A stretch of DNA of 63,971 bases, the filler included, from Guillardia theta CCMP2712 (lineage: Eukaryota > Protista > Cryptophyta), in the NCBI RefSeq assembly GCF_000315625.1. It is 5 parts of 5 records of this genome, joined end to end, with 100 filler letters (N's around TTAATTAATTAA, not from the genome) between each part and the next. Parts side by side here need not be neighbours in the genome. Positions count along the whole stretch, not along the records: positions 14,345 to 42,032 come from NW_005434563.1; 4 more parts are not named here. One strand, given 5' to 3'. Of this stretch, positions 1-63,971 are shown one piece after another. The position numbers and the translations under genes are program-made. Below the pieces are notes generated by a model. That model did no database searches. It had not been told where the DNA came from and worked only from the letters and a program-made list of their open reading frames with translations. The stretch's first letter is position 1, and each line of letters begins with the position of its first letter.

Positions 1-1081
1 TCCGGTGAAGAGAAGATGGGAGAGGTGACATTTGAAGAAGCTAGCAAGGGAGAATGGGAGAGAAAGTCTAGATCGGGAGGGGGAGGGCGGGAGGGGGACT
101 CGGAACGAAGAAGCTTGCAGCGGGAGCAAGCAGGCGACGCCCGTGAGCCATTTCTCCTTTAGTCTTGTCAGAGCAACATCACGAATACTAGTGAGGAGAT
201 GATTCTTGTTGGGGTCGTTCACCGCTCTAAGTCTTAGTACATCACCACGATCCATCGCACTCTCTGCTTGGGTTGGTTGACCTGGAGTGTCTCGATGACC
301 CGACGATCCTCAATGTCATAGCACCAGCATGTCATGGAGAGTGCGCTCTCCATGACATGCTGGAAGAGGAGAAGACAGCAGAGTAGAAAGGCGATCAGAA
401 AAGTAAAGGGAAGAGAAGAGGAGAGGAGAGAGCAGGGGTGGAGAAGCGACGAGCAGAGCGGGGAAAAGCAGAGAGCAGAGAGCGGAGAAGAGGAATGGAC
501 AGGAGGGAGGTGGTGGAGTGCAATGACAAGGGGAGCAGACAAGGGAGAGGACGAGTAAAGAGAGATGGAGGAGGGAGGAGAAGGGGGGAGAAGGAAAGAG
601 AAGGAAAGAAGGAAAGGAAGGGACTGCGAGGAGCAGATCTGACCGGAGAGAAGAAGATCTTGCACGAGAGGAGAGGAGAGGGGAAGCAGGTGAAAGGAGA
701 GCAGATCAAACAGAAGAGAAGATCAGATCAGAGGAAAAGGCTGGCGGAGAGGAGAGTAGATAACGGAGAGAAGGCTCTATATGTGAGCAATATAGGGTAA
801 GGAGCCAATGCAAGGAGTGTGGACGTGGCTCTATATGCATCCAGAAGAACGGAAGGGTGTAACTGTAGGGACTGCGAGAAAACAGGATGAACAATGTTGC
901 CAAAAGAGAAGAAGGCTAGATTGTTGTGAAGATGAACAATGTAGCCACAAGAGAAGAAGGCTAGATTGTGAAGAGTGTATTGGAGATTTGTAAAAATGAA
1001 CATCCAAACATTGATGAGAAAATATGCTTGGATTGAAGGTGCACAGTTAGTAAAATGTACCCCCTGGATTCTTATTGTCTA

Positions 1082-1555
1082 CTACCATTCGTCTGCAGAC
1101 CTGCAACCATATGAGCAATAGTCCTCATCATATCCATTACACAGTTTGTATATGATTCCACAATAGCAGCATGAGAACTCGAGCTCCTCTTCACAACATC
1201 TCTTGCAGTGTCGCTCCTCTATCCAGCGTCCATCGCGATATGCTATGGTTTCTCTTGCGTGGAGGTGCTCAAACACATCATCACATGTAGAGCACCTCCA
1301 TACAAAATAATTATCTGTGCAGGTCTTGCAGGCAGACAATCTATTCTGCTCTTCAGAAGGTGTCCAAGAGCAGCACATCTGGCACATAAAGTTGGCACGG
1401 TTGAATTCCTCGATCTCTGTCTTGCATAACTCCATGTACCTATCAAAGATGATGTCCTTGACATCACTCAAGCAAGAGTTCTCAAGATTGATCCTGTTGA
1501 ACTTCACAATCAAAGGATTCATTGCCGTTTCTTGCGCATAAGACAACCTTGTCAT
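1082..1555 (-). CDS. Intronless Cys-rich hypothetical protein (~157 aa), probable multi-zinc-binding ORFan
   Basis: ATG at 1555 lies inside the ORF 1082..1717. It has repeated CxxC pairs (CQMC, CKTC, CSTC, CKRC, CCYC) and a terminal YCSYGC. GC is lower than in neighbouring genes. Confidence 0.5.
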   Translation of the reverse strand: MTRLSYAQETAMNPLIVKFNRINLENSCLSDVKDIIFDRYMELCKTEIEEFNRANFMCQMCCSWTPSEEQNRLSACKTCTDNYFVWRCSTCDDVFEHLHARETIAYRDGRWIEERHCKRCCEEELEFSCCYCGIIYKLCNGYDEDYCSYGCRSADEW

Positions 1556-1916
1556 TTCTTGATCAGATATCTTGAAATGATTGCAACCTATCCTTAGATC
1601 CCCTTGGTCCTCTCCCTTGTAGAAAGCCACCCGCCTCAGACCATCAGTACCAAATGCACAAAAGGCAGCAACAAGACATACCCGCAAGATACCATCGCAC
1701 ACAAAAGGCAGCAACAAGACTTCTTCTTCTTCTTTTTAGTTTTACACTCCCCCCGTAGCCGCTGGTAGGATTAGCTTTTCTTTTTTGGACCACCCCTCCT
1801 CCCTCCTCTCCCCTCCTCGTACCACCCCCTACCCCTCCCTAGACCGGCCTCGCACCCCCTCGCTCCCTCGATGCACGCACCCCCCTTATCCCCTCCCCTC
1901 GCTCCTCGGCCCCGCC

Positions 1917-4900
1917 ATGGCAGCGGACCAGGGAGCGCTCCCGTCCTTCATCTGCCCCATCAGCATGGCGCTCATGACCGACCCTGTCACCTGCTGCGAT
2001 GGCCACACCTACGAGAGATCCTCCATCGAGACCTGGCTCCGCCATCGTCTCTCCAGCCCCCTCACCGGCGCCCTCCTCCCCTCCAACCACCTTGTACCCA
2101 ACCTCGCTCTCCGCAGCGCCATCCAGGAGTGGCAGGAGCGACACGCGCTGCTCGTCCCCAGGCACGACGTGGAGATGGAGCGGCAGCCTATCTCAGCAGG
2201 CTCCTCCCAGACCCTCTACATAGGTCACCTCCGCGTGCAAGGAAGGAGAGCAGGGCCCGGCAAGATCAAGGTAGCCGTGCTCAAGCTCACGCAAGACGAC
2301 GGCGGCAGACAAGCCGCGGTCATGCTCAGACTCGGGCCGCATCCTCGGCTTGTACGCTACATGGGGCAGAGCCACGACGCCGACGGCTGTCCCCTGCTGC
2401 TGACCGAGCTCGCCGAGCTGGGGTCGCTGAGGGAGGCTCTGCTGGGGAGGCTGGCGGGGCAGGTGACGCGAGGGCACCAGACGGCGATGATGGAGCAGAT
2501 CGCGCAGGGCATGGAGCACCTGGCTGAGCAGCGGGTCGTGCACCGGGACCTCGCGGCTCGGCACGTGCTGGTCATGGGCTTCGACAAGAAGGACGTGAGG
2601 AGGACGTCGGTGAAGGTGGCGGGGTACGGGCGGGCAGGGGAGCTGGTGGACGGGAGTGACGAGAGAGTAGCGGGGCGAGCGCTGCCGGTGCGGTACATGC
2701 CCCCAGAGTCCATGCAGAGAGGCCGGTGCTCGGAGAAGAGCGACGTGTGGGCCTACGGGGTCACGTGCTGGGAGATCCTGACCTCGGGCATGACCCCCTA
2801 CTACCCCATGACGGACCCGACTGTGATCGGGTACGTGTGCGGGGGTGGGAGGCTGCCTCGAGAGCACCTCCTCGGAGGATGCCCGGACGGGTTGTGGGCC
2901 CTGCTGGAGAGCTGCTGGGCGACGAGGGAGGAGGACCGCCCGAGGTTCGCCGAGCTTGCGGTAGCTGTAGGAAGAGCCGGAGCCGAGGGGGATGAGGGGG
3001 CTGCTGCATGGACATGGTCAGACAGGACGCCTGGACAGCAGCGGGCAGGGGCCGGCAACCAGTCGTTATGCCGAGGCATACGCAGCATGGCAGAAGCTGC
3101 ATGGAGAAGGATCGGAGAGGCAGCGGGGGGAGGGATCGAGGCGGTGGCGAGGAGAGTCAGGAAGCGCAAGTACGCAGAGCNNNNNNNNNNNNNNNNNNNN
3201 NNNNNNNNNNNNNNNNNNNNNNNNNNNNNNNNNNNNNNNNNNNNNNNNNNNNNNNNNNNNNNNNNNNNNNNNNNNNNNNNNNNNNNNNNNNNNNNNNNNN
3301 NNNNNNNNNNNNNNNNNNNNNNNNNNNNNNNNNNNNNNNNNNNNNNNNNNNNNNNNNNNNNNNNNNNNNNNNNNNNNNNNNNNNNNCAGCAGGCTGCGTG
3401 CGAAGCCTTGGTCAGCATGGCTCAGCACGGGGAGGCTGACAAGGTCAAGGCGCGAGAGGCGGGAGCGATCGAGGCCGTCGTCAGCGCCATGACCACGCAC
3501 ACGGACGACGCGGGGGTACAGCAGGCTGCGTGCTGGGCCTTGAGACATACCGTCGGTCGCATCGAAGACAACCAGGTGTGGGCACGAGAGGCGGGAGCGA
3601 TCGAGGCCGTCGTCAGCGCCATGTCCAGAAACGCGGACGACGCTAGGGTACAAAGATCTTCCTGTGAAGCATTTGAAAGCATGACGGCGGGCATGGCTGA
3701 CAGCCAGGCGCGGGCGCGGGAGGCGGGAGCGATCGAGGCCGTCGTCAGCGCCATGTCCAGACACGCGGACGACTGGTGGATACCGCGGGCTGCGTGCTGG
3801 GCCGTGACGAACGTAGTGAGTCACATCAAAAAGAGCCAGGCGCGGGCTCGAGAGGCGGGAGCGATCGAGGCCGTCGTCAGCGCCATGACCAGGCACGCAG
3901 ACAACGCGGGGGTGCAGCAGGCTGCGTGCGAGGCTCTGAAGAACACTGTCAGCTTCAGGGACGAGAGCCAGGCGCGGGCGCGGGAGGCGGGAGCGATCGA
4001 GGCCGTCGTCAGCGCCATGTCCACGCACGCAGACGACGCGGGGGTGCAGCAGGCTGCGTGCTGGGCCCTGGACTACACTATCAGCTTCAGCAAGGAGAGC
4101 CAGGCGCGGGCACGAGAGGCGGGAGCGATCGAGGCCGTCATGAAATGCCTCCATAGGCACGCGGACGACGCGGGGGTACAGCAGGCTGCGTGTGAGGCCC
4201 TGAAGTACACAATGCAGTACTTCCGATACCAGGGCACAGCGAGAGATGCGAAAGCGATCGAGGCCGTCGTCAGCGTCATGACCAGGCACGAGAGCAACGC
4301 GAAGATACAGCAAGGACTATGCCAAGTGATGTCAACGATATTCGAGAGCCACAAACAGAACAAGCTCCCGGCCATGCAGGCGGGAGCGATCGAGGCCGTC
4401 GTCAGCGCCATGTCCACGCACGCAGACAAGCAATGGCTACAAAATGATGGATGCAAGGCCTTGTGCAGCATGACAGAGGGCATGGCTGACAGCCAGGCGC
4501 GGGCGCGGGAGGCGGGAGCGATCGAGGCCGTCGTCAGCGCCATGTCCACGCACGCAGACGAGATGTGCTTGCAGTGGTCAGCATGCGAAGCCCTTGAGAG
4601 CATGACGGCGGGCATGGCGGACAGCCAGGCGCGGGCTCGAGAGGCGGGAGCGATCGAGGCCGTTGTCAGCGCCATGTCCACACATGTGGACGACCGATGG
4701 CTACAGTGTGACGGATGCAAGGCCTTGCGCAGCATGACGGCGGGCATGGCAGACAGCCAGGCGCGGGCGCGGGAGGCGGGAGCGATCGAGGCGGTAGCGA
4801 GGGCGATGCAAAGGCATGAGGGCAGCGGGTGGTTGGAGGATAGCGCGATGGAGGCTCTGAGCAGCCTTGCTAGCGACAACTCGTACAACATCCGACGCAT

Positions 4901-5006
4901 CCGACGGCTCCGAGGCGCCGCCCTGCCTCCCAACATCCCCGACACCCGTGCTTCTGAGGCGCGCCGACGGCTCAGGTCCGTGCTCGAGCGACGCGATGCC
5001 GAGTGA
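1917..5006 (+). CDS. U-box E3 ligase + tyrosine-kinase-like (probably pseudo)kinase + armadillo-repeat array protein
   Basis: ATG at 1917 in gccATGG context. U-box: FICPISMALMTDPVTCCDGHTYERSSIETWL...SPLT...LVPNLALRSAIQEW. Kinase: HRDLAARH, LPVRYMPPES, KSDVWAYGVTCWE, CW...RPRF. About 11 ARM repeats of 44 aa (AREAGAIEAVVSAM..HADD..VQQAAC.AL). An N-gap at 3181-3386 separates the kinase and ARM parts. Confidence 0.8.
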   Translation: MAADQGALPSFICPISMALMTDPVTCCDGHTYERSSIETWLRHRLSSPLTGALLPSNHLVPNLALRSAIQEWQERHALLVPRHDVEMERQPISAGSSQTLYIGHLRVQGRRAGPGKIKVAVLKLTQDDGGRQAAVMLRLGPHPRLVRYMGQSHDADGCPLLLTELAELGSLREALLGRLAGQVTRGHQTAMMEQIAQGMEHLAEQRVVHRDLAARHVLVMGFDKKDVRRTSVKVAGYGRAGELVDGSDERVAGRALPVRYMPPESMQRGRCSEKSDVWAYGVTCWEILTSGMTPYYPMTDPTVIGYVCGGGRLPREHLLGGCPDGLWALLESCWATREEDRPRFAELAVAVGRAGAEGDEGAAAWTWSDRTPGQQRAGAGNQSLCRGIRSMAEAAWRRIGEAAGGGIEAVARRVRKRKYAEXXXXXXXXXXXXXXXXXXXXXXXXXXXXXXXXXXXXXXXXXXXXXXXXXXXXXXXXXXXXXXXXXXXXXQQAACEALVSMAQHGEADKVKAREAGAIEAVVSAMTTHTDDAGVQQAACWALRHTVGRIEDNQVWAREAGAIEAVVSAMSRNADDARVQRSSCEAFESMTAGMADSQARAREAGAIEAVVSAMSRHADDWWIPRAACWAVTNVVSHIKKSQARAREAGAIEAVVSAMTRHADNAGVQQAACEALKNTVSFRDESQARAREAGAIEAVVSAMSTHADDAGVQQAACWALDYTISFSKESQARAREAGAIEAVMKCLHRHADDAGVQQAACEALKYTMQYFRYQGTARDAKAIEAVVSVMTRHESNAKIQQGLCQVMSTIFESHKQNKLPAMQAGAIEAVVSAMSTHADKQWLQNDGCKALCSMTEGMADSQARAREAGAIEAVVSAMSTHADEMCLQWSACEALESMTAGMADSQARAREAGAIEAVVSAMSTHVDDRWLQCDGCKALRSMTAGMADSQARAREAGAIEAVARAMQRHEGSGWLEDSAMEALSSLASDNSYNIRRIRRLRGAALPPNIPDTRASEARRRLRSVLERRDAE
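3387..4870 (+). repeat. 132-bp coding tandem repeat (ARM units)
   Basis: The core gaggcgggagcgatcgaggccgtcgtcagcgccatg recurs every 132 bp (units near 3451, 3583, 3715 onward). Confidence 0.9.
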
Positions 5007-5999
5007 TGGGGAGGGTCGTGGTGCAGCTGGAGGGGAGGCGGGGATGGCGGGGAAGGGACAGAGCTTGTTCGTGCTGCTAGGGGCAAGAGCTGGCTGTGAG
5101 ACGAGCGTCGAGCAGGGGGCTGAAGCTTTCTCAGCTTGTCGGTCAATGTTGCGGTCAACAATGATTGTACCTGATAGAAGCGCGTCATGCTCTCTACCTC
5201 TCAGCTCTTCTGGACCTCCACCCCCATGTCTGTCTATGTGAGCTAGTGCTCGCTTCTGCTCTACGGCGCAAGCCGACAGCCCAGCTGAGCATGGCAAGAC
5301 GCCATGCGACATCCGATGCGAGCTCGGGGAGAGAGGGCATGACGACGTCGCTGCTACAGGCGAGGAGGCAGCGGAGGGGATCAAGGACGGAAGNNNNNNN
5401 NNNNNNNNNNNNNNNNNNNNNNNNNNNNNNNNNNNNNNNNNNNNNNNNNNNNNNNNNNNNNNNNNNNNNNNNNNNNNNNNNNNNNNNNNNNNNNNNNNNN
5501 NNNNNNNNNNNNNNNNNNNNNNNNNNNNNNNNNNNNNNNNNNNNNNNNNNNNNNNNNNNNNNNNNNNNNNNNNNNNNNNNNNNNNNNNNNNNNNNNNNNN
5601 NNNNNNNNNNNNNNNNNNNNNNNNNNNNNNNNNNNNNNNNNNNNNNNNNNNNNNNNNNNNNNNNNNNNNNNNNNNNNNNNNNNNNNNNNNNNNNNNNNNN
5701 NNNNNNNNNNNNNNNNNNNNNNNNNNNNNNNNNNNNNNNNNNNNNNNNNNNNNNNNNNNNNNNNNNNNNNNNNNNNNNNNNNNNNNNNNNNNNNNNNNNN
5801 NNNNNNNNNNNNNNNNNNNNNNNNNNNNNNNNNNNNNNNNNNNNNNNNNNNNNNNNNNNNNNNNNNNNNNNNNNNNNNNNNNNNNNNNNNNNNNNNNNNN
5901 NNNNNNNNNNNNNNNNNNNNNNNNNNNNNNNNNTGGGGGGTCATGGGAGAAGCGTCAGAGTAGGGGGTGATGTAGGGGAGGAAGTAGTGATAGAGGAGA

Positions 6000-7600
6000 A
6001 GATAAGAGAGGAACTTGAACAAGGAGAGACAAGCTTGCCCGCCGGGCTTTTGATATCTAAAAGATGATACTTGAACCGTAAAGATCTTGTAACCAGAGAT
6101 TGCTGTCGCGAGGGTGGAACATCCGTTTCAAGGCATTTGAAGAGGTTGTGCAGTCTTATCTTGCTCACCGATGCACAAGTGAGCTTGCTCACCGATGCAC
6201 AAGTGAGCTTGCTCACCGATGCACAAGTGAGCTTGCTCACCGATGCACAAGTGAGCTTGCTCACCGATGCACAAGTGAGCTTGCTCACCGATGCACAAGT
6301 GAGCTTGCTCACCGATGCACAAGTGAGCTTGCTCACCGATGCACAAGTGAGCTTGCTCACCGATGCACAAGTGAGCTTGCTCACCGATGCACAAGTGAGC
6401 TTGCTCACCGATGCACAAGTGAGCTTGCTCACCGATGCACAAGTGAGCTTGCTCACCGATGCACAAGTGAGCTTGCTCACCGATGCACAAGTGAGCTTGC
6501 TCACCGATGCACAAGTGAGCTTGCTCACCGATCCACAAGTAGCTCCGGCAGTCTCTCATGTGTAAGGCTAGCCACCAGTAGCTCTGTGACATCAACACGT
6601 CCCTCGATCGCAGTCTCCTGGGAGTTGCTGATTTGATCCTACTCAAAGCTGACGATCAAGAGACTTGAAATAACAGTCAGACTCGGAATCGACTAGTACC
6701 TCCCAGTGTTTTCCGGCAACTTCATGTCCGGTCCGCAGTGTAGCTGATATCCGACCGACCAATCTGGCTGGGGAGAGGCTTGTTGTTCCTAGAGTGCATC
6801 CGAAGATCGATCAAACAGATTGTGGCTGGGATACTAGTGATAGGGCTGACTTGAAACAACTTGCGGCTAGAGAGAGAGCCTGATTGAAGAGAAGAGTCAT
6901 CCGAATGTGTGTAACGAGACTTGATGGGATTGCACGAGTTTGCAGCAGAAACGAAAAAAACACCAACAAACAGAAACTGCAGAAAACATCATGACTGACC
7001 AGACATGAGATCAACATGGTTGGCATGTATACGAGGCTTGAGACTCCTGGGTCATGACGGATCGAAATCAAGCTTGTTGCAAGTGGACCGACGTTGTGTG
7101 ACGCACGGAAGTCTCGAGTCTGATTTTGAAATCAGACCCGAGAATTTCAAAGTCTTTGAGACTTTGCAACTCATTCCAGTGTCACACAACTCCGCAAGCT
7201 CCGAGCGACTGTGTGCAAGAGCCGCCGCTTCGTAAACAGTCCTCCGAGTGTACCGGCAGACACTCGCCAACCTACTTGGCTCAACGCCGAGGACCGAGCT
7301 CAGGAGTACCCGTAGTCAGGTCAGACTGTTAGGCTAGGTAGCACCCGGGTGTGTAGACAGGTCATAGGCTACTAGGATGTCTCGCGAGATCTTCTCTGGC
7401 AAGGGATCGAGTGAGACCGGGGTACCCCTTAATGAGAGTTGGCGTGTATGGACTATGGTGGAGGGGTGGCTTCGGCCCTGTGGTGGGTGAGGGGGTGGTG
7501 CTGAGGAATGGATCTGGTCTTGTGCTGACCGCTGACGTGGCTATCAAAGACCACCATCAGAAGCATGACGACTGAGTCACTCTCGTTCCTCTCTCATGGA
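6000..7600 (-). mobile_element. Highly decayed Ty3/Gypsy-like LTR retrotransposon pol relic (RT connection, RNase H, integrase Zn finger)
   Basis: Frameshifted minus-strand fragments occur in Gypsy order: LIKGYPGLTRSL (~7410-7440), ALSQ/GECLPV (~7250-7290), ILGSDFKIRLET (~7110-7145), and SQSYWW..HMRDCRSY (~6540-6590, integrase H2C2-like). There are many stops, and no LTRs were identified. Confidence 0.35.
6160..6540. repeat. Minisatellite, ~16 near-perfect copies of 24 bp (CTTGCTCACCGATGCACAAGTGAG)
   Basis: Read directly from the sequence. Only the last copy carries a substitution, and there are no spacers. Confidence 0.97.
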
Positions 7601-7852
7601 CGCGATTCCAACCCCCCCGATGTCTTCATCCATCCTCCCCTTGGACAAGACAAGGTCTCCAACCTCTTCCTCCTGAATGCCGGTTTTCGCTGCCTCCTTC
7701 GTTTCCTAGTATTTTATTGAGGCGGGTTTGTTGGCTCTATCCTCCCCCTCCTTTGTTTGCTCCGGTTTGTCCTTCTTGCTCAGTCAATAAATTGAATGAT
7801 CACTTGCTTTCCTTTCTCTCCTCCCATGCATCTCTCCCTCGCACCCATCACG

Positions 7853-8029
7853 CCATCTTGCTCTAGAGTCACTTTGCTCGGACTCTTGTTTGTCTTGGCA
7901 ACACCTTCTTCCATCTTGCTCTAGAGTCACTTTGATCGGACTCTTGTTTGTCTTGGCAACACCTTCTTCCATCTTGCTCTAGAGTCACTTTGCTCGGACT
8001 CTTGTTTGTCTTGGCAACACCTTCTTCCA
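7853..8029. repeat. Tandem repeat, 3 x 58 bp
   Basis: ccatcttgctctagagtcactttg(c/a)tcggactcttgtttgtcttggcaacaccttctt starts at 7853, 7911 and 7969. Confidence 0.95.
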
Positions 8030-8313
8030 CTCTCCCGCGTGAGACGCTGCCATCGGTCACCTGACGCCGCGCGTCGACCCGAGACGAAGAGACAAGTTGG
8101 TTCGTGCCGAGCATCGTCTGTCCCAAGAGTCATCGTGTGCTGATCAGAGGATCTCAGCTGCTCCCGGCTCTGATCTCATTACTGCTCCTCGGGTCACTGA
8201 GCACTCGCTCACACAGTGTGTAACTCCGGATCTTGAATGTTTGATCGATCAGAGTTCGTTTCACTCCTCCCCCCTCACACACCCCAGCGCCACGGCCACG
8301 AGCAGCGCCGCCT

Positions 8314-8424
8314 TCTGCTTCCTCTCAAGAGACCAGCATGAGGAGACTGTCGCTGACTCACTCTGCTTCCTCTCAAGAGACCAGCATCAGGAGACTGTCG
8401 CTGACTCACTCTGCTTCCTCTCAA
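8314..8424. repeat. Tandem repeat, ~2.3 x 48 bp
   Basis: tctgcttcctctcaagagaccagcat(g/c)aggagactgtcgctgactcac is repeated. Confidence 0.9.
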
Positions 8425-10489
8425 TCAGATCTCAACATCTTCGCTTTCCATCTCATTCGCATCTCATTGGGTTTGAGGGCTTTACTCTCAGCGACTTCTT
8501 CTTCCCGCAAATCGAACACCAGGTGATCTGTCTCTCTCACTCATGATCGCACTTGCATCATCACAACATACTGCTCTTGTGTGATCTGATCTGACTGTTT
8601 GCGTTTCCGGGGAACACAGCCCCTCGTTCCTTCTCGGACTGCATCTGTACCTCATCATCTGCTCCGAGGCTCGTACCGTGAGCTGAACGCGCCATTGCGT
8701 CCTGGAAGTTTTGCACCGTGCGGTTCATCTACGAGTAATACTGTCAGTGTTGATCGGAGCACTACTGTACGGCCATCTTGTACGTCGACGTGTTCACCAG
8801 GCTCTGACTTACCGTTGTCGTTGAGTGTGTTCTCTGTCTCTGGTTCAATTCACTGTCACGGCGATTCTCTTCACAGAGCTTCTTTCACTCGAATGTGCAA
8901 TATCGTATTCTTGGTGTAAAGTTGGTACACGAGAGTGACAGTGTTGGAGTGCGCTAATAGTTTGACTGGCACGGCCGGCACTGCACTGGCATGCGATCCT
9001 TCAAATCCCCTTGAGACTCACTGTCAGTCGCCCGCCCGGCCGCCGCCCGGGGCTCGACTCCGGGCCGGTGAATCCCGGCGGCCGGGCACTGCACACAGAC
9101 AGCGGCATGGGCCCGGCACTGGTTACCGTACCGTACTATGGTAACTGGTGACTACTGTTCAGGCGGACCCCGGGCCCGGCCCCGGGAGGTATTCGGAGGG
9201 CCCGGGCCGGGCCGGGCGGCCGGGCGGCAGGAGCCGGGCCGGGCCGGGCGCCGGTACTGGAAACTTCACCGTTCAGGCGGAGCCGGGCCCGATACGGGCT
9301 AGCCGGTACTGTGACTCTTTACTCAAAGTACCGTAGTACGGTGACTCACTTGAATAACTAATTAAGTAAGAGCGTTTCTGATGTCTAAAAACTTTGAGTA
9401 AAGACCAGTCTAACGGACAAAAGTAACTGACCGTAGTGCGATGATTGTCTACCCCTACCGTCGGTCCGACCTAAGTCAGAGTCTGATACCGGTACTTTAT
9501 CCATAATAACAGTGGAGTAGAGACGGTAGGGTACCCTACCTGTACCCGTGTAATCCCCTCGGGTACCCCTACCCGTTGTACTGATGAGATCAGACGGGGT
9601 ACTCAATCCTTCATTTCCCAAAAACAGGTTGACTTCTGATCAGGGGTGGGGTAGTAGGCTGAGGAAAGTACGGGTGGTGTGCCCTCCCTTCCTAAAATGC
9701 TTCTCAGACTGGAGGTAGGGTGGGTGTACGTATGCTTTCAGTACAGGGGGTGGTCTCGTGAGATGGTACACCCCCACCCCCTCTTGGTTAAGAAGAAGGG
9801 TGGGTATCCATGTAGACTTTTTAGAAGGGTGGGTGGGGTACCTCAAACCCGCTGATTCTCAAGTGGTGGGATGTGAGGATGTTAACTCTGTAGAGAGGTA
9901 GGGTAGGCTGGTACTGCCCACCCCTATTAAATTCAGGAAACCATGGTATTCTATAGGGTAGGGTAGGGTCATATCACAGGAAGGGGTGGTCGTGAATGTG
10001 CTTATAACAATGGAAGCGATTGAAGAGCGGGAGGAGAGAGGGAGAGAGGATGGAAGGAGCTTGAGGGAGGGTGAGGACAAGCTTGTCATGTCGCTAGAGT
10101 GTGAGAGATGTCTTGTAGCTGCTGCAGAGAGAAAGAGACGTGACAACAGACAGAAGAAAGGAGAAGAGAGGAGGGAAAAGAAACGGCTGATGGAAGGTTT
10201 TTTGGCATTCTTGTTTGCAAGTAGAGGGAAGCTAGAAACGTTTTGCGCTTTTCCTTTTCTCATACTGCCATTCTCCCCTCTTTCTCTTCCAACAAAAGGA
10301 AGTGAAGAGAAGAGATAATTAAGAATGCCACGAGGGAAGAACTTGTGCTGTGTGTAGATGACAAGCCTTAGGTTTATGTGTAAGACAACAAGATCGTATC
10401 ACCCCTCTAAGCAACTCTCGATGACATGACGCTTGTGACAGGCGTTGAGATCTGTTGGGCCTTGTCCCCTCCTGCTAGACTGGTACGGC

Positions 10490-13400
10490 ATGGGGAAGGA
10501 TGTACAGACAGAGATTCTAGAGCTGGAGCGTGAGCTCTTGACCTTGAGAGTCAAGAATGAAGTGCTGCTCGCCCACTCCTCCGCTCTCGCTCAAATCAGA
10601 AATCCCACGGCTCATCCACCAGCTAGTGCCCAGCAGACGACCAGCTGGACTATCCTCGACGACATCAGCTCTGACCTCAAGAAGCTCTTTCAGACCCCTC
10701 GAGACTCAAAGGATTACAAAACGATTCTCAACAACCTCCGCATGGCTCTCGGCGTCGACGCGTCGGCCATCAGCCCTGACAAGCTCTCGTACGATGACTA
10801 CGAGGTCAGAGTCGCAAGAGAGTGGGAGCTCGAGCGCAAGGCCAGCAGCCTCGGCGACCTCAACATCCTCCGAGTCATGGCGGAGTGCATCCCCGGCGGG
10901 AGCGCGGCGAGTCCTCTTGCGGGGCTACAGGGGATGACGGAGAGCGCTCTATCGGCTCTATGGCAGACGGCGATAGGGAGGAGGCTCGAGGAGGCGCTGA
11001 GGAGGCCGGCGGAGGCAGGAGGGCGGGCGGGAGGAGACGGTCCGACGTCGCACAACAGCAAGTTTGCGGTGAATGAGTCGGACGGTACAGGCAGCGGGGA
11101 GGTACGCGAGGCCGTGTACGGGAAGATCGAGGAGTACTACGGGGGGCTGATGGAGCGGATCGGGCTACCTCAGACGGAGCTGATGAAGGCGATAGAGGAG
11201 GAGCACTGCGAGGGCGAGGACGCGGAGGAAGCGTTCACGACGAGCAACTACGGGATCAGGACGACAGCCAAGGAGGAGTGGCTCAACGTCACAGACCCGC
11301 AGAGGAGGCAGAGCCTGTCGGTCGGGAAGCGGGTGATCCGAGGGATGGAGGAGCTGAAGGGGCTGGACACGGCGATGAAGGCGGGGCTACAGGAGGCGGA
11401 GCTGATCGCGCTGCAGCTCTACACAGGTAAGAGAGAGAGATAGCGAGAGAGGGAGAAGGAGCATGGGGGAGGAGAGAGGAGCAAGAGAGCGTGAGATGGC
11501 TGACAAGAGGCTTGCTATGACAGGGCCGATGTACTTCAAGTACAACTCTGTTCTTCGAGCTCCCAACGACGACCTCCGAGACTCCAGCAAGCTCCCCAAC
11601 AAGTACACGACGACCATCCACTGCATCGTCAGCGGCATCGTCAAGCTGTCTCGTCACACGCCTCTGCCGGAGGGGCTGCGGGTTGTGTGGAGGGGGCTGA
11701 AGGGGATGAGGCTGCCGGAGAGCTTCCTCAACGAGGACAAGCTCGGGGTGTCCGGAGGAGTCGAGTACGGGCTGCTGAGCACGACGACAGACGTCAGGAA
11801 GGCGATGCAGTACGCCGGGGAGGAGGGAGAGTCGATCGTGTTCGAGATCAGCTGCGGGGCGATCGACCGGGGGGCGAGCTTGACGTTTGTGTCTCAGTAT
11901 CCGGGGGAGGGGGAGATGCTGTATCCGCCGCTGTCGTACCTGGAGGTGGTGAAGACGCCGCGGTACAGGGAGGTAGAGGGGAGGCGGGTGAAGGTGCTGG
12001 AGCTGAAGATCAACGCGAACACGATGAGCTTGACGATCGAGGACTTTGTGGGGAAGAGGAAGCAGCTGTATGTAGGGCTGATGGAGAACCTGGCGAGGGA
12101 GGTAGAGCGAGACGTGAGGGGGTGGGAGGGGAGGATCCAGGAGCGGCTCAGGACAGCAACACTTGACTCTTTCTACAAGCACCATCAGAATCTTGTCCGA
12201 TCGATCGTGGAGGAGAGCTGGGGGCTGGTGGAGGCGAGCAGGGCGAGGGAGTCGGGCTGGTACAACGACGAGTCAAACTACAAGGAGGCGATCGAGCTGT
12301 CGAACCGAGTGAAGGACATGGCGATCAACAAGCTCAGGCACTGGATCGAAGACACCCAGGGAGACCTTAAATGTCAAGCCATTGCACGCGAGCCGATGCA
12401 GTCAGTGTACTGGAAGACGATGGCGGGTCTGATGTACAAGATCAGCTCGCGGACTCCAGCAGGCGATGACGGCAGACGAGAGCAGAGCAAGAGGCTGTGC
12501 GGGATGTACGGCTTGTCGATGTCAAGGTCGGGCCAGCACGGGGAGCCGCCGACAGTGACGGCGGTGGTACGAGGACAGGGGGAGCTGATCGGGCTGCTGA
12601 AATCGGGCGAATGCGACATGGACGAGTGGATGGAGGACGGGAGGACAGGGCTGCATGTAGCGGGGATGCTGGGGAGGGCGGGGAGCGTGAGGGAGCTGAT
12701 ACAGGCAGGTGCAGAGGTAGGAGCGAAGGACGATGAAGGGAAGACGATGATGCACTGGGCGGGGGAGTATGGGCATGTGGAGGTGCTGAAGACGGTAGAG
12801 GAAGAATGCGGGAAAGAGACTCTGAGGACCTTGATGATGGAGAGGAGCAATGACGGCAAGACATGCGCGCACTATGCGAGTGCAGGTGGGCACTTGGAAG
12901 TGCTGCGGTATGCTGTAGAGACATGCGGGGAGGAGCTGCTGAGGGAGAAAGACAATGGCGGCAGGACATGCGCGCACTTGGCGAGTCTCAGAGGACACTT
13001 GGAGGTAGTGCGGTATGTTGTAGAGACATGCGGGGAGGAGCTGCTGAGGGAGAAGGCCAATGACGGCTACACATGCGCGCACTATGCGAGTCTCAGAGGG
13101 CACTTGGTGGTAGTGCGGTATGTTGCAAAAATATGCGGGGAGGAGCTGCTGAGGGAGAAGGACAATGATTACGCGACATGCGCACACTTGGCGAGTGAGG
13201 GAGGGCACTTGGAGGTGTTGTGGTATGCTGTAGAGACATGCGGGGAGGAGCTGCTGAGGGAGAAGGACAAGCACGGCAGGACATGCGCGCACTTGGCGTG
13301 CATGGGAGGGCACTTGGAGGTGCTGTGGTATGCTGCAAAAAACATGCGGGGAGGAGCTGCTGAGGGAGAAGGACGAGTACGGCAAGACATGCGCGCACTA

Positions 13401-14244
13401 TGCGAGTCAGAGAGGGCACTTGGAGGTGCTGCGGTATGCTGTAGAGACATGCGGGGAGGAGCTGCTGAGGGAGAAGGACAATGACGGCAAGCATGCGCGC
13501 ACTGGGCAGTCAGAGAGGGCACTTGGAGGTGCTGCGGTATGTTGCAGAGACATGCGGGGAGGAGCTGCTGAGAGCGAAGGCCAATGACGGCTGGACATGC
13601 GCACACTATGCGAGTGCGGGAGGGCACTTGGAGGTAGTGCGGTATGCTGTAGAGACATGCGGGGAGGAGCTGCTGAGGGAGAAGTCCAATGACGGCAGGA
13701 CATGCGCGCACTAGGCGAGTGAGGGAGGTCACTTGGAGGTAGTGCGGTATGCTGTAGAGACATGCGGGGAGGAGCTGCTGAGGGAGAAGGCCAATGACGG
13801 CTGGACGTGCGCGCATGAGGCGAGTACGGGAGGGCACTTGGAGGTAGTGCGGTATGCTGTAGAGACATGCGGGGAGGAGCTGCTGAGGGAGAAGGCCAAT
13901 GACGGCTGGACATGCCCTCATGCGGCGAGTGCGGGAGGGCACTTGGAGGTAGTGCGGTATGTTGCAGAGACATGCGGGGAGGAGCTGCTGAGGGAGAAGG
14001 ACAATGACGGCTGGACATGCCCTCATGCGGCGAGTGCGGGAGGGCACTTGGAGGTAGTGCGGTATGTCGCAGAGACATGCGGGGAGGAGCTGCTGAGGGA
14101 GAAGGACCAGTACGGCAGGACATGCCCTAATGCGGCGAGTGCGGGAGGGCACTTGGAGGTAGTGCGGTATGCTGTAGAGACATGCGGGGAGGACGCTGCT
14201 GAGGGAGAAGGACGAGCACGGCAGGACATGCGCGCATGAGGCGA
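10490..14244 (+). CDS. R-S-E class mono-ADP-ribosyltransferase domain + long ankyrin-repeat array. The 3' array has frameshifts and a stop (pseudogene or assembly error) and runs into the contig end.
   Basis: Intron 11427-11523 (GT..CTGAC..CAG) joins ELIALQLYT-G-PMYFKYNSVLR. ART motifs are VWRG, LLSTTTD and SQYPGEGEMLYPP. Ankyrins start at DGRTGLHVAGMLG and continue as ~13 units of TCAHxASxxGHLEVxRYAVETCGEELLREKxNDGx. The start codon is uncertain. Confidence 0.8.
12861..14244 (+). repeat. 105-bp (35-aa) coding tandem ankyrin array, ~13 copies
   Basis: acatgcgcgcac...gggcacttggaggt...gagacatgcggggaggagctgctgagggagaagg recurs with a 105-bp period (12861, 12966, 13071 onward). Confidence 0.93.
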
Positions 14245-14614
14245 NNNNNNNNNNNNNNNNNNNNNNNNNNNNNNNNNNNNNNNNNNNNTTAATTAATTAA
14301 NNNNNNNNNNNNNNNNNNNNNNNNNNNNNNNNNNNNNNNNNNNNCCTCCTCCTCCTTCTCCTCCTCCTCCTCCTCCTCCTCCTCCCTCCTCCTCCTCCTC
14401 CTCCTCCTCCTCCTCCTCATCCACTGTACCTCCTCCTCCACCACCACCACCACTTCCTGTTCCTCTTCCTGTTCCTTCTCTTCCTCTTTTCTTCCTCTTC
14501 CTGTTCCTCTTCCTTTCCTCTTTCTTCCCTTTCTTCCTCTTTTCTTCCTCTTCCTCTCCTCCTCCTCCCTTCCTCCTCTTCCTCGCCCTCTTCTTTCATC
14601 TCATCCTACTCCAG

Positions 14615-17600
14615 GCCCATCCCTCGACGCTAAGATCCTCCGCGACAACTTCGTCTTCAAGGTCATCCCCATGCTCAACCCCGACGGCGTCATCAACGGC
14701 AATTACCGCTGCTCCCTCTCGGGCCAAGACCTCAACAGGCAGTGGCTGAGCCCCTCCCGCTCGCTCCATCCCACCATCTTCTTCACCAAGATGCTCCTCA
14801 AGCGCCTGACCCAGGAGCGCGAGGTCGCCATGTACTGCGACTTGCACGGCCACTCGAGGAAGAAGAACGTCTTCATCTACGGCTGCGACAACAAGGCTCG
14901 GGGCTCGCAGCACCTGCGGCTCCGCGAGCGCATCTTCCCGCGGCTGCTCTGGCAGAACTCCGAGTGCTTCTCCTTCACCGACTGCTCCTTCAAGGTCCAG
15001 CGCTGCAAGGAGGCGACGGGCCGGGTGGTTGTCAGGAGGGAGTTTGACATCCTGAACTCCTTCACCCTCGAGTGCTCCTTTGCCGGGACGAACTTCGGCG
15101 CCAAGGCGGGGCAGCATATGAAGGTGGAGGACCTTGAGAGGATGGGAGCTGTTCTGTGCTCGACCCTCCTCGACCTCTGGGACCCTGACCAGTCTGCGGT
15201 GATCTGCTTGTCTCCTGCCCCTCCCCCTGCCTTCTCCCTCCTCCCTCCTCCTCTTCCTCCTCTCTGCTGTGTCGAAGCACCCTCTTGCACCCTGTTCCTC
15301 CTCTCCCCTTTCTGCCTCTCCGCAGCATCCCTCCTACTCTACTCTACTCTGATCGTTCCCCTTCCTCGACGTCAGGTAGAAGCTATCCACAAGGAGCTCC
15401 TCCTCCTCTACCCCGAAGACGACAAGGACCTCGACAGCAGCGGGGAGGACAGCAGCTCGGATGACGACTTGCCGTCCAAGAGCGGGAAGGGGAAGGGAAA
15501 AGGAGGGAAGCAGCGGGGTAAGCAGGAGGAAACCCTCCCAGGGATGGTGCAGCGTGCCATCGAAGCTCGTTCAATCTCGCACGCTCCTGCCTCCAGCAAG
15601 TCCGTTCAGTCCATCTTGGACAGGAAGGCGAGTAGGAGGCTGACGAGCAAGGAGAAAGAGGAGGCGGGGAGGGCAGGAGGGAAGAGAGGGGACCCGACAG
15701 TCGAGGTTGGACGAAGCTCTCCAGCTCCGGGGAAGAGTGAGCTGGCGATCAGGTAGACACATGCTGTTGCCCTCATCTACTGTTCTCTCCTCCTCCTCTC
15801 CCTCTCGCTCTGTCCTGCTTTCCCTCTCCTCTCCTCTCCCCTCCTCTCCTCTCCTCTCCTCTCCTCTCCTTTCTCTCCTCCACCCCTTCCCCTTATCTCA
15901 CATGATCTCCCCCCTCCTCTCCTCTTTCTCATCTTGGTCTGCCGAAATACCGTCACTCGCTGCACTTCTTCTCTGACCTTCTCTGGCAGCTACTCTCGCT
16001 CGCTCATGTCTCGCATCACTGAGAGCATCAACTCTCTCGCCCCTGACATGACCAACTAGAACAAGTTCTCCTTCCATCCTCCCTCCTCCCTCCTCCTCTC
16101 TTCCACCCTTCCATCGCCGCTCTTCTCGTCCTCATCCGCCTCTCGTCACTCTTATCCACTCCTCTACTTCCTCTCTCTTAACCGTCTTCTCCCCTACGTC
16201 CAGGAGCTGTCGATTCTTCCCTCACTGACTCTCTAGCCCCCCTGCTCCTCCTCCTCCCTCGCTTCTCTCTCTAACATTTCGAGTTCCTCCTCCATACCAA
16301 ATCTGGTTGAGGTCAGGCTATCCGATGATTCTGGAGGATGACTGGGAGATGGAAAGGGAAGCGAAGGGGGGGGGGGGACCAGGAGCAAGAGGAGGCAGAG
16401 GTGGCGGGAGAGCGAAGGGGAAGGAGCTCCGTGACCAGCATTGCCGGTGAACATCTATCATGCTTCAAGTTTCAACGGGTTGAAATAAAAGAACAAATGA
16501 GAGATGATGAATGTACAAGTTGACTTCCAACTCCCGCCGAGGGGCCTCGAGCACGTCCTGTCCCGCCATCTCACACCCGACTGCTCAGCTCCCTGGAGGA
16601 ACAGCCGGGGCAGCAACAACAGAAACCAGCCCGACACATCAACGAGGTGGATCAATATCGCTGGTCCATCACAAATAGTGACTTGCGAAGTGATCTCTAC
16701 TCTGCAGTGATGTCATCTTCAGTCCCCATAGGCAGAGCGCGACCTGGACGTCATTGTCAGCAGCGCTGGAGGAGGAGCAAGAGACTGAGAGACATACCAA
16801 GCACGAGTAAGACATGAACGACGTCATAGCTCCCTCCATAACCCCCTCGATGTCCTCCTTCACACTCGCTGCATCCCGCAAGTCAGCACAGCCTGCACGC
16901 GCACGAGCACATCCGTCCACCTTCTTTGAAGAAGTCGATGGCAACGTTGAGGTATCTCAGCAGGAGGTAGAGGAGAAAGTATGGGACCGCCTGCACCGAC
17001 GCTCAGGGGAGGAGACAGCAGGCAAACAAGGGCGGGTGACCTCGCTGGGGAAGAAGATGTGCCTCACTAGCCAAGAGTTGGCGCAGAAGATGAGGAAGCA
17101 GACGACAGCAGACTCTTCCCACGAGATCACGATCACAATCGCCTGACGTACGGCAAGCATCAGCCTTGCCCGCTGTCCGCAACAAGCTCTTTCTCACCTG
17201 GAAGATTCGGAACAGATTTCTAGTCGATTGTGTTAGGTCTGTGCTCCACTTGCCATTCAGAGGCATCCATCCTACCCCCACACTCCACAGTGCCAGCAAG
17301 ACGAGCAAGCTGCGTGACAATGTCAGAGAATTTCTTTGCCCCTCCCTCTGTCCCTTCCCCTGCCCCCATGCTCTCTTCCCTCCCTCCAACTCTTCCCGAC
17401 TACCCCACCCTCGCGCTGCGCCGCTCTCAGCTCCAACACCCCCCCCTTCGGTATTGCCTGCTTTCCCTTTTCCCGCATCCTCCCTGTCTTACCCCATCGC
17501 AAACAATCTCTTCAGACTGTACGACCAGGACCCGTACACGAAGAGGAAACCCAACGTTGGTGCTACCAGCACACGAGCGAAGTTTCTCAGTCGGATGCCT

Positions 17601-17625
17601 GCATGACTCGTGTCAAGGGGAGTGA
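14615..17625 (+). CDS. Cytosolic carboxypeptidase (M14D, Nna1/CCP/AGBL family, tubulin deglutamylase-like), 5'-partial, multi-exon
   Basis: Exon 14615-15198 reads FVFKVIPMLNPDGVINGNYRCSLSGQDLNRQW, HPTIF, YCDLHGHSRKKNVFIYGC, GRVVV...NSFTLECSF. The next exon is 15376-15752, followed by low-complexity exons. The 3' end is approximate. Confidence 0.85.
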
Positions 17626-17805
17626 GAGGAAGGCAAGCTCTCACAGATGGTCGAGTAGAACTCTTTCTGATATGCCTTCTCGAGCTCAAGGTCCTCGTAT
17701 CGCCCAAAGAAATGCTCTATCTTCACCTGAACCGTATCGAGTTAGTTCCCACACAAAATAAACAACTTTGTAGCCTTCCCCCGATCGCGTTCCCCTCCTC
17801 CAACA

Positions 17806-18987
17806 CTACCAAAATTTGCTTACCTCCTGCTCGCAGAACCAAAGCGCCGTGTTGCGGTGACTCTTGTTCTGGTACAACCATCCTAGAGGGGAGTAAGGAG
17901 CTTGCATCTCCAGGAGCGCGTCTGGAGACGCGATGTTCTCCGACATCTCAGCCGGATCTCCTGGCAGAACCGGATGACTGTCGCTCCCTGTCGACAACAG
18001 ACCCTCTTGCACGAATGCATATGTACAAAGTTTTCGAGCTGACGGCCTTTTAGTATAGGTGGGTTGCAAGCATTCGTCCAGGAAGCGTTGCGCGTCCTCG
18101 TTCAGATCCTTGGGGATCGCTGGCCTTGCAAACAATCGTTTCGCTCCCGATCCCAGGTCGGGAGCTTCTTCCGGAGGAACATCTTCCATGGTCAGAGCAC
18201 CTGTCAACATCTCCAAAACACAGCATCCCAAACTCCAAATGTCCGACTGTCGCGCAAACACTCCCTTGATAAAAACCTCTGGAGCAGAGTATCCCAACGT
18301 CCCCTCAAACGATTGCGATTGATGGGGAGCATACACTCGCACTTGACCGAAGTCAGATAGCTTCACCACACCCAAAGTCGTGACCAAGCAGGTACTGCAA
18401 GTGATGTTTCTGTGCACGATACAGTGCCTGTGCAGGTAGTCCAGACCAGATAGGATGTGCCGTGTGTATCTGGCTGTTAGACGGTCGCTGAGAGCCCCAA
18501 ACCGTGAGAGAATGCATGCAATACTTCCTCCATCGCAGAATTCCATCAACACACATAGTTTACCGTCTCGGACACACGATCCCTTGTACTGAACGATGTG
18601 GTTATGTCGTAGCAGCCTTAGGGTATTCATCTCTCGCATGAAGCGGTCAGTAGCCTTGGAATTTGCCGATGCGGCTTCTTGTCTGCAGGCCATGAGTTGG
18701 CCAGTAACATCATCGATAGCAACATAGACAACTCCGCTACCCCCGTATTTCAGAGTTTTGTTGCCTCGATGCCAGCTGGTGAAGCTTTCATTCCTGTTCT
18801 CAAAGGCTGTCCTCTCAATCTGTTTTTGCTCTGCGAGGACAACAGGTGTCAACTCCCTCCTCTCTTCATCGGTGAAGTAGTTGTCATCCAGACTGTCCCA
18901 GCTCCCCAGTTCTCGGAGATTTCCTGAGCTCCCACTCGAATGTATGGGAGACGGAGATTCTCTGGACACATGCATTGATGTGACCAC
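17806..18987 (-). CDS. STE11/MAP3K-like Ser/Thr kinase-domain protein, probable pseudokinase. Further upstream exons likely reach ~19.8 kb.
   Basis: Motifs: YGGSGVVY, LRHNHIVQYKG, MEFCDGGSI, YTRHILSGLDYLH..CIVHRNI, KLSDFG, GTLGYSAPEV, SDIWSLGC.VLEMLTG, KRPSARKL. Confidence 0.8.
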   Translation of the reverse strand: MVTSMHVSRESPSPIHSSGSSGNLRELGSWDSLDDNYFTDEERRELTPVVLAEQKQIERTAFENRNESFTSWHRGNKTLKYGGSGVVYVAIDDVTGQLMACRQEAASANSKATDRFMREMNTLRLLRHNHIVQYKGSCVRDGKLCVLMEFCDGGSIACILSRFGALSDRLTARYTRHILSGLDYLHRHCIVHRNITCSTCLVTTLGVVKLSDFGQVRVYAPHQSQSFEGTLGYSAPEVFIKGVFARQSDIWSLGCCVLEMLTGALTMEDVPPEEAPDLGSGAKRLFARPAIPKDLNEDAQRFLDECLQPTYTKRPSARKLCTYAFVQEGLLSTGSDSHPVLPGDPAEMSENIASPDALLEMQAPYSPLGWLYQNKSHRNTALWFCEQEVSKFW

Positions 18988-21363
18988 AGCAAAGTCAAGG
19001 TTTACAGCATTCTTGTTTCATCTGCAAAGATAGAAGTTCACAAACATTCGTTGCAGGCTTGATACTGAAACATGCGGGCCTGAGCCCTGGATTGTATCAA
19101 TGAAGTTGCTGCGTTGCTTGACACGAATTTCAGGCGAGGGTGTCTCCCCGAGTCCCCAGACTCGAAGTGCAGCTTGACCAAACTGACAAAATATTTCACG
19201 ACTGTGGAATCGGGGTATTCGTGATGGTGGTCAAAGCTTCTATGACTATCAGCAGGACATATCGGTACCCTGACGAAACCATGGTGTTAGCATTCAAATG
19301 CAAGAAAACCAAATACAACTTGTATGAACAACTATCTGACATAAACACTGTGTTTAACTGAATAAGTATATATAAATTCGACTGGTGAAGCGTCAAGAGT
19401 AACTTATCACATGCAGAAGGAGATAGTTTGAGTATAGCGTGCACAATAAAACTGCCATGTGGTACAAAACAAGTTTGCAAAGAACGTATGAAGAAGTAGC
19501 TTTCTGAAGCTAGTTAATTGGTCTACAACGATCATCCTTTTCGATCAGTTTCCTCCTGGACTGCAACCAAAATGCATGAAATATCTATATCATCGCTCAT
19601 GCACACAATGACCCCTGGTGTTGCTACACCTAGCGAGTAGTCCTGCTCCTGCCTGTCATCCTTCCCAAAAGTCCCTGTAACATTCGGCTGCGCTAAGAGG
19701 TTTTAGGCCGAGTTAACAGCATAACAGATAGCTGGTGGAACCAGCAGAAGCGTGGGAAGTTGTTCAAACGCCCAGCCAGTGCGAATGCCTACATTTGACT
19801 GGGGAAAGCATGCGGTTCATGAGTTGTAAACAGACGCAGTTTTGGAGGAAGCAAGCACAGAATAGCGGGGAAGGCATGCTGTGTTATAGTGGAGGATAGG
19901 AGGAGGCGAGAGGACGACGAGGCCCTCACGGCATGGTAGTGCCTTGCAACAGCGCCCGACATGCGGCAGGGAGAGGACGATCGTCTGAGGAAACATGAGG
20001 GGTAGTCTGTCTATGAAAAAGGGGGTAGGGGTACATTGTATTATAGAGAATTTGGGGGTTGTTTGAGTTACGTCGAGGTTTGGTGGGTGGGGTGGTCTAC
20101 GCTGAGGTCAAAATGCTATAAAGGGTGGGTAGTGACGGCACTTTTCCTTTCACTGCATGGGTGGTACAGGTATTGTTGCTGAAGGTGCTCGAGAAAGAGG
20201 GGTAGGGGTGGGTATTTCAAGTGAGGCATTGTGAGGCTGCAGGGCTGGAAGGGTGGGGTGGTCAAGAAGAGGGGTATAACAAAACAACAATGTTTCAGAA
20301 GCAAGAAGGCGGTGAATGCCATTTGGGGGTGGGGGTCGTTGGGGAAAAGGGGTCCCCAAGACAACTGGGGGGTACATGGGAGGTGGGGGTAGTGTTCAAC
20401 CGGTAGTCCTAATTTCTTTCCGCAAATCTCAAGGTTGAAGGGGAAGGTCACGGGGACAGGAGGGGTAGTAATGACAGATAGTTTCAAATCGGATGGATTG
20501 AAGGAAAGAGTACCGGTAGTGGGTGAAAACTGGCGATCCTGAGAGAGAAAAAGACTGGAGCATGGAAGGATGTCTCAATTTTAATATAAACTTTATCGAG
20601 AAATGCTCCACTATAGAGCAAGATAAATGGGAGTCTGAAAATGGTATTAACGTGTCTCGCTGTGCCGGGGGGGTACTGTGCCGGGGAGATGGAACCCGGG
20701 GCCGGTGGTACTACCGACCCCGACCCTTTGTATTAAACAACCACTACCCACCCCATTTCCCAAGGGATCAGAGGTATAACTTCAAGGACCCCAACCCCGT
20801 CATGCTCTGACGACAGGTTTGGTGTGTTATACGTACTTAGTAACATGGTGGGTAAATTATAGAGACTGGGGTAGGGTGGTAAAGACTGATAAGGGCAGAA
20901 AGAATTAAGCCCGAACTGTGTATTTCTACTTTTGCTGTCCCTTTCCATTCTTGACCGTGGATATCGAAACTAGCTCTTTTCGATTTGTTTTTCTTTTGAA
21001 CCCTTCGTCGGCACGTCAACCTTGACTGCGACTCCCATCCGAAACCACCCCCACCCCCTCTTCCTCACCTTCCCCCACCGGATGGTTTATCACAGTCACG
21101 AGGTCGATGGGTGTTTATAAATACTTTTGTATTTAAAACTCAATAACTGCATTGCTTTTAGCTCCTCGTGACTGACCCCGTTGATCCCCGTTGTACGACC
21201 GGTGTGGGTTTACTGTAACGGTCGTAACGTAAAACTCCTTCCGGCATGTCCTCTTGCGAGGTCTTGAGATGTAACGCTTTGTAACTGCAACAGCCGGGCC
21301 GGGCCCGGCTTGCCGGATACACCTGGGCCGAATTTTACTGAGAGAACTTTGTCCTGCTTGCCG

Positions 21364-22695
21364 ATGGCGATGGCGATGCGGCTATTGGCGGCCATGGCCG
21401 TCATGCTGTGCATGAAGGAGATGAGGGCAGATGAGAAGAGGAGTGAGGATCAGCTCTCAGACTCCACCCATACCTCACCTCCTTCCTCCACCATCGCTTC
21501 CTTAAGCACCTTCCTGACCTCTCGTCGGATGTTCCAGGACAGCGCTCTGCTGTGGGCGGCGGCTGATGGACAGTGTGAGGAGAGCGAGGCCGGGGCAGAG
21601 GAGCAGCATGACGACGATCAGAATATGATGAAGGACGTGTGGTGGGATCTAACACTGGTTGAGAGCTCCTTCTCGTCATGCCGGCAGCAGGCATGGATCA
21701 ACGACACGCAGCGCTTCAAAGTCGGAAGGCACGAGGAATTCTCCGTCTCGAGGCTGTCGTGCAGAGGGAGCGATCAGTTTGAACCGCCGGAGGACTCCAT
21801 GAGATTGATCGTCCTGGTCGACTACGAGCTCGGCACAGTAGACTCGTGGCGCCATGCTGACCTGCTCGCAGCATGGCTAGTGGAGCCAAGGGTCGTGTGT
21901 CCGTCTTGCTACGAGTATGTCAAGAACAACCGGCACAAGTTCGACCTGATCTTAAGTCACGAGGACGATTTTGTCGTGCAATCAGGAGAGAAGGGGATGT
22001 TTGTGAACGCGGCCGTGCCCTCCATCGACCCATCGCTGTTCCTCCCCGACAGTTTCTTCCGAGACCCCTCGGACGCGTCTGAGTTGATGGGGACGAAGAG
22101 CAGGCTGGTTTCAGCCATCGTCAGCTCCAAGAGGTCTACGACAGGACAGCGACTCCGACACGACGTCCTGGCGTCGCTAGGAGGGAAGCTAGGTGATATC
22201 TACGGCGCCGGGCACAGGCCCCTCCCGGAGAAGCACTCTGCGATTGGTCCCTACCTGTTCCACTTGGTGATCGAGAACAACAGGAGGGAGTGCTACTTCA
22301 CTGAGAAGCTTCTCGACTGCCTCGTCCTCGGGACCGTCCCGCTCTACTGGGGGTGCGAGAGGATCGGGGACGTCTTCGACGAGTCGGGTCTGCTCTCCTT
22401 CCAGACGGTGGAGGAGCTCGCCCAGCTGCTGGACAACCTGAGCCCTGAGCTGTACGCCGAGCTGTATCCTTCCGTCCGGCGGAACTTCCTGCTGGCCACC
22501 AGGGCATACACGGGAATGAGCCCGATGCATCAGCTATGGCGGTCCAAGGGGAGGAGGATGTCGATGGATCTTCCCCGTGTGTCCGTCGTCAGCCCAGCCA
22601 ACGACTCCTCCTCCCCGGTCCGCGGAGCCCTCGAGCTGGACTTCGCCGTCAAGGGCTCTTCCATCCTCAGGCTCGGTGCGGCTGAGGAGATGTGA
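21364..22695 (+). CDS. Glycosyltransferase family 10 (alpha-1,3-fucosyltransferase-like) with N-terminal signal/anchor. Short 3' exons probably continue to ~23.1 kb.
   Basis: GT10 signature YLFHLVIENNRRECYFTEKLLDCLVLGTVPLYWG, plus the hydrophobic N-terminus MAMAMRLLAAMAVMLC. Confidence 0.8.
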   Translation: MAMAMRLLAAMAVMLCMKEMRADEKRSEDQLSDSTHTSPPSSTIASLSTFLTSRRMFQDSALLWAAADGQCEESEAGAEEQHDDDQNMMKDVWWDLTLVESSFSSCRQQAWINDTQRFKVGRHEEFSVSRLSCRGSDQFEPPEDSMRLIVLVDYELGTVDSWRHADLLAAWLVEPRVVCPSCYEYVKNNRHKFDLILSHEDDFVVQSGEKGMFVNAAVPSIDPSLFLPDSFFRDPSDASELMGTKSRLVSAIVSSKRSTTGQRLRHDVLASLGGKLGDIYGAGHRPLPEKHSAIGPYLFHLVIENNRRECYFTEKLLDCLVLGTVPLYWGCERIGDVFDESGLLSFQTVEELAQLLDNLSPELYAELYPSVRRNFLLATRAYTGMSPMHQLWRSKGRRMSMDLPRVSVVSPANDSSSPVRGALELDFAVKGSSILRLGAAEEM

Positions 22696-23099
22696 GGGGG
22701 TGACGTGACGAGTTGCCAACAGCAGGCACTTCATGTCAGGTCACCGTCCTCGTTAACGACATCTTCCTTCGGCACATGGAGGTGAAAAGAGCTTCTCGCA
22801 TCTGATTTATTTCGTCACGCACCTCCTCCTAACCAGACGTTAGGGATGCAACGGGCTGGTGATGATAGATCCCGCCAACATGCGAACAGGTACGGCAAAG
22901 TCATCCTGCTCCTATGGCTATCTTGAATATTCACAATAGAGTACAACATTGTGGAACTGGTTTTGCATGTAAGTGTTAGTCAGGAACACTTCTTGTCTTG
23001 AAGTTTTCCCGCAGACTTTCAATTCGACTCGAACAACTGTGTTCCGCTTTCTCCATGAGCGGTGAGTTCACAACGCCAGCTCGTAGATCGTCTGGAATT

Positions 23100-25180
23100 G
23101 AGCTGCCGGATGCTGCAGATGATGGTCAAGGATCATGGAAGGACAGGAGGTAGGGATAAGAGGAGCAAAGATGAGAGGCAGAAGAGTGGAAGAACGTACC
23201 CTGATGTTCCTCACACTAGTAGCTCGTTGGCTCTTGCCGTTGCGAGGGGATCCGAAGGTGAGGGTTGAGGTTTGCTGCGGAGACACGAGTCATCTTCATA
23301 CGAACTCCATCATCGGCATTTGCCTGAGAGATCACGGTCTTGGTCACTTGATACGATGAGTTGGAATAGCTCCTTCCTTCTTCCTCCTTCTGCACAAAAA
23401 AGCGCTCGTGTAAGGGATCCGCAGAAGCTTGGGGAGGGGCAAGACGGCAGGGGGGTCGGGGAGGAGGTAGGACGGCAGAGAGGAGGAGGTCAAGGGCTCA
23501 CCTGCGGTCTGGCTGACTTGAGGTCCAACTTTGGAATCAGCCCTCCCGTCATGATAGGAGAGCACAAGGGGAAAGAAACATCTGGTGGTGGACGATGGTG
23601 GACGCCCAGGACCTCCTGTTTCAGCATCAGGTCCAGCAGGCCGAGGAAGCGCAAAGAAAACTGACGTGAAGCTCTCCCGTCTCGTCGCTCTCGTCCTGTG
23701 CGCTGGCCGTGCGCAACCAACTCTTGTTGTGGTCCGCCGTTGCAAATGCATGCTGATCGATCGTGAGGTGACTGGTTGCTGGTGATTCATTGAAGCTGGT
23801 GTGATGCCTGGAGGACAAACATGGTCAAGACATTAATCATGCAGAGGATAGCTTGCATATGTGCATCACCCGATCAGAACAAGCTCAGGACCCGTGCTGT
23901 CCTTGCCCAGCTCATTTGTCATCTGGAACAAGATCATGAACCTTCCATTCCCACAAGCAAGAGATGAGACCTGTTGCTCCGCTCTTGCATGTGTCGGAGA
24001 CAGCGCGCTGACGGAGCTTTCTTCATCGCTCTTCCTGTCCCAGCATGACAAGTGCATGTCTACAGACCGAGACAGGGTGATGATCGTATTGCAAGACCTG
24101 CTCAGCGCATACTGTCACTGTCATGGAATAGATTGCAGACACGCAACAATGTGCATACTTGGGCCCGTCCTCAGTCGGGAGTTGCCGAGAAACCTCAAGT
24201 TTGATCGCCCCCCGCTTCATCCCTTCAAACCTGGATCTCAATTCGCTCTTCCGATTGCAGAGTCAGAGTTCGACATCCGAGAATGAACCGATCACCTGGT
24301 TGAGGAAGCTTGCAGTTTCATCGTCCACACTGACAAGAACGTCGTTCGCCTTCAGCCCACATCGCTCAGCCGCTGACTGCTTCAAGACTTGGACGATCTT
24401 GTGCGAGTAAACGTGTGACTTGCCACTTCGAGTGATGCTGCGGAGGTTCAGAGTCACAGGTGAGGGAGCGGGAGCAGCAACGAGAGTACGCGTGCGAGAA
24501 GATGATTCCAAGAGGCAGGGTGTCCACGTCTTCCTCTGCGCATCATTCCAACGGTCAGCTCCCGCTCCTCTAGCTCGCACTTCACTGGTCACCGGAGTAG
24601 ACCGCGGCCTTCGCTTTGCTGGCAGGATGCTTCGTCACGGATCCCCTGGAGTGAACCATGAGGCCGGGCCCGCCGAGACCTCCGGCTACACTCACGTTGA
24701 GAACACTGACGAGGACGAGGACGTGCCACGTGCACGCGAGCTGCAGACCATCTTTTGGACAACAACTTCTACTTTCCCTCCTCTCCTCGGGTAGATCCCT
24801 TGGTCTGAGAACTCCACCGTCATAGACTCAGTGCAGCCCTCCAGTACCCTGGTTGCAAGATCGTCATAAAGCAAGCGTCCAACATCCTGCACTGACCTCA
24901 ATCAGTGTCCAAGAATCGATGGCAGAAGAGATGGTATCTCAATCAAGTGTGTCGTGTGGATGGAGCAGGAAAGCAGATGTCGATTACAAATATCCCAACA
25001 AAACTCCAATGGATGCAAAAAAAATGTTCACGACTTCAGCTGATTGTTGGCAAGACCAGCATCAACAGGCGACGCCTCGTCCTGTTAGATGCACATCAAC
25101 GGAGCCTTGACAGAGCTACAAGCACGATTGAACCTCTTTGTGTTAGTGACTGTCTCAACTAACAACAAATCTTAATTTCT
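23100..25180 (-). CDS. Multi-exon PDZ-domain protein (boundaries approximate)
   Basis: The exon at ~24295-24405 translates as HKIVQVLKQSAAERCGLKANDVLVSVDDE, a PDZ core. Short GT-AG introns flank it on the minus strand. Confidence 0.5.
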
Positions 25181-26072
25181 CGTTAGAAGAAGAAAGAACT
25201 TAAACATTCTTTTCTGGGTATCATCATTCCCAACTTTCAAGCAGAAGGGAAGGAGTAGAAATGTTGAATTGTTTCACATCAGCACGAAGTCTGATCTATT
25301 CAAGCCTGATCTGCACACCCAATAGATCCTTCATCAACATTCTCGAATCATCTTGTGCCCTACTCCATCATCTCATCAACTACGTCGTTTCCTCAACAGT
25401 TTTTATCGTAAACAGTTCTTCCTTACAGCAATTTCGGAGGGCTCTTGGCCCTCCGAGGCTACTTGCGCCCCTCCCGGTCCTCTTCTACCATTCCAGCTCC
25501 TTCTGACAGTCCTCCTGCTCTTACTGCTCCTCCTCCTCCTCCTGTTTCTCCTTCTCCTCATGTTTCTGCTGCTTCTCCTCCTCCTCGCCTTCCTATCATG
25601 CCCAACTTCCGATAACCAAAGACCTACAATTCGGACCCGAGCCTAGTTGACCTACCCCCACCCTACCGTGACTGCGATGAAGATCATTACCCTACCCCCT
25701 GTTTCATTACTCATAGAGTGCGTCGGAAACCCCGGCCGTCCCTACCCCACCCTATGTGTATCCTTAACATTTTCCGCACCCCTCGACTTGTTGAGCCTTT
25801 TCATCACCCCTTCTACTACGCCCAACCACCCCTCATTCCCTCAGGAACCCCCTAAGGTAACCCCCGGCACAAACCCATTGCGCCGATGAACTGTTACTAC
25901 CGGTGGAGGTACGAATAGAACAGGCAGGGAAAAGCACCGGTGATACAAGGACCTACTGCCACCCTACCCCTCAGGTGATACGGCGGCTGCTAATGAGAGA
26001 CTTGATAATAGATAAACGCCACGAATCTATCTACCACGGGTACTCTCCCTCATGATGTGACGGAATATGTGA

Positions 26073-26175
26073 ATACCCTTCTGAACGACGAACTAAGTTT
26101 TCGCACAGAACTGCCGTCGTATGATTGAGAGCCGCGACTCTCCGTCATACAACGGCAGTTGTTTTTTTTTGCCAA
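26073..26175 (-). ncRNA. Candidate Fanzor omegaRNA: scaffold hairpin + element right end + ~20-nt flank-derived guide
   Basis: The 52-nt hairpin at 26109-26160 reads AACUGCCGUUGUAUGA-CG-GAGAG-UCGCGG-CUCUC-AA-UCAUACGACGGCAGUU on the minus strand, with G-U pairs on this strand. It lies ~215 nt after the stop and 16 nt before the CUUAG end. The 5' extent is unknown and could reach the stop codon. Confidence 0.6.
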
Positions 26176-28612
26176 ATTGTCTTCGGATGTTGTTGGAGCC
26201 TTACATGAATCCTACCAAATGATGCCAGTCAGTCACTTCAATGATCACATGTCGTAAACATCGGATCATAATGGAGGCAGGCACCGGGCAGGCAGGCAGG
26301 CAGGGAATTAGGCATCGAGTCCCGAGGGACGCAGTCTGGGTAGGGAGGGGGCGACAACAATCATTGAATTCACCTCAGGGGCGACGTAGGTGATTCGGTC
26401 TTTCAGGAAACACATTGAAACAAGTGAGTATATTCAGTGCAGCATTCAAGTCCCTGGATTTGATCGGCTTTCCTTTACAGCTGTCACGATAACAGTTAGA
26501 TGAAAAGGTGAATTACAGGAGTATACAAAACTTGACATTACCTCGATGATCTGCAAAATTTCAATCCTCGTACTTCACTTTTCCTTGTTTTCAACCTACA
26601 GGTCTCGTCTGGTTCTTTCCCTGTATTTTCAATCCGTCGAAGCACATCGAGCTCAGAACCACAATCGTTACAGCACTTGGTAGTACGGTATTCGTCAACA
26701 TCTACGACTCTGTAGTGATTCTCGAATCTTCTTCTTATCCACCTGACCGGTACAGGCCTTTCTCCTCGACGTCCTGTAGACGGGAACCTTGCATTTCCAT
26801 ATGCGATAACAGGTTCTATTTCTCCCTTTCCTTTCATTGTACGGATAAACCTGTCGACTGACTTTCGTTTCGAAATGTAGATGTCGAATTTCATCCTGGC
26901 GTATTTTCGCTTTGAATAATGCGAAGTTAACTCCTCCCAATGACTTGTAACTGCAAGAAGATAGTCTTCGAATCTTGATAGACTGCCGCCAGACTTACTC
27001 GAGAACCCCTTGAGATATTGCAATGTCGATTGAATATCTTGATCCCACGTCTTTCTTTTCTTTTTATTGCGATTCAGATGTGACTCGTGATAATATTGTT
27101 TTCTCGAAAACTGAAATCTTTTTCTGATTATTTGTTGATCATCTCTGAATTGTTCGACGGCCGATATAATGACGCTCCTCCCAGGGTCGATCGCAATTAC
27201 CCTTGGGCAATTTTTACATTCTTCGATCTCTCTTTGGTATTCTGAATTTTCATGTAATACTTTGTATGATATTGATATCTTCTTCGCCGATTTCCGTTCA
27301 GCCCTTTTTCTATCGGCAAGCCATTTGGTAGTGCGCAATGAAGGTTCCTGTTCGAGTCCATCGATTGTTTTGACAATTAACGTGAATCGAAAACAAACCG
27401 ATACACCGTCTGTCGTGATACTTGTAATCTCCTCTCTCTGATCTCTGAACAGATTCGAACAGTCGAAAATCCTTCTGAAATTCTTAGAGTTCTCCAAAGT
27501 TTGATCTATTCTCATGAACGATTTTTTATCTTCTCCCGGTTTCAAACTGTTCGCTTCTTTCAAAATGTAATACATCACATCATTATCGATTGTTAGATGT
27601 TTTCTGCCGAATTTCGACATTGGTGCTGCCTTGAATGTTTTTTTCGAGAGACCACGATCTTCGAAGAACTTCAACATGAACATGTGTGTCTCGATTATCT
27701 CAAACAGATTTTTCTGCAACCTATGATCAAATTTGTCATATTTGAAACTAAAAAGATCTTCGTCCCCCGATAATCCAATTAGTTGTTTCATATGGTCGAT
27801 GAAGGTTCCTATCTGCTGTGAATTATTCCTGTTAAACACTTCTGTCTTCAACTCGTAATCTTTCCTTTGAAACAATACATTCTTCACGTCTTCGATTTCT
27901 TGCTGATGGTTAATATGTAACTCTCCTTTGCAGAATTCGGCAATGAACTTTTCCAATCGGTTTGTAAAATTTGCTTTCAGGTCTTGGTAGAAATTCGTTC
28001 CATATTGATTTGCAGCGAATACAATAGCTTGCGAGTCTCCTCGAATTCTACATAAATCAACGAAAAGATGTCTTTTCTCTGACCAGAAACGTTGTAGAGT
28101 TGGATACTTGTTATCTGTACGGCTATGTTGTTCCATTCCAAGTGTAAAAACATTCCAGAAAAAGGTCGATTTGGCTCTCTTGATTTCATCTACTACATAT
28201 CGTAAATTCCCTGTATCCCTGCCCCATATCAGAAAACAGTTGAATATCATACTGCCTCTTGATGTGATCTGACTGATATGTAATACCCATCTGTCGATCA
28301 CGTCTAAAATCGATCTGTTCTCTACCTTGAGTCTCGAGTATAACCCACATTTGACGACTCTCGTGAATGGTTTTGAATAACTTATTTCTTGACCGTTGTC
28401 TGAATCATCTGTAATTCGTTTTCTCTTCCTCGGCATGTTATAGTATGTTAGTCTGGCGAAACCATGTTAGATAGCAGGTAGTCGCTACATTTTTTTCATT
28501 ACCATCGTTTCAGTGTATTGTCGGACCGCAAACTCTGTAATGGCGGGAAGATGAAACGAGAGCCACAAACTTTCCGTCGGAGGCGGGAAGTTTTTTTTTT
28601 TTTCTTTTTTAA
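26093..28612 (-). mobile_element. Non-autonomous Fanzor-carrying element without TIRs; ends inferred
   Basis: A low-GC island interrupts a C-rich intergenic tract that resumes on both sides. The minus-strand junctions are gggtCTTAA-aaaag (left) and aaaaCTTAG-ttcg (right). Both ends have subterminal hairpins, and there is no transposase gene. Confidence 0.6.
26375..28436 (-). CDS. Fanzor: Fanzor RNA-guided endonuclease (TnpB/Cas12 superfamily), 666 aa; complement(join(26375..26480,26542..28436))
   Basis: RuvC-I is VIAIDPGR. RuvC-II is rearranged: IAYGNARF has Gly at the canonical Glu site, with an alternative Glu in VDVDEYRTTK. Zn finger CNDC...C(RSSS)C. RuvC-III SRDLNAALNI lies in exon 2. 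N-terminal basic NLS-like MPRKRKR. The intron reads GTAATG..CTAAC..CAG. Confidence 0.93.
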
Positions 28613-29671
28613 GACCCTCATACAGCCCCATTGGATGGGTGATTGAAACCTATCAATGACCCCTGTCATGCTGGTCCATGACTCCTTCGGGAGTCCTTTT
28701 GTCGATTAAAGGATAAACACACTACCCCCACCCCATGAATACGAACTTCGGAAGATCTTCCGAATGTCACTGACCACCCCAGGGTACTCAAAGCACCACC
28801 CACTGCACATTCCCCCGGACTCCGGGATTTCGAGTGTGCCAGGCTGACTTGTTCCACCCCCTTCATTCCCCCAATGACAGTGGAAAGGACCAGGGTGGGT
28901 CATACTCAAAGGCTCGGACTCGGCCGGGGGACAACCGCGGGGAACCGGGTATTACCCATCTCCCCCGAGAGTACCCCTCCATTTCATAATTGATCTGCCT
29001 ACAACAGCAGGGTACTTGACCTAAACTCCGCTCGCACCCTCCCTCGGCTCGGAGTATCGGCACCCCACTTTACGTGACCACCCCTTTACCGTACCAGGTA
29101 GTCACCGTCGTCCCACCGGTCGCAGCCCCAGATACTGAGAGGGTACTAGCCTGACCCCCGGCCCCTCTGAGTAGCCGGGTTCAATGGCTTCTACCGTGAC
29201 GGTACCCTGCGATTTTACTCAAAGGTCGTAGCCTGTACCGTAGTACCGTGCCACGAGTCCGATCAGGGCCCCTACCCCCATTTTCAGTCAGATACACTGT
29301 CATCGGCGTGGGTACTACCCCATGGGTACTTTTTCAGGCAAGCCCCCCACAAAAGTAAACACTGAACGACTTCAACGGTTTTCATCTTACTGTTAACAGT
29401 TAATGGTTTTAAGTCTTAAAAACTTCAAATCCGAACGACCGGTCACTAAGCGCCGCCCGACCCCCCGGCGCCCCCCGGCGAACTAAGCGGCCCCGGTCAG
29501 TGCCGGGCCCGCCGCACCGCCCGGCGGCCGGGCTGCTCAGAACTTGAACGCCGAGGGGGGCCGGAAAATGATGGCAAAAGTTGCCGCAGCCTGGCGGTTT
29601 GACTGGCCACCGGGCCCTGTTAACTCAAAGTTAAGCCACCGGAGTTGAAGTTCTGACCGTCCGATATAACT

Positions 29672-29747
29672 TCTTTACTCAAAGTTAAGTTAAAAAGCAG
29701 TACGAGGACAATCAGGAGAGTCGAGGAGGCTTGACCCTGACACTGTC
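29672..29747 (+). repeat. Dispersed repeat copy A (inverted partner of 36718-36798)
   Basis: tctttactcaaagttaagttaaaaagcagtacgaggacaatcaggagagtcgaggaggcttgaccctg matches the reverse complement of 36731-36798 with 4 mismatches in 68 bp. Confidence 0.9.
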
Positions 29748-30534
29748 CTATATAACAGTAAGTTTATTCCCGCCCGCGACTCTGCAGCCGCACCCGCCGC
29801 CGCGGGCCGCGGCCCGGCCGAAGTCGGAGTCCGCCGGGGCCGCTCACTGCGCGGGGGCCAGGCTCCCGGGTGACACTGCAACTTGGCATGCCAGCGCAGG
29901 CCCTACGCGGCCCGATGGTCCGCCGGGGCCAGGGCCCGGCCGTCGCCGTCGCCGGGGGCGGCACGGGGGGCCGCCCGCCTGGGGGGCCGCCGGCAGGGCG
30001 ACAGACTCAGGACCGGGTACGGGCAAGGAGCGCCCGCGCACGGTGGCCCATGGCAAGCCCGCGGCCGGCGTCAGCTGCCTTGTCCACTGAGGCAGCTCGC
30101 CCCCGCACCCCCGCGCGGCGCCCCGGCACCACGCCGACCTGCTAGTAGGCGGCCGTTCAACCGTTGCGACGCCGCTCCCCGACGGTCGATCCGATCACTG
30201 TGACCGCCGGCTGCCATTAGCATTATAACTGTACGGTCCGATCGGACGGCCGGACGCAGCCTGACGGTCCGATCACCACTCAGGATCGGAGTCATGGGCC
30301 GGCACACGCTGTAACTTCAAAGTTGTACTATGATGTCCGGCCGACCATCATTGCAATAAAATTCAACTAGGTGAACGATTCATGACATGATCCTGACTGA
30401 TATTTATCCGGAGCAGGACGCTCCCGTCGCTCCTTCTTCCTTCATCCCCATACATCCCCATCCTCCTCGGCATTCTCAGCTTCTCCAGCGCTGGGCTCAG
30501 CAGCAGCAGCCGTGGAGCTCTACGGTGAAGGCAC

Positions 30535-33500
30535 TCAGCGGCATACTCTCACATGATCCCCCGGGGCCGGCCTCACCTCCCCCTCGTCCTGCTCATCGGC
30601 GGCAGCGCATGTCGACCAGTAGTGCTGCTTCCAGAGGCAGATCCTCAGGGTAGGACGCGGTTTGCCTGCCGATCCGTCAGGGGATTTCGTGTCTCCTGCA
30701 AGCAAGACTACGAGGCTCTCCGTCCCCGTCCTCGTCCTTGTTCGGGTTGTACTTGTACTCTGCCAGCCCTCCAGCGGTCACCTGGCAGGAAGTTGAGAGG
30801 GTGCTGGATAGGCGAGCAAAGTTACAGCATAGCAGACGATGCAGACGTCGTAGAGGAAGGCGCTGGCGACGATCTCCATCTCTCCTGCCCATCATGTCAG
30901 AGGAGGAGGAGAGGAGTGAGTAGAAAGAGGAGGAGGAGGAGGAGGAGGCGAGAGAGTCAACCTGCCCATTCTCCATCGTTCGACATGCGGTTCTGACCAA
31001 GAGATTCAACACAGAGAGAAGAAGATTGGCAGGAAGAGAGGAGAGAAGGAGAAGAGAGAGGTGCAGCGTAAGGATCGGAGGGGAGGGGGAGGGGAGGGAA
31101 GAGGGGACAGGGAGGGTTACCAGATAAGTTTGAAAAGATTCGCCAGTCTCAAGATAATTCTCAAAGAGCTGAGGATTTGACCTCATGTATTGCACAACCT
31201 GTCTCCTCAGCAAGGACACGGGCCTGCGATGATAGTGAGCAAGAGGAGGAAGGGGAAAGGGAGGGGGGAAGAGGAAGAGACACTGGAGGAGGGGAGATAA
31301 AGGACGAGGGAGCGAGAGGAGGGGAGGGGAGGAAGATGGAGAGAAGAGGAGGACGTTGGGGTAGGTTCAGCCGCCTCACCTCTCGCTGGGAGAGTCTCGT
31401 CTCTCCTGCTCCCCTCTGCTCTGAGAAGGATCGACAGGGACGGAGTGATGCTTGAGCTGCAAGAGGAGCGCTGCAGACTCATGGTTCAGCCGAACCAAAC
31501 GAGTGGAGGACGAGGAGATGGCAGAGGTTGGGGAGGAGGGGGGGGAGGAGGAGGAAGCCGGGAAGGACGAAGAGGGGAGAGGTGGAAGGGAAGGAGGAGT
31601 AGGACCATGGAAAAAGCAGTTGCCATCTCCGTCTACAAGCTCCTGCCGTAGCCTGCGGGGTTGTGAGGAGGAAGAAGCATATCATGAAGGGGGGAGAGCT
31701 GAGAATTGAGAGTCGTTGGAGTGAGTGAGTGAGTGAGTGAGGGAGGGAGGGAGGGAGGGAGGGAGGGAGGGAGGGAGGGAGGGAGGGAGGGAGGGAGGGA
31801 GGGAGGGAGGAGGTCTCACCCTTGGCGAGCAAGACAAGCATCGAGCTCTTGTAGATGAGGAGCAAGATCCCCCCAGATGGTTCTCTGTCACATGAAGTTG
31901 TTACATTTGCTGGGCCACATCCAATACCACCGTCATGATCAAGAAAATCGTAATCATCTCCATCGTCATCGTCATCATCATTATCATCGTCATCATCATT
32001 ATCATCGTCATCATCATTATCATCGTCATCATCATTATCATCGTCATTATCATCGTCATCTTCATCTCCATATCATGCACCCGCATCACATCGCTCAACA
32101 AGGAACCAACGAGCTACCTGAATCAAGTTGGAGGCGGCGGAGTAGACGTTCTTGACGTTGGGAAGAGTGAAAGACTGCCGGGCCGTCAGCTTCCAGGCCC
32201 TAAGACGCTCCTCGGACCTCCACGCGAGAGATGCTGGAGACATGCCCGTAGAGCGAGTGGATGGTGCGGCGAGCGGAGGAGGCGACCAATCTGGAGGAGT
32301 GGGAAAAAGGAGGAGGAGGAGGAGGAGGAGGAGGAGGAGGAGGAGGAGGAGGAGATGGTGGTGGTGGAAGAGAGGAGGAGCAGGAGAGGAGGAGGAGGGG
32401 GAAGTGGAAGCGAAAGAAGTTTTCAGAGCAGGGGTGGACCAAAAGCAGGAAAATCAAACCGAGGAAACATTCGAACACAGATAGGCAAGATGATGAGTAG
32501 AACGAAGTGAAGAGATACGGGAGAGAGAAGTAGGAGGGAAGTGGGAGGAGGGGAGGGAGGAGGGGAGGGAGGAGGGGAGGGGGAGGTGTGAGAGAGGGGG
32601 AGCAGGAGAAGGACTAGGTGATGGCGAGCAAATTTCTTCCCTCACCTTGAGAGGCTGACGACAGCAAAACGTGTGAAACGAAAGATTGGACCTAAATGCG
32701 AGGAGAGTTGGGATGTGAAGACGCGGCATGGGGAAGATAAGCAGCAACGAGGTAAAGAAAAGATGTAGAGATCAAGGAGAGAAGGAGAGGAGAAGGGAGG
32801 GGAGAGGACAGGAGAGGGAGAACAGAGATGCTCGGAGGACGAAAGGGAAGGAGGACACAACAGAAGATTCTGACAAAAGGAGGGAGGAAGAGGATTTGAA
32901 AGACACGGAAAGGGGAGTGGAGTGGAGAGGAGAGGGAGGGGAGGGGAGGGGAGGGAAGTGAAGGGAGCACGGGGTTTAAAGAGGGACTTACCGGATCTTC
33001 GATACGCCACCACCATGTTGGAGAAGTAACTGCCGTGGTAACGCATCAGCGAGAACGTCGCAGAGGAGCAAAATGACAGGGACCTCGGCCCGAAGATGTA
33101 GCAGGCGAGGTTATGGAAGACGGCCAGGAACCTTCCGAGCGCAAAGACCCCGCCGTCAAGGCACGCGTCTACTATGCTGGTGAAGGTGTTCCTGACTGCC
33201 AGAAGACGTGAGTGGAGGAAGGGGGGGAGGAGGAAGACGGAGTTAGGGAGAGAGGAAGAGGGAGGGGTGAGGGAGGAGGAGTAGGGAGGGGTGAAGGGGG
33301 GTAGACGTGAGAGAGGAGGAGGAGCTTCAGATATCACCGGTGGCCCTGCAGAAGGCAACGAACTCGTTGACGACTTGCCGGCAGTCGCTTCCGAACTGCC
33401 TCCATGAGACCTGCCGAGCAGATCAGACGGAATCTCGACCCTCCTTGACGACGGCCACGTGACCCTCTCCTCCCTCTTGCGCACTGTACACTCCCTTACT

Positions 33501-35519
33501 CTCTCCCTCCCCTCCCCTCCCTTTTGCCTTCCCGCTCCCCTCGCTGTTCCCTCCACCTTTCTCTTGTCCCCTTTCTCTCCTCGCCCCTCTCCTGCTGTCG
33601 TTTCATCTCCCCCCCTCCCCCCGCCTCCCTCCCTCCCTCTTGCTCCCTCCCTCTCTCCACAGCCCACTCCTCCTGCTGCCTCTGCTCCATTCCGCCTTTT
33701 CTCTTCCTCATTCGCCATCAGCCACTCTCGACGCGTTTTGACATGCCCCAACGGAATTTTCACCTGCCCTGACGCCGCGACGTCCAGGTAGTTCAACAGC
33801 CGATTGACCTGAAGGCAAAGGAGTGAGAGCAAGAAGATAGAGAAAGACGGAGAGGGAGAACATCAAATACAGAAAGAAGAATGGCAGACGAGGCAAACGA
33901 TGGAGAGGAGGGGAGGGGAGATCAGAGGAGAGTAGGGGAGGGGAGATCGGAGGAGAGGAGGGGAGGGGAGATCAGAGGAGAGGAGGAAAGGAGGAAAGAA
34001 GAGGAAAGGAGGAGAGAAGAGGAGAAGAGAGAGGAGTGGAGAGGAGCAGGATTGTTGTGAAAGAACATTCACATTCAACATGTCACGAGAGCTTTTTCTC
34101 TTCACACCTGCTCGCCTATTCTTGACGTCAAGCCTGAGAACAACCCTCGTCTCGCTCGCACCACAGAGTGGTGTCCACTATCCTGCAGATCGCAAGGGAG
34201 GAGTGGAGAGGAGAGGAGAGGAGAGGATAGGATAGGAGAGGAGAGGAGGAGATGGCAGAGTGCGGGAGGAGGGAGAACAGGGGAGTGAGGAGGGAGCGGA
34301 GAGAGGGAGGAATGAGTAGGAGGGGAGGAGAGAAGGGAATAGAGCAGTGAGACAAGAAGGGAAAGGATGGGAGGGAAAAAGGGAGGAGAAGAGCGGAGAC
34401 GACAAGAGAGAAGGGAAAGGAGGGGAAGGAAGAGGAGACGGGACCAAGGTCAGAACTTCGACAGTCGCCTCAACCAACGGCTTACAACGAGCGCGAGGTG
34501 ATGCCTGTATCCAGCAGCGGATCCTCCCTTGATTGGCAGCATGGAGGGCGAGGAATGAGAGTCAGGGCTGCGAGGAAGCGACGAGGATCGCAGAGATCTC
34601 CTTGACATGTCCGGTTGGAAGCCCTGACCCTTCATCAGATGGTGAAGATGACGGGGGAGGCGAGGGAGGGAGGGAGGGGGAGAGTGAAAGGGGAGGGCAG
34701 GAATGGGGAGAAAACAGGAGCAGGATCAAGAGCAGTCCAAGGAGGAGGAAGAGGCAAAGAAGGTGGGGCAGGGGCAGGGGCAGGGGCAGAAAGTGGAGGA
34801 GGAGCAGGAGGAGGAAAGAATAAACAGGGATTGATCGAATGCCATACAAGGTCTGGAACTGCTTCGTGGATGGTCTTCATCTCTCTCTTCCCACTCAATC
34901 GATCAGTGGAAGGGATGGAGTCCAAACTTGCTTGCAGCTCTTTGACTTTCGTTTCCTCATACGTCGTTCTAAATCGCAAGTTACTAGAAAGTTGACAGGC
35001 AGAGGCCAGGTCGAGGTCGAGCAGAAAATTACTATTATCACCATCATCATCATCATCATCAGCATTCCCATCATCTTTACAAGCAGCAGCAGCAGCACTA
35101 CCTTGATCATCACCATCACCATCACCATCACCATCACCATCATCACATCCTCGTCGTCATCACAACCACCAACATCGTCGTCGTCACAATCACCATCACA
35201 TCATCATCATCGCAGCATCCTCGTCATCATGATTATGACCATCATCAAAGGTCCCGATCATAACCAGCTTCACAACATGCATCTTCGGGCATCTCGACCT
35301 GTTCTTCACGTTCACAGCAATCGGCGCGGCCTTGAGCGGCGGCATGGAGATTGCAGGCATTCGCAGAGGTCCCGCCACATCGCCATCCCTTAGCGTCAGG
35401 TCAGCGTCTCGTTCACATAGCTGCCATATTTCAGCAGCTTCCTCACAAGATTTCTCTTGCAGCTTGCTCGAACTTCTTGTTGTCTACTCTGGTTGGGACC
35501 TAGCACAAAAAGTTAGAAA

Positions 35520-35550
<31 letters not shown>

Positions 35551-35753
35551 TCTGCTTCTGCTGCTGCTGCTGCTGCTGCTTTCATAGATCTTACCGGTGA
35601 CTGCACTCCCTCGCGCAAGCAGCCCCCATGCACGGAGCGCAGGGAGCCAGGCAGCTTCAGCGAGGGGGCCGAGTCCTGCGCATCCTCTCCCAGACCCGAG
35701 CTCGCAAAGAGGAGCATGACCAGGCATGCTGTCACAGTGACCTTGCAGCTCAT
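30535..35753 (-). CDS. Multi-exon protein with C-terminal OTU-family deubiquitinase domain. The 5' exons and start are approximate and could belong to a second gene.
   Basis: Spliced exons give LQELDACLARQG/LRQELVDGDGNCFFH (catalytic Cys, ~31610-31650), LRRQVVQYMRSNPQLFENYLETGESFQTYL, RMSNDGEWAG, and PTLRICLWKQHYWST (catalytic His, ~30610-30655). The putative first exon MSCKVTVTACLVMLLFASSG looks like a signal peptide. Confidence 0.7.
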
Positions 35754-36102
35754 GCTTGCACTGCACTACCACCTGATTCCTCGATCAGAAACATCATGGT
35801 GGCAATGAGACGCAAGCTGAAGACGCGGGACGAGTATGAGAAGAGTACGAGGTACAGATCAAGGAAACAAGTTTCTGGAAGCAGACTACACCATATATGA
35901 TGAGCCGGCAACAAAAGGAGGAATGTGGAGAAGGAGAGCATGGAATTATGAAATTGGGCAGGGGTGAAAGAGAGGATGGAGAATGGAGGATGGACGATTG
36001 GGATAGACACGACTGAGCGCAAGGCATCAACAGGATCATGAGCAGGAGCACGATACGAGAAGGAGCATGATCATGAGAATTATCAGGTTCAGGTTCAGGT
36101 TT

Positions 36103-36144
<42 letters not shown>

Positions 36145-36165
36145 AAGAGAAGGACAAGCAGGAGC

Positions 36166-36202
<37 letters not shown>

Positions 36203-36717
36203 TCAGGATCAGGATCAGGAGCAGCATGAGCATGAGCATGGTTCAGTCACTCGCCTCTTCTTCAACTTGCCCGCTGATGCCATGCGTCCCTCATGCATTC
36301 GATTTGAACTTCTAGGCTGTCCTGCCTGGGCCGGCGATCCGAGTCACACTGCCCGGGCCTGCCCCGGGCCGCCGGCACTGAGCAGTGCAGTGCGTCCGGA
36401 CTCCGGGCCCGCCGGCCGGGCCCGGGGCGGCTCGAGAAAACTGTTACGGAGAGGGAAAGTTACGGCCGGGCCTGTGCGACAGACGGCGTCAGGGAGAGTC
36501 AAGCCTCCTCTACTCTCCTGCCATGATTGTCCTCTGGCACTGATTGAACTTAACTTTGAGTACTTTGAAACTTGCGTGCAGGAGAGCCAACCCTCATCTG
36601 TCACTCAAAGTTAAGTTGACAATCAGTACTAGTACGACTGGGGGACAGCAGTTGGCAGGATTGGGTTGGGTTCTCGCTGTACGGTCTTTTCTCTTCTCGC
36701 CGTTCAGTGGCCTGTGC

Positions 36718-36798
36718 GACAGTGTCCGAGCAGGGTCAAGCCTCCTCGTCTCTCCTGATTGTCCTCGTACTGATTTTTCACTTCACTTTGAGTAAAGA
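36718..36798 (-). repeat. Dispersed repeat copy B (inverted partner of 29672-29747)
   Basis: See copy A. A third, degenerate copy lies at 36498-36562. Confidence 0.9.
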
Positions 36799-38065
36799 GT
36801 ACGACTCTCATCAAACTCGGCCAGTGCCGGGCGCAACTGGCTCGGCCGGGGCTCGGGCCGGGCCCGCAGATACGTACAAGTGGATGGCCAGGCCCGCCTC
36901 ACAGTACGAAAGAACATTCTGATTTCCTTGCCACGTCACTCCACCCCACCAGGGAAAGCATTCGCCCCTCAGCGAGCGTACCCCTTTCAATTTATACCTA
37001 CCAGTGTCCTCTAGAGGAATCTGTACCATCTAGTACCCTACTTCTGCCTCTTGTCTACTACCCTAAATTCAAAGTACCCACCATTGGTGATAGCGACCCC
37101 CCTTCTTTTCTTCACCAACCCACGTGCTTTGGTCCACGTCACCCTGACCACCACTAGTTCAATTTCAGACTACCCCCTTTTGCAGATCTACATCTTCACA
37201 CCCCTGTCTTGATGACTACCCACCTCCATCCTTTCATCAAATATCACCCCTACCTACTCTTTAACAATTCCTGTACAGGGAAAAATAGTCCCTTATGATA
37301 CACCCTACCACCATCTGTTTACCCCCACCCCCTTAGGGCGACAAAGTATTTACATGACCCCTGATCCTTGAATCAGGCACCGGTGGTTTCCGTATTCCAA
37401 TGATCTCATACCACCCAACAGCCCATTACCCACCCCCACCCGTACTGGTTGACCTATACCCTGTGAAGAATCAGCTGGGGTACACATTAGAAGGTGACGT
37501 CAGACCCCCCACCCCCTACCCCCTGAAAATTCCTTTTAAGTACCCTCTTATTTGGATCCACTGCTTGGTGCTCCACCACCCTACCCACTCACCCGCCTCC
37601 GGAATGCCCAGGGTTATCCTACCCACCCCCTCAAATTCACATTCTGCATTCACCTACCCATCCTTGGTCCATTAACCATACCCCAGTTCGTGAAATATTT
37701 ATTCCTTACCACCCCCTTCAGGCTAATCATCTTTGTGGAAGTTTGGTGGGTAGCAGATTGAGGCACCGGTACTTCATAGACTATTCCAGAACCCCCTATG
37801 GTTATTGTCCTGGAGTAGAAGCCACCACCACCCTCATTCCCAGCAAAGGTGCTTGTCGTCTGAGGTTATGCTGAACTATTCCAGAAAACGTTGGCGTGAG
37901 ATTATCAATTGGAAAACGCTGAAAACCGCCATGTTTAACAAACCTTTTCTTCTCTACCCCCACGATAACTACCCCCACCCCTGCTCATTCATTGCCACCC
38001 CCAGCACAGACCGCTTTATGTACCCCACCCCCTTCCACAATTCCACCAGCAGAGGCAACGCCGCC

Positions 38066-40274
38066 ATGAGCACACGCTTCGGGCAGACGCTCCTCCTCCT
38101 CTCGCTCTTCGCAGCGGCAGGAGCTGAGGTTTTCTTCCAGGAGGACTTCGATGGTGATCTTTGCTTCCTCCTCCTCTCTGATCCACGAGATTCCCGCTGT
38201 GTTGTCCTCTTTCGTGATCCATTCCCTCCGTTTCGAAAGTCATTCAAGTGTCTTGTACTCGAGCGTGAATGGAAGTACAGAACTCTTAGAATGATTGTTC
38301 GAGCGTTCACTCATCTTCATACTCATGCGAGAAAATCCACCCCTTGTTCCTCCTCAAATGATGCCCATGTGTATGATCAAGGTTTCGTGCGCACCCTGCA
38401 GTCTCATGTTGTCTTGATCGACGCTATGTTGTGCCTTTGCCGCCCCTCTACTGGACCTACACTCCCTTTGAGTCGTCTTTTCTTCTGACTGAAATTCTTC
38501 TGCCAGATGGCAAGTGGGAATCGCGCTGGGTTAAGAGCAAGTTCAAGTCCAGCGATGAGGGTCCTTGGGAGCTCTCGGCCGGAAAGAACTACGGCGATGC
38601 CAACAACAAGGGTGAGGACAGGGAGAGGTAGAGACGACTTGACTGACATTGCTCGTGCCCAGGTATCAAGACCATGACCGACTACAGATGGTACGACATC
38701 TCCGCCAAGACCCCCTCCTTCAACAACAAGGGCAAGAAGCTCGTACTCCAGTGAGTTATCAGCGTTTACCTCTGGTGCGGTTGGTTGAGATCCTCCCAGG
38801 TACACTGTCAAGCACGAGCAGAACCTCGACTGCGGTGGCGGCTACATCAAGCTCGCCCCCATGAGCGACCAGTCCAAGTGGGGAGGGGACTCCGAGTACT
38901 CCATCATGTAATGCCTGGACAGCAAAGGAGTGAGGACGAGACGTGCTGATGCCGTTCTAGGTTCGGACCTGACATCTGCGGGTACTCGACCAAGAAGGTC
39001 CACGTCATCTTCACCTACAAGGGCAAGAACCACCTGATCAAGAAGGAGATCAAGCCTGAGACCGACGAGCTCACTCACATATACACCCTCATCCTCAACC
39101 CGGACAACACGTACGAGGTCCAGATCGACTTGAACAAGGTCGAGAGCGGTTCTTTGTTGGAGGACTGGGACATGCTCCCCCCCCAAGAAGATCAAGGACC
39201 CCAAGGTGTTGTTGCTGCTCTCCTGCTCTCACCGTGTCGTTGAACGCTGTCATGGCAGTCCTTCAAGCCCGATGACTGGGATGAGAACGAGGAGATCGAT
39301 GATCCCAAGGACAAGAAGCCTGACGGCTGGGACGACATCCCCAAGCAGGTGAGGAGGAAGGGAGCAGAGGCTGAGGTCAAAGGCTGACGAGGATGCAGAT
39401 CGTCGATCCTGACGCCAAGAAGCCTGACGACTGGGACGATGAGAGTGACGGCGAGTGGGAGGCCCCCATGATCGACAACCCCAAGTACCAGGGAGAGTGG
39501 AAGCCCAAGAGGATCCCCAACCCCGCCTACAAGGGCAAGTGGGAGGCCCCCGAGATCGACAACCCTGACTTCGTGGACGATGCTGAGTGAGTGGCTGTGT
39601 AGCATCCTCAAGACTCGTCTGACTTGTGGTCGTCAGGTTGTACAACGTTGTCAAGGACAACGGCCTCGTTGGCTTCGAGTTGTGGCAGGTGGGAGGAGGA
39701 GGAGACGTGGATGCTTGTTGAGCTGGTTGTCCCGATGATTTGACATGTTCGCTTATTCCCTGAGCAAGTCTGTGCTGAAACTTCACTCTTGGCTGTGTAT
39801 GAGGGCCCGAGGCCCTCGATGTGACCGGTCGGTCGGTGGCTGGTGATGACTTGCTGGGCAGGTCAAGGCTGGCAGCATCTTCGACAACATCTTGGTCTGC
39901 GACGACCCTGCCTATGTGAGCAGGACGAGGGGAAGGAGCAATGGGGGGGCGGGGGAGGGAGGCGAGTAGGGGGGGTGGGTTATCAGAGGAGGATGAAGGA
40001 AGGAGGAGAAGCATGTGCTGACGGTTGCGGCAGGCTAAGGCCCAGGCGGAGAAGAACATCGTTCCCCTCCAGAAGGCCGAGAAGGAGATGAAGCAGAAGA
40101 AAGACGACGAGGAGGCCGAGCAGCGCAAGAAGGAGGACGACGATCGCAAGGCCAAGGAAGCCGCCGATGACGACGATGATGATGTCAGAGGAGGAGGTGG
40201 AGAAGAGGCGAAGACTTGACATTTGTTGGCAGGATGATGAGGACGATGATGACAAGAAGAAGTCCGAGCTATAA
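38066..40274 (+). CDS. CALR: Calreticulin (multi-exon)
   Basis: Signal peptide followed by EVFFQEDFD, then [45 protein letters not shown]-domain repeats ([40 protein letters not shown]), [17 protein letters not shown], and an acidic tail ending KSEL*. Confidence 0.97.
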
Positions 40275-40819
40275 GCAGCTTCATCGTCATCGTCTTAAGA
40301 AAGATAGCGAGTGATTTCAATATTACATAAACCACGAAATGCCTGAGTTGTGATGAGACGTTCTTGTCTTGTTGTTGATTCCTTTATTGTCATCTCCTAC
40401 TGCTGGTTGGCAAACTTTGACAACTGCGCGACAACATCGGGATCGACTTCTGACATCACCTGGCGCAGCAAAGTGAACAAGCGAACCCAGTGTCTCCTAC
40501 ACTGCCTGCTGCGAAGAGGTTCCGACCTCGTTTTCCTTCACTCTTTCCCTCCCTTTCTCCTTCTCTCACCTTTTCGTATGCTTCTCCTCCAAGGAGGGCA
40601 TGTAGGGATTGAATCTGCGACTGTACAAGATTGCCAAGATGAACATCTGACGGGGACCAGGTGAGGAAAGGAAAAGAGGAGAGGACGAGTGCGAGGAGGA
40701 GGATGGGTAGGTGGAGAANNNNNNNNNNNNNNNNNNNNNNNNNNNNNNNNNNNNNNNNNNNNNNNNNNNNNNNNNNNNNNNNNNNNNNNNNNNNNNNNNN
40801 NNNNNNNNNNNNNNNNNNC

Positions 40820-41050
40820 CCCGGCCAGCACAGACATGGTCTTGGTGGTCAGGTCCAGCTGCATGATCGTGCTGTTGTACGGCGCAAGACACGTACAGTC
40901 TGTTGTTCGCGGAGTAGACTGCCAAACCCCATTAGCAGTTGAGGAGGATGTGGAGGGCCAAGAGAGGAAAACTTTACCCGTATGTGCTGGTTGCCCATAG
41001 AGTGCGCAATCCAAATGGCGTATGGAGCATGTGATTAGGTCAATGACCAA
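40820..41050 (-). CDS. Fragment of a possible NHL/beta-propeller repeat protein
   Basis: LAVYSANNRLYVSC and NSTIMQLDLTTKTMSVLAG occur in adjacent frames next to an N-gap. Confidence 0.3.
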
Positions 41051-41699
41051 AGGACTGTCAGCTTGACTCGCAGAGCAGAGTAGGAGCAGAGGGAGAGCAG
41101 AGGACGAGCAGAGGAGGAGCAGAGGAGGAGCAGAGGAGGAGGGAATACGAAAAGGTTCAAGGGACTAGAACGCTTCCTCACTTTGAAAGAATGTCTCCGA
41201 AACCCTACAGCACGTCAGATGACGGAAGGGAGAGAGGGGAGAGCAGGAGCAAGATAGCAAGGAGGAGGATGAGGAGGATAGGGAGGAGGGAGGAGGGAGG
41301 AAGGAGGAATAGTCGAACCTGAGGTGCTGCTTCAGCCTGGCAGGGAAGGAGAATATCTTTGCGTTCCTGAGAGGTATGTCAACAGCACCAAGGAAAACAT
41401 GGAGGAGGAAACTGAAGAGCAGTTGCATTATCATGTTGTTGACGACGACGATGATGATGATGATGCTGTTGTTGCTGATGATGATGATGGAGATGGAGAT
41501 GGAGATGGAGATGGAGATGATGATGATGGTGACCACAAAGGTGATGATGGCAGATGGTTTGTTTTCCACCTGCAGCATAACCTCGTTGACAAGGTTGAGA
41601 ATCGCAGGAAGACGATGAAGAATTCCCAAGTCTACCACGTAAATATTAGCAACAAACATCATTGCCATCGTTTCCATCATTTCCATCATCATCATTATG

Positions 41700-41802
41700 A
41701 TTCCAACCACCACCACCACCACCACCACCATCGTCGTCGTCGTCGTCGTCATCATCATCATCATCATCATCATCATTCTCATCATCATCATCATCATCAT
41801 TC

Positions 41803-41857
<55 letters not shown>

Positions 41858-41890
41858 CATCTTCATCATCATCGTCGTCATCGTAATCAT
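41700..41890. repeat. (CAC)n/(CGT)n/(CAT)n compound microsatellite
   Basis: Read directly. Similar simple repeats occur at 31740-31808 (GGGA), 31960-32060 (CAT/CGT), 32308-32352 (GAG), 36100-36240 (GAGCAG), 42484-42523 (CT) and 57194-57240 (GAG). Confidence 0.95.
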
Positions 41891-42477
41891 TACCTCTCGA
41901 GACCATCATGTTCAGAGCTGCCACAGCGACTATCCTTCGCTTTCTTGCAAGCATGAGGTTGTCTACCCGAGCAATGCAATGATCCAAAACATGTGGAGGG
42001 CGTGTTGAGATCCGAAGTTGCAGTGCGTTTGCNNNNNNNNNNNNNNNNNNNNNNNNNNNNNNNNNNNNNNNNNNNNTTAATTAATTAANNNNNNNNNNNN
42101 NNNNNNNNNNNNNNNNNNNNNNNNNNNNNNNNCTACAACACAGCAGCTCGTACTTCTTTCCACCGGTCTACATCGTCATCATTTCCAGCGCACACCTTCA
42201 TCTCACTCTTTCTCATCTCGCAGCTTTCCCGACATCTCTACAAAGTCTTGCTCACCATCCTGGTAGAAACACACGCGTCGTTGCCGAAGAAGCGTCTGTC
42301 GGTGTAGATGACCCCGATCGAACCTCTCTGTCTCCTCGTCAGCTCACAAGGGCTGCCTTTCCTTGACTTCTCTCCACTTCCTTCCCCTCCACCATTCTTC
42401 CATTATCTCACTTCACCTCCCTCCTTTTTCTCTCCTCTCCTGTCCTTCACCTTCACCTTCACCTCACCTCACCTCTC

Positions 42478-42523
<46 letters not shown>

Positions 42524-44717
42524 NNNNNNNNNNNNNNNNNNNNNNNNNNNNNNNNNNNNNNNNNNNNNNNNNNNNNNNNNNNNNNNNNNNNNNNNNNNNN
42601 NNNNNNNNNNNNNNNNNNNNNNNNNNNNNNNNNNNNNNNNNNNNNNNNNNNNNNNNNNNNNNNNNNNNNNNNNNNNNNNNNNNNNNNNNNNNNNNNNNNN
42701 NNNNNNNNNNNNNNNNNNNNNNNNNNNNNNNNNNNNNNNNNNNNNNNNNNNNNNNNNNNNNNNNNNNNNNNNNNNNNNNNNNNNNNNNNNNNNNNNNNNN
42801 NNNNNNNNNNNNNNNNNNNNNNNNNNNNNNNNNNNNNNNNNNNNNNNNNNNNNNNNNNNNNNNNNNNNNNNNNNNNNNNNNNNNNNNNNNNNNNNNNNNN
42901 NNNNNNNNNNNNNNNNNNNNNNNNNNNNNNNNNNNNNNNNNNNNNNNNNNNNNNNNNNNNNNNNNNNNNNNNNNNNNNNNNNNNNNNNNNNNNNNNNNNN
43001 NNNNNNNNNNNNNNNNNNNNNNNNNNNNNNNNNNNNNNNNNNNNNNNNNNNNNNNNNNNNNNNNNNNNNNNNNNNNNNNNNNNNNNNNNNNNNNNNNNNN
43101 NNNNNNNNNNNNNNNNNNNNNNNNNNNNNNNNNNNNNNNNNNNNNNNNNNNNNNNNNNNNNNNNNNNNNNNNNNNNNNNNNNNNNNNNNNNNNNNNNNNN
43201 NNNNNNNNNNNNNNNNNNNNNNNNNNNNNNNNNNNNNNNNNNNNNNNNNNNNNNNNNNNNNNNNNNNNNNNNNNNNNNNNNNNNNNNNNNNNNNNNNNNN
43301 NNNNNNNNNNNNNNNNNNNNNNNNNNNNNNNNNNNNNNNNNNNNNNNNNNNNNNNNNNNNNCGAGCAGAGCTAGCGCCCACCTGCTGTGTGAACGATGAC
43401 ATGCAGGAGCTGAAGGCGAGCAGAGCCTCATGCTTGAAAGACAGGAGGAGCTTGAGGGTTCAGTCGTGTCCTGACGCCTGTCAGCATCAGCTAATCGTGC
43501 TACCATGTTCGAATTCCTTTCCTCTCTCGCGTTTACTTCCAATCCTTCCGATCCTTCGCTGCTCGTCGTTTCATCGTCTTCAAAGTCTCTTGCACATGAA
43601 CGAGCTGGTCTTCCTCGTCTCAGCTTCACTCGATACTCCTTCCGTGCTGCTGTTTGCGACTCGTAAACCAAGGCTCCCCACCAGTCGTCTTCCGTTTCCT
43701 CCTCTTCCTCCAGCATCCAAAACGTTTCAGACCCCCTGCATGGCTACTCAGAGGAGCTTCGAGAGTGGCAGCGTTCACCGTCTTGTGCCGCAAGGACGAT
43801 GGAACGTGAGATGCACGAAAGTTCCGACGGGCCCGACAACCTGCCAAGGGGGTTAAACGGCTACAAGCGACAGCAAGCATGACCATGGACGAGATCTCTT
43901 CCACACCCATCCCACCGACATCCACGTCGTCAACCTGCTGCTGTTAGCCGGAAGCTTCCATGCACCTCTTGTCATCTCTTGTCTCACCTTCACGAGCAGG
44001 TCGAACACATGGATCAGTCTGCTGCTTCTTGCCGACCCACCTTGAGAAAGTCTGAACTCCTATACTCTCACGATTCAAGCTACCTCGGATCAGCCCTTCG
44101 ACTGTAGTGTCCATATCATCTTCCTCCTTGAGCTCTTGTCCCAACACAATGCCAACTCCCGCCAGCTCTCCTGGCGAGGCTCTGGTTCATAGAGGCGTTA
44201 TTCCAGTTGATTGGCGCTCTGTGGATGGCAACTCACGGAATTTGTCCATCCGTCATGTTAGTGGCAAGATATCCTGATGAAAGTGCAAGGAGACACTGAT
44301 GTCATGGTTTCCTCTTGTCTCTCCCCCTCCCCCTCCCCCTCCTCTTCCTTCCCCTCCTCAGTCAGCCCGGCGGTGCAGATGCCATCTTGCCAGGTTTGTC
44401 GCCGAGTTCACCTCAGGACCAGAAATGACAAGTGATCATGAATAGGTTATGAGCCTCCCCCTCAGGCTCCGATGGGTCCGACGTCAATGCCGGGCCGCTC
44501 CCTCCGGCTACCGGGCCCAGCGGCCCGGCGGCCGGCGATCACCCGGCGGCCCGGCGACCTGAATATTATTGAGTTACTAACTAAGGGCTAAGTTATTAGA
44601 GTCCCGGCCGGGTCCGGGCCCCGTGACCCCGTGACCCACTGACGAGTGACTACGAAGTCAAGGGCTCCGGGGCGGGCGCGTGCACTGTCGCATAAAATTA
44701 CCCAGCAGAACCCTGAA

Positions 44718-45944
44718 ATGACGCCGGGGGTATGGCGGGAGCGACACGTGATGTGGGCGCGGCTGAAGCGGCAGAGGACGAGGCTGCTGGCTCATCCCAC
44801 AACCCTCATGCTCTTGGCAACACTCTCTTTGCTCCTGCTTGCTTGCCTTCTGTTTGCTGCGAAGACCCGGTACAATTGCGGGTTCGACACGACTTGCTGG
44901 TGGGAAGGAATGGAAATCCAGGAAGTGCGAAAACTATCCAAGCACTATGACCCTCTTGAAGGAGGAAACAACCAAATCTTCGTGTATGATCAAGGTGGGG
45001 TGAGAACACTCAAGTTTGGCAGCCTCAAGTCCGTGCGACAGGCAACTGCTGTGGTAGTGTATGCCTTGTCCTGTTTTGTCCCTTTGATGACTTTGGAATG
45101 GCAAGGTTGGAAATCCAAACATCTTCACCATCCCCTGCTCCTGCTGCATGGCGTCCATGGTTGAATGATGTGCCCTGAACCATCCATGACATCTTTTGCA
45201 GCTCACCCTCCTCCTGAGCTTCTCCCCTCCCCGCAAGATCTTGATCTTTGGGATGGGTGGGGGTATGATTCCGGCGTACCTGCAGCATCAGTTCCCTTCA
45301 GCGTCGATAGACATCGTTGACCTTGAGAAAGACATCTTTCCCATCGCATTCACCTGGTTCAACGTCGTTGAGCGCCCGTCGACCAGGACCTTTGTGGCTG
45401 ACGGGCGGCGCTGGGTTGGTGGATGAAGAAGTCAGAGAGTTTGCATCTGACTTTTAGTCCAGCTGAATGACTACAAGGAAGCTCAAGGAAGATATGATGT
45501 TGTCGTGCAGGTTACGATGTAGCCATGCGGCTCAAGGATGCCAACATCTCTCGCAGGACGCTTGCGCTGGACATCCTTGCTCAATGTTGACTGTGGAGGG
45601 GCTGACGATCATCAGAGAACGAGTTCTCGCTGAACATGGCGTCATCGTTCAGAACTTGTTTGGGGTGAGGAGATTGTTGAGTTGATGTCATCGCTGACCA
45701 TGATCACAGAGCCAGGTGAACGTCCTGAGGACGTATCAGGAGGTTTTCCCTTCAGTTGTCCTAGTGGATACCGGATTCTCATCGAAGGTAGTGCTGCATA
45801 TTTCAATTTGAAGCTGATTGTTTACACTCACTCCAGATCATTGTGAGTAGCTCCGAACATCTTCCAACAAGACAAGCATTCCTGGATCGGTCAAGACTCC
45901 TGCAGTTCATGGAGAGAGGACCTCTGTATGAAGAGCTGCTGTGA
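44718..45944 (+). CDS. SAM-dependent methyltransferase, spermidine-synthase-like fold, with N-terminal membrane anchor (multi-exon)
   Basis: RKILIFGMGGGMIPAYLQHQFPSASIDIVDLE...FVADGRRW, then YDVVV-QDA and GVIVQN. TM segment LMLLATLSLLLLACLLFAA. Confidence 0.75.
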
Positions 45945-47768
45945 TGTTTGACTCTCATGTGACGTGCTCTCTGGTCCAATGCGATGAATGCATGATCTGC
46001 ACGGTTGCGGGATGAAGATGCTACTTCCATGGTCTGAAGAGCGGAACAAGTTCCGACATGAAGCTGTCGACCTTAGTGAAGGTAGAGCATCAACTTCTGA
46101 TGTAAAAGACTGACTCATGTGAATCTTGCCTCTTCGAATTCTGAAATGCAATTGGCAATGATAGAATCATCTTACAGTCGCATCGGAGCCGTTGCTCGCC
46201 GTCAATCCAATCTTTGACAACAACACAGATCTTGTGGAGTTGGAAAAGAAGCGATGGGGTGAACTGTGAACAAGATTGAACAGGAGGACAGGGAACTGCT
46301 GATCATGGAAGAGAAGTGGAGATGCTCTACAGGAGGAGCACCTTGAGAGCAAAGCAGAGGAGAGGGGAAGAGAGGGGAGGATTGGAGAGCAGAGGAGAGC
46401 AGAGGAGAGCAGAGGAGGATGAGGGAGGTGCTCCCAGGGAATGATTCCTTTCCCTCATCGACGTCATCGTCAGATAGAATCGATCGTAAGTGAACCTTGT
46501 GGGCACCTGGTGAGCAATGCGGGCTTTCAAGGCAGGAGAAGACTGCGATGGAGATGGTGGTCGGACTTGCTGCGATAAATCCAATGTGAATCGCGATAGG
46601 AACCATCCAAGGCCGACGGTAGGCGAGATCAGGGCGCCGGAGGGATTGAGGTTGTAGAGGATGAGGCTGATAGTAACATGAAACGATCAACGGGAACCTT
46701 TTCATGCTCTCTGCGCTGCTCCCTCCAACGGAAGTCTTTCTAGTAGCTGGTTCTCAGTCACGGTTGTTAGCCGGGCCCAGGTATAATCATACGGTAGCGC
46801 ACACGGCTTCACTTAGTCAAGTCCCCGGTAGCCGTCTTGATGGATCACATACCAGCCGGGCCAGTCAGATAGCGCCGAGTTAACAATACTCTCCTGTAAA
46901 CCACGACTCTTACGTGTTTTAAAGGCGGCAATGTAGCGTGTGGGACGAAGAGGGGGCTTTCCTAGCCGTCTTGCTAAGGTCCTCTCATGTCTGGATGCTT
47001 GGGTTTCACATCCTAGCATACAGTCTATCTCTCATGTGCTCCTCAATTCTGGTTTTGTCACTGAGGGTGCATTAAACTCGGTCTTGAGCAAAAACTGTCT
47101 TGTTACAACTAAGGTCGATGTGCCATGATATCTGCGTGACTTTCAGGGCATAGTACAAGTCTAACAAACTTGTGCCCCTAACACTGCCAGGTTTTGGGGA
47201 CAGCAGTGGGCAGGATCAGGGTTGTTTCTCGCTGTCCGATCTGAGGAAGGCCTTCCTAGCTGGCCTCCGTGGGTAGTATGATCAGGCTCGTCAGTTATCA
47301 TCTGGCCCCGCCAGGCTTTCTTGCCACGGATTCTTACTACTTTGAGTAAAAGATTTCATGTCGACCTCGATACCGAGCCTCCGAGTGTTCTTTAGTAGCC
47401 GTATGATTTGAGTGCGCGGCCCGAGGGCCGGGTCGGGCCCGGGATAATGGATTCTCTGAGGCGAACCCGGCGTCTAAAGAATTTGAAGTCAAACTGAACG
47501 TTGCACGACGTGGAGGACGGAATGGGGGGGAGAGGAGGAGAAGCAGAAGGGAGAGGAGAAGGGAGAGGAAGAACTTGACTTGACTAGGAGGAGGATGAAA
47601 AAGAAGAAGGAAGGCATTCAAGAAAGATGAGGGAATCAAGAAAGATGAGGGAAAAGATGATAGTTTCATCTGGAAGAGGATCCGAGTAAGGTTTTCGGCT
47701 TGAGTAGAAGGAGTCAAACATTGATAGGAGGAGCTTGTGCGCTCGTTGTTGATGATCGTCTTTTAGGC

Positions 47769-48866
47769 ATGGCATTGCCCTGTTCCGTCCTCGTCTATGA
47801 AGAAGAAATCTCTCAATTGAAGGAGAAGCTCCGAAGGCAGGACAGCGAGCTCAAAGATCTGCATGCTATGATATGGGGGGAGTCGCAAGATGGACGCGCG
47901 ACATGGGTCCCAGAGGAGCAGCAGGAGCACGAGTTTGCGTCGGAGCGCGAGGTCAAGGATGGAGATGGAGGGTTGTCTGCAGTTGAGGAGAGGGCAGGCC
48001 ATCATCTCGACGAGACTGTATCAGTGAGCTCTAGGCACGGCAGCCCCGACAAGAAACAGGCCTCACCAGCCGACCAAGTGAACATGTCTGACCTGTCGCA
48101 GAAAGAGACTCCCTTGCTGTACCATGATGAGCCCAACAAGGTGCAGCAGGACTGGATGATCAACTTCAACATGGTCTCTTCTCCTCCCCGCCCCCTTCGC
48201 GATGATACGATGCAGCGAGAAGCTGAGGAGATAGAGTCCTCCATCCGCCACTTGGAAGGGACTCTTTCTGTTGTCTCTCGACTTCACTTTCATGCGGGAG
48301 AGGCTGTCCACAGGCTTGCGACGCGAACGGCGATGGTTCATGATGAGATGCAGAGACAGATCAGAGAAGTGCTGCGATGTCTGGGGAAGGTAGAGGGTGT
48401 GATGGGCGACGTGATGGAGGAGATCGAGAGAGCTCACGAGGCTTCCATGGTCGATGTTTCAGTCCAGACAGAGCCTGAGGCACAGCAAGCGTTCCAAGAG
48501 TCGGTAGAGACTCAACACAAGTTCCACCTTGTAGACCGAAACAACCTCCTGAGTCAAAGTGACAACACAGAGGGGGACGATGAAGAAACAAAGCTGGAAG
48601 GCAAGGCTGAAAGTGAGCAGCGGATTGCCTCTACGATTGGAACGCTGCCGACCCGCAACTCCTTTACTTCCTCCGTGATCCTTTGCTTGCTGAGCTCGAT
48701 CCTCTTGTGTAGCGTGTGCTTGTCTTCGCTCATGCAGATCAGCGAAGTCTCGTCTCCTTCCTCTGGTCTTGCGTTGCAAGTCTCTTGTCCTTCAGACGAC
48801 ATCATGTTCAAGGAGATGTTCGCCAGCGACCGATACGTCCTCGTCGAAGAAGCGTACTATGACAGG
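47769..48866 (+). CDS. Hypothetical coiled-coil protein (further small exons likely to ~49.3 kb)
   Basis: Long ORF with host-like codon usage and heptad segments (EEEISQLKEKLRRQDSELKDL). No family recognised. Confidence 0.55.
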
Positions 48867-49495
48867 TAACTCGCTCCTCCTCCTCTCCTCTCCCCTCCCC
48901 CCCTTCCTGCTGAGCTTCCTCCTCCCCCTCTCTCCTCTTGAGATTCCTCCTCCCTGCTCTGACTCCTGGCCTGCAGAGTGATCGCTAGGAAGAGTAGAAG
49001 CATGACCATGGTACCTCCCTGCACCTGTAAGGGCGAGGAGGAGAGGCAGGGATCGTCCTGGTTCGGATGGGGTAAGAGGTCCAAGACAAGAGCAAGAGAG
49101 GGAGGAAACAGATGGTCTGTCTCCTCATCTTGTACGCTCTCCTGCTCTGGTGGAATGAGAGACGTTTGCGATAGCATCTGCTGATGAGAACAAACGTGCA
49201 GAGCTATCTTCCTGCCGTCCGAGCCCCTTAACCCTCTCCCCCTTCAAAGCTCCTCTCTTTCATGTTAACTGTTCAAGTAAAACACCTTGACCTGCTGACT
49301 GAGTGCTCCCGTGAGGTCTCTGACTCAGAGCAAGGGGTGAGATGTGATGTACTTTGTATGGCTAGAAAGGGACAATAAGCATGACGAATAGGGTTGAAAG
49401 AGTTGAAGAAGCTTGCAAGGGAGGAAAGAAGAGTGAAAGACTGAGAAGGAGGGCAACAAGGTAGAGAAAGAAAACTGAAAAAATCCTTCGAGACT

Positions 49496-52400
49496 TCAGC
49501 GGAATAATCCCGAGAAATGCAGGCAGATCAGCACAGACCCAATGGTCAAGATCTGCAGTAAATCAGCAAGAATCGAAGAATAACAGACAAGAGAAAAAAG
49601 AAAACAAGACGAGGAAACAAGGCAGAAACAGAAGAGAGAAGACATGATTCTGGAGAGTAACGGAGGCAACAATGAGAGTGAACAGAGGAGAAAGGATAAG
49701 TGTGTTCATCAGAGAAGGGAGGATTGTGTAGAAGGGAGGATTGTGGGAAGGGGTGGGAAAGAAACAGACAAGAAGAAGGAAAATTGATAGAAGGAAATAG
49801 GAGCGCATCACGAGGAGCAGCTTACAGCAGCGCTGCAGGAACCCAGGGTGACCATCATCCAAGGCCTGCGGAACGTGAGCAGAAGAGGAGAGGAGATGGT
49901 ACAAAGGACTTAGAGACCGAAGGGTGGATTTAACAGAAAGGAGAGGGGAGAGATGAGGTTGGAAAGAAGACGAGGGACGTAGCGAGGGAGGGAGGAGGCA
50001 GGGCTCCAAGAAGTATGGAGGATAGAGTGTGGAAGAGGAGGAGGAGGACCATGGAGACTCAGCGTTGGTAGCGATGGAGGGACTGGCGGGCTGGAAGGGC
50101 TCGAGACCAGACTTCAAGTTCTCCCCAAAGAAAGCCCCGACCTGAGGAACAGTATTTGAAACTTAGTCAGACGAGCAAGGGGAGGGAAAAGACAAGACAA
50201 GAGAAGAAGAGATAGTGGGATGATGAGGGCAGAGAGGATGGGATCGGAGAGAACAAGTCCGAGGAGGAGGTCAGAAGACGCTGGCTGAGGACAGGGAAGT
50301 AAGACGATACCAGCGCAGTAGCGGCAAAGACGGTGGTGGCGAAGGTGAATCGCATGTCTGCAACGATGATGCGATTTCTCCTTATCTTTAGGCGAAGCTG
50401 AACCATGTCTTGCAGCGAGTCGATCTGCAGACCATTCAGCTGGTTGCAAAGGAAGCGACGACAGCGAGGAGGAGGGGAACGGGTGTTGGGTGCACAAGGG
50501 CGAGGGAAAGGAGGGAGGACAGGGAGCTCACATCGCGATCGAGGCTGCGAAGATGCAAGAGCATCATCTCAAACACCATGCTGTATCCGTCCAGCAGCGA
50601 TTCCACCAGCTCTGCATTCCCTTGCTCGTTGGGAGAAGCTAGAAACCTTGTGTGGAGTGCCATGAGGGGAAGAACAAAGAAAGCTCGAGGAGGATATCGA
50701 AGAGCGAGCATGGGAAGGAGTGAAGATCCAGAAGCAGGAGCGGAAACGGGCAACACAATTGGGAGAGAACAAGGGAAAGAGGAGGAGGAGGAGGAGAAAG
50801 AGGAGAAGGAGAAAGAGGAGGAACGAAGGAACGAAGGGAGGGATGAAGAGAGGTACATCTGAGCCATGAGGGAATGGTTGCTCTGCGGCTCGTCTACAGC
50901 CTTGGCCACATCCTCCACGTGTTTGAGCTCCTGAAGAATTTTCAGCCTCCCATCGACTCCTCAACAGACGAATTCTTCGCCTCGTCCTGACCTTGTCTAT
51001 GCTCCTCTGCAGTGCTGCGAATTGATTGAGAATCTCATCGTTCAATATGACGTCGATGTTGCTCAGGATCTGTCGAAATTTTCTCTCTCATTTAACGCGT
51101 CTCGATCTTATCATTGAGCTTACGTTGTGGGCCTTGTTCAGGCACCTCTTGACCTTGTCAATGTGCCTGAGAAACGCTTCAAGAGGGATGTGAGGGAGCT
51201 TGTTTGTCAGGCGCACCAGTTGAAGACGGTGTAAAGGATCGCCTCGAGGGCTTGTAGCTCAAAAGGATAGTCCTGCAACTTTCAGATTCGTTACAAACAG
51301 GAAAGGCGCTCGAGGACCAAAGAGAAACAGCAACGCCTGGTTATACGAGAACAACCATCTATACATGTTGATGTTTGTATTTCACATCGGATACGCAAAG
51401 ACGCAGAGAAATAACTGCAATTTTGCACGTGTGGTCGATTACAACAAGTTTACCTCGGGAATATCTTTCAGTGACTCGAGACGAGGTAGCAAAGGCTGAA
51501 GGACCGCATCCGCACCATCTTGAACAACGATGTACAATGCTCCTCTCTGATCCAACGACATCAAAGCTTGACAAAAGCAGCCATGAGCAACTCACTGTCA
51601 CAACAGCCCTCATCACATCCAAACTGATCACCAAACTTCCTCTTCTGACCATCAAGACCGAGTTGGATATCCCCTACCCAGCGTTCAGTTTACTCTCGCC
51701 GACTCTTCGTCTTCACCTGTAGACAGCGCAGATCTCGAAACTGGAGGTTGCTTTGATTCTGATTCTTGACTTCTTCCACGTCCTCGTCCAACGAAACGAA
51801 GAAATCACTCCTTCTGGTCCGCACGTGCGCGGCCGGACTTGGCTGCCTGTCGATCACGTCAGAAACATCGGAACACGGCAAGCACGCCTCACGGAGCCTG
51901 CAGCTTCTCTCTTGAGCCTGAACGCTGATGGAGGGGGGGTCAGAAGGTCTCGAGGGAGAGAGAGAGAGCAGCAACCGTGAGAGACGGCTCCATGGTGCGA
52001 CATAGCACTAGCAAGTCCCACCGGCTGATCTGATACATGCACGACTGCAGGTCGTTCTTGATCTCTAGGATTGTAATCTCTTCGTCGGGTTGGAAATCTT
52101 TTGCAGTCACTCTGCATCATGTGCTTTCAGATGTTTGACGTTGAGAGAACGCTGAACTTACTTTCTGACGACGTCGACAATCTCGACAAAGCTGCTGTCA
52201 ACCATGGATGATGGGTCCTCGCTAACGTGGTCGAGCTGAGAGGTTTTCGTCGGTGAAACAACTTCAGAGCTCGCATTTCCTTTCTGCATTTTCAACACAG
52301 TCTGGAAATTTTGGCGAGTAACTTCCATGGAGCGACGCTTGTTGGGGGATTTCGTCATCTCTATCTCATGCTCAGAATACTCCGGCATAGTCTGCTCTCG

Positions 52401-52552
52401 CCGCAGCATCCCGTCTTCGCTTCTAGACTAGCAGTCAAGCGCAAGAGGATGAGACATGACGAGCTGCTTGTCAGGACGGTGGAATCCCCGCCTTCATGCC
52501 CTCATCTGCCAGATCGCGATCTCAGGAGACGCTGAAAAAGGGATTTCCTCAT
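49496..52552 (-). CDS. MRS2: CorA/MRS2-family divalent cation (Mg2+) transporter, multi-exon
   Basis: LQFRDLRCL, LMVRRGSLVISLDVMRAVVT, DYPFELQALEAIL, ELVESLLDGY, VQLRLKIRRNRII, TM1 ending VGAFFGENLKSGLE, and a final hydrophobic exon ending LHFSGLFR*. Confidence 0.8.
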
Positions 52553-53559
52553 GGCTCCTGTTGAAAACGTCAAGCAGGGTGATGGTCGACACACGTGTAG
52601 ATGATATATAGTAATTCTTACAGGCAGTGATATTATTCAATCAGGGGTGGTCGACATGATGAAATGAGAGGCGAGGGATGTTGAAAGGCTAGGAACATCA
52701 CAAGGGGGCAGGAAACAGCTTTGAGTTTGAAGGCGAGAGGATGGATGGAAGGAGAACAAGAGAGGGATAGCTGCGAGCGGGGAGGGAGAGGAGGAGCTGA
52801 AATTAGGGAGGGAGAGGAGCAAGGAGGAGGTCGAAGAGCTCACAGGAAGCATCATCGTTCTTGTTACTGCCCCCTACAAGGCACGGGAAGCAAAGCCATG
52901 GAGTTGCCAGTGGCGGGACGTAGCCGACGAGGGGGTGGGGGTCAAATTTTGTGGGCCATACATGAGAAATAGTGGGGTAATAAGCCATACATGGGGGGGT
53001 ATACAATTGTGCGAGGACTTAAGATCGAGGGGTAGGTGGTCAATTTCTAGGGGATGAGGGGGGTTATGAAGTGAGTGGGGATGAGGCCACCAGCAATGGG
53101 AGGGAGGGGGATGAGGGTACTTCCAATTTTTAACGTTTGGAAATTTGAATTCGCGTGTAGGCTGATGCACGCCGGTGGTACCACCCCCTGTTTTTGGTGC
53201 ACTTGTTGGGTATTGGACCCCTCCTACCCCGAGCTCCTCCTCCTTGGCGTTGCCTGCTCGCTGACACCTGACTCTGACCTCTTTCTTCTTCCTCCTCCTC
53301 GTCCTTCTCCTCCTCCTCGTGGTGTTCTTATCTTCATCTTGATCTTTATCATCTCTGCTAAGCTTTCATCTTTTGTTTCCAACAGCACCTGAACTCTCCC
53401 AGTCAGTTTCTTTCCAATTTTCCAACATTGTTTAGTTTACGTTTCGATGTTTCTCACTTGATTCTCTTTATCAGGTTCAGCTTTCTTGCAGCAAGTTCGA
53501 CAAAAAAGGTGAAAGGCAGGGTGATTTAGCGTTCCCTGCGTAGCTTGTATCTACAAAAG

Positions 53560-56500
53560 ATGTCAACAGCAGCCAGACATCTCAAAGCTCTTGAGAAGGT
53601 GCTGTTGGGGATTAGAGGAAAATGTGATGAGAAGCTCGATCAACTTCAAGAAGAATTTGTCGAACATCAAGAATGGTTGAGAAAGACCATTGCAGACACA
53701 AAAGAAAGCAAGTGAGATTGCCGTGAAATGAGAAAGTGTTGTATGTTCATGTTGCTACAGGGACGGCCTTGGGCTTGTGTGCCCCCCAACCAACCGCAAA
53801 GCCAAGCGAACGACGTCGAAGATTCAAGTAAGAGATATGTGGAGTGTGATCTTCTGTTCTAAACTGCTCATAGAACGAAGACAACAAAGAGAACGTGGAC
53901 AATGGCAAGATTGAACGTCCATTCAAGGTCTCGAAGCACAAAGCTGAGGAGAGCCAGTCAAGCAACGAGAATGAGCAAGAGGAGGCATCGAAGAAGGACG
54001 CGAAAAAGTCGAGAGGAAAATCCATCTCAGGAAAGAGCAAACAGCAGGAGTCAGCGAATGACGGGCAGGACCTCTCATCGCTTGATAAGAAGGACCTGTC
54101 GAAGCTCAAAGTTGTGCAACTGAGGGCAGAGCTCCAAGCTCGCGGCCTCCCGACTACTGGGCTCAAGGACGAGCTTGTTGCTAAGCTTGCAAGTGCCTTG
54201 GAGGCTGAGCAGGCGGACAAGTTCGAGACAGTGCTGGTGGGCCAGGACATCATTCCTAGGGTGGGGATGCGAGTAAGGCACGTGTCAGGGAAAAGCCACA
54301 AGTCCTCGCGAGGACTCGCAGGCACTATCGAGATCATCCCTGGGAGAGGAGCGCTGAAGCCCGACGAGAGGAGCGTGAGCGTGAGATGGGATGCTGACTT
54401 GACGGATGTCCGAGGACCGTACTACACCGGAGAGCCTTGTGACAGAGGGTCAGGCATTGGGACCCCCAAGTTTGACCTGATCTGCATCGAAGCCGTCAAC
54501 CTTGCTATGGAGCAGGAAGAGCAGGAGCAGGTCGAGAACGTTCATATGGAGGAAGTCGTTGAAAGTAAGGTCAAGGATGACGGCAACAAGGAAGCAATAC
54601 AGAAGGAAGACGCTGAGGAGAAGGACGAGGAAGGGGAGGAAGACGAGGAACTCGTTATTGACCCGGAAGACGACAAGGACAACGACTGCATGGACTTGCA
54701 GGTTTCTTCTGTGCCCAACGAGCAGACAAACAACCCGATTGTGCTGGACGATCTGCAGATCGACGAAATGGACGAGGAGCTATCAGCTCCTGTAGTCGAG
54801 CAGAAGAACAGCGAGAAGGAGGAGGAGGTGGCTAAGGAGCCGGAAGCCAAGGAGAAGGAGAAGCGGAGTTCGGAAACCAGGCTGTCAGGAACGAAGCGAA
54901 CTAGTGACGGGTAAGGAGCCTCCCCCTTGCTCTTGATGCGAGGGCATGACTTGCCGATGTTTCAGCAAGGCGAAGGCCGAGGAACCGAAGGAGGAGGAGG
55001 AGAGCAAGCAATCAAGCTCTGCCCAGGCTCTTCAGCAGAGGCTCGAGGCCTGCAAGCAGGCATGGGCAGCTCACCAGGTGTCTTCCAGCTCCAACGGTTA
55101 CTCAGAGAGCACTCCCAGCAAGAAGCAAGCCGTGGAGGTGAGCTGAGAGGAGGATGGAGGGGGTTGTTGACGGCAGGAGGAGCAGGGCAAGAAGCCCGTG
55201 GTTCTCGAGGTAACCAAGTACTCGACCCCCTCGAAGCAGCAGAAGCCTGACCCCCACACTGGACTCTGCGCGATGGAGACTGGGGGGTGAGGCCTCCCTC
55301 CCCCGCTCCCCCAACTTTCTGTTTCTCGCCTTCCACTTGTACTTGTTCGTTATCTTTCTATTCTCACGTTCCCTCTCAACAGCTCCCTCTGCACGTCTGC
55401 TAAGAAGGCTGCACGCCCACCAGACATCGGGCAGGTCAGAAGGAGGAGGAGGAGGAAGTTCTTTCGTGGTGCTCACTGTCGCTCCCCCAGGTCAACGAGA
55501 GTGTACAGCAGTTCCGTGCTATCATCTCTCGGATCAACGCCGAGAAGGGAATCACTTCTTATGAGGTGAAGAGGAGGAGGAGGGAACGAGAAAAAGGGAG
55601 GAAGAGGCGGGGGAGATGGTTGGATCTGATTCTCCTTTCTCAGACTCCGTCGCACTCATCCAACCTGCCCCCTCGTGCCAGCTTGAACAACAACAAGCCT
55701 GTGGTATACCTTCCATCCCATCCCTTTCACCACCACCACTCTCCTCTTCCTGCTCCTGATCCTGACCCTCCTCCTTCGCCCCCCACCCCCCCCCCCCACC
55801 CCCCCCTCCTGCCTTCTCTCCTTCTATCTCTCCTGGTCTCTCGAGCGGCTGAGGGGTTAGCAGGAGGACAGCGCAGAGAAGGCCAACCGGGTCATCACGT
55901 GGCCACAGCAGCAGCGGCCGGTCGTCCTCAAGCACGTCGAGCTCAAGTCTTCCTCCCCTGCTGTGAAGGCTCAGGTCAGCGTCCTGTCCTCTCCCCTCCC
56001 CTCCTTCCGCATTATCTCCTCTTCCTCTCCCCTCCTCCCTCTGCATCCTACTACCACTCTTCTGCCTCCTTCCTCCTAGCTGCATCTGCCTTGAGTCGTT
56101 TCCTCTCGCTTATCTCCTCGCAGCGACTGACGGAGGAGCGACTGAGCGCGCACATCAAGTCCGCGGGCAAGCAAGACATGATGCACGCGTTCCAGAGTAG
56201 CAACGAAGACCCGCGGGCAGCGAGCGCGAGGTGAAGATGGAGGGAGGAGGAGGAGGAGGAGGTCCTTACACTGTGACAGACTGGATGCTGCTCAGAGGCA
56301 GCAGAGAGCAGCAGAGAACAGAGCGAGGATCGAGGAAGAAGCCAAGAAGAAGGCGCAGGAGCAGGAGAGGAGGTGAGGGCGGGAGGGATGCCTGACATTG
56401 TCATGACCATCTGCTGGCTCAGGCGAAAGGAGCTGGAGAACAAGAGGATCGAGGCTGAGAGGATCGCAGCTGAGCGGCGCCAGAAGGTGACGATCAAGAA

Positions 56501-57193
56501 CAGAGGGAGCAGCAGGACACGAGGAGGAGGAGGAGGAGGAGGAGGAGGAGGAGGAGTGTTTGTTGACTAACTCCATTACAGGAAGCGCAGCAGCAGCAGG
56601 AGCGTCTCGAGGCAGCGAAGAGAAGGGCGCAGGAAGACGAAGAGCGAAAGTTGCGGGCTATCAGAGAGCAGCAGGAGCTGGAGGAGAGAAAGAGGCAGGA
56701 ACGCGAGCGAGCCGAGCAGGTGAGGAGCAAGGAGTAGCATCTCAGACGCTGACCATCATGCAGGCTGAGAGGGAGAGGCAGGAGAGGGAGAGGCAGGAGA
56801 AGGAGAGGCAGGAGAAGGAGAGGCAGGAAAGGGAGAGGCAGGAGAAAGAGCGAGCTGCTGCTGCCGCCGCCGCTGCCGCTGGTGAGATGCTGAAACCGTC
56901 ATCCTTCCTCCTCCTGCTTCCTCCTCTGACTCGTTCAGCAGCCAAGGCCAAGCCTGCCGTCCCCTCGTTCTCTCAGAGCAACGTGAGTTGTCAGCTTGTT
57001 GACTCATTGGCTGACCTTCTGCCCAGCAGCCTTCCAGTGCATCCAAGGGAGGAATCCTCGGGGCCCTTGGCAAGGTGAAGAGAGAGGAGGAGGATGGTAC
57101 GAGGAACATTCATTCGTCCTCCTCCTTCAGGTGGTCGGCAACGTGTTTGGCACTGGGATGCAGCAGGAGGCCCCCAAGCCAGCAGAGAAGTAA
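53560..57193 (+). CDS. INCENP-like protein with SAP domain, MIB/HERC2-like segment and charged single-alpha-helix region; probably 3'-partial
   Basis: The N-terminus GKCDEKLDQLQEEFVEHQEWL resembles the INCENP CEN-box. SAP: LSKLKVVQLRAELQARGLPTTGLKDELVAKL. VGMRVRH...SVSVRWDA...YYTG...FDL. E/R/K-rich exons at 56290-56860. Confidence 0.6.
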
Positions 57194-57528
57194 GGAGGAG
57201 GAGGAGGAGGAGGAGGAGGAGGAGGAGGAGGAGGAGGAGGTNNNNNNNNNNNNNNNNNNNNNNNNNNNNNNNNNNNNNNNNNNNNTTAATTAATTAANNN
57301 NNNNNNNNNNNNNNNNNNNNNNNNNNNNNNNNNNNNNNNNNCGCGCACAGACCGACGGTGCTGCTCGATGAGAGCGTGTTGCCGACTGACCATCTCATTG
57401 AAACTAGCACTGAGTGTCTTCAAGGTCGTTTCGCAGGCCACTGGCCTGCAATACTTGATTAAGAGTAAAAACAAACCTTCCAGTCAACAATCAAGGATAT
57501 TTGAAAACTTGACCAAGGAGATTCCTCA

Positions 57529-60298
57529 ATGGCTGAAGATGATGTTCTCCAGTCGCTGGTGCGGTTATGGCAGCGGACGGCCTCCCCCTCCTCCCCCTCC
57601 TCCCTCCCTCCCCCCTCGTCCTCCTGCCTGCCCAGCGCTCCCGCAAGTCAGCTTCCTCAGCCCTCCAGTCACTCCTATCAAGCTGCGTTCCTGTCCTCCT
57701 GCGCAAGCCTTCCTCATGCGGCGAGGGTAGCCAAGATGAAAGCTACTCAAGAAGACTTGCTGCGAATGCTGCTGCTGGCCTGCCGGGAAAGGATCGACGG
57801 CCTTTGCTCATCCATGAGGATGAGCGAGGAGGAGAAGACGTCACATCCGGAGTTACTGAGCAGCGAGGTGTCTGAAGGGCTGCTGCTGAAGCTGGAGGAT
57901 CTCGAAGCAAGGCTGACGAGGGACATGGAGAGCATGAGATCACTTCTTGCAGGAGTGGCTGAGTACGAGAACCTTCTCCGAGAGCGGGCGATGCTGGAAA
58001 CAACCTTCACCGACTCCTCCAGGCTGCTGGATCGCACTTCGAACTCGTACACTCTTCGGCGATCGGAGGAGCGGTACAAGGCTCTGGTGCTCAAGATCAT
58101 ACCTGAGAGAAGGAAGGAGCTGCTAGAAGCGATAGAGGAGTGGGAGAGGAGCAACGGGAAGGCGTTCTTGACGTGGGGACGAAGGTACCTTGACAGCCCA
58201 GATGAAGTGATACCAGCGGACGAGGAAGGTGTACGGGGACGAGGAGCAGAGCAGTCTCAGGTGAAGGCGAGCAGAGGAAATGATATGAAGGGATCGCAGA
58301 ATGTTTCGAAAGAGAGGATAGTCCGCATCCAGCACAATCGTGACAGAGGCGAAGAGCACATCTCCCAAGTCTCACAGTCTATCTCCTTCATCTCTGCTGC
58401 AGAGCCTTCTATAGAGCCAGACGCTTCTCCAGGTCAACCGCTAGTCTCCTCTCTGCACAGTAGCTCAAGTGCTTGTAGCTCGGCGGTCGAAGAAGCAAGA
58501 GCGTGCTTCAAGCCTGCTGATGGACCGGGTGGAAGCCCTGGAGACCTGGGCAAGAGAGCGNNNNNNNNNNNNNNNNNNNNNNNNNNNNNNNNNNNNNNNN
58601 NNNNNNNNNNNNNNNNNNNNNNNNNNNNNNNNNNNNNNNNNNNNNNNNNNNNNNNNNNNNNNNNNNNNNNNNNNNNNNNNNNNNNNNNNNNNNNNNNNNN
58701 NNNNNNNNNNNNNNNNAGTCGGACTCCAAGAGCCTTTATCAATACCGGTCCGGCAAGCTGACAGTGAGGATGAGAAGAATGGAAGGTGGAGTTTCGGGGC
58801 GTCCTCCTGCCCCTGACATGAGCGCAGACATGATGAAGAGATGTCAAGTCGGACAAGACTCGCCCAAGGCAGAGGGTCACACCAATGGTGGGTCTGGCGC
58901 TTGCTGACATGCTGCAGAGAAATCCAAGAGCATGCCTGCGGATGCGTTGGTGCTGAAGAAGGATCATAGCAAACTCCAAGAATCGCTCAAGCTTGCCCAA
59001 GAAAAGATTGTGACGTTGGAGGTTCGGGTCGGGCGCTCGCACCGCCTTGTGACAAGCCGAGCAGGCCAAGCAAGGGAAGCTGATAGAGCAGCTGGCGGAG
59101 CTCTCGCTCAAGCTGCAAGGTGAGTCAGGAGGGAGAGACTCGATGGGATGAGCTCAGGATGAGGTGCAGACAAGAAGTTCGTCCAGCCGTTAGACCTCAA
59201 GTCTGCCTTTCAGAGCTTGTTCCAAGGCTTCACCAACGTCCTCGACCCCTCTCAGCCAAAACGAGCCGGTTCCCCAGCTTTCTCCTTCTCCTGCTCTGCT
59301 CCTGCCCTTGTTTACCTCCTGCTCTGCTCCTGCTCATCCTCCTTCTCGCCTTGTTGGATCCTCAAGTCTCTCTAGGTAACTCGGGTGAGGAGAAGAAGGT
59401 TCGCTTCGCCTACATCGGCGAGCACTTCGCTCACTCGCTACTGAGCGGCTTCAGCGCCATCGAGAAAGTGGAGAAGAAGCATCTTGAGCTCCTGGTCGAG
59501 CTGGAGGAGCAGCGGGAGAGGCACCAGCAGGAGAGGATCGAAATTTCCCGCAAGCTTGCGGACGTCCTGTCGAGATGCGACAACTGCGACACCGTGGCAG
59601 AAGAAGTTAAACTCGACCTGCAGGAGGTCGCTGCTCGCGCAGAGGAAGGGAGGGAGGCAGCTCGGAGCGTGTGCTGTCTGAGCGACGAAGTGATTTCCTG
59701 CCAGCAAGGCTTGGACGAACTCCGCTCGCGCACTGTCATGCTGGAAGAGAGGAGCGGGCAATCTGAGGGGAGCAAGTCAGCACAGAGACAGGGAGATGTA
59801 AAGCAGGAAGGAGGTACAAGAGAGTGCGGAGAAGAGCATGGGGAGGAGGGGAGGAGCGCGTTGGAGGATCTTTCCTCGCGCGTGTCTCTCCTTGAAGCTT
59901 CTCTGGCAGCCTCTGCTCCCTCTCCCTCTCCCTCTATATCCGCTGAGGCCATCAACGCGCTCAGTGAGGAGCTCACAGAGAGGATAGAGGAGTCTGCGGC
60001 GCGACGAGACAGCAGCCTGATGAAGACGCTGGAGGAGGCGATGCTCTCCTGCGTGTCGCGCGACGACGTGCGAGAGAGTCTGCTGCTGTATGCCAGCAAG
60101 AAGGACCTCAAGGCGAGCGAGAGCAGGACCTGGGAGCGCATCGCCAAGGTCGAGGAGGAGGGAGCGCAGACTTCTGCGATGATCAAGCTGGCGAGGAAGG
60201 AGCTGGAGGGGATGAAGAGTAGCTTCCTCCTCTCCTCTCCTCGCAGGAGCTCGCGGCAAAGCTCTCGAGCCACGAAGAAGACTGTGCCGAGGCGGTAG
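57529..60298 (+). CDS. MAP65/Ase1/PRC1-like domain protein with long coiled-coil C-terminal exons (spans an N-gap)
   Basis: DSSRLLDR...RRSEERYKALVLKIIPERRKELLEAIEEWERSNGKAFLTWGRRYLD matches the MAP65/Ase1 microtubule-binding region. Continuity across the gap at 58561-58716 is assumed. Confidence 0.65.
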
Positions 60299-60551
60299 AC
60301 GCGCTGTCAGGCAGCATTGCACAAGTCTCGTCCGAGCTCTTCAAGTTTGCAGCAAGTCAGTCGGAGCTGTTTGTTCGACGCGACGAGCTCGCCAGCATTC
60401 GAACCTTGACGAGCAAGGCGGAGAGTGAAGACAACAGAAGCAGCGAGCTAGAGGAGGAGCGGGAGGGGGAAGAGACACAGCAGCATTCGAGGGAAGAGGA
60501 GGCAAAGAAGGATCAGGAGGGGAAAGGAGAGGGAAACTTGACGAGACAAAT

Positions 60552-61439
60552 GGTATCAGCATGTGGGTATTGTTGACTTCATTGAAAATTAGCATTGCAC
60601 TGCAGTGGTTTTCATCGAGGAATTTCAAATATGGACGACTGAAGACCACCCTGAAGACCATCAAAATAACAGAGGGTCTTGTGACTCTGTACGTAAAAAC
60701 GATGATTCCTGCGTACAATACAACAATAAATCTATTACACTACTAAAATTTAAATATATTCCTATTGCAGTACAATGCTAATAATATCCAAATTAAAACA
60801 CTTGAAAACACAATGACAAAATTTCTATTAAGATTATGTTCAATAAATATTAATCACCCATTGCAATAAATATTATTTCAATTAAAATAATATCCAATAA
60901 ATATTAATCTTGAATCTTGTTGCCATATCAATGTAAATTAATGCTGCAGTGTGGTGCATAAATTACACAATGTAAAACGGCGGTATAGCATGAGCAAAGC
61001 GAATGCTATGATGAGCACGCAGTGCTCATCTATTCCATTGCAACTTGTGCTACACTTGTTATTCCTATTACACTAGAATACCAACAAGATTCAAGATTCA
61101 ACATTGGAAAAATATATTATAACCCAATTATATTTATTGAACAAAATTTGAATAAGAATAATAAACAAGATATTTTTCTAATTTCATATCAATGTAAATC
61201 ATTGCTGCATTGCGGTGCATAAATTACACAATGTAAAACGGCGGTATAGCATGAGCAACGCGAATGCTATGATGAGCGCGCAGTGCGAATCTATTCCATT
61301 GCAACTTGAGCTTCACTATTACACTCGCAAACCCTTGATTACAAGTCTTCAGTCGTCCATATTTGAAATTCCTCGATGAAAACCACTGCAGTGCAATGCT
61401 AATTTTCAATGAAGTCAACAATACCCACATGCTGATACC
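60552..61439. mobile_element. 888-bp non-autonomous DNA transposon (MITE) with perfect 95-bp TIRs and 4-bp TSD AAAT
   Basis: 60552-60646 is the reverse complement of 61345-61439 (GGTATCAGC...GCTGATACC). AAAT occurs at 60548-60551 and 61440-61443. The interior is AT-rich and non-coding. Confidence 0.9.
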
Positions 61440-61989
61440 AAATGGTAGAATTCATACCTTTAAACACAGGCATGAATCCTTAATTAAAAAAATGAATCTG
61501 TTTCAATATCAGTGTCTAAAACATCAACAGATGCCTCCTAAAAAACAATTGGATGACCATATGCCACCAAATATTATCAAATCCGCTGATGCTCCTCTTC
61601 CTAAAACATTTATTGATTTAGAGATTCTTGATTAATTCATTTATAGAACTATTCAATAAAACAAAAATAAATCATATTTTTTTATACTTACTATATACAC
61701 CTATGTCGTGCATGTTTTACACTTTTCCCACACATTTTAACAGCGTTACTGCATGAAATGCGGTGGGCAAGGCCCTATCACTGTTACACTTGCTAAACTT
61801 GATTACAATGCTTACCATTAATATATCCTTTCAATTATAGCATCACATCACTGTTTGTTTTCACAACATTTCAATAAATATCAACGAGCGTACCCACGGA
61901 GTGGCTTGAACAAACATATTATACATTTGTTTTCCTATTAATTATCTCAGGCATCACGAGCTTAAATAAGTGATGCTCCACCAATCAAC

Positions 61990-62770
61990 CTATTGGAAAT
62001 ACATCTGCAACGATTCTCTCTTTTGAATGTGCGTGAACCTGTAACTCTATATCAACACAAATTTAACATTAATTATCAAAACCAATAAGTGCAACATTTT
62101 TTGTGTGGTGTGATCATGCACGCATATATACATCTGCAACCCGAATACATAAGCAACGATTCTCTCTTTTGGAAATACATCTGCAACTTTTTGGATGTGC
62201 GTGAACCTATAACTCTATAGTAACCTATATCATTCACACCAATAAGTGCAATCCGTTTTTTTGTGTGGTTTGATCATACACTCATATATACATGTGCAAC
62301 CAATTGGAAATACATCAGCAACCTGAATGTATCTGCAACTTTTTGGATGTGCGTGAACCTATAACTCTATAGTAACCTATATCATTCACACCAATAAGTG
62401 TAATACGTTTTTTTGTGTGGTGTGATCATACACTCATATACACATCTGCAACCAATTGAAAATACATCAGCAACCCGAATGCATCCGCAACGATTCTCTC
62501 TTTTGAATTTGCGTGACTCTGTTAACCTGTGACAACTCAAATCTAACATTAAATATTAAAACCAATAAGTGCAACCTTTTTTGTGTGGTTGCCTCCGGCA
62601 AGCACAGCGTGTGATGATACACGCATATATACATCTGCAACCCGAATGCATCAGGAACCAATTGGAAAGACATTTGCAACCTTTTGGATGTGCGTGAACC
62701 TGTAACTCTATAGTAACCTATATCATTCACACCAATAAGTGCAATACGTTTTTTTGTGTGGTTTGATCAA
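61990..62770. repeat. AT-rich degenerate tandem array, 5 units of ~150-180 bp
   Basis: accaataagtg occurs at 62081, 62238, 62390, 62561 and 62731. gtgcgtgaacct occurs at 62029, 62197, 62349 and 62690, with a variant at ~62510. Confidence 0.88.
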
Positions 62771-63971
62771 CAGGGGTGTCACATCGCTCGAGCAGCAGCA
62801 GCTGAACTGCGTCTGAAAAAAACTTGGAACTTTTNNNNNNNNNNNNNNNNNNNNNNNNNNNNNNNNNNNNNNNNNNNNTTAATTAATTAANNNNNNNNNN
62901 NNNNNNNNNNNNNNNNNNNNNNNNNNNNNNNNNNCGATTTCAAGGAAAAGGAGTCCGATGATAAAGGGAGAGAGGGGAGGGAATGCTGCTAGGTCATGTA
63001 CCGGCATGATCTCGTGTCTGAATACCCCACCCCCTCTGAGGGGCCTCACCTTACAGTGCCCATTTCTGTGCATGTGACCCATCCATTGTCCGTGTAAAGG
63101 ATACTCTACTACCTCAAGGTTGACCAGTGACTGGACCCCTCCTCAACTTGCACTACCCGGCCCTCCCCGCTCCCCGCTCCCCACCCCACCCCTCCCTGCG
63201 GACCCCTAAAAAGAAAACAGAACTGAGGGCAGAGGAAGTCACGCTGGCATGGCGGTGTTCCTATCTCTGGGGACGCGGAAGCTTATGGCACCCCACCCCC
63301 CTCATAGATGACCCCACCCTTCCTTCAATACCCTTCAAGACTCAATCGGCACTGAACTGACACCACCCACCCTTGAAAGACCTGGCAGGACCCCCACCAC
63401 CCGATTCCCCACTTTGAACCTAGGGGATATTGTCATCCAGGCCAGCACATCGGCATATCTTCCACCCCACCTCCTGAGTTCATTTCGGACCCCACCACCG
63501 GTCCACCTCTCTCGAGTGCCCTCTTGCATGGGAGGGCAGGTAGGGGTTATACTTATTCACGATACAGGTAGCAGTTGTACTTCGATTCCCAGTGTACCCT
63601 TGTGGCTTTCAATCCTGACCCCACCCCACCCCCCTATTCAATGACACTTTAGTGAGCCTTGCCACCCATCTCAACCTACCCCCCTAGCCACATAAATGAG
63701 TTTCGATGCGCCGCCAACCCCCACCCCCACCCCATCCCTCCCTACCCTTCTGTACTGAAGATCTCCGCTCTCCCTCCCTGTCCTCCCATGCTCTCTCCCA
63801 CTCACGACCTACTCGACCTCCCGGTGAGCCACTCCCCTCTCACATCGCAGCACGTACACCCTCGATCCCGCCTCCTCCCGTACACGCATCCCTCCGACTC
63901 TCCTGTCCCCGCTCCTCCTGCTTTCCTACACATCTTCCTCCCCATTACCCTGACCGCAGACTGCATTGACG

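Follow-up and report, generated by a model that had tools for sequence, protein, structure and literature searches.

A stable hairpin in the transcribed 3' non-coding tail of a young, multi-copy Fanzor1 element is a candidate part of its omegaRNA

The DNA analysed here, a stretch of 63,971 nucleotides including filler (hereafter the window), includes one of the copies of a young, ~2.7-kb mobile element that encodes a Fanzor1 protein as its only gene product, lacks terminal inverted repeats (TIRs), and is flanked by TTA(N). A hairpin at 26109-26160 of the minus strand lies in the transcribed 3' non-coding tail of this element. To judge from the analogous SpuFz1 and GtFz1, the final 155 nt of the tail are likely an omegaRNA scaffold, and the hairpin has, in our estimation, a slightly better than even chance of being a part of this RNA or of being directly attached to it. 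Fanzors are eukaryotic RNA-guided nucleases and compact genome-editing candidates. To make use of a new family of these proteins, one needs the correct positions of its omegaRNA scaffold, its guide, and its TAM. Coordinates of the features discussed below are collected in Table 1.

Table 1. Features of the Fanzor1 element and its right flank, in the order in which they follow each other on the minus strand; coordinates are those of the window.
Feature	Coordinates	Strand	Basis
TTAT, left copy of putative 4-bp TTAN duplication, candidate TAM	28713..28716	-	left junctions
Fanzor1 element core, ~2.7 kb	26009..28712	-	L001/L002 matches, contig depth, unitig breaks
Small subterminal hairpin GGACTCC-CGAA-GGAGTC	28680..28695	-	perfect 7-bp stem in L001 and L002
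10-12 bp hairpin next to A13/T13 run, ~130 nt upstream of ATG	28567..28606	.	sequence scan
Fanzor1 exon 1, 631 codons + 2 nt	26542..28436	-	ORF, match to PDB 8GKH
Spliceosomal intron, 61 nt, GT..AG	26481..26541	-	RNA-run contig joint
Exon 2 with RuvC-III SRDLNAALNI; TGA stop at 26377-26375	26375..26480	-	translation
Proximal 3' UTR with small hairpin (26330-26319) and (GCCT)n	26176..26374	-	identical in three copies
A9 tract	26162..26170	-	sequence reading
SL-A (the hairpin): 15-16 bp lower stem, U.G pair, 2x2 loop, 6-bp upper stem	26109..26160	-	fold
SL-B, 11-bp interrupted stem-loop; holds CUUAG and the start of the formerly proposed guide	26080..26109	-	fold
SL-C, 8-bp outer and 6-bp inner stem; L001 6-nt insertion in inner part	26038..26078	-	fold
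SL-D, terminal 12-bp stem-loop with four G.U pairs, ends at element right end	26006..26036	-	fold; boundary from copies
TTAT, right copy of putative TTAN duplication	26005..26008	-	right junctions
Predicted native guide, host flank	25985..26004	-	analogy with Fanzor omegaRNAs, in which the guide reaches beyond the right end (PMC10432273, PMC10530073)

Judged by homology and by its RuvC motifs, the gene is a Fanzor1 with intact catalytic motifs, located on the minus strand as an earlier note on this DNA had claimed. The minus-strand ORF comprises 632 codons (28436..26538), and the TAA that closes it in fact belongs to the 5' end of an intron (GTAATG...ACAG). In run X8, a contig connects 26480 with 26542, skipping 61 nt bounded by CT..AC on the plus strand, i.e., by GT..AG on the minus strand, which shows that the intron is spliced and that run X8 contains RNA. 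The spliced product has 666 aa and a complete D/E/D triad. Its RuvC-I and RuvC-II motifs, AIDPGR (D417) and VDEYRTT (E582), are both encoded by exon 1 and align with the SpuFz1 motifs IDPN and LDEYKTS; exon 2 encodes CKGKPIKSRDLNAALNILTCFNVFPERPNHLRRP, which includes the RuvC-III motif and runs to the stop codon. Zinc-ribbon cysteines of the CxxC type (CNDC...C-x4-C) are present between E582 and the last D, and a basic motif, PRKRKR, is found in the N-terminal part of the exon 1 product. The Fanzor1 family is apparently intact, and it is expressed and spliced.

A search of PDB by phmmer with the single protein sequence identified SpuFz1 (8GKH) as the best match (E = 9.7e-7). With a profile of four sequences of relatives, SpuFz1 was matched at E = 4.6e-15 and GtFz1 was second at E = 5.8e-4. 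The Pfam TNB domain was detected in the window protein only below the threshold (E = 0.033). Its neighbours in the protein atlas belong to Fanzor/TnpB-type clusters of Mucoromycota (fungi) and Nucleocytoviricota (giant viruses). A word-based protein search revealed only three distant relatives, of 25-26% identity, and seven further relatives, of 24-29% amino acid identity, are encoded on giant-virus contigs. On some of the latter (L005/L007, L006, and L008, at ~3950-5800), Fanzor elements of about 1.85 kb contain unbroken ORFs of about 590 aa and have in common a conserved block across the stop codon (GACAAGGCGAGATGAAGACGGAGGG...TCTATCCGTTAT). This block probably represents an omegaRNA of their own that overlaps the end of the ORF. 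In contig L012, which encodes the distant relative P0004, perfect palindromes of 10-15 bp are located upstream of the ATG (196-225), in the gene as a tandem pair (1972-2029), and downstream of the stop codon (~2290-2325). The tandem hairpins are at the position of the window-gene intron, between the zinc-ribbon cysteines and RuvC-III.

The ends of the element were delimited with the help of other copies. Two metagenome contigs from ENA, L001 and L002, encode an exon 1 protein identical to that of the window and match the window at 99.5-99.6% from 28716 to 26006, being unrelated to it outside these positions. Additionally, Logan contigs and unitigs of two genomic DNA runs, X1 and X2, were placed on the region 25500-29300. 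The depth in X2 is 62-66 in the flanks and 650-1400 in the element interval, giving about 16 copies, and in X1 it is 6 in the flank and 49 in the interval, giving about 8 copies. Unitigs begin exactly at 26006 (26006-26658 in X2 and 26006-26704 in X1), single-copy depth being found only below this position, and on the left side they end at 28712-28717. In the contig graphs, loose ends of differing sequence are attached at 26005/26006, 28713, and 28717, and at least five left and at least four right flank contexts can be distinguished. The mobile unit is therefore 28716..26006, with ~8 and ~16 copies in the two DNA runs. Three full copies are readable as sequence, and the remaining junctions are 30-nt loose-end consensi.

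The element has a GC content of 37-45% vs. 52-60% in its flanks. Terminal inverted repeats were not found when the left end was compared by local alignment with the reverse complement of the right end, the only match being of chance level and away from the termini. No second or ghost copy of the tail or of the left end is present within the window, and no ghost copy breaking within the last 650 bp of the element was seen among the X1 and X2 unitigs. The element is present in freshwater, lake, and runoff metagenomes. A protein search and an exact scan of JGI metagenome contigs with the right-end 23-mer detected no further copies, and scans of IMG/VR viral contigs with the hairpin and the right end gave no match. 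As to the surroundings of the element, the host flanks (14345-42032) are rich in purine/pyrimidine-skewed microsatellites and acidic-repeat coding sequences (GAG/GGA, GGGA, and CAT/GAT runs), and proteins encoded nearby include a GT10 fucosyltransferase-like one (21310-22695) and a MAPKK-like kinase (17806-18987). This kinase and the spliceosomal intron of the Fanzor1 gene identify the piece as eukaryotic.

In the case of the organism represented by X1 (organism A), the 5' 500 bp of the element (28206-28713) have a depth of 19 vs. 49 for the body, and an organism-A contig of about 3-copy depth extends by ~940 nt past 28713 into sequence unlike that of the window. Thus, the 5' part differs or is longer in some of the copies, and the left end of the window element is missing from most copies in organism A.

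Left junctions could be read in four contexts as TTAT, TTAT, TTAA, and TTAT, followed by CCTTTAATCG: ...GTGT-TTAT-CC in the window, ...TGAC-TTAT-CC in L001, ...AACC-TTAA-CC in L002, and ...GTCT-TTAT-CC in an X2 loose end. An outlier without TTA, ...AAGT-TCC, comes from the organism-A contig of about 3-copy depth. The right junctions are ...ATCTA-TTAT-CAAG in the window, -TTAA-GTGG in both L001 and L002, and -TTAT-TGCT and -TTAG-GAAT in X2. In the window and in L002, the left and right junctions share their fourth base (T/T and A/A, respectively), which, for these few junctions, fits a putative 4-bp TTAN target duplication around the core 28712..26009. TTAN duplications are known to flank some Fanzor1 families (Bao & Jurka, PMC3627910). 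L001 has TTAT on the left and TTAA on the right, and its right flank is common to L002; it is probably an assembly chimera with wrongly paired flanks. Short-read contigs across a 2.7-kb repeat can mispair flanks. The base preceding TTAN is a pyrimidine at the left junctions (4/4) and A at the right ones, a hint, at n = 4, that this base would tell the empty from the occupied site, as CA+TA does in the case of SpuFz1.

The right end of the element differs from that proposed in the earlier note, in which host-like flank was assumed to resume after CTTAG (26093), copies were expected to diverge sharply just there, and the native guide was assigned to 26092-26073 (UUCGUCGUUCAGAAGGGUAU). We found the sequence from the stop codon to 26006 (395 nt) to be 100% identical in three copies, save for the 6-nt insertion in L001, which is inside SL-C. 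The copies diverge only after ...GTTTATCTA-TTA(N), at 26006/26005, so that they remain identical past 26093 for 84-87 nt further, to 26009/26006, an outcome that the earlier note itself had named as refuting its proposal. Unitigs of both DNA runs do not branch at 26093 and are continuous from 26006 upward. The presence of one unbranched unitig starting from 26006 in both runs indicates that no portion of the tail is present in any other context. Since the element runs 84-87 bases beyond CTTAG, the proposed guide is a fixed element sequence, the same in copies with different flanks.

The hairpin itself is as described in the earlier note. According to the ViennaRNA fold of the minus strand (26160-26109), the arms AACUGCCGUUGUAUGA and UCAUACGACGGCAGUU pair over 15-16 bp; the lower-stem arms, read on this strand, are AACTGCCGTTGTATGA with TCATACGACGGCAGTT, and one U.G wobble (26151:26118) is formed on the Fanzor strand. 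The sequence between the arms, CG / GAGAGT-CGCG-GCTCTC / AA, folds into a 6-bp upper stem (GAGAGU/GCUCUC) that is capped by a CGCG loop and set off from the lower stem by a 2x2 internal loop. For a 121-nt segment containing the hairpin, the minimum free energy is -44 kcal/mol vs. -25.5 +/- 3.3 for dinucleotide shuffles (z = -5.7), and none of the 200 shuffles was equally stable. Among 13,738 segments of 56 nt scanned on both strands of the piece, the hairpin is in the top 15, and all segments that outrank it are in the GC-rich region ~29480-29990, of up to 80% GC. This very GC-rich region (29480-30000, up to 80% at 29800-30099) contains the most stable local folds of the piece on both strands and is not a tandem repeat.

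The neighbourhood of the hairpin also agrees with the earlier description. The hairpin is closely preceded by the A9 tract at 26170-26162 (T9 on the plus strand) and followed by CUGUGCGAAAACUUAG at 26108-26093, which ends in CTTAG, and the small hairpin GUCCC-UC-GGGAC (26330-26319) and a (GCCU)n run are both present in the proximal 3' UTR. The distance from the Fanzor1 stop codon to the hairpin is 215 nt, and from the hairpin to the element right end 103-155 nt. An independent, MITE-like origin of the hairpin was considered and rejected, as the hairpin sits inside one unbranched unitig at a depth equal to that of its neighbours. The ORF is flanked on both sides by a hairpin with a homopolymer (28567-28606 and 26109-26171), which on the plus strand, with T13 or T9, have a terminator-like look. 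The wobble pair is on the plus strand in the left-end hairpin and on the minus strand in the right-end hairpin.

The whole tail is predicted to be structured. When the final 170 nt of the minus strand (26175..26006) are folded by themselves, they reach -67.9 kcal/mol (z = -7.7; 0/200 shuffles), and the predicted fold of the final 155 nt of the element consists of four stem-loops that abut each other without spacers and end at the right end, 26006. On the sense strand, this fold includes 8 G.U pairs among its 58, which become A.C mismatches on the other strand, and the plus strand of the tail folds to -51 kcal/mol vs. -67.9 kcal/mol on the minus strand. A strand asymmetry this large is seen in 113 of 1091 segments of the skewed piece (~10%), i.e., it is within the range of the piece, and it was not relied on as support for a sense-strand RNA. 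A search of the piece against Rfam at the gathering threshold gave no match.

RNA over the tail was found in run X8, where a continuous contig covers 26047-26413, through both the hairpin and the formerly proposed guide. It runs 62 nt past the hairpin and stops 41 nt before the right end, contig ends not being RNA ends. X8 covers the last ~770 nt to a far greater depth than the ORF body. The single raw RNA run, X23, of which about 6% was read, provided sparse reads within the ORF only (26643-27658) and almost nothing over the tail; the ORF reads are sense to the Fanzor gene if the library was dUTP-stranded. Of the earlier proposal that the hairpin belongs to an omegaRNA scaffold, the location in a conserved and transcribed 3' non-coding tail holds, and the scaffold end at CTTAG (26093) does not.

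Certain X8 contigs deserve mention in their own right. One of them (depth 4.9) joins 26423 to 26481, with 57 nt skipped and GT..AG on the plus strand; this may reflect antisense splicing across exon 2, or one of the copies may have a deletion. In X8 RNA contigs at 26384-26480 and 26551-26775, one of which is spliced, about 6% of positions differ from the window. These variants are absent from DNA run X2, which suggests either a strain difference or a second subfamily that is diverged and expressed.

Zero substitutions in the tail, and therefore no covariation, were found among copies that are ~99.5% identical overall, conservation being uninformative at such youth. The tails of distant relatives (24-29% amino acid identity) could not be aligned with the window tail. 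In the giant-virus relatives (L004-L010), the conserved non-coding tail extends only 47-95 nt past the stop codon, and neither its sequence nor its structure could be aligned with that of the window tail; the RNAalifold consensus of only 6 pairs is of no value. Relatives P0002-P0004 offered no useful comparison: L003 comprises just 63 nt of downstream sequence, L012 and L013 represent one locus and hence show no boundary, and L011 stops at the contig end.

The gene is transcribed, and its RNA goes through the 3' UTR, the hairpin, and the formerly proposed guide to at least 26047. For the processing and the 5' end of the omegaRNA, its guide, the TAM, and cleavage, we infer the following scheme, as the most likely one, from characterised Fanzor1 systems. 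The tail would act as the scaffold, in which the hairpin would be the stem-loop nearest the 5' end; alternatively, the hairpin would lie just 5' of the scaffold and have an accessory or processing role. Transcription would then read ~15-20 nt into the host flank (~26005/26004 to 25985), and this flank would be the guide. By this analogy, the native guide is likely the host flank from ~26005/26004 downwards, and TTAN is likely the target duplication or the TAM. In one register, the predicted guide reads UCAAGUCUCUCAUUAGCAGC, with an uncertainty of 1-4 nt and a possible start at 26005; the flank that holds it is unique in the window. The Fanzor-omegaRNA complex would enter the nucleus and cleave the TTAN-adjacent copy of the flank, which is the empty or excised site, and such cleavage would favour retention or homing of the element.

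A far more specific version of this scheme may be envisaged, to which we attach a rather low probability. In it, the family would be an active TIR-less one, with a ~155-nt scaffold of four stem-loops led by the 22-bp hairpin and with a TAM equal to the TTAN duplication (possibly YTTAN, which would spare the occupied site, preceded by A), and the hairpin together with the mirror-image hairpin and homopolymer upstream of the ATG would insulate the element against antisense read-through. If true, the hairpin would be a dual DNA/RNA signal, undescribed for Fanzor elements, and the scaffold would be unusually large.

Four other explanations of the hairpin were weighed. The first, which we regard as unlikely yet deserving serious attention, is that the mature scaffold is confined to the final 75-100 nt (SL-B through SL-D, or SL-C plus SL-D), and that the hairpin, located outside it, is a 3'-UTR element that marks or aids an mRNA/omegaRNA processing boundary or stabilises the transcript. 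The SpuFz1 and PpFz1 scaffolds are of 75 nt with two stem-loops and an SL1 of 7 bp (PMC10432273, PMC11423790). A 75-nt scaffold would exclude a hairpin located 103-155 nt from the right end, the near-perfect 22-bp hairpin exceeds the 7-bp SL1 of the solved Fz1 omegaRNAs, and the A9 tract separates the hairpin from the upstream UTR. However, the GtFz1 omegaRNA of ~150 nt with four stem-loops (PMC11423790) resembles the 155-nt tail in size and layout, and all four stem-loops of the tail abut without spacers.

A second explanation, that the hairpin works as DNA, being a subterminal palindrome recognised by a transposase, as at IS200/IS605- or Helitron2-like ends, seems to us very unlikely. The lack of TIRs, the presence of hairpins near both ends, and the fixed TTA(N) at both junctions would suit it. 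However, the hairpin is 100 nt from the end, such signals being usually within ~10-40 nt, the left- and right-end hairpins are unlike each other, and the element has no transposase gene. Moreover, the matching fourth junction base (T in the window, A in L002) fits a duplication, and HUH-type elements make none.

Similarly improbable in our view is a role of the hairpin as a transcript 3'-end signal, either as a plus-strand hairpin/T9 terminator-like element for antisense transcription from the right end or as a giant-virus-style palindromic signal inherited with the gene. On the plus strand, the hairpin is indeed followed by G and T9, and the second hairpin on the far side of the ORF (28567-28593) by T13; relatives of the protein are encoded on giant-virus contigs, and L012, which encodes a distant relative, has perfect palindromes before, inside, and after its gene. 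Nevertheless, the wobble pairs favour the minus strand, the X8 RNA contig passes the hairpin by 62 nt, and termination by a hairpin and a T-run is, to our knowledge, not established for Pol II.

Finally, a scaffold ending at CUUAG (26093) with the guide at 26092-26073 is extremely improbable, as the 20-mer is identical in copies with different flanks, unitigs do not branch at 26093, the 20-mer has no second match in the window and is predicted to be base-paired within SL-B and SL-C, and the sole remaining route, a fixed element-internal guide to one constant genomic target, has no support in the data.

Our preferred reading, in which the 155-nt tail is the likely scaffold and the flank the likely guide, shifts the scaffold/guide boundary by 84-87 nt: the scaffold end must be at 26006-26009, and the guide would be the host flank. 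If a construct were designed from the earlier coordinates, its scaffold would be cut short and its guide would be an invariant pseudo-guide. For the question of how Fanzor-only elements move, the element provides a further case, TIR-less and TTAN-flanked.

ISDra2 is a bacterial IS200/IS605 OMEGA system. The proposed window system would be similar to its TnpB-omegaRNA in having a RuvC nuclease, a guide RNA derived from the right end, and a guide derived from the flank. The ISDra2 TAM is the insertion target, which aids transposon retention, and this would be another likeness. In contrast to the window element, ISDra2 is prokaryotic, its omegaRNA overlaps the 3' end of the ORF, no duplication is formed, and TnpB is partnered by the Y1 transposase TnpA.

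The 3' non-coding sequence next to the right end of the element gives rise to the omegaRNAs of Fanzors, also named fRNAs, whose guide lies past that end (PMC10432273, PMC10530073), and Fanzors Apm, Mm, Dp, Ba, and Kn obey the same right-end guide rule (PMC10530073). The scaffold of SpuFz1 was described as 75 nt followed by a guide of 14-15 nt (PMC10432273). For the scaffolds, sizes of 75-150 nt and 2-4 stem-loops have been given, with 75 nt in PpFz1, 90 nt in SpuFz1, and 150 nt in GtFz1, where SL1 is accompanied by three more stem-loops (PMC11423790).

The element of SpuFz1 (Spu-1; PDB 8GKH; PMC10432273), the best solved-structure match of the window protein, is like the window element a single-ORF, multi-copy element of ~2-2.7 kb, and the tie between the SpuFz1 TAM and the insertion-site sequence is a further likeness. 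Unlike the window element, Spu-1 has inverted repeats of 30-33 bp, a TA duplication, a CATA TAM, a 75-nt scaffold ~80 nt past the stop codon, and numerous ghost loci that lack the ORF. The window element, for its part, has no TIRs and is distinguished from Spu-1 by TTA(N) junctions, a 370-nt tail with the 22-bp hairpin, and a gene intron. HVav-1, SFav-1, and similar elements of insect large DNA viruses (PMC3627910) resemble the window element in being Fanzor1-only, in having TTAN at both junctions, and in lacking an identifiable transposase. These families, compared here by description only, differ in the presence of 13-bp TIRs, which were not found in the window element, and in their hosts.

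GtFz1 (PDB 9CER) has the TAM TTAAN and no inverted repeats at its locus (PMC10432273). This, together with its omegaRNA of ~150 nt with four stem-loops, is close to the TTAN, the lack of TIRs, and the 155-nt tail of the window element. The two differ in that the GtFz1 omegaRNA overlaps the last 17 codons of the gene, whereas the structured tail of the window begins more than 200 nt after the stop codon, and in the third catalytic residue, which is N in GtFz1 and is kept as D in the window protein. The protein match to GtFz1 (E = 5.8e-4) is also weaker than that to SpuFz1. With its predicted 155 nt and four stem-loops, TTAN, and no TIRs, the window tail, compared by analogy, appears to fit the GtFz1-type pattern best, and the family is a new Fanzor1 element of an already known type.

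Follow-up and report, generated by a model that had tools for sequence, protein, structure and literature searches.

We put at about 0.75 the probability that the locus described here belongs to a non-autonomous element of some 14 copies in Guillardia theta CCMP2712, which encodes a Fanzor1-family nuclease and would be maintained by RNA-guided homing. The locus lies within the window, i.e., the whole 63,971-nt stretch of DNA that was analyzed. Judged from its sequence and a structural model, it is an intact, transcribed, Fanzor1-type gene for a TnpB-derived RuvC nuclease, for which RNA guidance and DNA cleavage are predicted.

To our knowledge, Fanzors are the only RNA-guided DNA nucleases in eukaryotes. 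The element represents a second and very divergent Fanzor1 family beside GtFz1 in G. theta, and it offers young copies, an intact canonical D-E-D triad, precise ends, and a prediction for both the TAM (TTAW) and the guide. Its piggyBac-like ends and flanks point to a testable partner in a host for which the original study had no transposase association, and seamless excision followed by guided re-cutting is a possible model for what Fanzors do. The protein adds another candidate to the compact editors, but its biology is ordinary for the Fanzor family unless the piggyBac link proves functional.

A spliced and transcribed Fanzor gene

An ORF scan of the sequence gave a 632-aa ORF at 26538..28436 on the minus strand, and removal of the intron at 26481-26541 adds a 35-codon second exon, resulting in a protein of 666 aa (Table 1). 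A spliced ORF of this length had been proposed in an earlier note made from the sequence, and it is borne out by RNA: contigs of run X1 carry the joint 26480->26542 and skip exactly the 61 nt of the intron. The joint of the 162-nt 3'UTR intron is present in runs X1 and X2, in addition to contigs in which it is unspliced. In the diverged C1 copy, microsatellite expansions are restricted to the stretch of this intron. Spliced antisense transcripts across the Fanzor ORF were observed in the stranded run X14 and in several contigs, and no long ORF was found in the antisense spliced transcript.

The protein features that the earlier note had listed are all found in the spliced product. The three RuvC acidic residues reside in AIDPG (D417), DEYRT (E582), and RDLNAA (D642); the four-Cys zinc finger has the form CxxC...Cx4C and consists of C589/C592 and C628/C633; and the N-terminus is MPRKRKR, which is NLS-like by sequence, with similar basic starts in both paralogue families. 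Gly547 occupies the canonical position of the RuvC-II Glu, and E582 is the alternative Glu. Such a rearranged RuvC-II, with the canonical Glu replaced by Gly or Pro and an alternative Glu further along, is a feature of Fanzors (Jiang et al. 2023, PMC10530073), as the earlier note had also stated. By these sequence features, i.e., the rearranged RuvC triad, a zinc-ribbon TNB domain, an intron, and an NLS-like basic segment, the protein is a Fanzor1.

Table 1. Features of the Fanzor locus (G. theta CCMP2712 scaffold_111, minus strand), in window coordinates
Feature	Position	Strand	Description or basis
5' flanking TTAT	28713..28716	(-)	TSD-like tetranucleotide, predicted TAM
Fanzor element core	28712..26009	(-)	Alignment of ~14 genomic copies
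Left end and 5' leader, 276 nt	28437..28712	(-)	Copy alignment; hairpin 28696-28679 follows the first 15 nt
Fanzor exon 1	26542..28436	(-)	Residues 1-631 + 2 nt; N-terminal basic stretch, WED/REC, RuvC-I D417, Gly547, E582, C589, C592, C628
Coding intron, 61 nt, GT..AG, spliceosomal	26481..26541	(-)	RNA joint; splice sites read from sequence
Fanzor exon 2	26375..26480	(-)	C633, RuvC-III D642 (RDLNAA), stop codon 26377-26375
3'UTR intron, optional, 162 nt, GT..AG	26212..26373	(-)	Starts just past the stop codon; contains (CCTG)n microsatellite
Candidate omegaRNA scaffold (right-end region)	26009..26211	(-)	Folding, copy conservation, read-through contig
3' flanking TTAT	26005..26008	(-)	TSD-like partner of 28713-28716; predicted last bases of scaffold
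Candidate guide-encoding flank, first 20 nt past element	25985..26004	(-)	Point where copies diverge
Sequence ahead of a target at the element's own right junction			...TCTATTAT
Sequence ahead of a target at a predicted vacant site			...NNNNTTAT

Fold and family of the protein

Across 81 aligned homologues, no change is seen at D417, G547, or E582, and RD.NAA (D642) is conserved almost without exception. A profile search with the protein returned 6209 cluster representatives at E <= 1e-3, 765 of them at E <= 1e-30. The sole significant sequence match in the PDB is SpuFz1 (E 1e-6). For the Pfam profile PF07282, exon 1 by itself gave E 0.033, and the intronless paralogues gave values from 2e-4 to 3e-6, in the same range as GtFz1; all of these values are below or near the Pfam cut-off.

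The earlier note had regarded the protein as an intact TnpB descendant of Fanzor1 size and had suggested a structural comparison, and both the call and the comparison came out in its favor. An AlphaFold (AF2) model of exon 1 (pLDDT 84.7, pTM 0.85), which covers all but the last 35 aa and hence ends before RuvC-III, so that the geometry of the catalytic triad lies outside the modelled part, matches Fanzor1 structures best. In a Foldseek search of this exon-1 model against the PDB, the top seven matches are all Fanzor1 structures, led by SpuFz (E 1e-19, TM 0.62-0.67) and followed by PpFz and GtFz, with Cas12f, Cas12g, and others coming after them. The modelled protein has the bilobed TnpB/Cas12-like fold with predicted WED, REC, RuvC, and TNB domains.

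Element boundaries and genomic copies

The element is 2.7 kb in length and its copies are young, with a divergence of 0.1-0.9%. The alignment of copies places the ends outside of 26073 and 28612, which the earlier note had given as the element ends; a guide or TAM read from those positions would therefore fall inside the element. As that note had observed, the element is a low-GC island, with a GC content of 37-46% vs. 52-72% in the flanks. Four copies are intact, keeping the 666-aa frame, every catalytic and zinc-binding residue, and the two splice sites. Among these four, there are 12 amino acid changes among 20 nucleotide differences, mostly nonsynonymous, and no sign of purifying selection.

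At the left junction, TTAA or TTAT directly precedes the conserved end in 10 of 11 copies, and the 4-bp flank (TTAA or TTAT) is identical on both sides in 9 of the 11, including three TTAT/TTAT pairs. Matching flanks of this kind are the hallmark of a target duplication at a staggered cut, and these sequences suggest a 4-bp duplication of TTAA type. In a tree of the copies, all TTAT copies are in one clade, which also contains TTAA copies, a pattern that fits inheritance of the tetranucleotide as well as its duplication. Terminal inverted repeats were not detected within the element. When the right flank of the C29 copy, which is repeated, was used to look for a vacant site, none was found; the only match was the C30 copy, which shares 66 nt with that flank and has no TTAW on its left. 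The left end of family B differs from that of the element studied here (family A), and among the right ends of family A, C1, and family B only the last ~17 nt align convincingly.

A link to piggyBac-like transposons

No transposase ORF is found inside the element by ORF and domain searches. To this extent the statement in the earlier note that a transposase is lacking holds, but the left end and the TSD-like flanks tie the element to piggyBac-like elements that do encode one. The first 15 nt of the left end (28712-28698) are identical to the terminal inverted repeat of G. theta piggyBac-like elements. The same 15-mer, inverted and flanked by TTAT, bounds a 2.9-kb element (C8:308-3224) whose ORF matches DDE_Tnp_1_7 (PF13843, E 1e-18). 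The left-end hairpin is also common to the piggyBac-like elements, and it covaries in the C72 paralogue. At the right terminus, 8 of the 12 terminal bases match the piggyBac-like repeat: its inner 8 nt are retained and the outermost four differ (...TCTA vs. ...AAGG). Mobilization by a piggyBac transposase is therefore uncertain.

The genome contains 15 PF13843 matches, several of them in open frames of 670-800 aa, with frames of 715 aa and 803 aa as examples. They provide candidates for a cognate transposase, predicted to act on the element in trans. Excision by piggyBac is seamless, and its insertion duplicates a TTAA target. Cases of Fanzor-piggyBac association are listed in Repbase, according to a 2026 review (PMC13565253).

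Candidate omegaRNA, guide, and TAM

The last ~200 nt of the element, including the 3' TTAW, are likely to encode the omegaRNA scaffold. The last 206 nt fold with an MFE of -70.8 kcal/mol (z = -5.5), which was equalled by none of 200 shuffles, and four stem-loops are predicted, one of them a 52-nt hairpin (26109-26160) and another a terminal hairpin. Across 14 copies the region hardly varies, and indels are confined to one loop and an A-run. A contig of run X1 spans 26006-26213 and extends a further 195 nt into flanking DNA of the C40 copy. Splicing produced no convincing new helices when the spliced 3' end was folded.

Covariation was not obtainable among the G. theta copies, the sequences being nearly identical. 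In metagenomic relatives, a structured RNA with covariation occupies the same post-stop position, with compensatory changes in 7 of 18 pairs. The covariance model built from ten such relatives matches only its own kind and nothing in the window, family B, or family C, and Rfam has no match for the right-end RNA.

The omegaRNA span proposed in the earlier note, 26070-26375, needs to be redrawn: it consists mostly of the 162-nt 3'UTR intron (26212-26373) and misses the terminal 65 nt. Its description of a complete OMEGA locus was likewise too strong, since the omegaRNA is a prediction from copy conservation, computed folding, and transcription that reads through the right end.

For solved Fanzors, the TAM is considered to include the 5' TSD, and the scaffold contains the 3' TSD (PMC13565253). 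TTAW is the predicted TAM, and we infer a candidate guide running from 26004 downwards. Its first 20-mer (25985..26004) occurs nowhere else in the genome when no mismatch is allowed.

Proposed mechanism and alternative explanations

In the reading we favor, a piggyBac-type transposase would mobilize the element in trans. Transcription through the ~200-nt right end and the 3' TTAW would yield the omegaRNA scaffold, with the flank from 26004 downwards supplying the guide, and the protein-RNA complex would cut DNA that carries TTAW followed by a match to the guide. Seamless excision would leave just such a target at the vacant site, and repair templated by a filled copy would then bring the element back (restorative homing). 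One consequence counts against this explanation: with TTAW as the TAM, the right junction of the element itself (TTAT plus flank) would also be a perfect target. More speculatively, and with rather low probability, Fanzors and piggyBac-type transposition in G. theta could form a working partnership in which the vacated site is re-cut and the element is copied back. Excision would regenerate TTAW beside the old right flank, leaving exactly a TAM and a guide match at the vacated site. The remodelled right terminus (...AAGG to ...TCTA), together with the optional intron with which the omegaRNA-coding 3'UTR begins, could then be adaptations that serve RNA function or limit cutting of the own right junction. 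A partnership of this kind would explain the TTAA TAM of GtFz1, for which no transposon partner has been found.

Of the alternatives to homing, the least improbable, although still unlikely, is that the gene is a functionless recent Fanzor copy carried as a passenger by a decaying transposon, with a right end that is a mere terminus or 3'UTR and with no RNA-guided activity. The low share of intact copies and their neutral-looking substitutions would fit such a passenger; right-end conservation may merely reflect the youth of the copies; the spliced antisense RNAs point to silencing or to transcriptional read-through; and the covariance model of the relatives' RNA finds no match at the right end. 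However, four copies retain the catalytic and zinc-binding residues and both splice sites, the mRNA is produced and correctly spliced, and the right end folds far more stably than shuffled versions of it, while characterized Fanzor1 proteins of the same architecture are active (PMC10432273). Movement by some route other than piggyBac, e.g., single-strand or rolling-circle transposition via the subterminal hairpins, with the left end being a captured fragment, appears quite improbable. The matched flanks of most copies, including the TTAT/TTAT pairs, the same rule of terminus and flank in a transposase-bearing piggyBac-like element, and the inner half of the repeat kept at the right end all oppose it, even though an internal terminal inverted repeat was not detected, the outer 4 nt of the repeat are absent from the right terminus, hairpins are present at both ends, family B has a different left end, and the C30 copy, with its stretch of the C29 right flank and no left TTAW, resembles a product of 3'-end read-through.

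Comparison with known systems

The earlier note had left undecided whether the protein is the characterized GtFz1 or a paralog. Sharing the organism, a similar size, and a TTAA-type motif, the two might be taken for the same protein or close alleles, but this identity is rejected and we consider its probability negligible. The published omegaRNA of GtFz1 maps to G000:C7:896451, the coordinate given for NW_005434667, and the ORF at that separate locus is the protein of PDB 9cer/9ces/9cet (XP_005840014). It aligns with the window protein over only 51 aa at 35% identity; none of its nine published residue positions is matched, and its N658 stands against D642 here. By locus and sequence, the window protein is thus a member of a very distant paralogue family of GtFz1, a second Fanzor1 family in G. 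theta. The supplements of Saito et al. (2023) include two G. theta loci only, both of GtFz1 type, on scaffolds 7 and 348.

GtFz1 (PDB 9CER-9CET) is of the same protein class and genome; its TTAAN TAM (PMC10432273) resembles the TTAW flank, and four stem-loops are found in its omegaRNA (PMC11423790), the number also predicted for the right-end RNA here. It differs in structure (TM 0.51), in its D-E-N triad, in being intronless and located on scaffold_7, and in an unrelated omegaRNA sequence. By both sequence and structure, the best match is SpuFz1 of Spizellomyces punctatus (PDB 8GKH, 9CEU-9CEZ), albeit at a structure-based identity of only about 16%. Common to both are the D-E-D triad, with its alternative Glu placed in DEY(R/K)T, a TNB domain with a zinc finger, and a one-gene element with no transposase and a conserved motif upstream of the left end. 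In contrast to the 30-nt inverted repeats and CATA TAM of SpuFz1 elements, the element here has asymmetric ends, a TTAW flank, and an intron-bearing gene.

With piggyBac-like transposons, the element has in common TTAA or TTAT on both sides and the identical 15-nt left terminus; it differs in carrying no transposase and in a right terminus that is short of the outer 4 nt of the repeat. Compared with the TTAA of piggyBac itself, its flanks use TTAT as often as TTAA. The TnpB-omegaRNA systems of IS200/IS605 differ from the element in that here the host is eukaryotic, an intron and a basic N-terminus are present, the motif is duplicated, with a copy on each side rather than on one side only, and a Y1 transposase is absent. 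The two are alike in the order of a RuvC nuclease gene and, behind it, a structured RNA of the right end that would extend into the flank, in a left-flank motif serving as (here predicted) TAM, and in the proposed role of restoring excised copies.

Gene model and protein class

The window Fanzor gene lies on scaffold_111 and has two exons, both on the minus strand of the window. The final codons of the 632-aa frame of exon 1 pass into the GT at 26541, and the spliced product is 666 aa long, as the earlier note had it. That protein carries the motifs AIDPG (D417), DEYRT (E582) and RDLNAA (D642), the cysteines C589/C592 and C628/C633 and the N-terminus MPRKRKR, in agreement with the motifs and four-Cys zinc finger of the note, and the region is indeed the low-GC island it described (37–46% GC inside versus 52–72% in the surroundings, composition profile of the window). 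When contigs from public RNA runs were placed on the window, one had a joint that skips exactly the 61 nt of the intron, thus the intron is real and the Fanzor mRNA is made.

Pfam returned just a weak Cas12f1-like TNB match for exon 1. The sole significant match in a PDB sequence search was the Spizellomyces Fanzor1, SpuFz (E = 1e-6), aligned from RuvC-I through the zinc finger. A profile made from the window protein, two G. theta paralogues and three distant matches retrieved 6209 cluster representatives with E ≤ 1e-3, of which 765 reach E ≤ 1e-30; most are full-length, with 550–700 aa. Among 81 aligned sequences, D417, G547 and E582 are invariant and RD.NAA is nearly so. The rearranged Fanzor active site has Gly at the canonical RuvC-II position and Glu further along (PMC10530073), an arrangement shared by the window protein with G547 and its downstream Glu. 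The AlphaFold model, which covers the exon-1 product, has high confidence (pLDDT 84.7, pTM 0.85), and its best seven Foldseek matches in the PDB are all Fanzor1 structures, led by SpuFz (E = 1e-19, TM 0.62–0.67), then PpFz, then GtFz (TM 0.51), with Cas12f and other Cas12 proteins far behind. The earlier note had proposed comparing sequence and fold with known Fanzors, and in both the best matches are Fanzor1. Together, the sequence, profile, active-site and Foldseek results make membership of Fanzor1 well supported at the protein level. The locus is a real, intact Fanzor1 locus, of predicted activity.

Coordinates of features of the window and of related piggyBac-like termini in the genome
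Feature	Position	Strand	Basis or remark
Element core, 2704 bp	28712 to 26009	minus	copy alignment
TTAT outside left end	28716-28713	minus	copy alignment
TTAT outside right end	26008-26005	minus	copy alignment
Fanzor exon-1 frame, 632 aa	ATG at 28436, frame end 26538	minus	ORF reading
GT..AG intron, 61 nt	26541-26481	minus	in-frame joint; splice sites in sequence and RNA contig joint
Fanzor exon 2, 35 further codons	TGA at 26377-26375	minus	spliced frame
Second GT..AG joint, optional 3'UTR intron, 162 nt	26212-26373	minus	spliced in two runs
Spliced antisense transcripts over Fanzor ORF	26394-27404	plus	four GT..AG joints, contigs and single X14 reads
Protein kinase ORF	17806-18987	minus	ordinary host neighbour
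Family-10 fucosyltransferase-like ORF	21310-22695	plus	ordinary host neighbour
42-nt repeat encoding a 14-residue unit	39450-39565		ordinary host neighbour
piggyBac-like family places (contigs)	C8:308-3224; C19:760583; C154:95823; C89:231988; C72:336732/350240; C243:13203/23808		genome search

The optional intron begins right past the stop codon, includes a (CCTG)n repeat and also occurs in unspliced form in the RNA-run contigs. A diverged relic on contig 1 has its microsatellite expansions only within the matching interval. This intron sits in the region expected to encode the omegaRNA precursor.

Plus-strand GT..AG joints were observed at 26424-26480, 26811-26878, 26947-27184 and 27236-27300 in contigs of three runs. 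In the stranded run X14 all reads share one relative orientation, and two contain plus-strand GT..AG joints. These joints and reads indicate that a spliced antisense RNA crosses the Fanzor gene; no long ORF was found in it.

Distinction from GtFz1

The earlier note had left it undecided whether this is GtFz1, the characterised G. theta Fanzor1, or a distinct paralog. The genome (87.1 Mb, 669 contigs) has a single occurrence of the omegaRNA sequence published for GtFz1, at position 896451 of contig 7. Saito et al. place it at the same coordinate on NW_005434667, which identifies the genome as that of G. theta CCMP2712. The 690-aa ORF of that scaffold_7 locus encodes the protein solved in PDB entries 9CER, 9CES and 9CET. 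It has just 51 aa in common with the window protein (35% identity), none of the nine published GtFz1 residue positions fits the latter, and GtFz1 has Asn where the window protein has the canonical D642. Identity with GtFz1 is therefore ruled out, and by these sequence comparisons the window Fanzor is a distinct, very divergent family. The G. theta list of Saito et al. is limited to two GtFz1-type loci, and no paper naming the window family was found in our literature search.

Element ends and copies

The ends of the element were set by aligning genomic copies with their flanks, where similarity begins and stops abruptly. The ends proposed in the earlier note (26073 and 28612) are both internal, and its omegaRNA span (26070-26375) is mainly the optional intron; its guide and TAM had to be corrected along with them. 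The genome contains some 14 right and 11 left ends, every one joined to the Fanzor gene. Separately, a lone terminal hairpin, made up of the final 30 nt of the right end, sits directly ahead of a TTAA at C36:78962-78991, with no Fanzor gene near. Divergence between copies is 0.1–0.9%, and up to 2% for the contig-99 copy. Most copies are dead, the 666-aa frame being kept in only four (the window copy plus the contig-87, contig-23 and contig-29 copies). Differences between the intact four are mainly non-synonymous, which suits a recent burst better than prolonged selection.

TTAA or TTAT precedes 10 of the 11 left junctions, and the same motif follows the right end. The fourth flank base is the same on both sides in 9 of 11 copies, three of them TTAT/TTAT pairs. 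Such matched TTAW (TTAA or TTAT) flanks look like a 4-bp target duplication. The contig-30 copy has AGTT, not TTAW, at its left, and exactly 66 nt of its right flank in common with the contig-29 copy, which suggests that at least one event involved read-through or templated repair. Two contigs from ENA metagenome assemblies (PRJEB17505; L072, L073) contain the identical 632-aa ORF, with near-identical right flanks and different left flanks. The shared flanks in both cases may reflect 3' transduction, templated repair or chimeric assembly.

A piggyBac-like terminus

A genome search found the left terminus and flank also at places without a Fanzor. Contig 8 has two copies of the terminus in inverted orientation, separated by 2.9 kb and each bordered on its outer side by the same tetranucleotide, and the ORF in between matches the piggyBac transposase family DDE_Tnp_1_7 (E = 1e-18). 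The genome has 15 DDE_Tnp_1_7 matches, some in frames of 670–800 aa and some adjoining the same terminus. The terminus shared with the contig 8 transposase element shows that the Fanzor element opens with the repeat that ends G. theta piggyBac-like elements, comprising its initial 15 nt and the hairpin behind them. That hairpin is also seen to covary in the single-copy contig-72 paralogue. At the right end, the inner eight repeat bases are kept and the last four differ (...TCTA vs ...AAGG), which is why no inverted repeat was found within the element; a second Fanzor family has the same eight bases kept and the last four likewise different. The altered right terminus makes mobilisation by a piggyBac transposase uncertain. 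Fanzor-piggyBac cases are said to be on record in Repbase (PMC13565253); they go unmentioned in Jiang et al. (PMC10530073), and Saito et al. (PMC10432273) detected no association of GtFz1 with a transposase.

The piggyBac-like family has the terminal repeat CCTTTAAWCGACAAA and TTAA/TTAT flanks, and some members encode DDE_Tnp_1_7. Contigs 72 and 243 have pairs of a variant terminus, spaced 10–13 kb, that may mark the two ends of large elements; on contig 243 the sequence in between is mostly N.

Right-end RNA and proposed mechanism

For the stretch 26211 to 26006 (206 nt), the predicted fold has four stem-loops (−70.8 kcal/mol, z = −5.5) and includes the terminal TTA. This sequence is nearly invariant across 14 copies, with few indels, in a loop and an A-run. 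A contig of RNA run X1 spans 26006-26213 and then 195 nt of the contig-40 copy's flank, thus transcripts read through the right end. Distant metagenomic relatives have a conserved RNA-like region with a sharp end that lies over the stop codon whatever the frame, with compensatory changes in 7 of 18 predicted pairs, and the comparison shows that this clade has putative right-end RNAs. A covariance model from these relatives did not detect the G. theta right end, and an Rfam search gave no match. From position, conservation, folding and read-through we infer, rather than demonstrate, that the right-end region is the candidate omegaRNA.

A mechanism can be proposed by analogy with characterised Fanzor1 systems (PMC10432273, PMC11423790). 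A review reads the 5' duplicated motif as belonging to the TAM and its 3' counterpart as inside the scaffold (PMC13565253). Here the scaffold would be the last ~200 nt of the element, UUAU included, the guide would begin at 26004 (its initial 20-mer is found nowhere else in the genome), and the TAM would be TTAW, close to the TTAAN of GtFz1. Seamless piggyBac-type excision would leave TTAW plus right flank, exactly the predicted target; if the vacated site were cut and then repaired from a filled copy, the element would be back in place. The occupied right junction likewise reads TTAT plus target, so avoidance of self-cutting is not obvious. The base preceding the motif is A at the element end and C in 8 of 13 TTAW-flanked left junctions, a difference that may or may not matter for self-cutting.

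The locus holds nothing categorically new, the Fanzor1 kind being already known; its use as a test case lies in the piggyBac connection and the explicit prediction of TAM and guide.

Relatives and neighbours

The second Fanzor family (L024-L030, e.g., C26:574799-578455) has ~9 copies of an intronless 642-aa ORF with 36% overall identity to the window protein. Its right end is ...GTCGTTTAGCTA followed by ATAN, its left end TGGTTAAGTGAC... is unlike that of the window element, and its 5' region (L074-L079) contains ~88-nt tandem repeats. The ATAN flanks look swapped between the contig-14 and contig-78 copies (ATAC/ATAA vs ATAA/ATAC), like ectopic recombination or an assembly swap. The single-copy third paralogue (L022, C72:354986-359782) encodes 639 aa (34% identity); its left end, CTAA then CCTTTATACGTCAAAAGGATTCC...GGAATTCC, keeps the terminus, with a compensatory change in the hairpin.

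The metagenomic relatives (L080-L100) are intronless, ~575–595 aa long and 26–29% identical, on contigs of 60–240 kb with 31–50% GC. Their RNA-like region follows the gene over ~105 nt, with covarying helices and the end ...G(C/G)TGTA. Neighbouring genes encode ankyrin repeats and an endosialidase-chaperone domain and suggest giant-virus or protist contigs. In L100 an IS630/Tc1-type DDE_3 transposase adjoins the gene in divergent orientation.

Elsewhere in the window, we take the product of the 42-nt repeat to resemble a calreticulin/calnexin P-domain. Extreme composition skews are due to several purine- or pyrimidine-rich microsatellites.

Follow-up and report, generated by a model that had tools for sequence, protein, structure and literature searches.

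The question raised by this locus is whether a Fanzor gene of the cryptophyte Guillardia theta CCMP2712 is a truncated remnant or encodes a complete nuclease whose last catalytic motif is hidden behind an intron. The gene lies on the minus strand of a 63,971-nucleotide stretch of DNA made of five joined parts (filler included), here called the window. Our analyses indicate that positions 26006..28716 are very probably a mobile element with a two-intron Fanzor1-type gene, in which splicing of intron 1 gives rise to a complete 666-aa nuclease.

A 61-nt intron within the zinc finger

Read without splicing, the minus-strand ORF (28436..26538) encodes 632 aa; as the original prediction had stated, it ends in FCRSSR followed by a stop codon and has no RuvC-III motif. 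The prediction also placed a 61-bp GT..AG intron with a CTAAC motif at this end of the gene, and its boundaries are as claimed. The donor reads TCGAG/GTAATG (the slash marks the splice joint), with 26541 as the first intron base on the minus strand, the acceptor reads GTGACAG/C, with 26481 as the last intron base, and CTAAC, at 26499-26495, precedes the 3' end of the intron by 15 nt. The intron is in phase 2 inside codon 632, and joining 26542 to 26480 produces a 2001-nt CDS of 666 aa with its stop at 26377-26375 (Table 1). The end of this product reads ...CRSS/SCKGKPIKSRDLNAALNIL...RRP, and the C-terminal end of the spliced CDS is ...FCRSSSCKGKPIKSRDLNAALNILTCFNVFPERPNHLRRP, followed by the stop. 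RuvC-III, absent from the 632-aa ORF, appears as SRDLNAALNI (D642) once the 61 nt are removed, with RD.NAA.NI in frame and invariant in relatives; also as predicted, the intron splits the second zinc-finger Cys pair (C-x4-C), such that C628 is in exon 1 and C633 in exon 2. Inspection of the window copy indicated that the frame, D417, E582, D642 and the Cys pairs are all intact, with E582, 35 residues downstream of G547, being assigned by motif rather than by structure.

Table 1. Features of the Fanzor element (positions count along the window; aa positions refer to the spliced product).
Feature	Position	Strand	Details
Mobile element carrying the Fanzor gene	26006..28716	-	~2.7 kb; low GC, sharp ends
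Coding exon 1	26542..28436	-	aa 1-631 plus 2 nt
Basic PRKRKR at the N-terminus	aa 2-7, exon 1	-	NLS-like stretch
RuvC-I AIDPGR, D417	27188-27186	-	D417 invariant in alignment A1; aligns to VIDPNK of SpuFz1
AYG545-547	exon 1	-	canonical RuvC-II Glu lost; G547 invariant in A1
Alternative RuvC-II Glu582 in VDEYR	26693-26691	-	E582 invariant in A1; aligns to DEY of SpuFz1
CCNDC588-592	exon 1	-	first Cys pair is C588/C591 or C589/C592
Intron 1	26481..26541	-	GTAATG...CTAAC...GACAG, 34% GC; sequence, transcript joint and profile ranking
In-frame TAA ending the unspliced ORF	26540-26538, inside intron 1	-	sequence
CTAAC branch-site-like motif	26495..26499	-	putative branch A at 26496; motif read in sequence
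Coding exon 2	26375..26480	-	aa 632-666 plus stop TGA (26377-26375); aligns with P0003, L005 and virus-contig relatives
C633, second Cys of C-x4-C	26479-26477, exon 2	-	motif
RuvC-III SRDLNAALNI, D642	26452-26450, exon 2	-	motif; invariant in alignment A2 and at least 15 relatives
Sense intron 2	26212..26373	-	162 nt, GTGAAT...TGGTAG, 54% GC; joint 26210 to 26373 (cut +1, CT..AC) in X1 and X2 contigs
3'-terminal exon and end of the element	26006..26211	-	four hairpins, the last ending at the element boundary; candidate ωRNA scaffold
Antisense intron	26424..26480	+	57 nt, GTGAGT...TTTACAG; joint 26423 to 26481 in X1 and X3 contigs
Antisense intron in coding region	26813..26880	+	68 nt, GTTCTA...ATGTAG; joint 26810 to 26879 (cut +2), seen in contigs of X1 and X2
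Antisense intron	26947..27184	+	238 nt, GTAACT...TCCCAG; joint 26946 to 27185, seen in a single contig of X1 and a single read of X15
Antisense intron	27237..27301	+	65 nt, GTATTC...GTTCAG; joint 27235 to 27301 (cut +1), seen in a single contig of X2

We ranked every GT..AG pair that kept the frame open and had its donor within 26450-26750 (266 candidates) against an HMM built from 12 uninterrupted relatives. Intron 1 came first, with 345.9 bits compared to 306.7 bits for the unspliced ORF (+39 bits). By blastp, the spliced protein was colinear over the joint with the spliced protein of the homolog L005 (9e-54; ...VRGLRRCDSTGC--RMFLGRDLNAALNILECY) and also with P0003, while its alignments to the virus-contig relatives L028 and L029 extended to aa 665 (5.6e-70 and 7e-67, respectively). 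Relatives read VRGLRWCxSTxC..F.NRDxNAAxNIL without interruption, and in their C-terminal alignment C, RD, NAA, NI and RP are invariant. L005 has an intron of its own at a position different from that of window intron 1, and in L003/L004 no GT..AG intron was found that gave the expected ...VRGL-KWCPKPSC join.

Two DNA sequences from independent metagenome assemblies, L001 and L002, match the window in intron 1 and exon 2 with zero differences; since both carry the intron and exon 2 unchanged, intron 1 is not an assembly error. A self-splicing group I or II intron, as in IStrons, was ruled out by the length of 61 nt, a fold z of +0.5 that indicates no special structure, and the lack of an Rfam match. 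The predicted 61-nt segment is confirmed, and as a spliceosomal intron it very probably completes the Fanzor gene. In the protein databases the only entry for it is the 632-aa ORF (P0001), which bears out the expectation that ORF-based surveys would score this copy as truncated.

Profile searches agreed with the naming of the gene as a Fanzor. A profile of four family members (A1) matched SpuFz1 with E=1.5e-14 and GtFz1 with 1.3e-6, and no non-Fanzor match was stronger; the ORF by itself matched SpuFz1 in phmmer over aa 375-604 (E 9.7e-07). The Pfam TNB model (PF07282), whose end covers the RuvC-III motif in P0003 and L005, scored 14.8 bits on the unspliced ORF, under its 26.3-bit threshold, compared to 28.7 bits on the C-terminus of P0003 and 22.2 bits on L005 exon 2. 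An NCBIfam scan of the ORF gave no match, nor did a comparison of P0003 with solved structures. These sequence comparisons support assignment of the gene to a Fanzor1-like family.

Sense and antisense splicing in transcripts

Transcripts that join 26542 to 26480 had been proposed as the check on intron 1, and the exact joint (26480 to 26542, skipping 61 nt, CT..AC on the plus strand) was found in two X1 contigs (depth 17.5) and one X3 contig (depth 10.9). X1 and X3 come from different studies, and one set of joint-bearing contigs derives from a diverged paralog. These runs, like X2, consist of assembled contigs whose RNA type is presumed and from which neither strand nor level can be read. Because they contain few of the flank's words (0.09-0.19 of these, versus 0.45-0.98 in DNA-like runs), we consider that they behave as transcriptomes. 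Taking both introns together, three runs from different studies contained sense joints, whose depths were 17.5 and 10.9 versus 11.1 and 4.9 for antisense joints. X15, the sole run on record as RNA, had no reads over 26366-26587, and its only splicing is antisense to the gene: the 68-nt antisense intron was seen in 2 raw reads, and a further 8 loose ends at 26879 have a consensus that agrees with the sequence before 26811. An X1 contig exits the element at 26006 into a third, dissimilar flank, and depth was zero over the flanks of the element in the window; the expressed copies may be other than the window's own copy.

The presumed nature of the joint-bearing runs leaves room for the reading that the gene is a decaying, truncated Fanzor and that the 61-nt skip is a variant at the DNA level, namely a deletion or an intronless or retro-copied paralog, particularly as several copies exist and a diverged paralog has the joint. 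However, all six joints in these runs have canonical GT..AG ends on one or the other strand, which would be unexpected for DNA deletions, and the low content of flank (9-19%, compared to 45-98% in DNA-like runs) likewise argues against this reading. In addition, the three DNA assemblies (window, L001 and L002) all bear the intron, an intronless DNA copy would itself derive from splicing, and the frame and the inspected catalytic and zinc-binding residues are intact. We therefore regard a DNA-level variant as extremely improbable. It is also very improbable that intron retention is the relevant state, with splicing a minor event and the 632-aa product binding DNA under RNA guidance but being nuclease-dead for want of RuvC-III and half of the second Cys pair. 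In X3, the contigs of records 19 and 20 do cross both borders of intron 1 unspliced, and nuclease-dead TnpB derivatives with regulatory roles are reported from bacteria (PMC10705468). Such contigs would nevertheless be explained equally well by antisense RNA in which an exon starts at 26481, and exon 2 retains the invariant RD.NAA.NI and its Cys both in the window copy and in the expressed diverged paralog. A stop codon more than 50-55 nt upstream of an exon junction usually favours nonsense-mediated decay; the stop of the retained intron, 164 nt upstream of the intron 2 exon junction, would be expected to do so.

The antisense joints suggest yet another reading, that the element is largely silenced or is transcribed mainly in antisense, whether by read-through from genes next to other insertion sites or from an internal antisense promoter, and that sense mRNA is too rare for protein to be made. 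Consistent with it, the ORF contains four antisense GT..AG joints, of which one is backed by true RNA-seq reads (X15), the X15 reads are nearly all of one orientation and splice antisense only, and the 99.5% identity of the copies suggests a young element, such that an intact gene could simply reflect recent arrival. Nonetheless, sense joints for both introns occur in the three runs with depths comparable to those of the antisense joints or greater, and antisense transcription or silencing is compatible with the intron being real. We consider this reading unlikely, and splicing of intron 1 to produce the complete nuclease remains our preferred explanation.

The mobile element and its structured 3' end

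L001 and L002 match the window with 99.5-99.7% identity over 26006..28716 only, with differing flanks, and the GC content of the element is 37-42% compared to ~55% around it. Four insertion contexts were recovered, with three distinct 5' flanks and three distinct 3' flanks. Searches for TIRs and TSDs between the element ends and across the four contexts found chance-level short repeats only and no shared duplication, no transposase was found at the element, and the 27.7-kb piece of the window that holds it contains the element and each of the two introns only once. TTA occurs at both element ends, an ambiguous observation, and the 5' flanks of the element in L001 and in the window resemble each other over 11 nt at a near-chance level (E 0.039). 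A Helitron2, Tc1-mariner or other TIR transposon as carrier was rejected, since no TIR, asymmetric TIR plus hairpin, or TSD was found.

Since intron 2 starts 1 nt past the stop codon, it is a 3'-UTR intron. The terminal 206 nt of the element fold with -70.8 kcal/mol (z -5.5), a value equalled by 0 of 200 shuffles; given the 99.5% identity of the element copies, this fold carries no covariation signal. Contigs cover 26006-26213 and run on into flank. Rfam gave no match over 25500-29200 at E<=1, and the 3' region of the window, spliced or unspliced, showed no non-coding similarity to the 3' regions of relatives. The distance from stop codon to element end is ~370 nt in the window copy; nucleotide conservation among the giant-virus relatives ceases 60-100 nt past the stop codon.

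Splicing might take part in making or regulating guide RNA, with either the mature ωRNA being spliced or splice choice partitioning transcripts between mRNA and guide, because both sense introns occupy the zone conserved in the TnpB-like virus layout, where the ωRNA overlaps the 3' end of the ORF, and because the folded element end adjoins the coding end only after removal of the 162-nt intron. We view this idea as quite unlikely. The 57-nt antisense intron and sense intron 1 share an acceptor boundary owing to the palindrome CAG/CTG, and in the same scenario spliced antisense RNA could compete there.

In the mechanism that we propose, a non-autonomous, low-GC element in a eukaryotic nuclear genome encodes a Fanzor1-type, TnpB-like nuclease, with intron 1 (26541..26481) spliced from codon 632 and intron 2 (26373..26212) just past the stop. 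The 666-aa protein, with its NLS-like stretch, D417, relocated Glu582, CxxC...Cx4C zinc finger and D642, is predicted from its sequence to have the complete catalytic set and would probably act as an ωRNA-guided DNA endonuclease. The structured last 206 nt may act as the ωRNA scaffold, the guide then coming from the flank. Intron gain, as originally suggested, is supported by the observations that the giant-virus relatives are uninterrupted at this site and that the L005 intron lies elsewhere, and it matches PMC10530073; the gene would have acquired its intron following transfer from a giant-virus-like source that had none.

Relationship to known Fanzor and TnpB systems

Fanzor genes have captured introns and acquired NLSs (Jiang et al. 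2023, PMC10530073), so intron capture is already published and the locus is another case rather than a new kind of system. What it contributes is a correct, transcript-supported model (666 aa, predicted full D-E-D set) for a Fanzor1 lineage databased only as a truncated 632-aa ORF, and a concrete example in which intact eukaryotic Fanzors are under-counted because ORFs are called in the prokaryotic manner. It also connects a mobile element of a nuclear genome with giant-virus relatives that have no introns, illustrating what would be intron gain after transfer. With an intron in the zinc finger, another abutting the stop, a structured end and spliced antisense RNA, the locus is suited to asking how a Pol II-transcribed Fanzor gives both mRNA and guide RNA.

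The window protein has homology over the WED/RuvC core to SpuFz1 of Spizellomyces punctatus (PDB 8GKH, 9CEU-9CEZ) and GtFz1 of Guillardia theta (9CER-9CET), with which it has in common the RuvC-I DPxx, the DEY-T(S/T)K-C..C segment and, at the C-terminus, a zinc finger with RuvC-III after it. In Fanzors the RuvC-II is rearranged, with the canonical Glu replaced by Gly/Pro and an alternative Glu ~45 residues downstream (PMC10530073). The similarity to SpuFz1 is distant, however, and the second Cys pair is C-x4-C. Like the GtFz1 locus, which has no inverted repeats and no transposase (PMC10432273), the window element is without detected examples of either. CrFNuc of Chlamydomonas reinhardtii (Fanzor1c; PMC10530073) is likewise a eukaryotic Fanzor with spliceosomal introns in its CDS and an N-terminal basic, NLS-like stretch; the window lineage is different, has a single coding intron, located in the zinc finger just before RuvC-III, and a second intron abutting the stop, and a search of its element for Helitron2 features found none.

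The best matches found were giant-virus Fanzor/TnpB-like genes on the IMG/VR contigs L028-L032 (including a GVMAG contig), whose 28-30% identity spans aa 26-665 and whose domain order and VRGL.WC.ST.C...RD.NAA.NI C-terminus agree with those of the window protein; these genes are uninterrupted ORFs of ~590-610 aa with longer C-terminal tails, whereas the window copy has introns. With bacterial IS200/IS605 and IS607 TnpB, the window gene shares the split RuvC and zinc-ribbon (TNB, PF07282) and an expected guide RNA at the element 3' end, but it is eukaryotic and has spliceosomal introns, a rearranged RuvC-II Glu and no TnpA.

Gene model and splicing of intron 1

The ATG-started ORF on the minus strand runs from 28436 to 26538 and encodes 632 amino acids ending in FCRSSR*, after which the exon 1, intron 1 and exon 2 sequence reads TCGAG|GTAATG...TCTAACTGTTATCGTGACAG|CTGTAAAGG. 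Intron 1 is 61 nt long, lies in phase 2 and interrupts codon 632; joining 26542 to 26480 produces a 2001-nt CDS for a 666-amino acid protein that ends in ...VRGLKFCRSSSCKGKPIKSRDLNAALNILTCFNVFPERPNHLRRP*, with its stop codon at 26377-26375. The intron coordinates and spliced peptide of the original prediction match the sequence exactly, and the second cysteine pair is indeed split by the intron, as that prediction had proposed.

We scored all GT..AG removals that leave the frame open and have a donor in 26450-26750, using an HMM of 12 uninterrupted relatives. Intron 1 ranked first among 266 candidates (345.9 bits), with runners-up at 337 and 335 bits and the unspliced ORF at 306.7 bits. Sequencing or assembly error as the source of the interrupted ORF was excluded, because intron 1, exon 2 and intron 2 are identical to the window sequence in two independent metagenome assemblies of the element (L001 and L002).

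Splice joints were then mapped in four sequencing runs over positions 25700-29000. The exact joint from 26480 to 26542, which omits 61 nt and has CT..AC ends on the plus strand (GT..AG on the gene strand), was found as predicted in run X1 (two contigs that together have a depth of 17.5) and in run X3 (a single contig, depth 10.9), with a shorter side of 39 nt; the two runs belong to different studies. One joint contig carries seven exon 2 differences from the window, indicating that it derives from a diverged paralog, although it keeps RDLNAALNI (the change at A645 is synonymous). Thus, splicing at this site occurs in two or more copy lineages.

The RNA nature of the runs with this joint is a guess of the run index that two controls support. 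All six splice joints detected have canonical GT..AG ends on one or the other strand, which is not expected of DNA deletions, and the fraction of a 2.4-kb flank present was only 0.09-0.19 in every "RNA?" run compared to 0.45-0.98 in DNA-like runs. Run X15, the only one recorded as RNA-seq (~6% examined), had no reads over 26366-26587 and was therefore uninformative on this joint. Taken together, these data confirm intron 1 and support the central interpretation of an intron-completed Fanzor.

Separately, of the X1 contigs that cover the ORF, the longest (1252 nt) stops precisely at 28436, the first base of the start codon, with no depth upstream and no acceptor site at that position; this end may be a transcript start or the point of paralog divergence.

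Features of the element, its flanks and the spliced protein
Feature	Position	Strand	Remarks
Intron 1 donor GT	26541-26540	-	read from sequence
Intron 1 CTAAC	26499-26495	-	read from sequence
Intron 1 acceptor AG	26482-26481	-	read from sequence
Sense intron 2	26373..26212	-	162 nt, GTGAAT...TGGTAG; joints in X1 and X2
Antisense intron	26424-26480	+	GT..AG joint
Antisense intron	26813-26880	+	GT..AG joint; also raw X15 RNA reads
Antisense intron	26947-27184	+	GT..AG joint
Antisense intron	27237-27301	+	GT..AG joint
Protein kinase domain ORF, host-type	17806-18987	-	E 2.6e-48; in 55% GC flank
GT10 fucosyltransferase C-terminal domain ORF, host-type	21310-22695	+	E 1.5e-07; in 55% GC flank
Basic stretch PRKRKR	aa 2-7		spliced protein
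AIDPGR	D417		spliced protein
AYG	aa 545-547		spliced protein
VDEYR	E582		spliced protein
CCNDC	aa 588-592		spliced protein
Second Cys pair	C628-RSSS-C633		spliced protein
SRDLNAALNI	D642		spliced protein

Antisense RNA and the question of intron retention

Four antisense introns lie within the element. The 26813-26880 joint is represented in X15 by two reads plus eight loose ends whose consensus agrees with the upstream exon, and the antisense intron ending at 26480 has its acceptor boundary in common with sense intron 1, at the palindrome CAG|CTG (26480/26481). Two X3 contigs (records 19 and 20) are unspliced across intron 1; however, they cannot be read as intron retention, because the antisense RNA has sense intron 1 as an exon. 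Once intron 2 has been removed, the normal stop codon is 1 nt upstream of the exon junction, and the stop used upon intron 1 retention would be 164 nt upstream of it. The latter distance exceeds the 50-55 nt of the decay rule, so transcripts that keep intron 1 would be possible decay targets, which would weigh against the earlier idea that retention yields a useful dead protein.

The element and its 3' end

Within 26006..28716, and only there, L001 and L002 share 99.5-99.7% identity with the window; their flanks differ from it, and an X1 contig exits the element at 26006 into a further, different flank. The element is 2711 bp, with 37-45% GC compared to ~55% in the surrounding region. No transposase, TIR or target duplication was found; TTA occurs at both ends, which is ambiguous. 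The two metagenome copies have an identical 3' flank and unrelated 5' flanks (regions L001:2925-3182 and L002:2778-2922); a chimera assembled through a repeat, or an insertion of nested or composite type, could account for this. A freshwater metagenome run contains a quarter of the words from the flank adjoining the element.

Intron 2 starts one base past the stop codon and has a host-like GC content of 54%, compared to ~40% for the element. It includes a CTGC(C) microsatellite and, near its ends (26232-26245 / 26360-26373), an imperfect 14-nt inverted repeat at chance level. Between intron 2 and the element end lie 206 nt whose fold, at -70.8 kcal/mol (z -5.5), has four hairpins, the final one ending at the element boundary. 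By analogy with TnpB/Fanzor, this 3' end is a candidate ωRNA scaffold; an Rfam search over 25500-29200 (E<=1) gave no match. Similar plus-strand hairpin and T-run motifs (A-runs on the gene strand) lie near each element end at 26109-26170, a 26-bp stem within the candidate ωRNA region, and at 28569-28602.

Relatives and the Fanzor pattern

A database word search returned only four proteins, one being the window's own ORF in its 632-amino acid form (P0001, ENA metagenomes), bearing out the expectation that ORF-based surveys score this copy as truncated. Pattern scans added 21 loci from metagenomes and 7 from viral contigs. Giant-virus contigs from IMG/VR (L028-L032, 60-340 kb in length, including a GVMAG) carry the best matches, which share 28-30% identity across aa 26-665 and are uninterrupted at the intron 1 site (...VRGLRWC.ST.C..F.NRD.NAA.NIL...RP.SL...). 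In the homologous locus L005, a 71-nt GT..AG intron (1855-1925) follows TSK and precedes the first CxxC; the corresponding database protein (P0002, 597 aa) translates through this intron, which makes its C-terminus junk. Since the viral relatives are uninterrupted and the L005 intron lies elsewhere, the codon-632 intron appears from sequence comparison to have been gained specifically in this lineage, in agreement with the predicted intron gain; the closest relatives known for the gene are viral and lack introns.

At L003:1971-2031, and likewise in L004, a 61-nt frame-shifting segment splits the homolog P0004 between VRGL and KWCPKPSC, the protein region of intron 1. It has no GT..AG bounds, and its fold is a pair of perfect 13-bp hairpins next to each other (z -9.0). 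An inserted palindrome and an intervening sequence of non-spliceosomal type are possible explanations. Among homologous loci L007 and L011 and viral contig L029, nucleotide conservation reaches only 60-100 nt beyond the stop.

The ORF matches Spizellomyces punctatus Fanzor1 (SpuFz1, 8GKH) over aa 375-604 (E 1e-6), and a profile of the ORF and three database homologs matches SpuFz1 at E 1.5e-14 and Guillardia theta Fanzor1 (GtFz1, 9CER) at E 1.3e-6. The Pfam Cas12f1-like TNB model, which ends in the Cys pair and RD.NAA.NI, scores below threshold for the unspliced ORF (14.8 bits, positions 15-39 of 60), passes on the C-terminus of P0003, an uninterrupted homolog (28.7 bits, positions 15-60), and is covered at positions 30-60 by the second exon of L005.

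At the GtFz1 locus, too, inverted repeats and a transposase are reported to be absent (Saito et al., PMC10432273). Our results provide a corrected gene model and a tie to intron-free giant-virus relatives, and they show that splice sites of both strands are unusually dense in the zone expected to encode the guide RNA. Published Fanzors have Gly/Pro in place of the canonical RuvC-II Glu with an alternative Glu downstream, an N-terminal NLS and captured introns (PMC10530073). The motif set of the spliced protein fits this pattern, which together with the profile matches upholds the Fanzor identity originally proposed; Fanzor genes that captured introns and carry an NLS have already been described, and this gene is another member of that kind.
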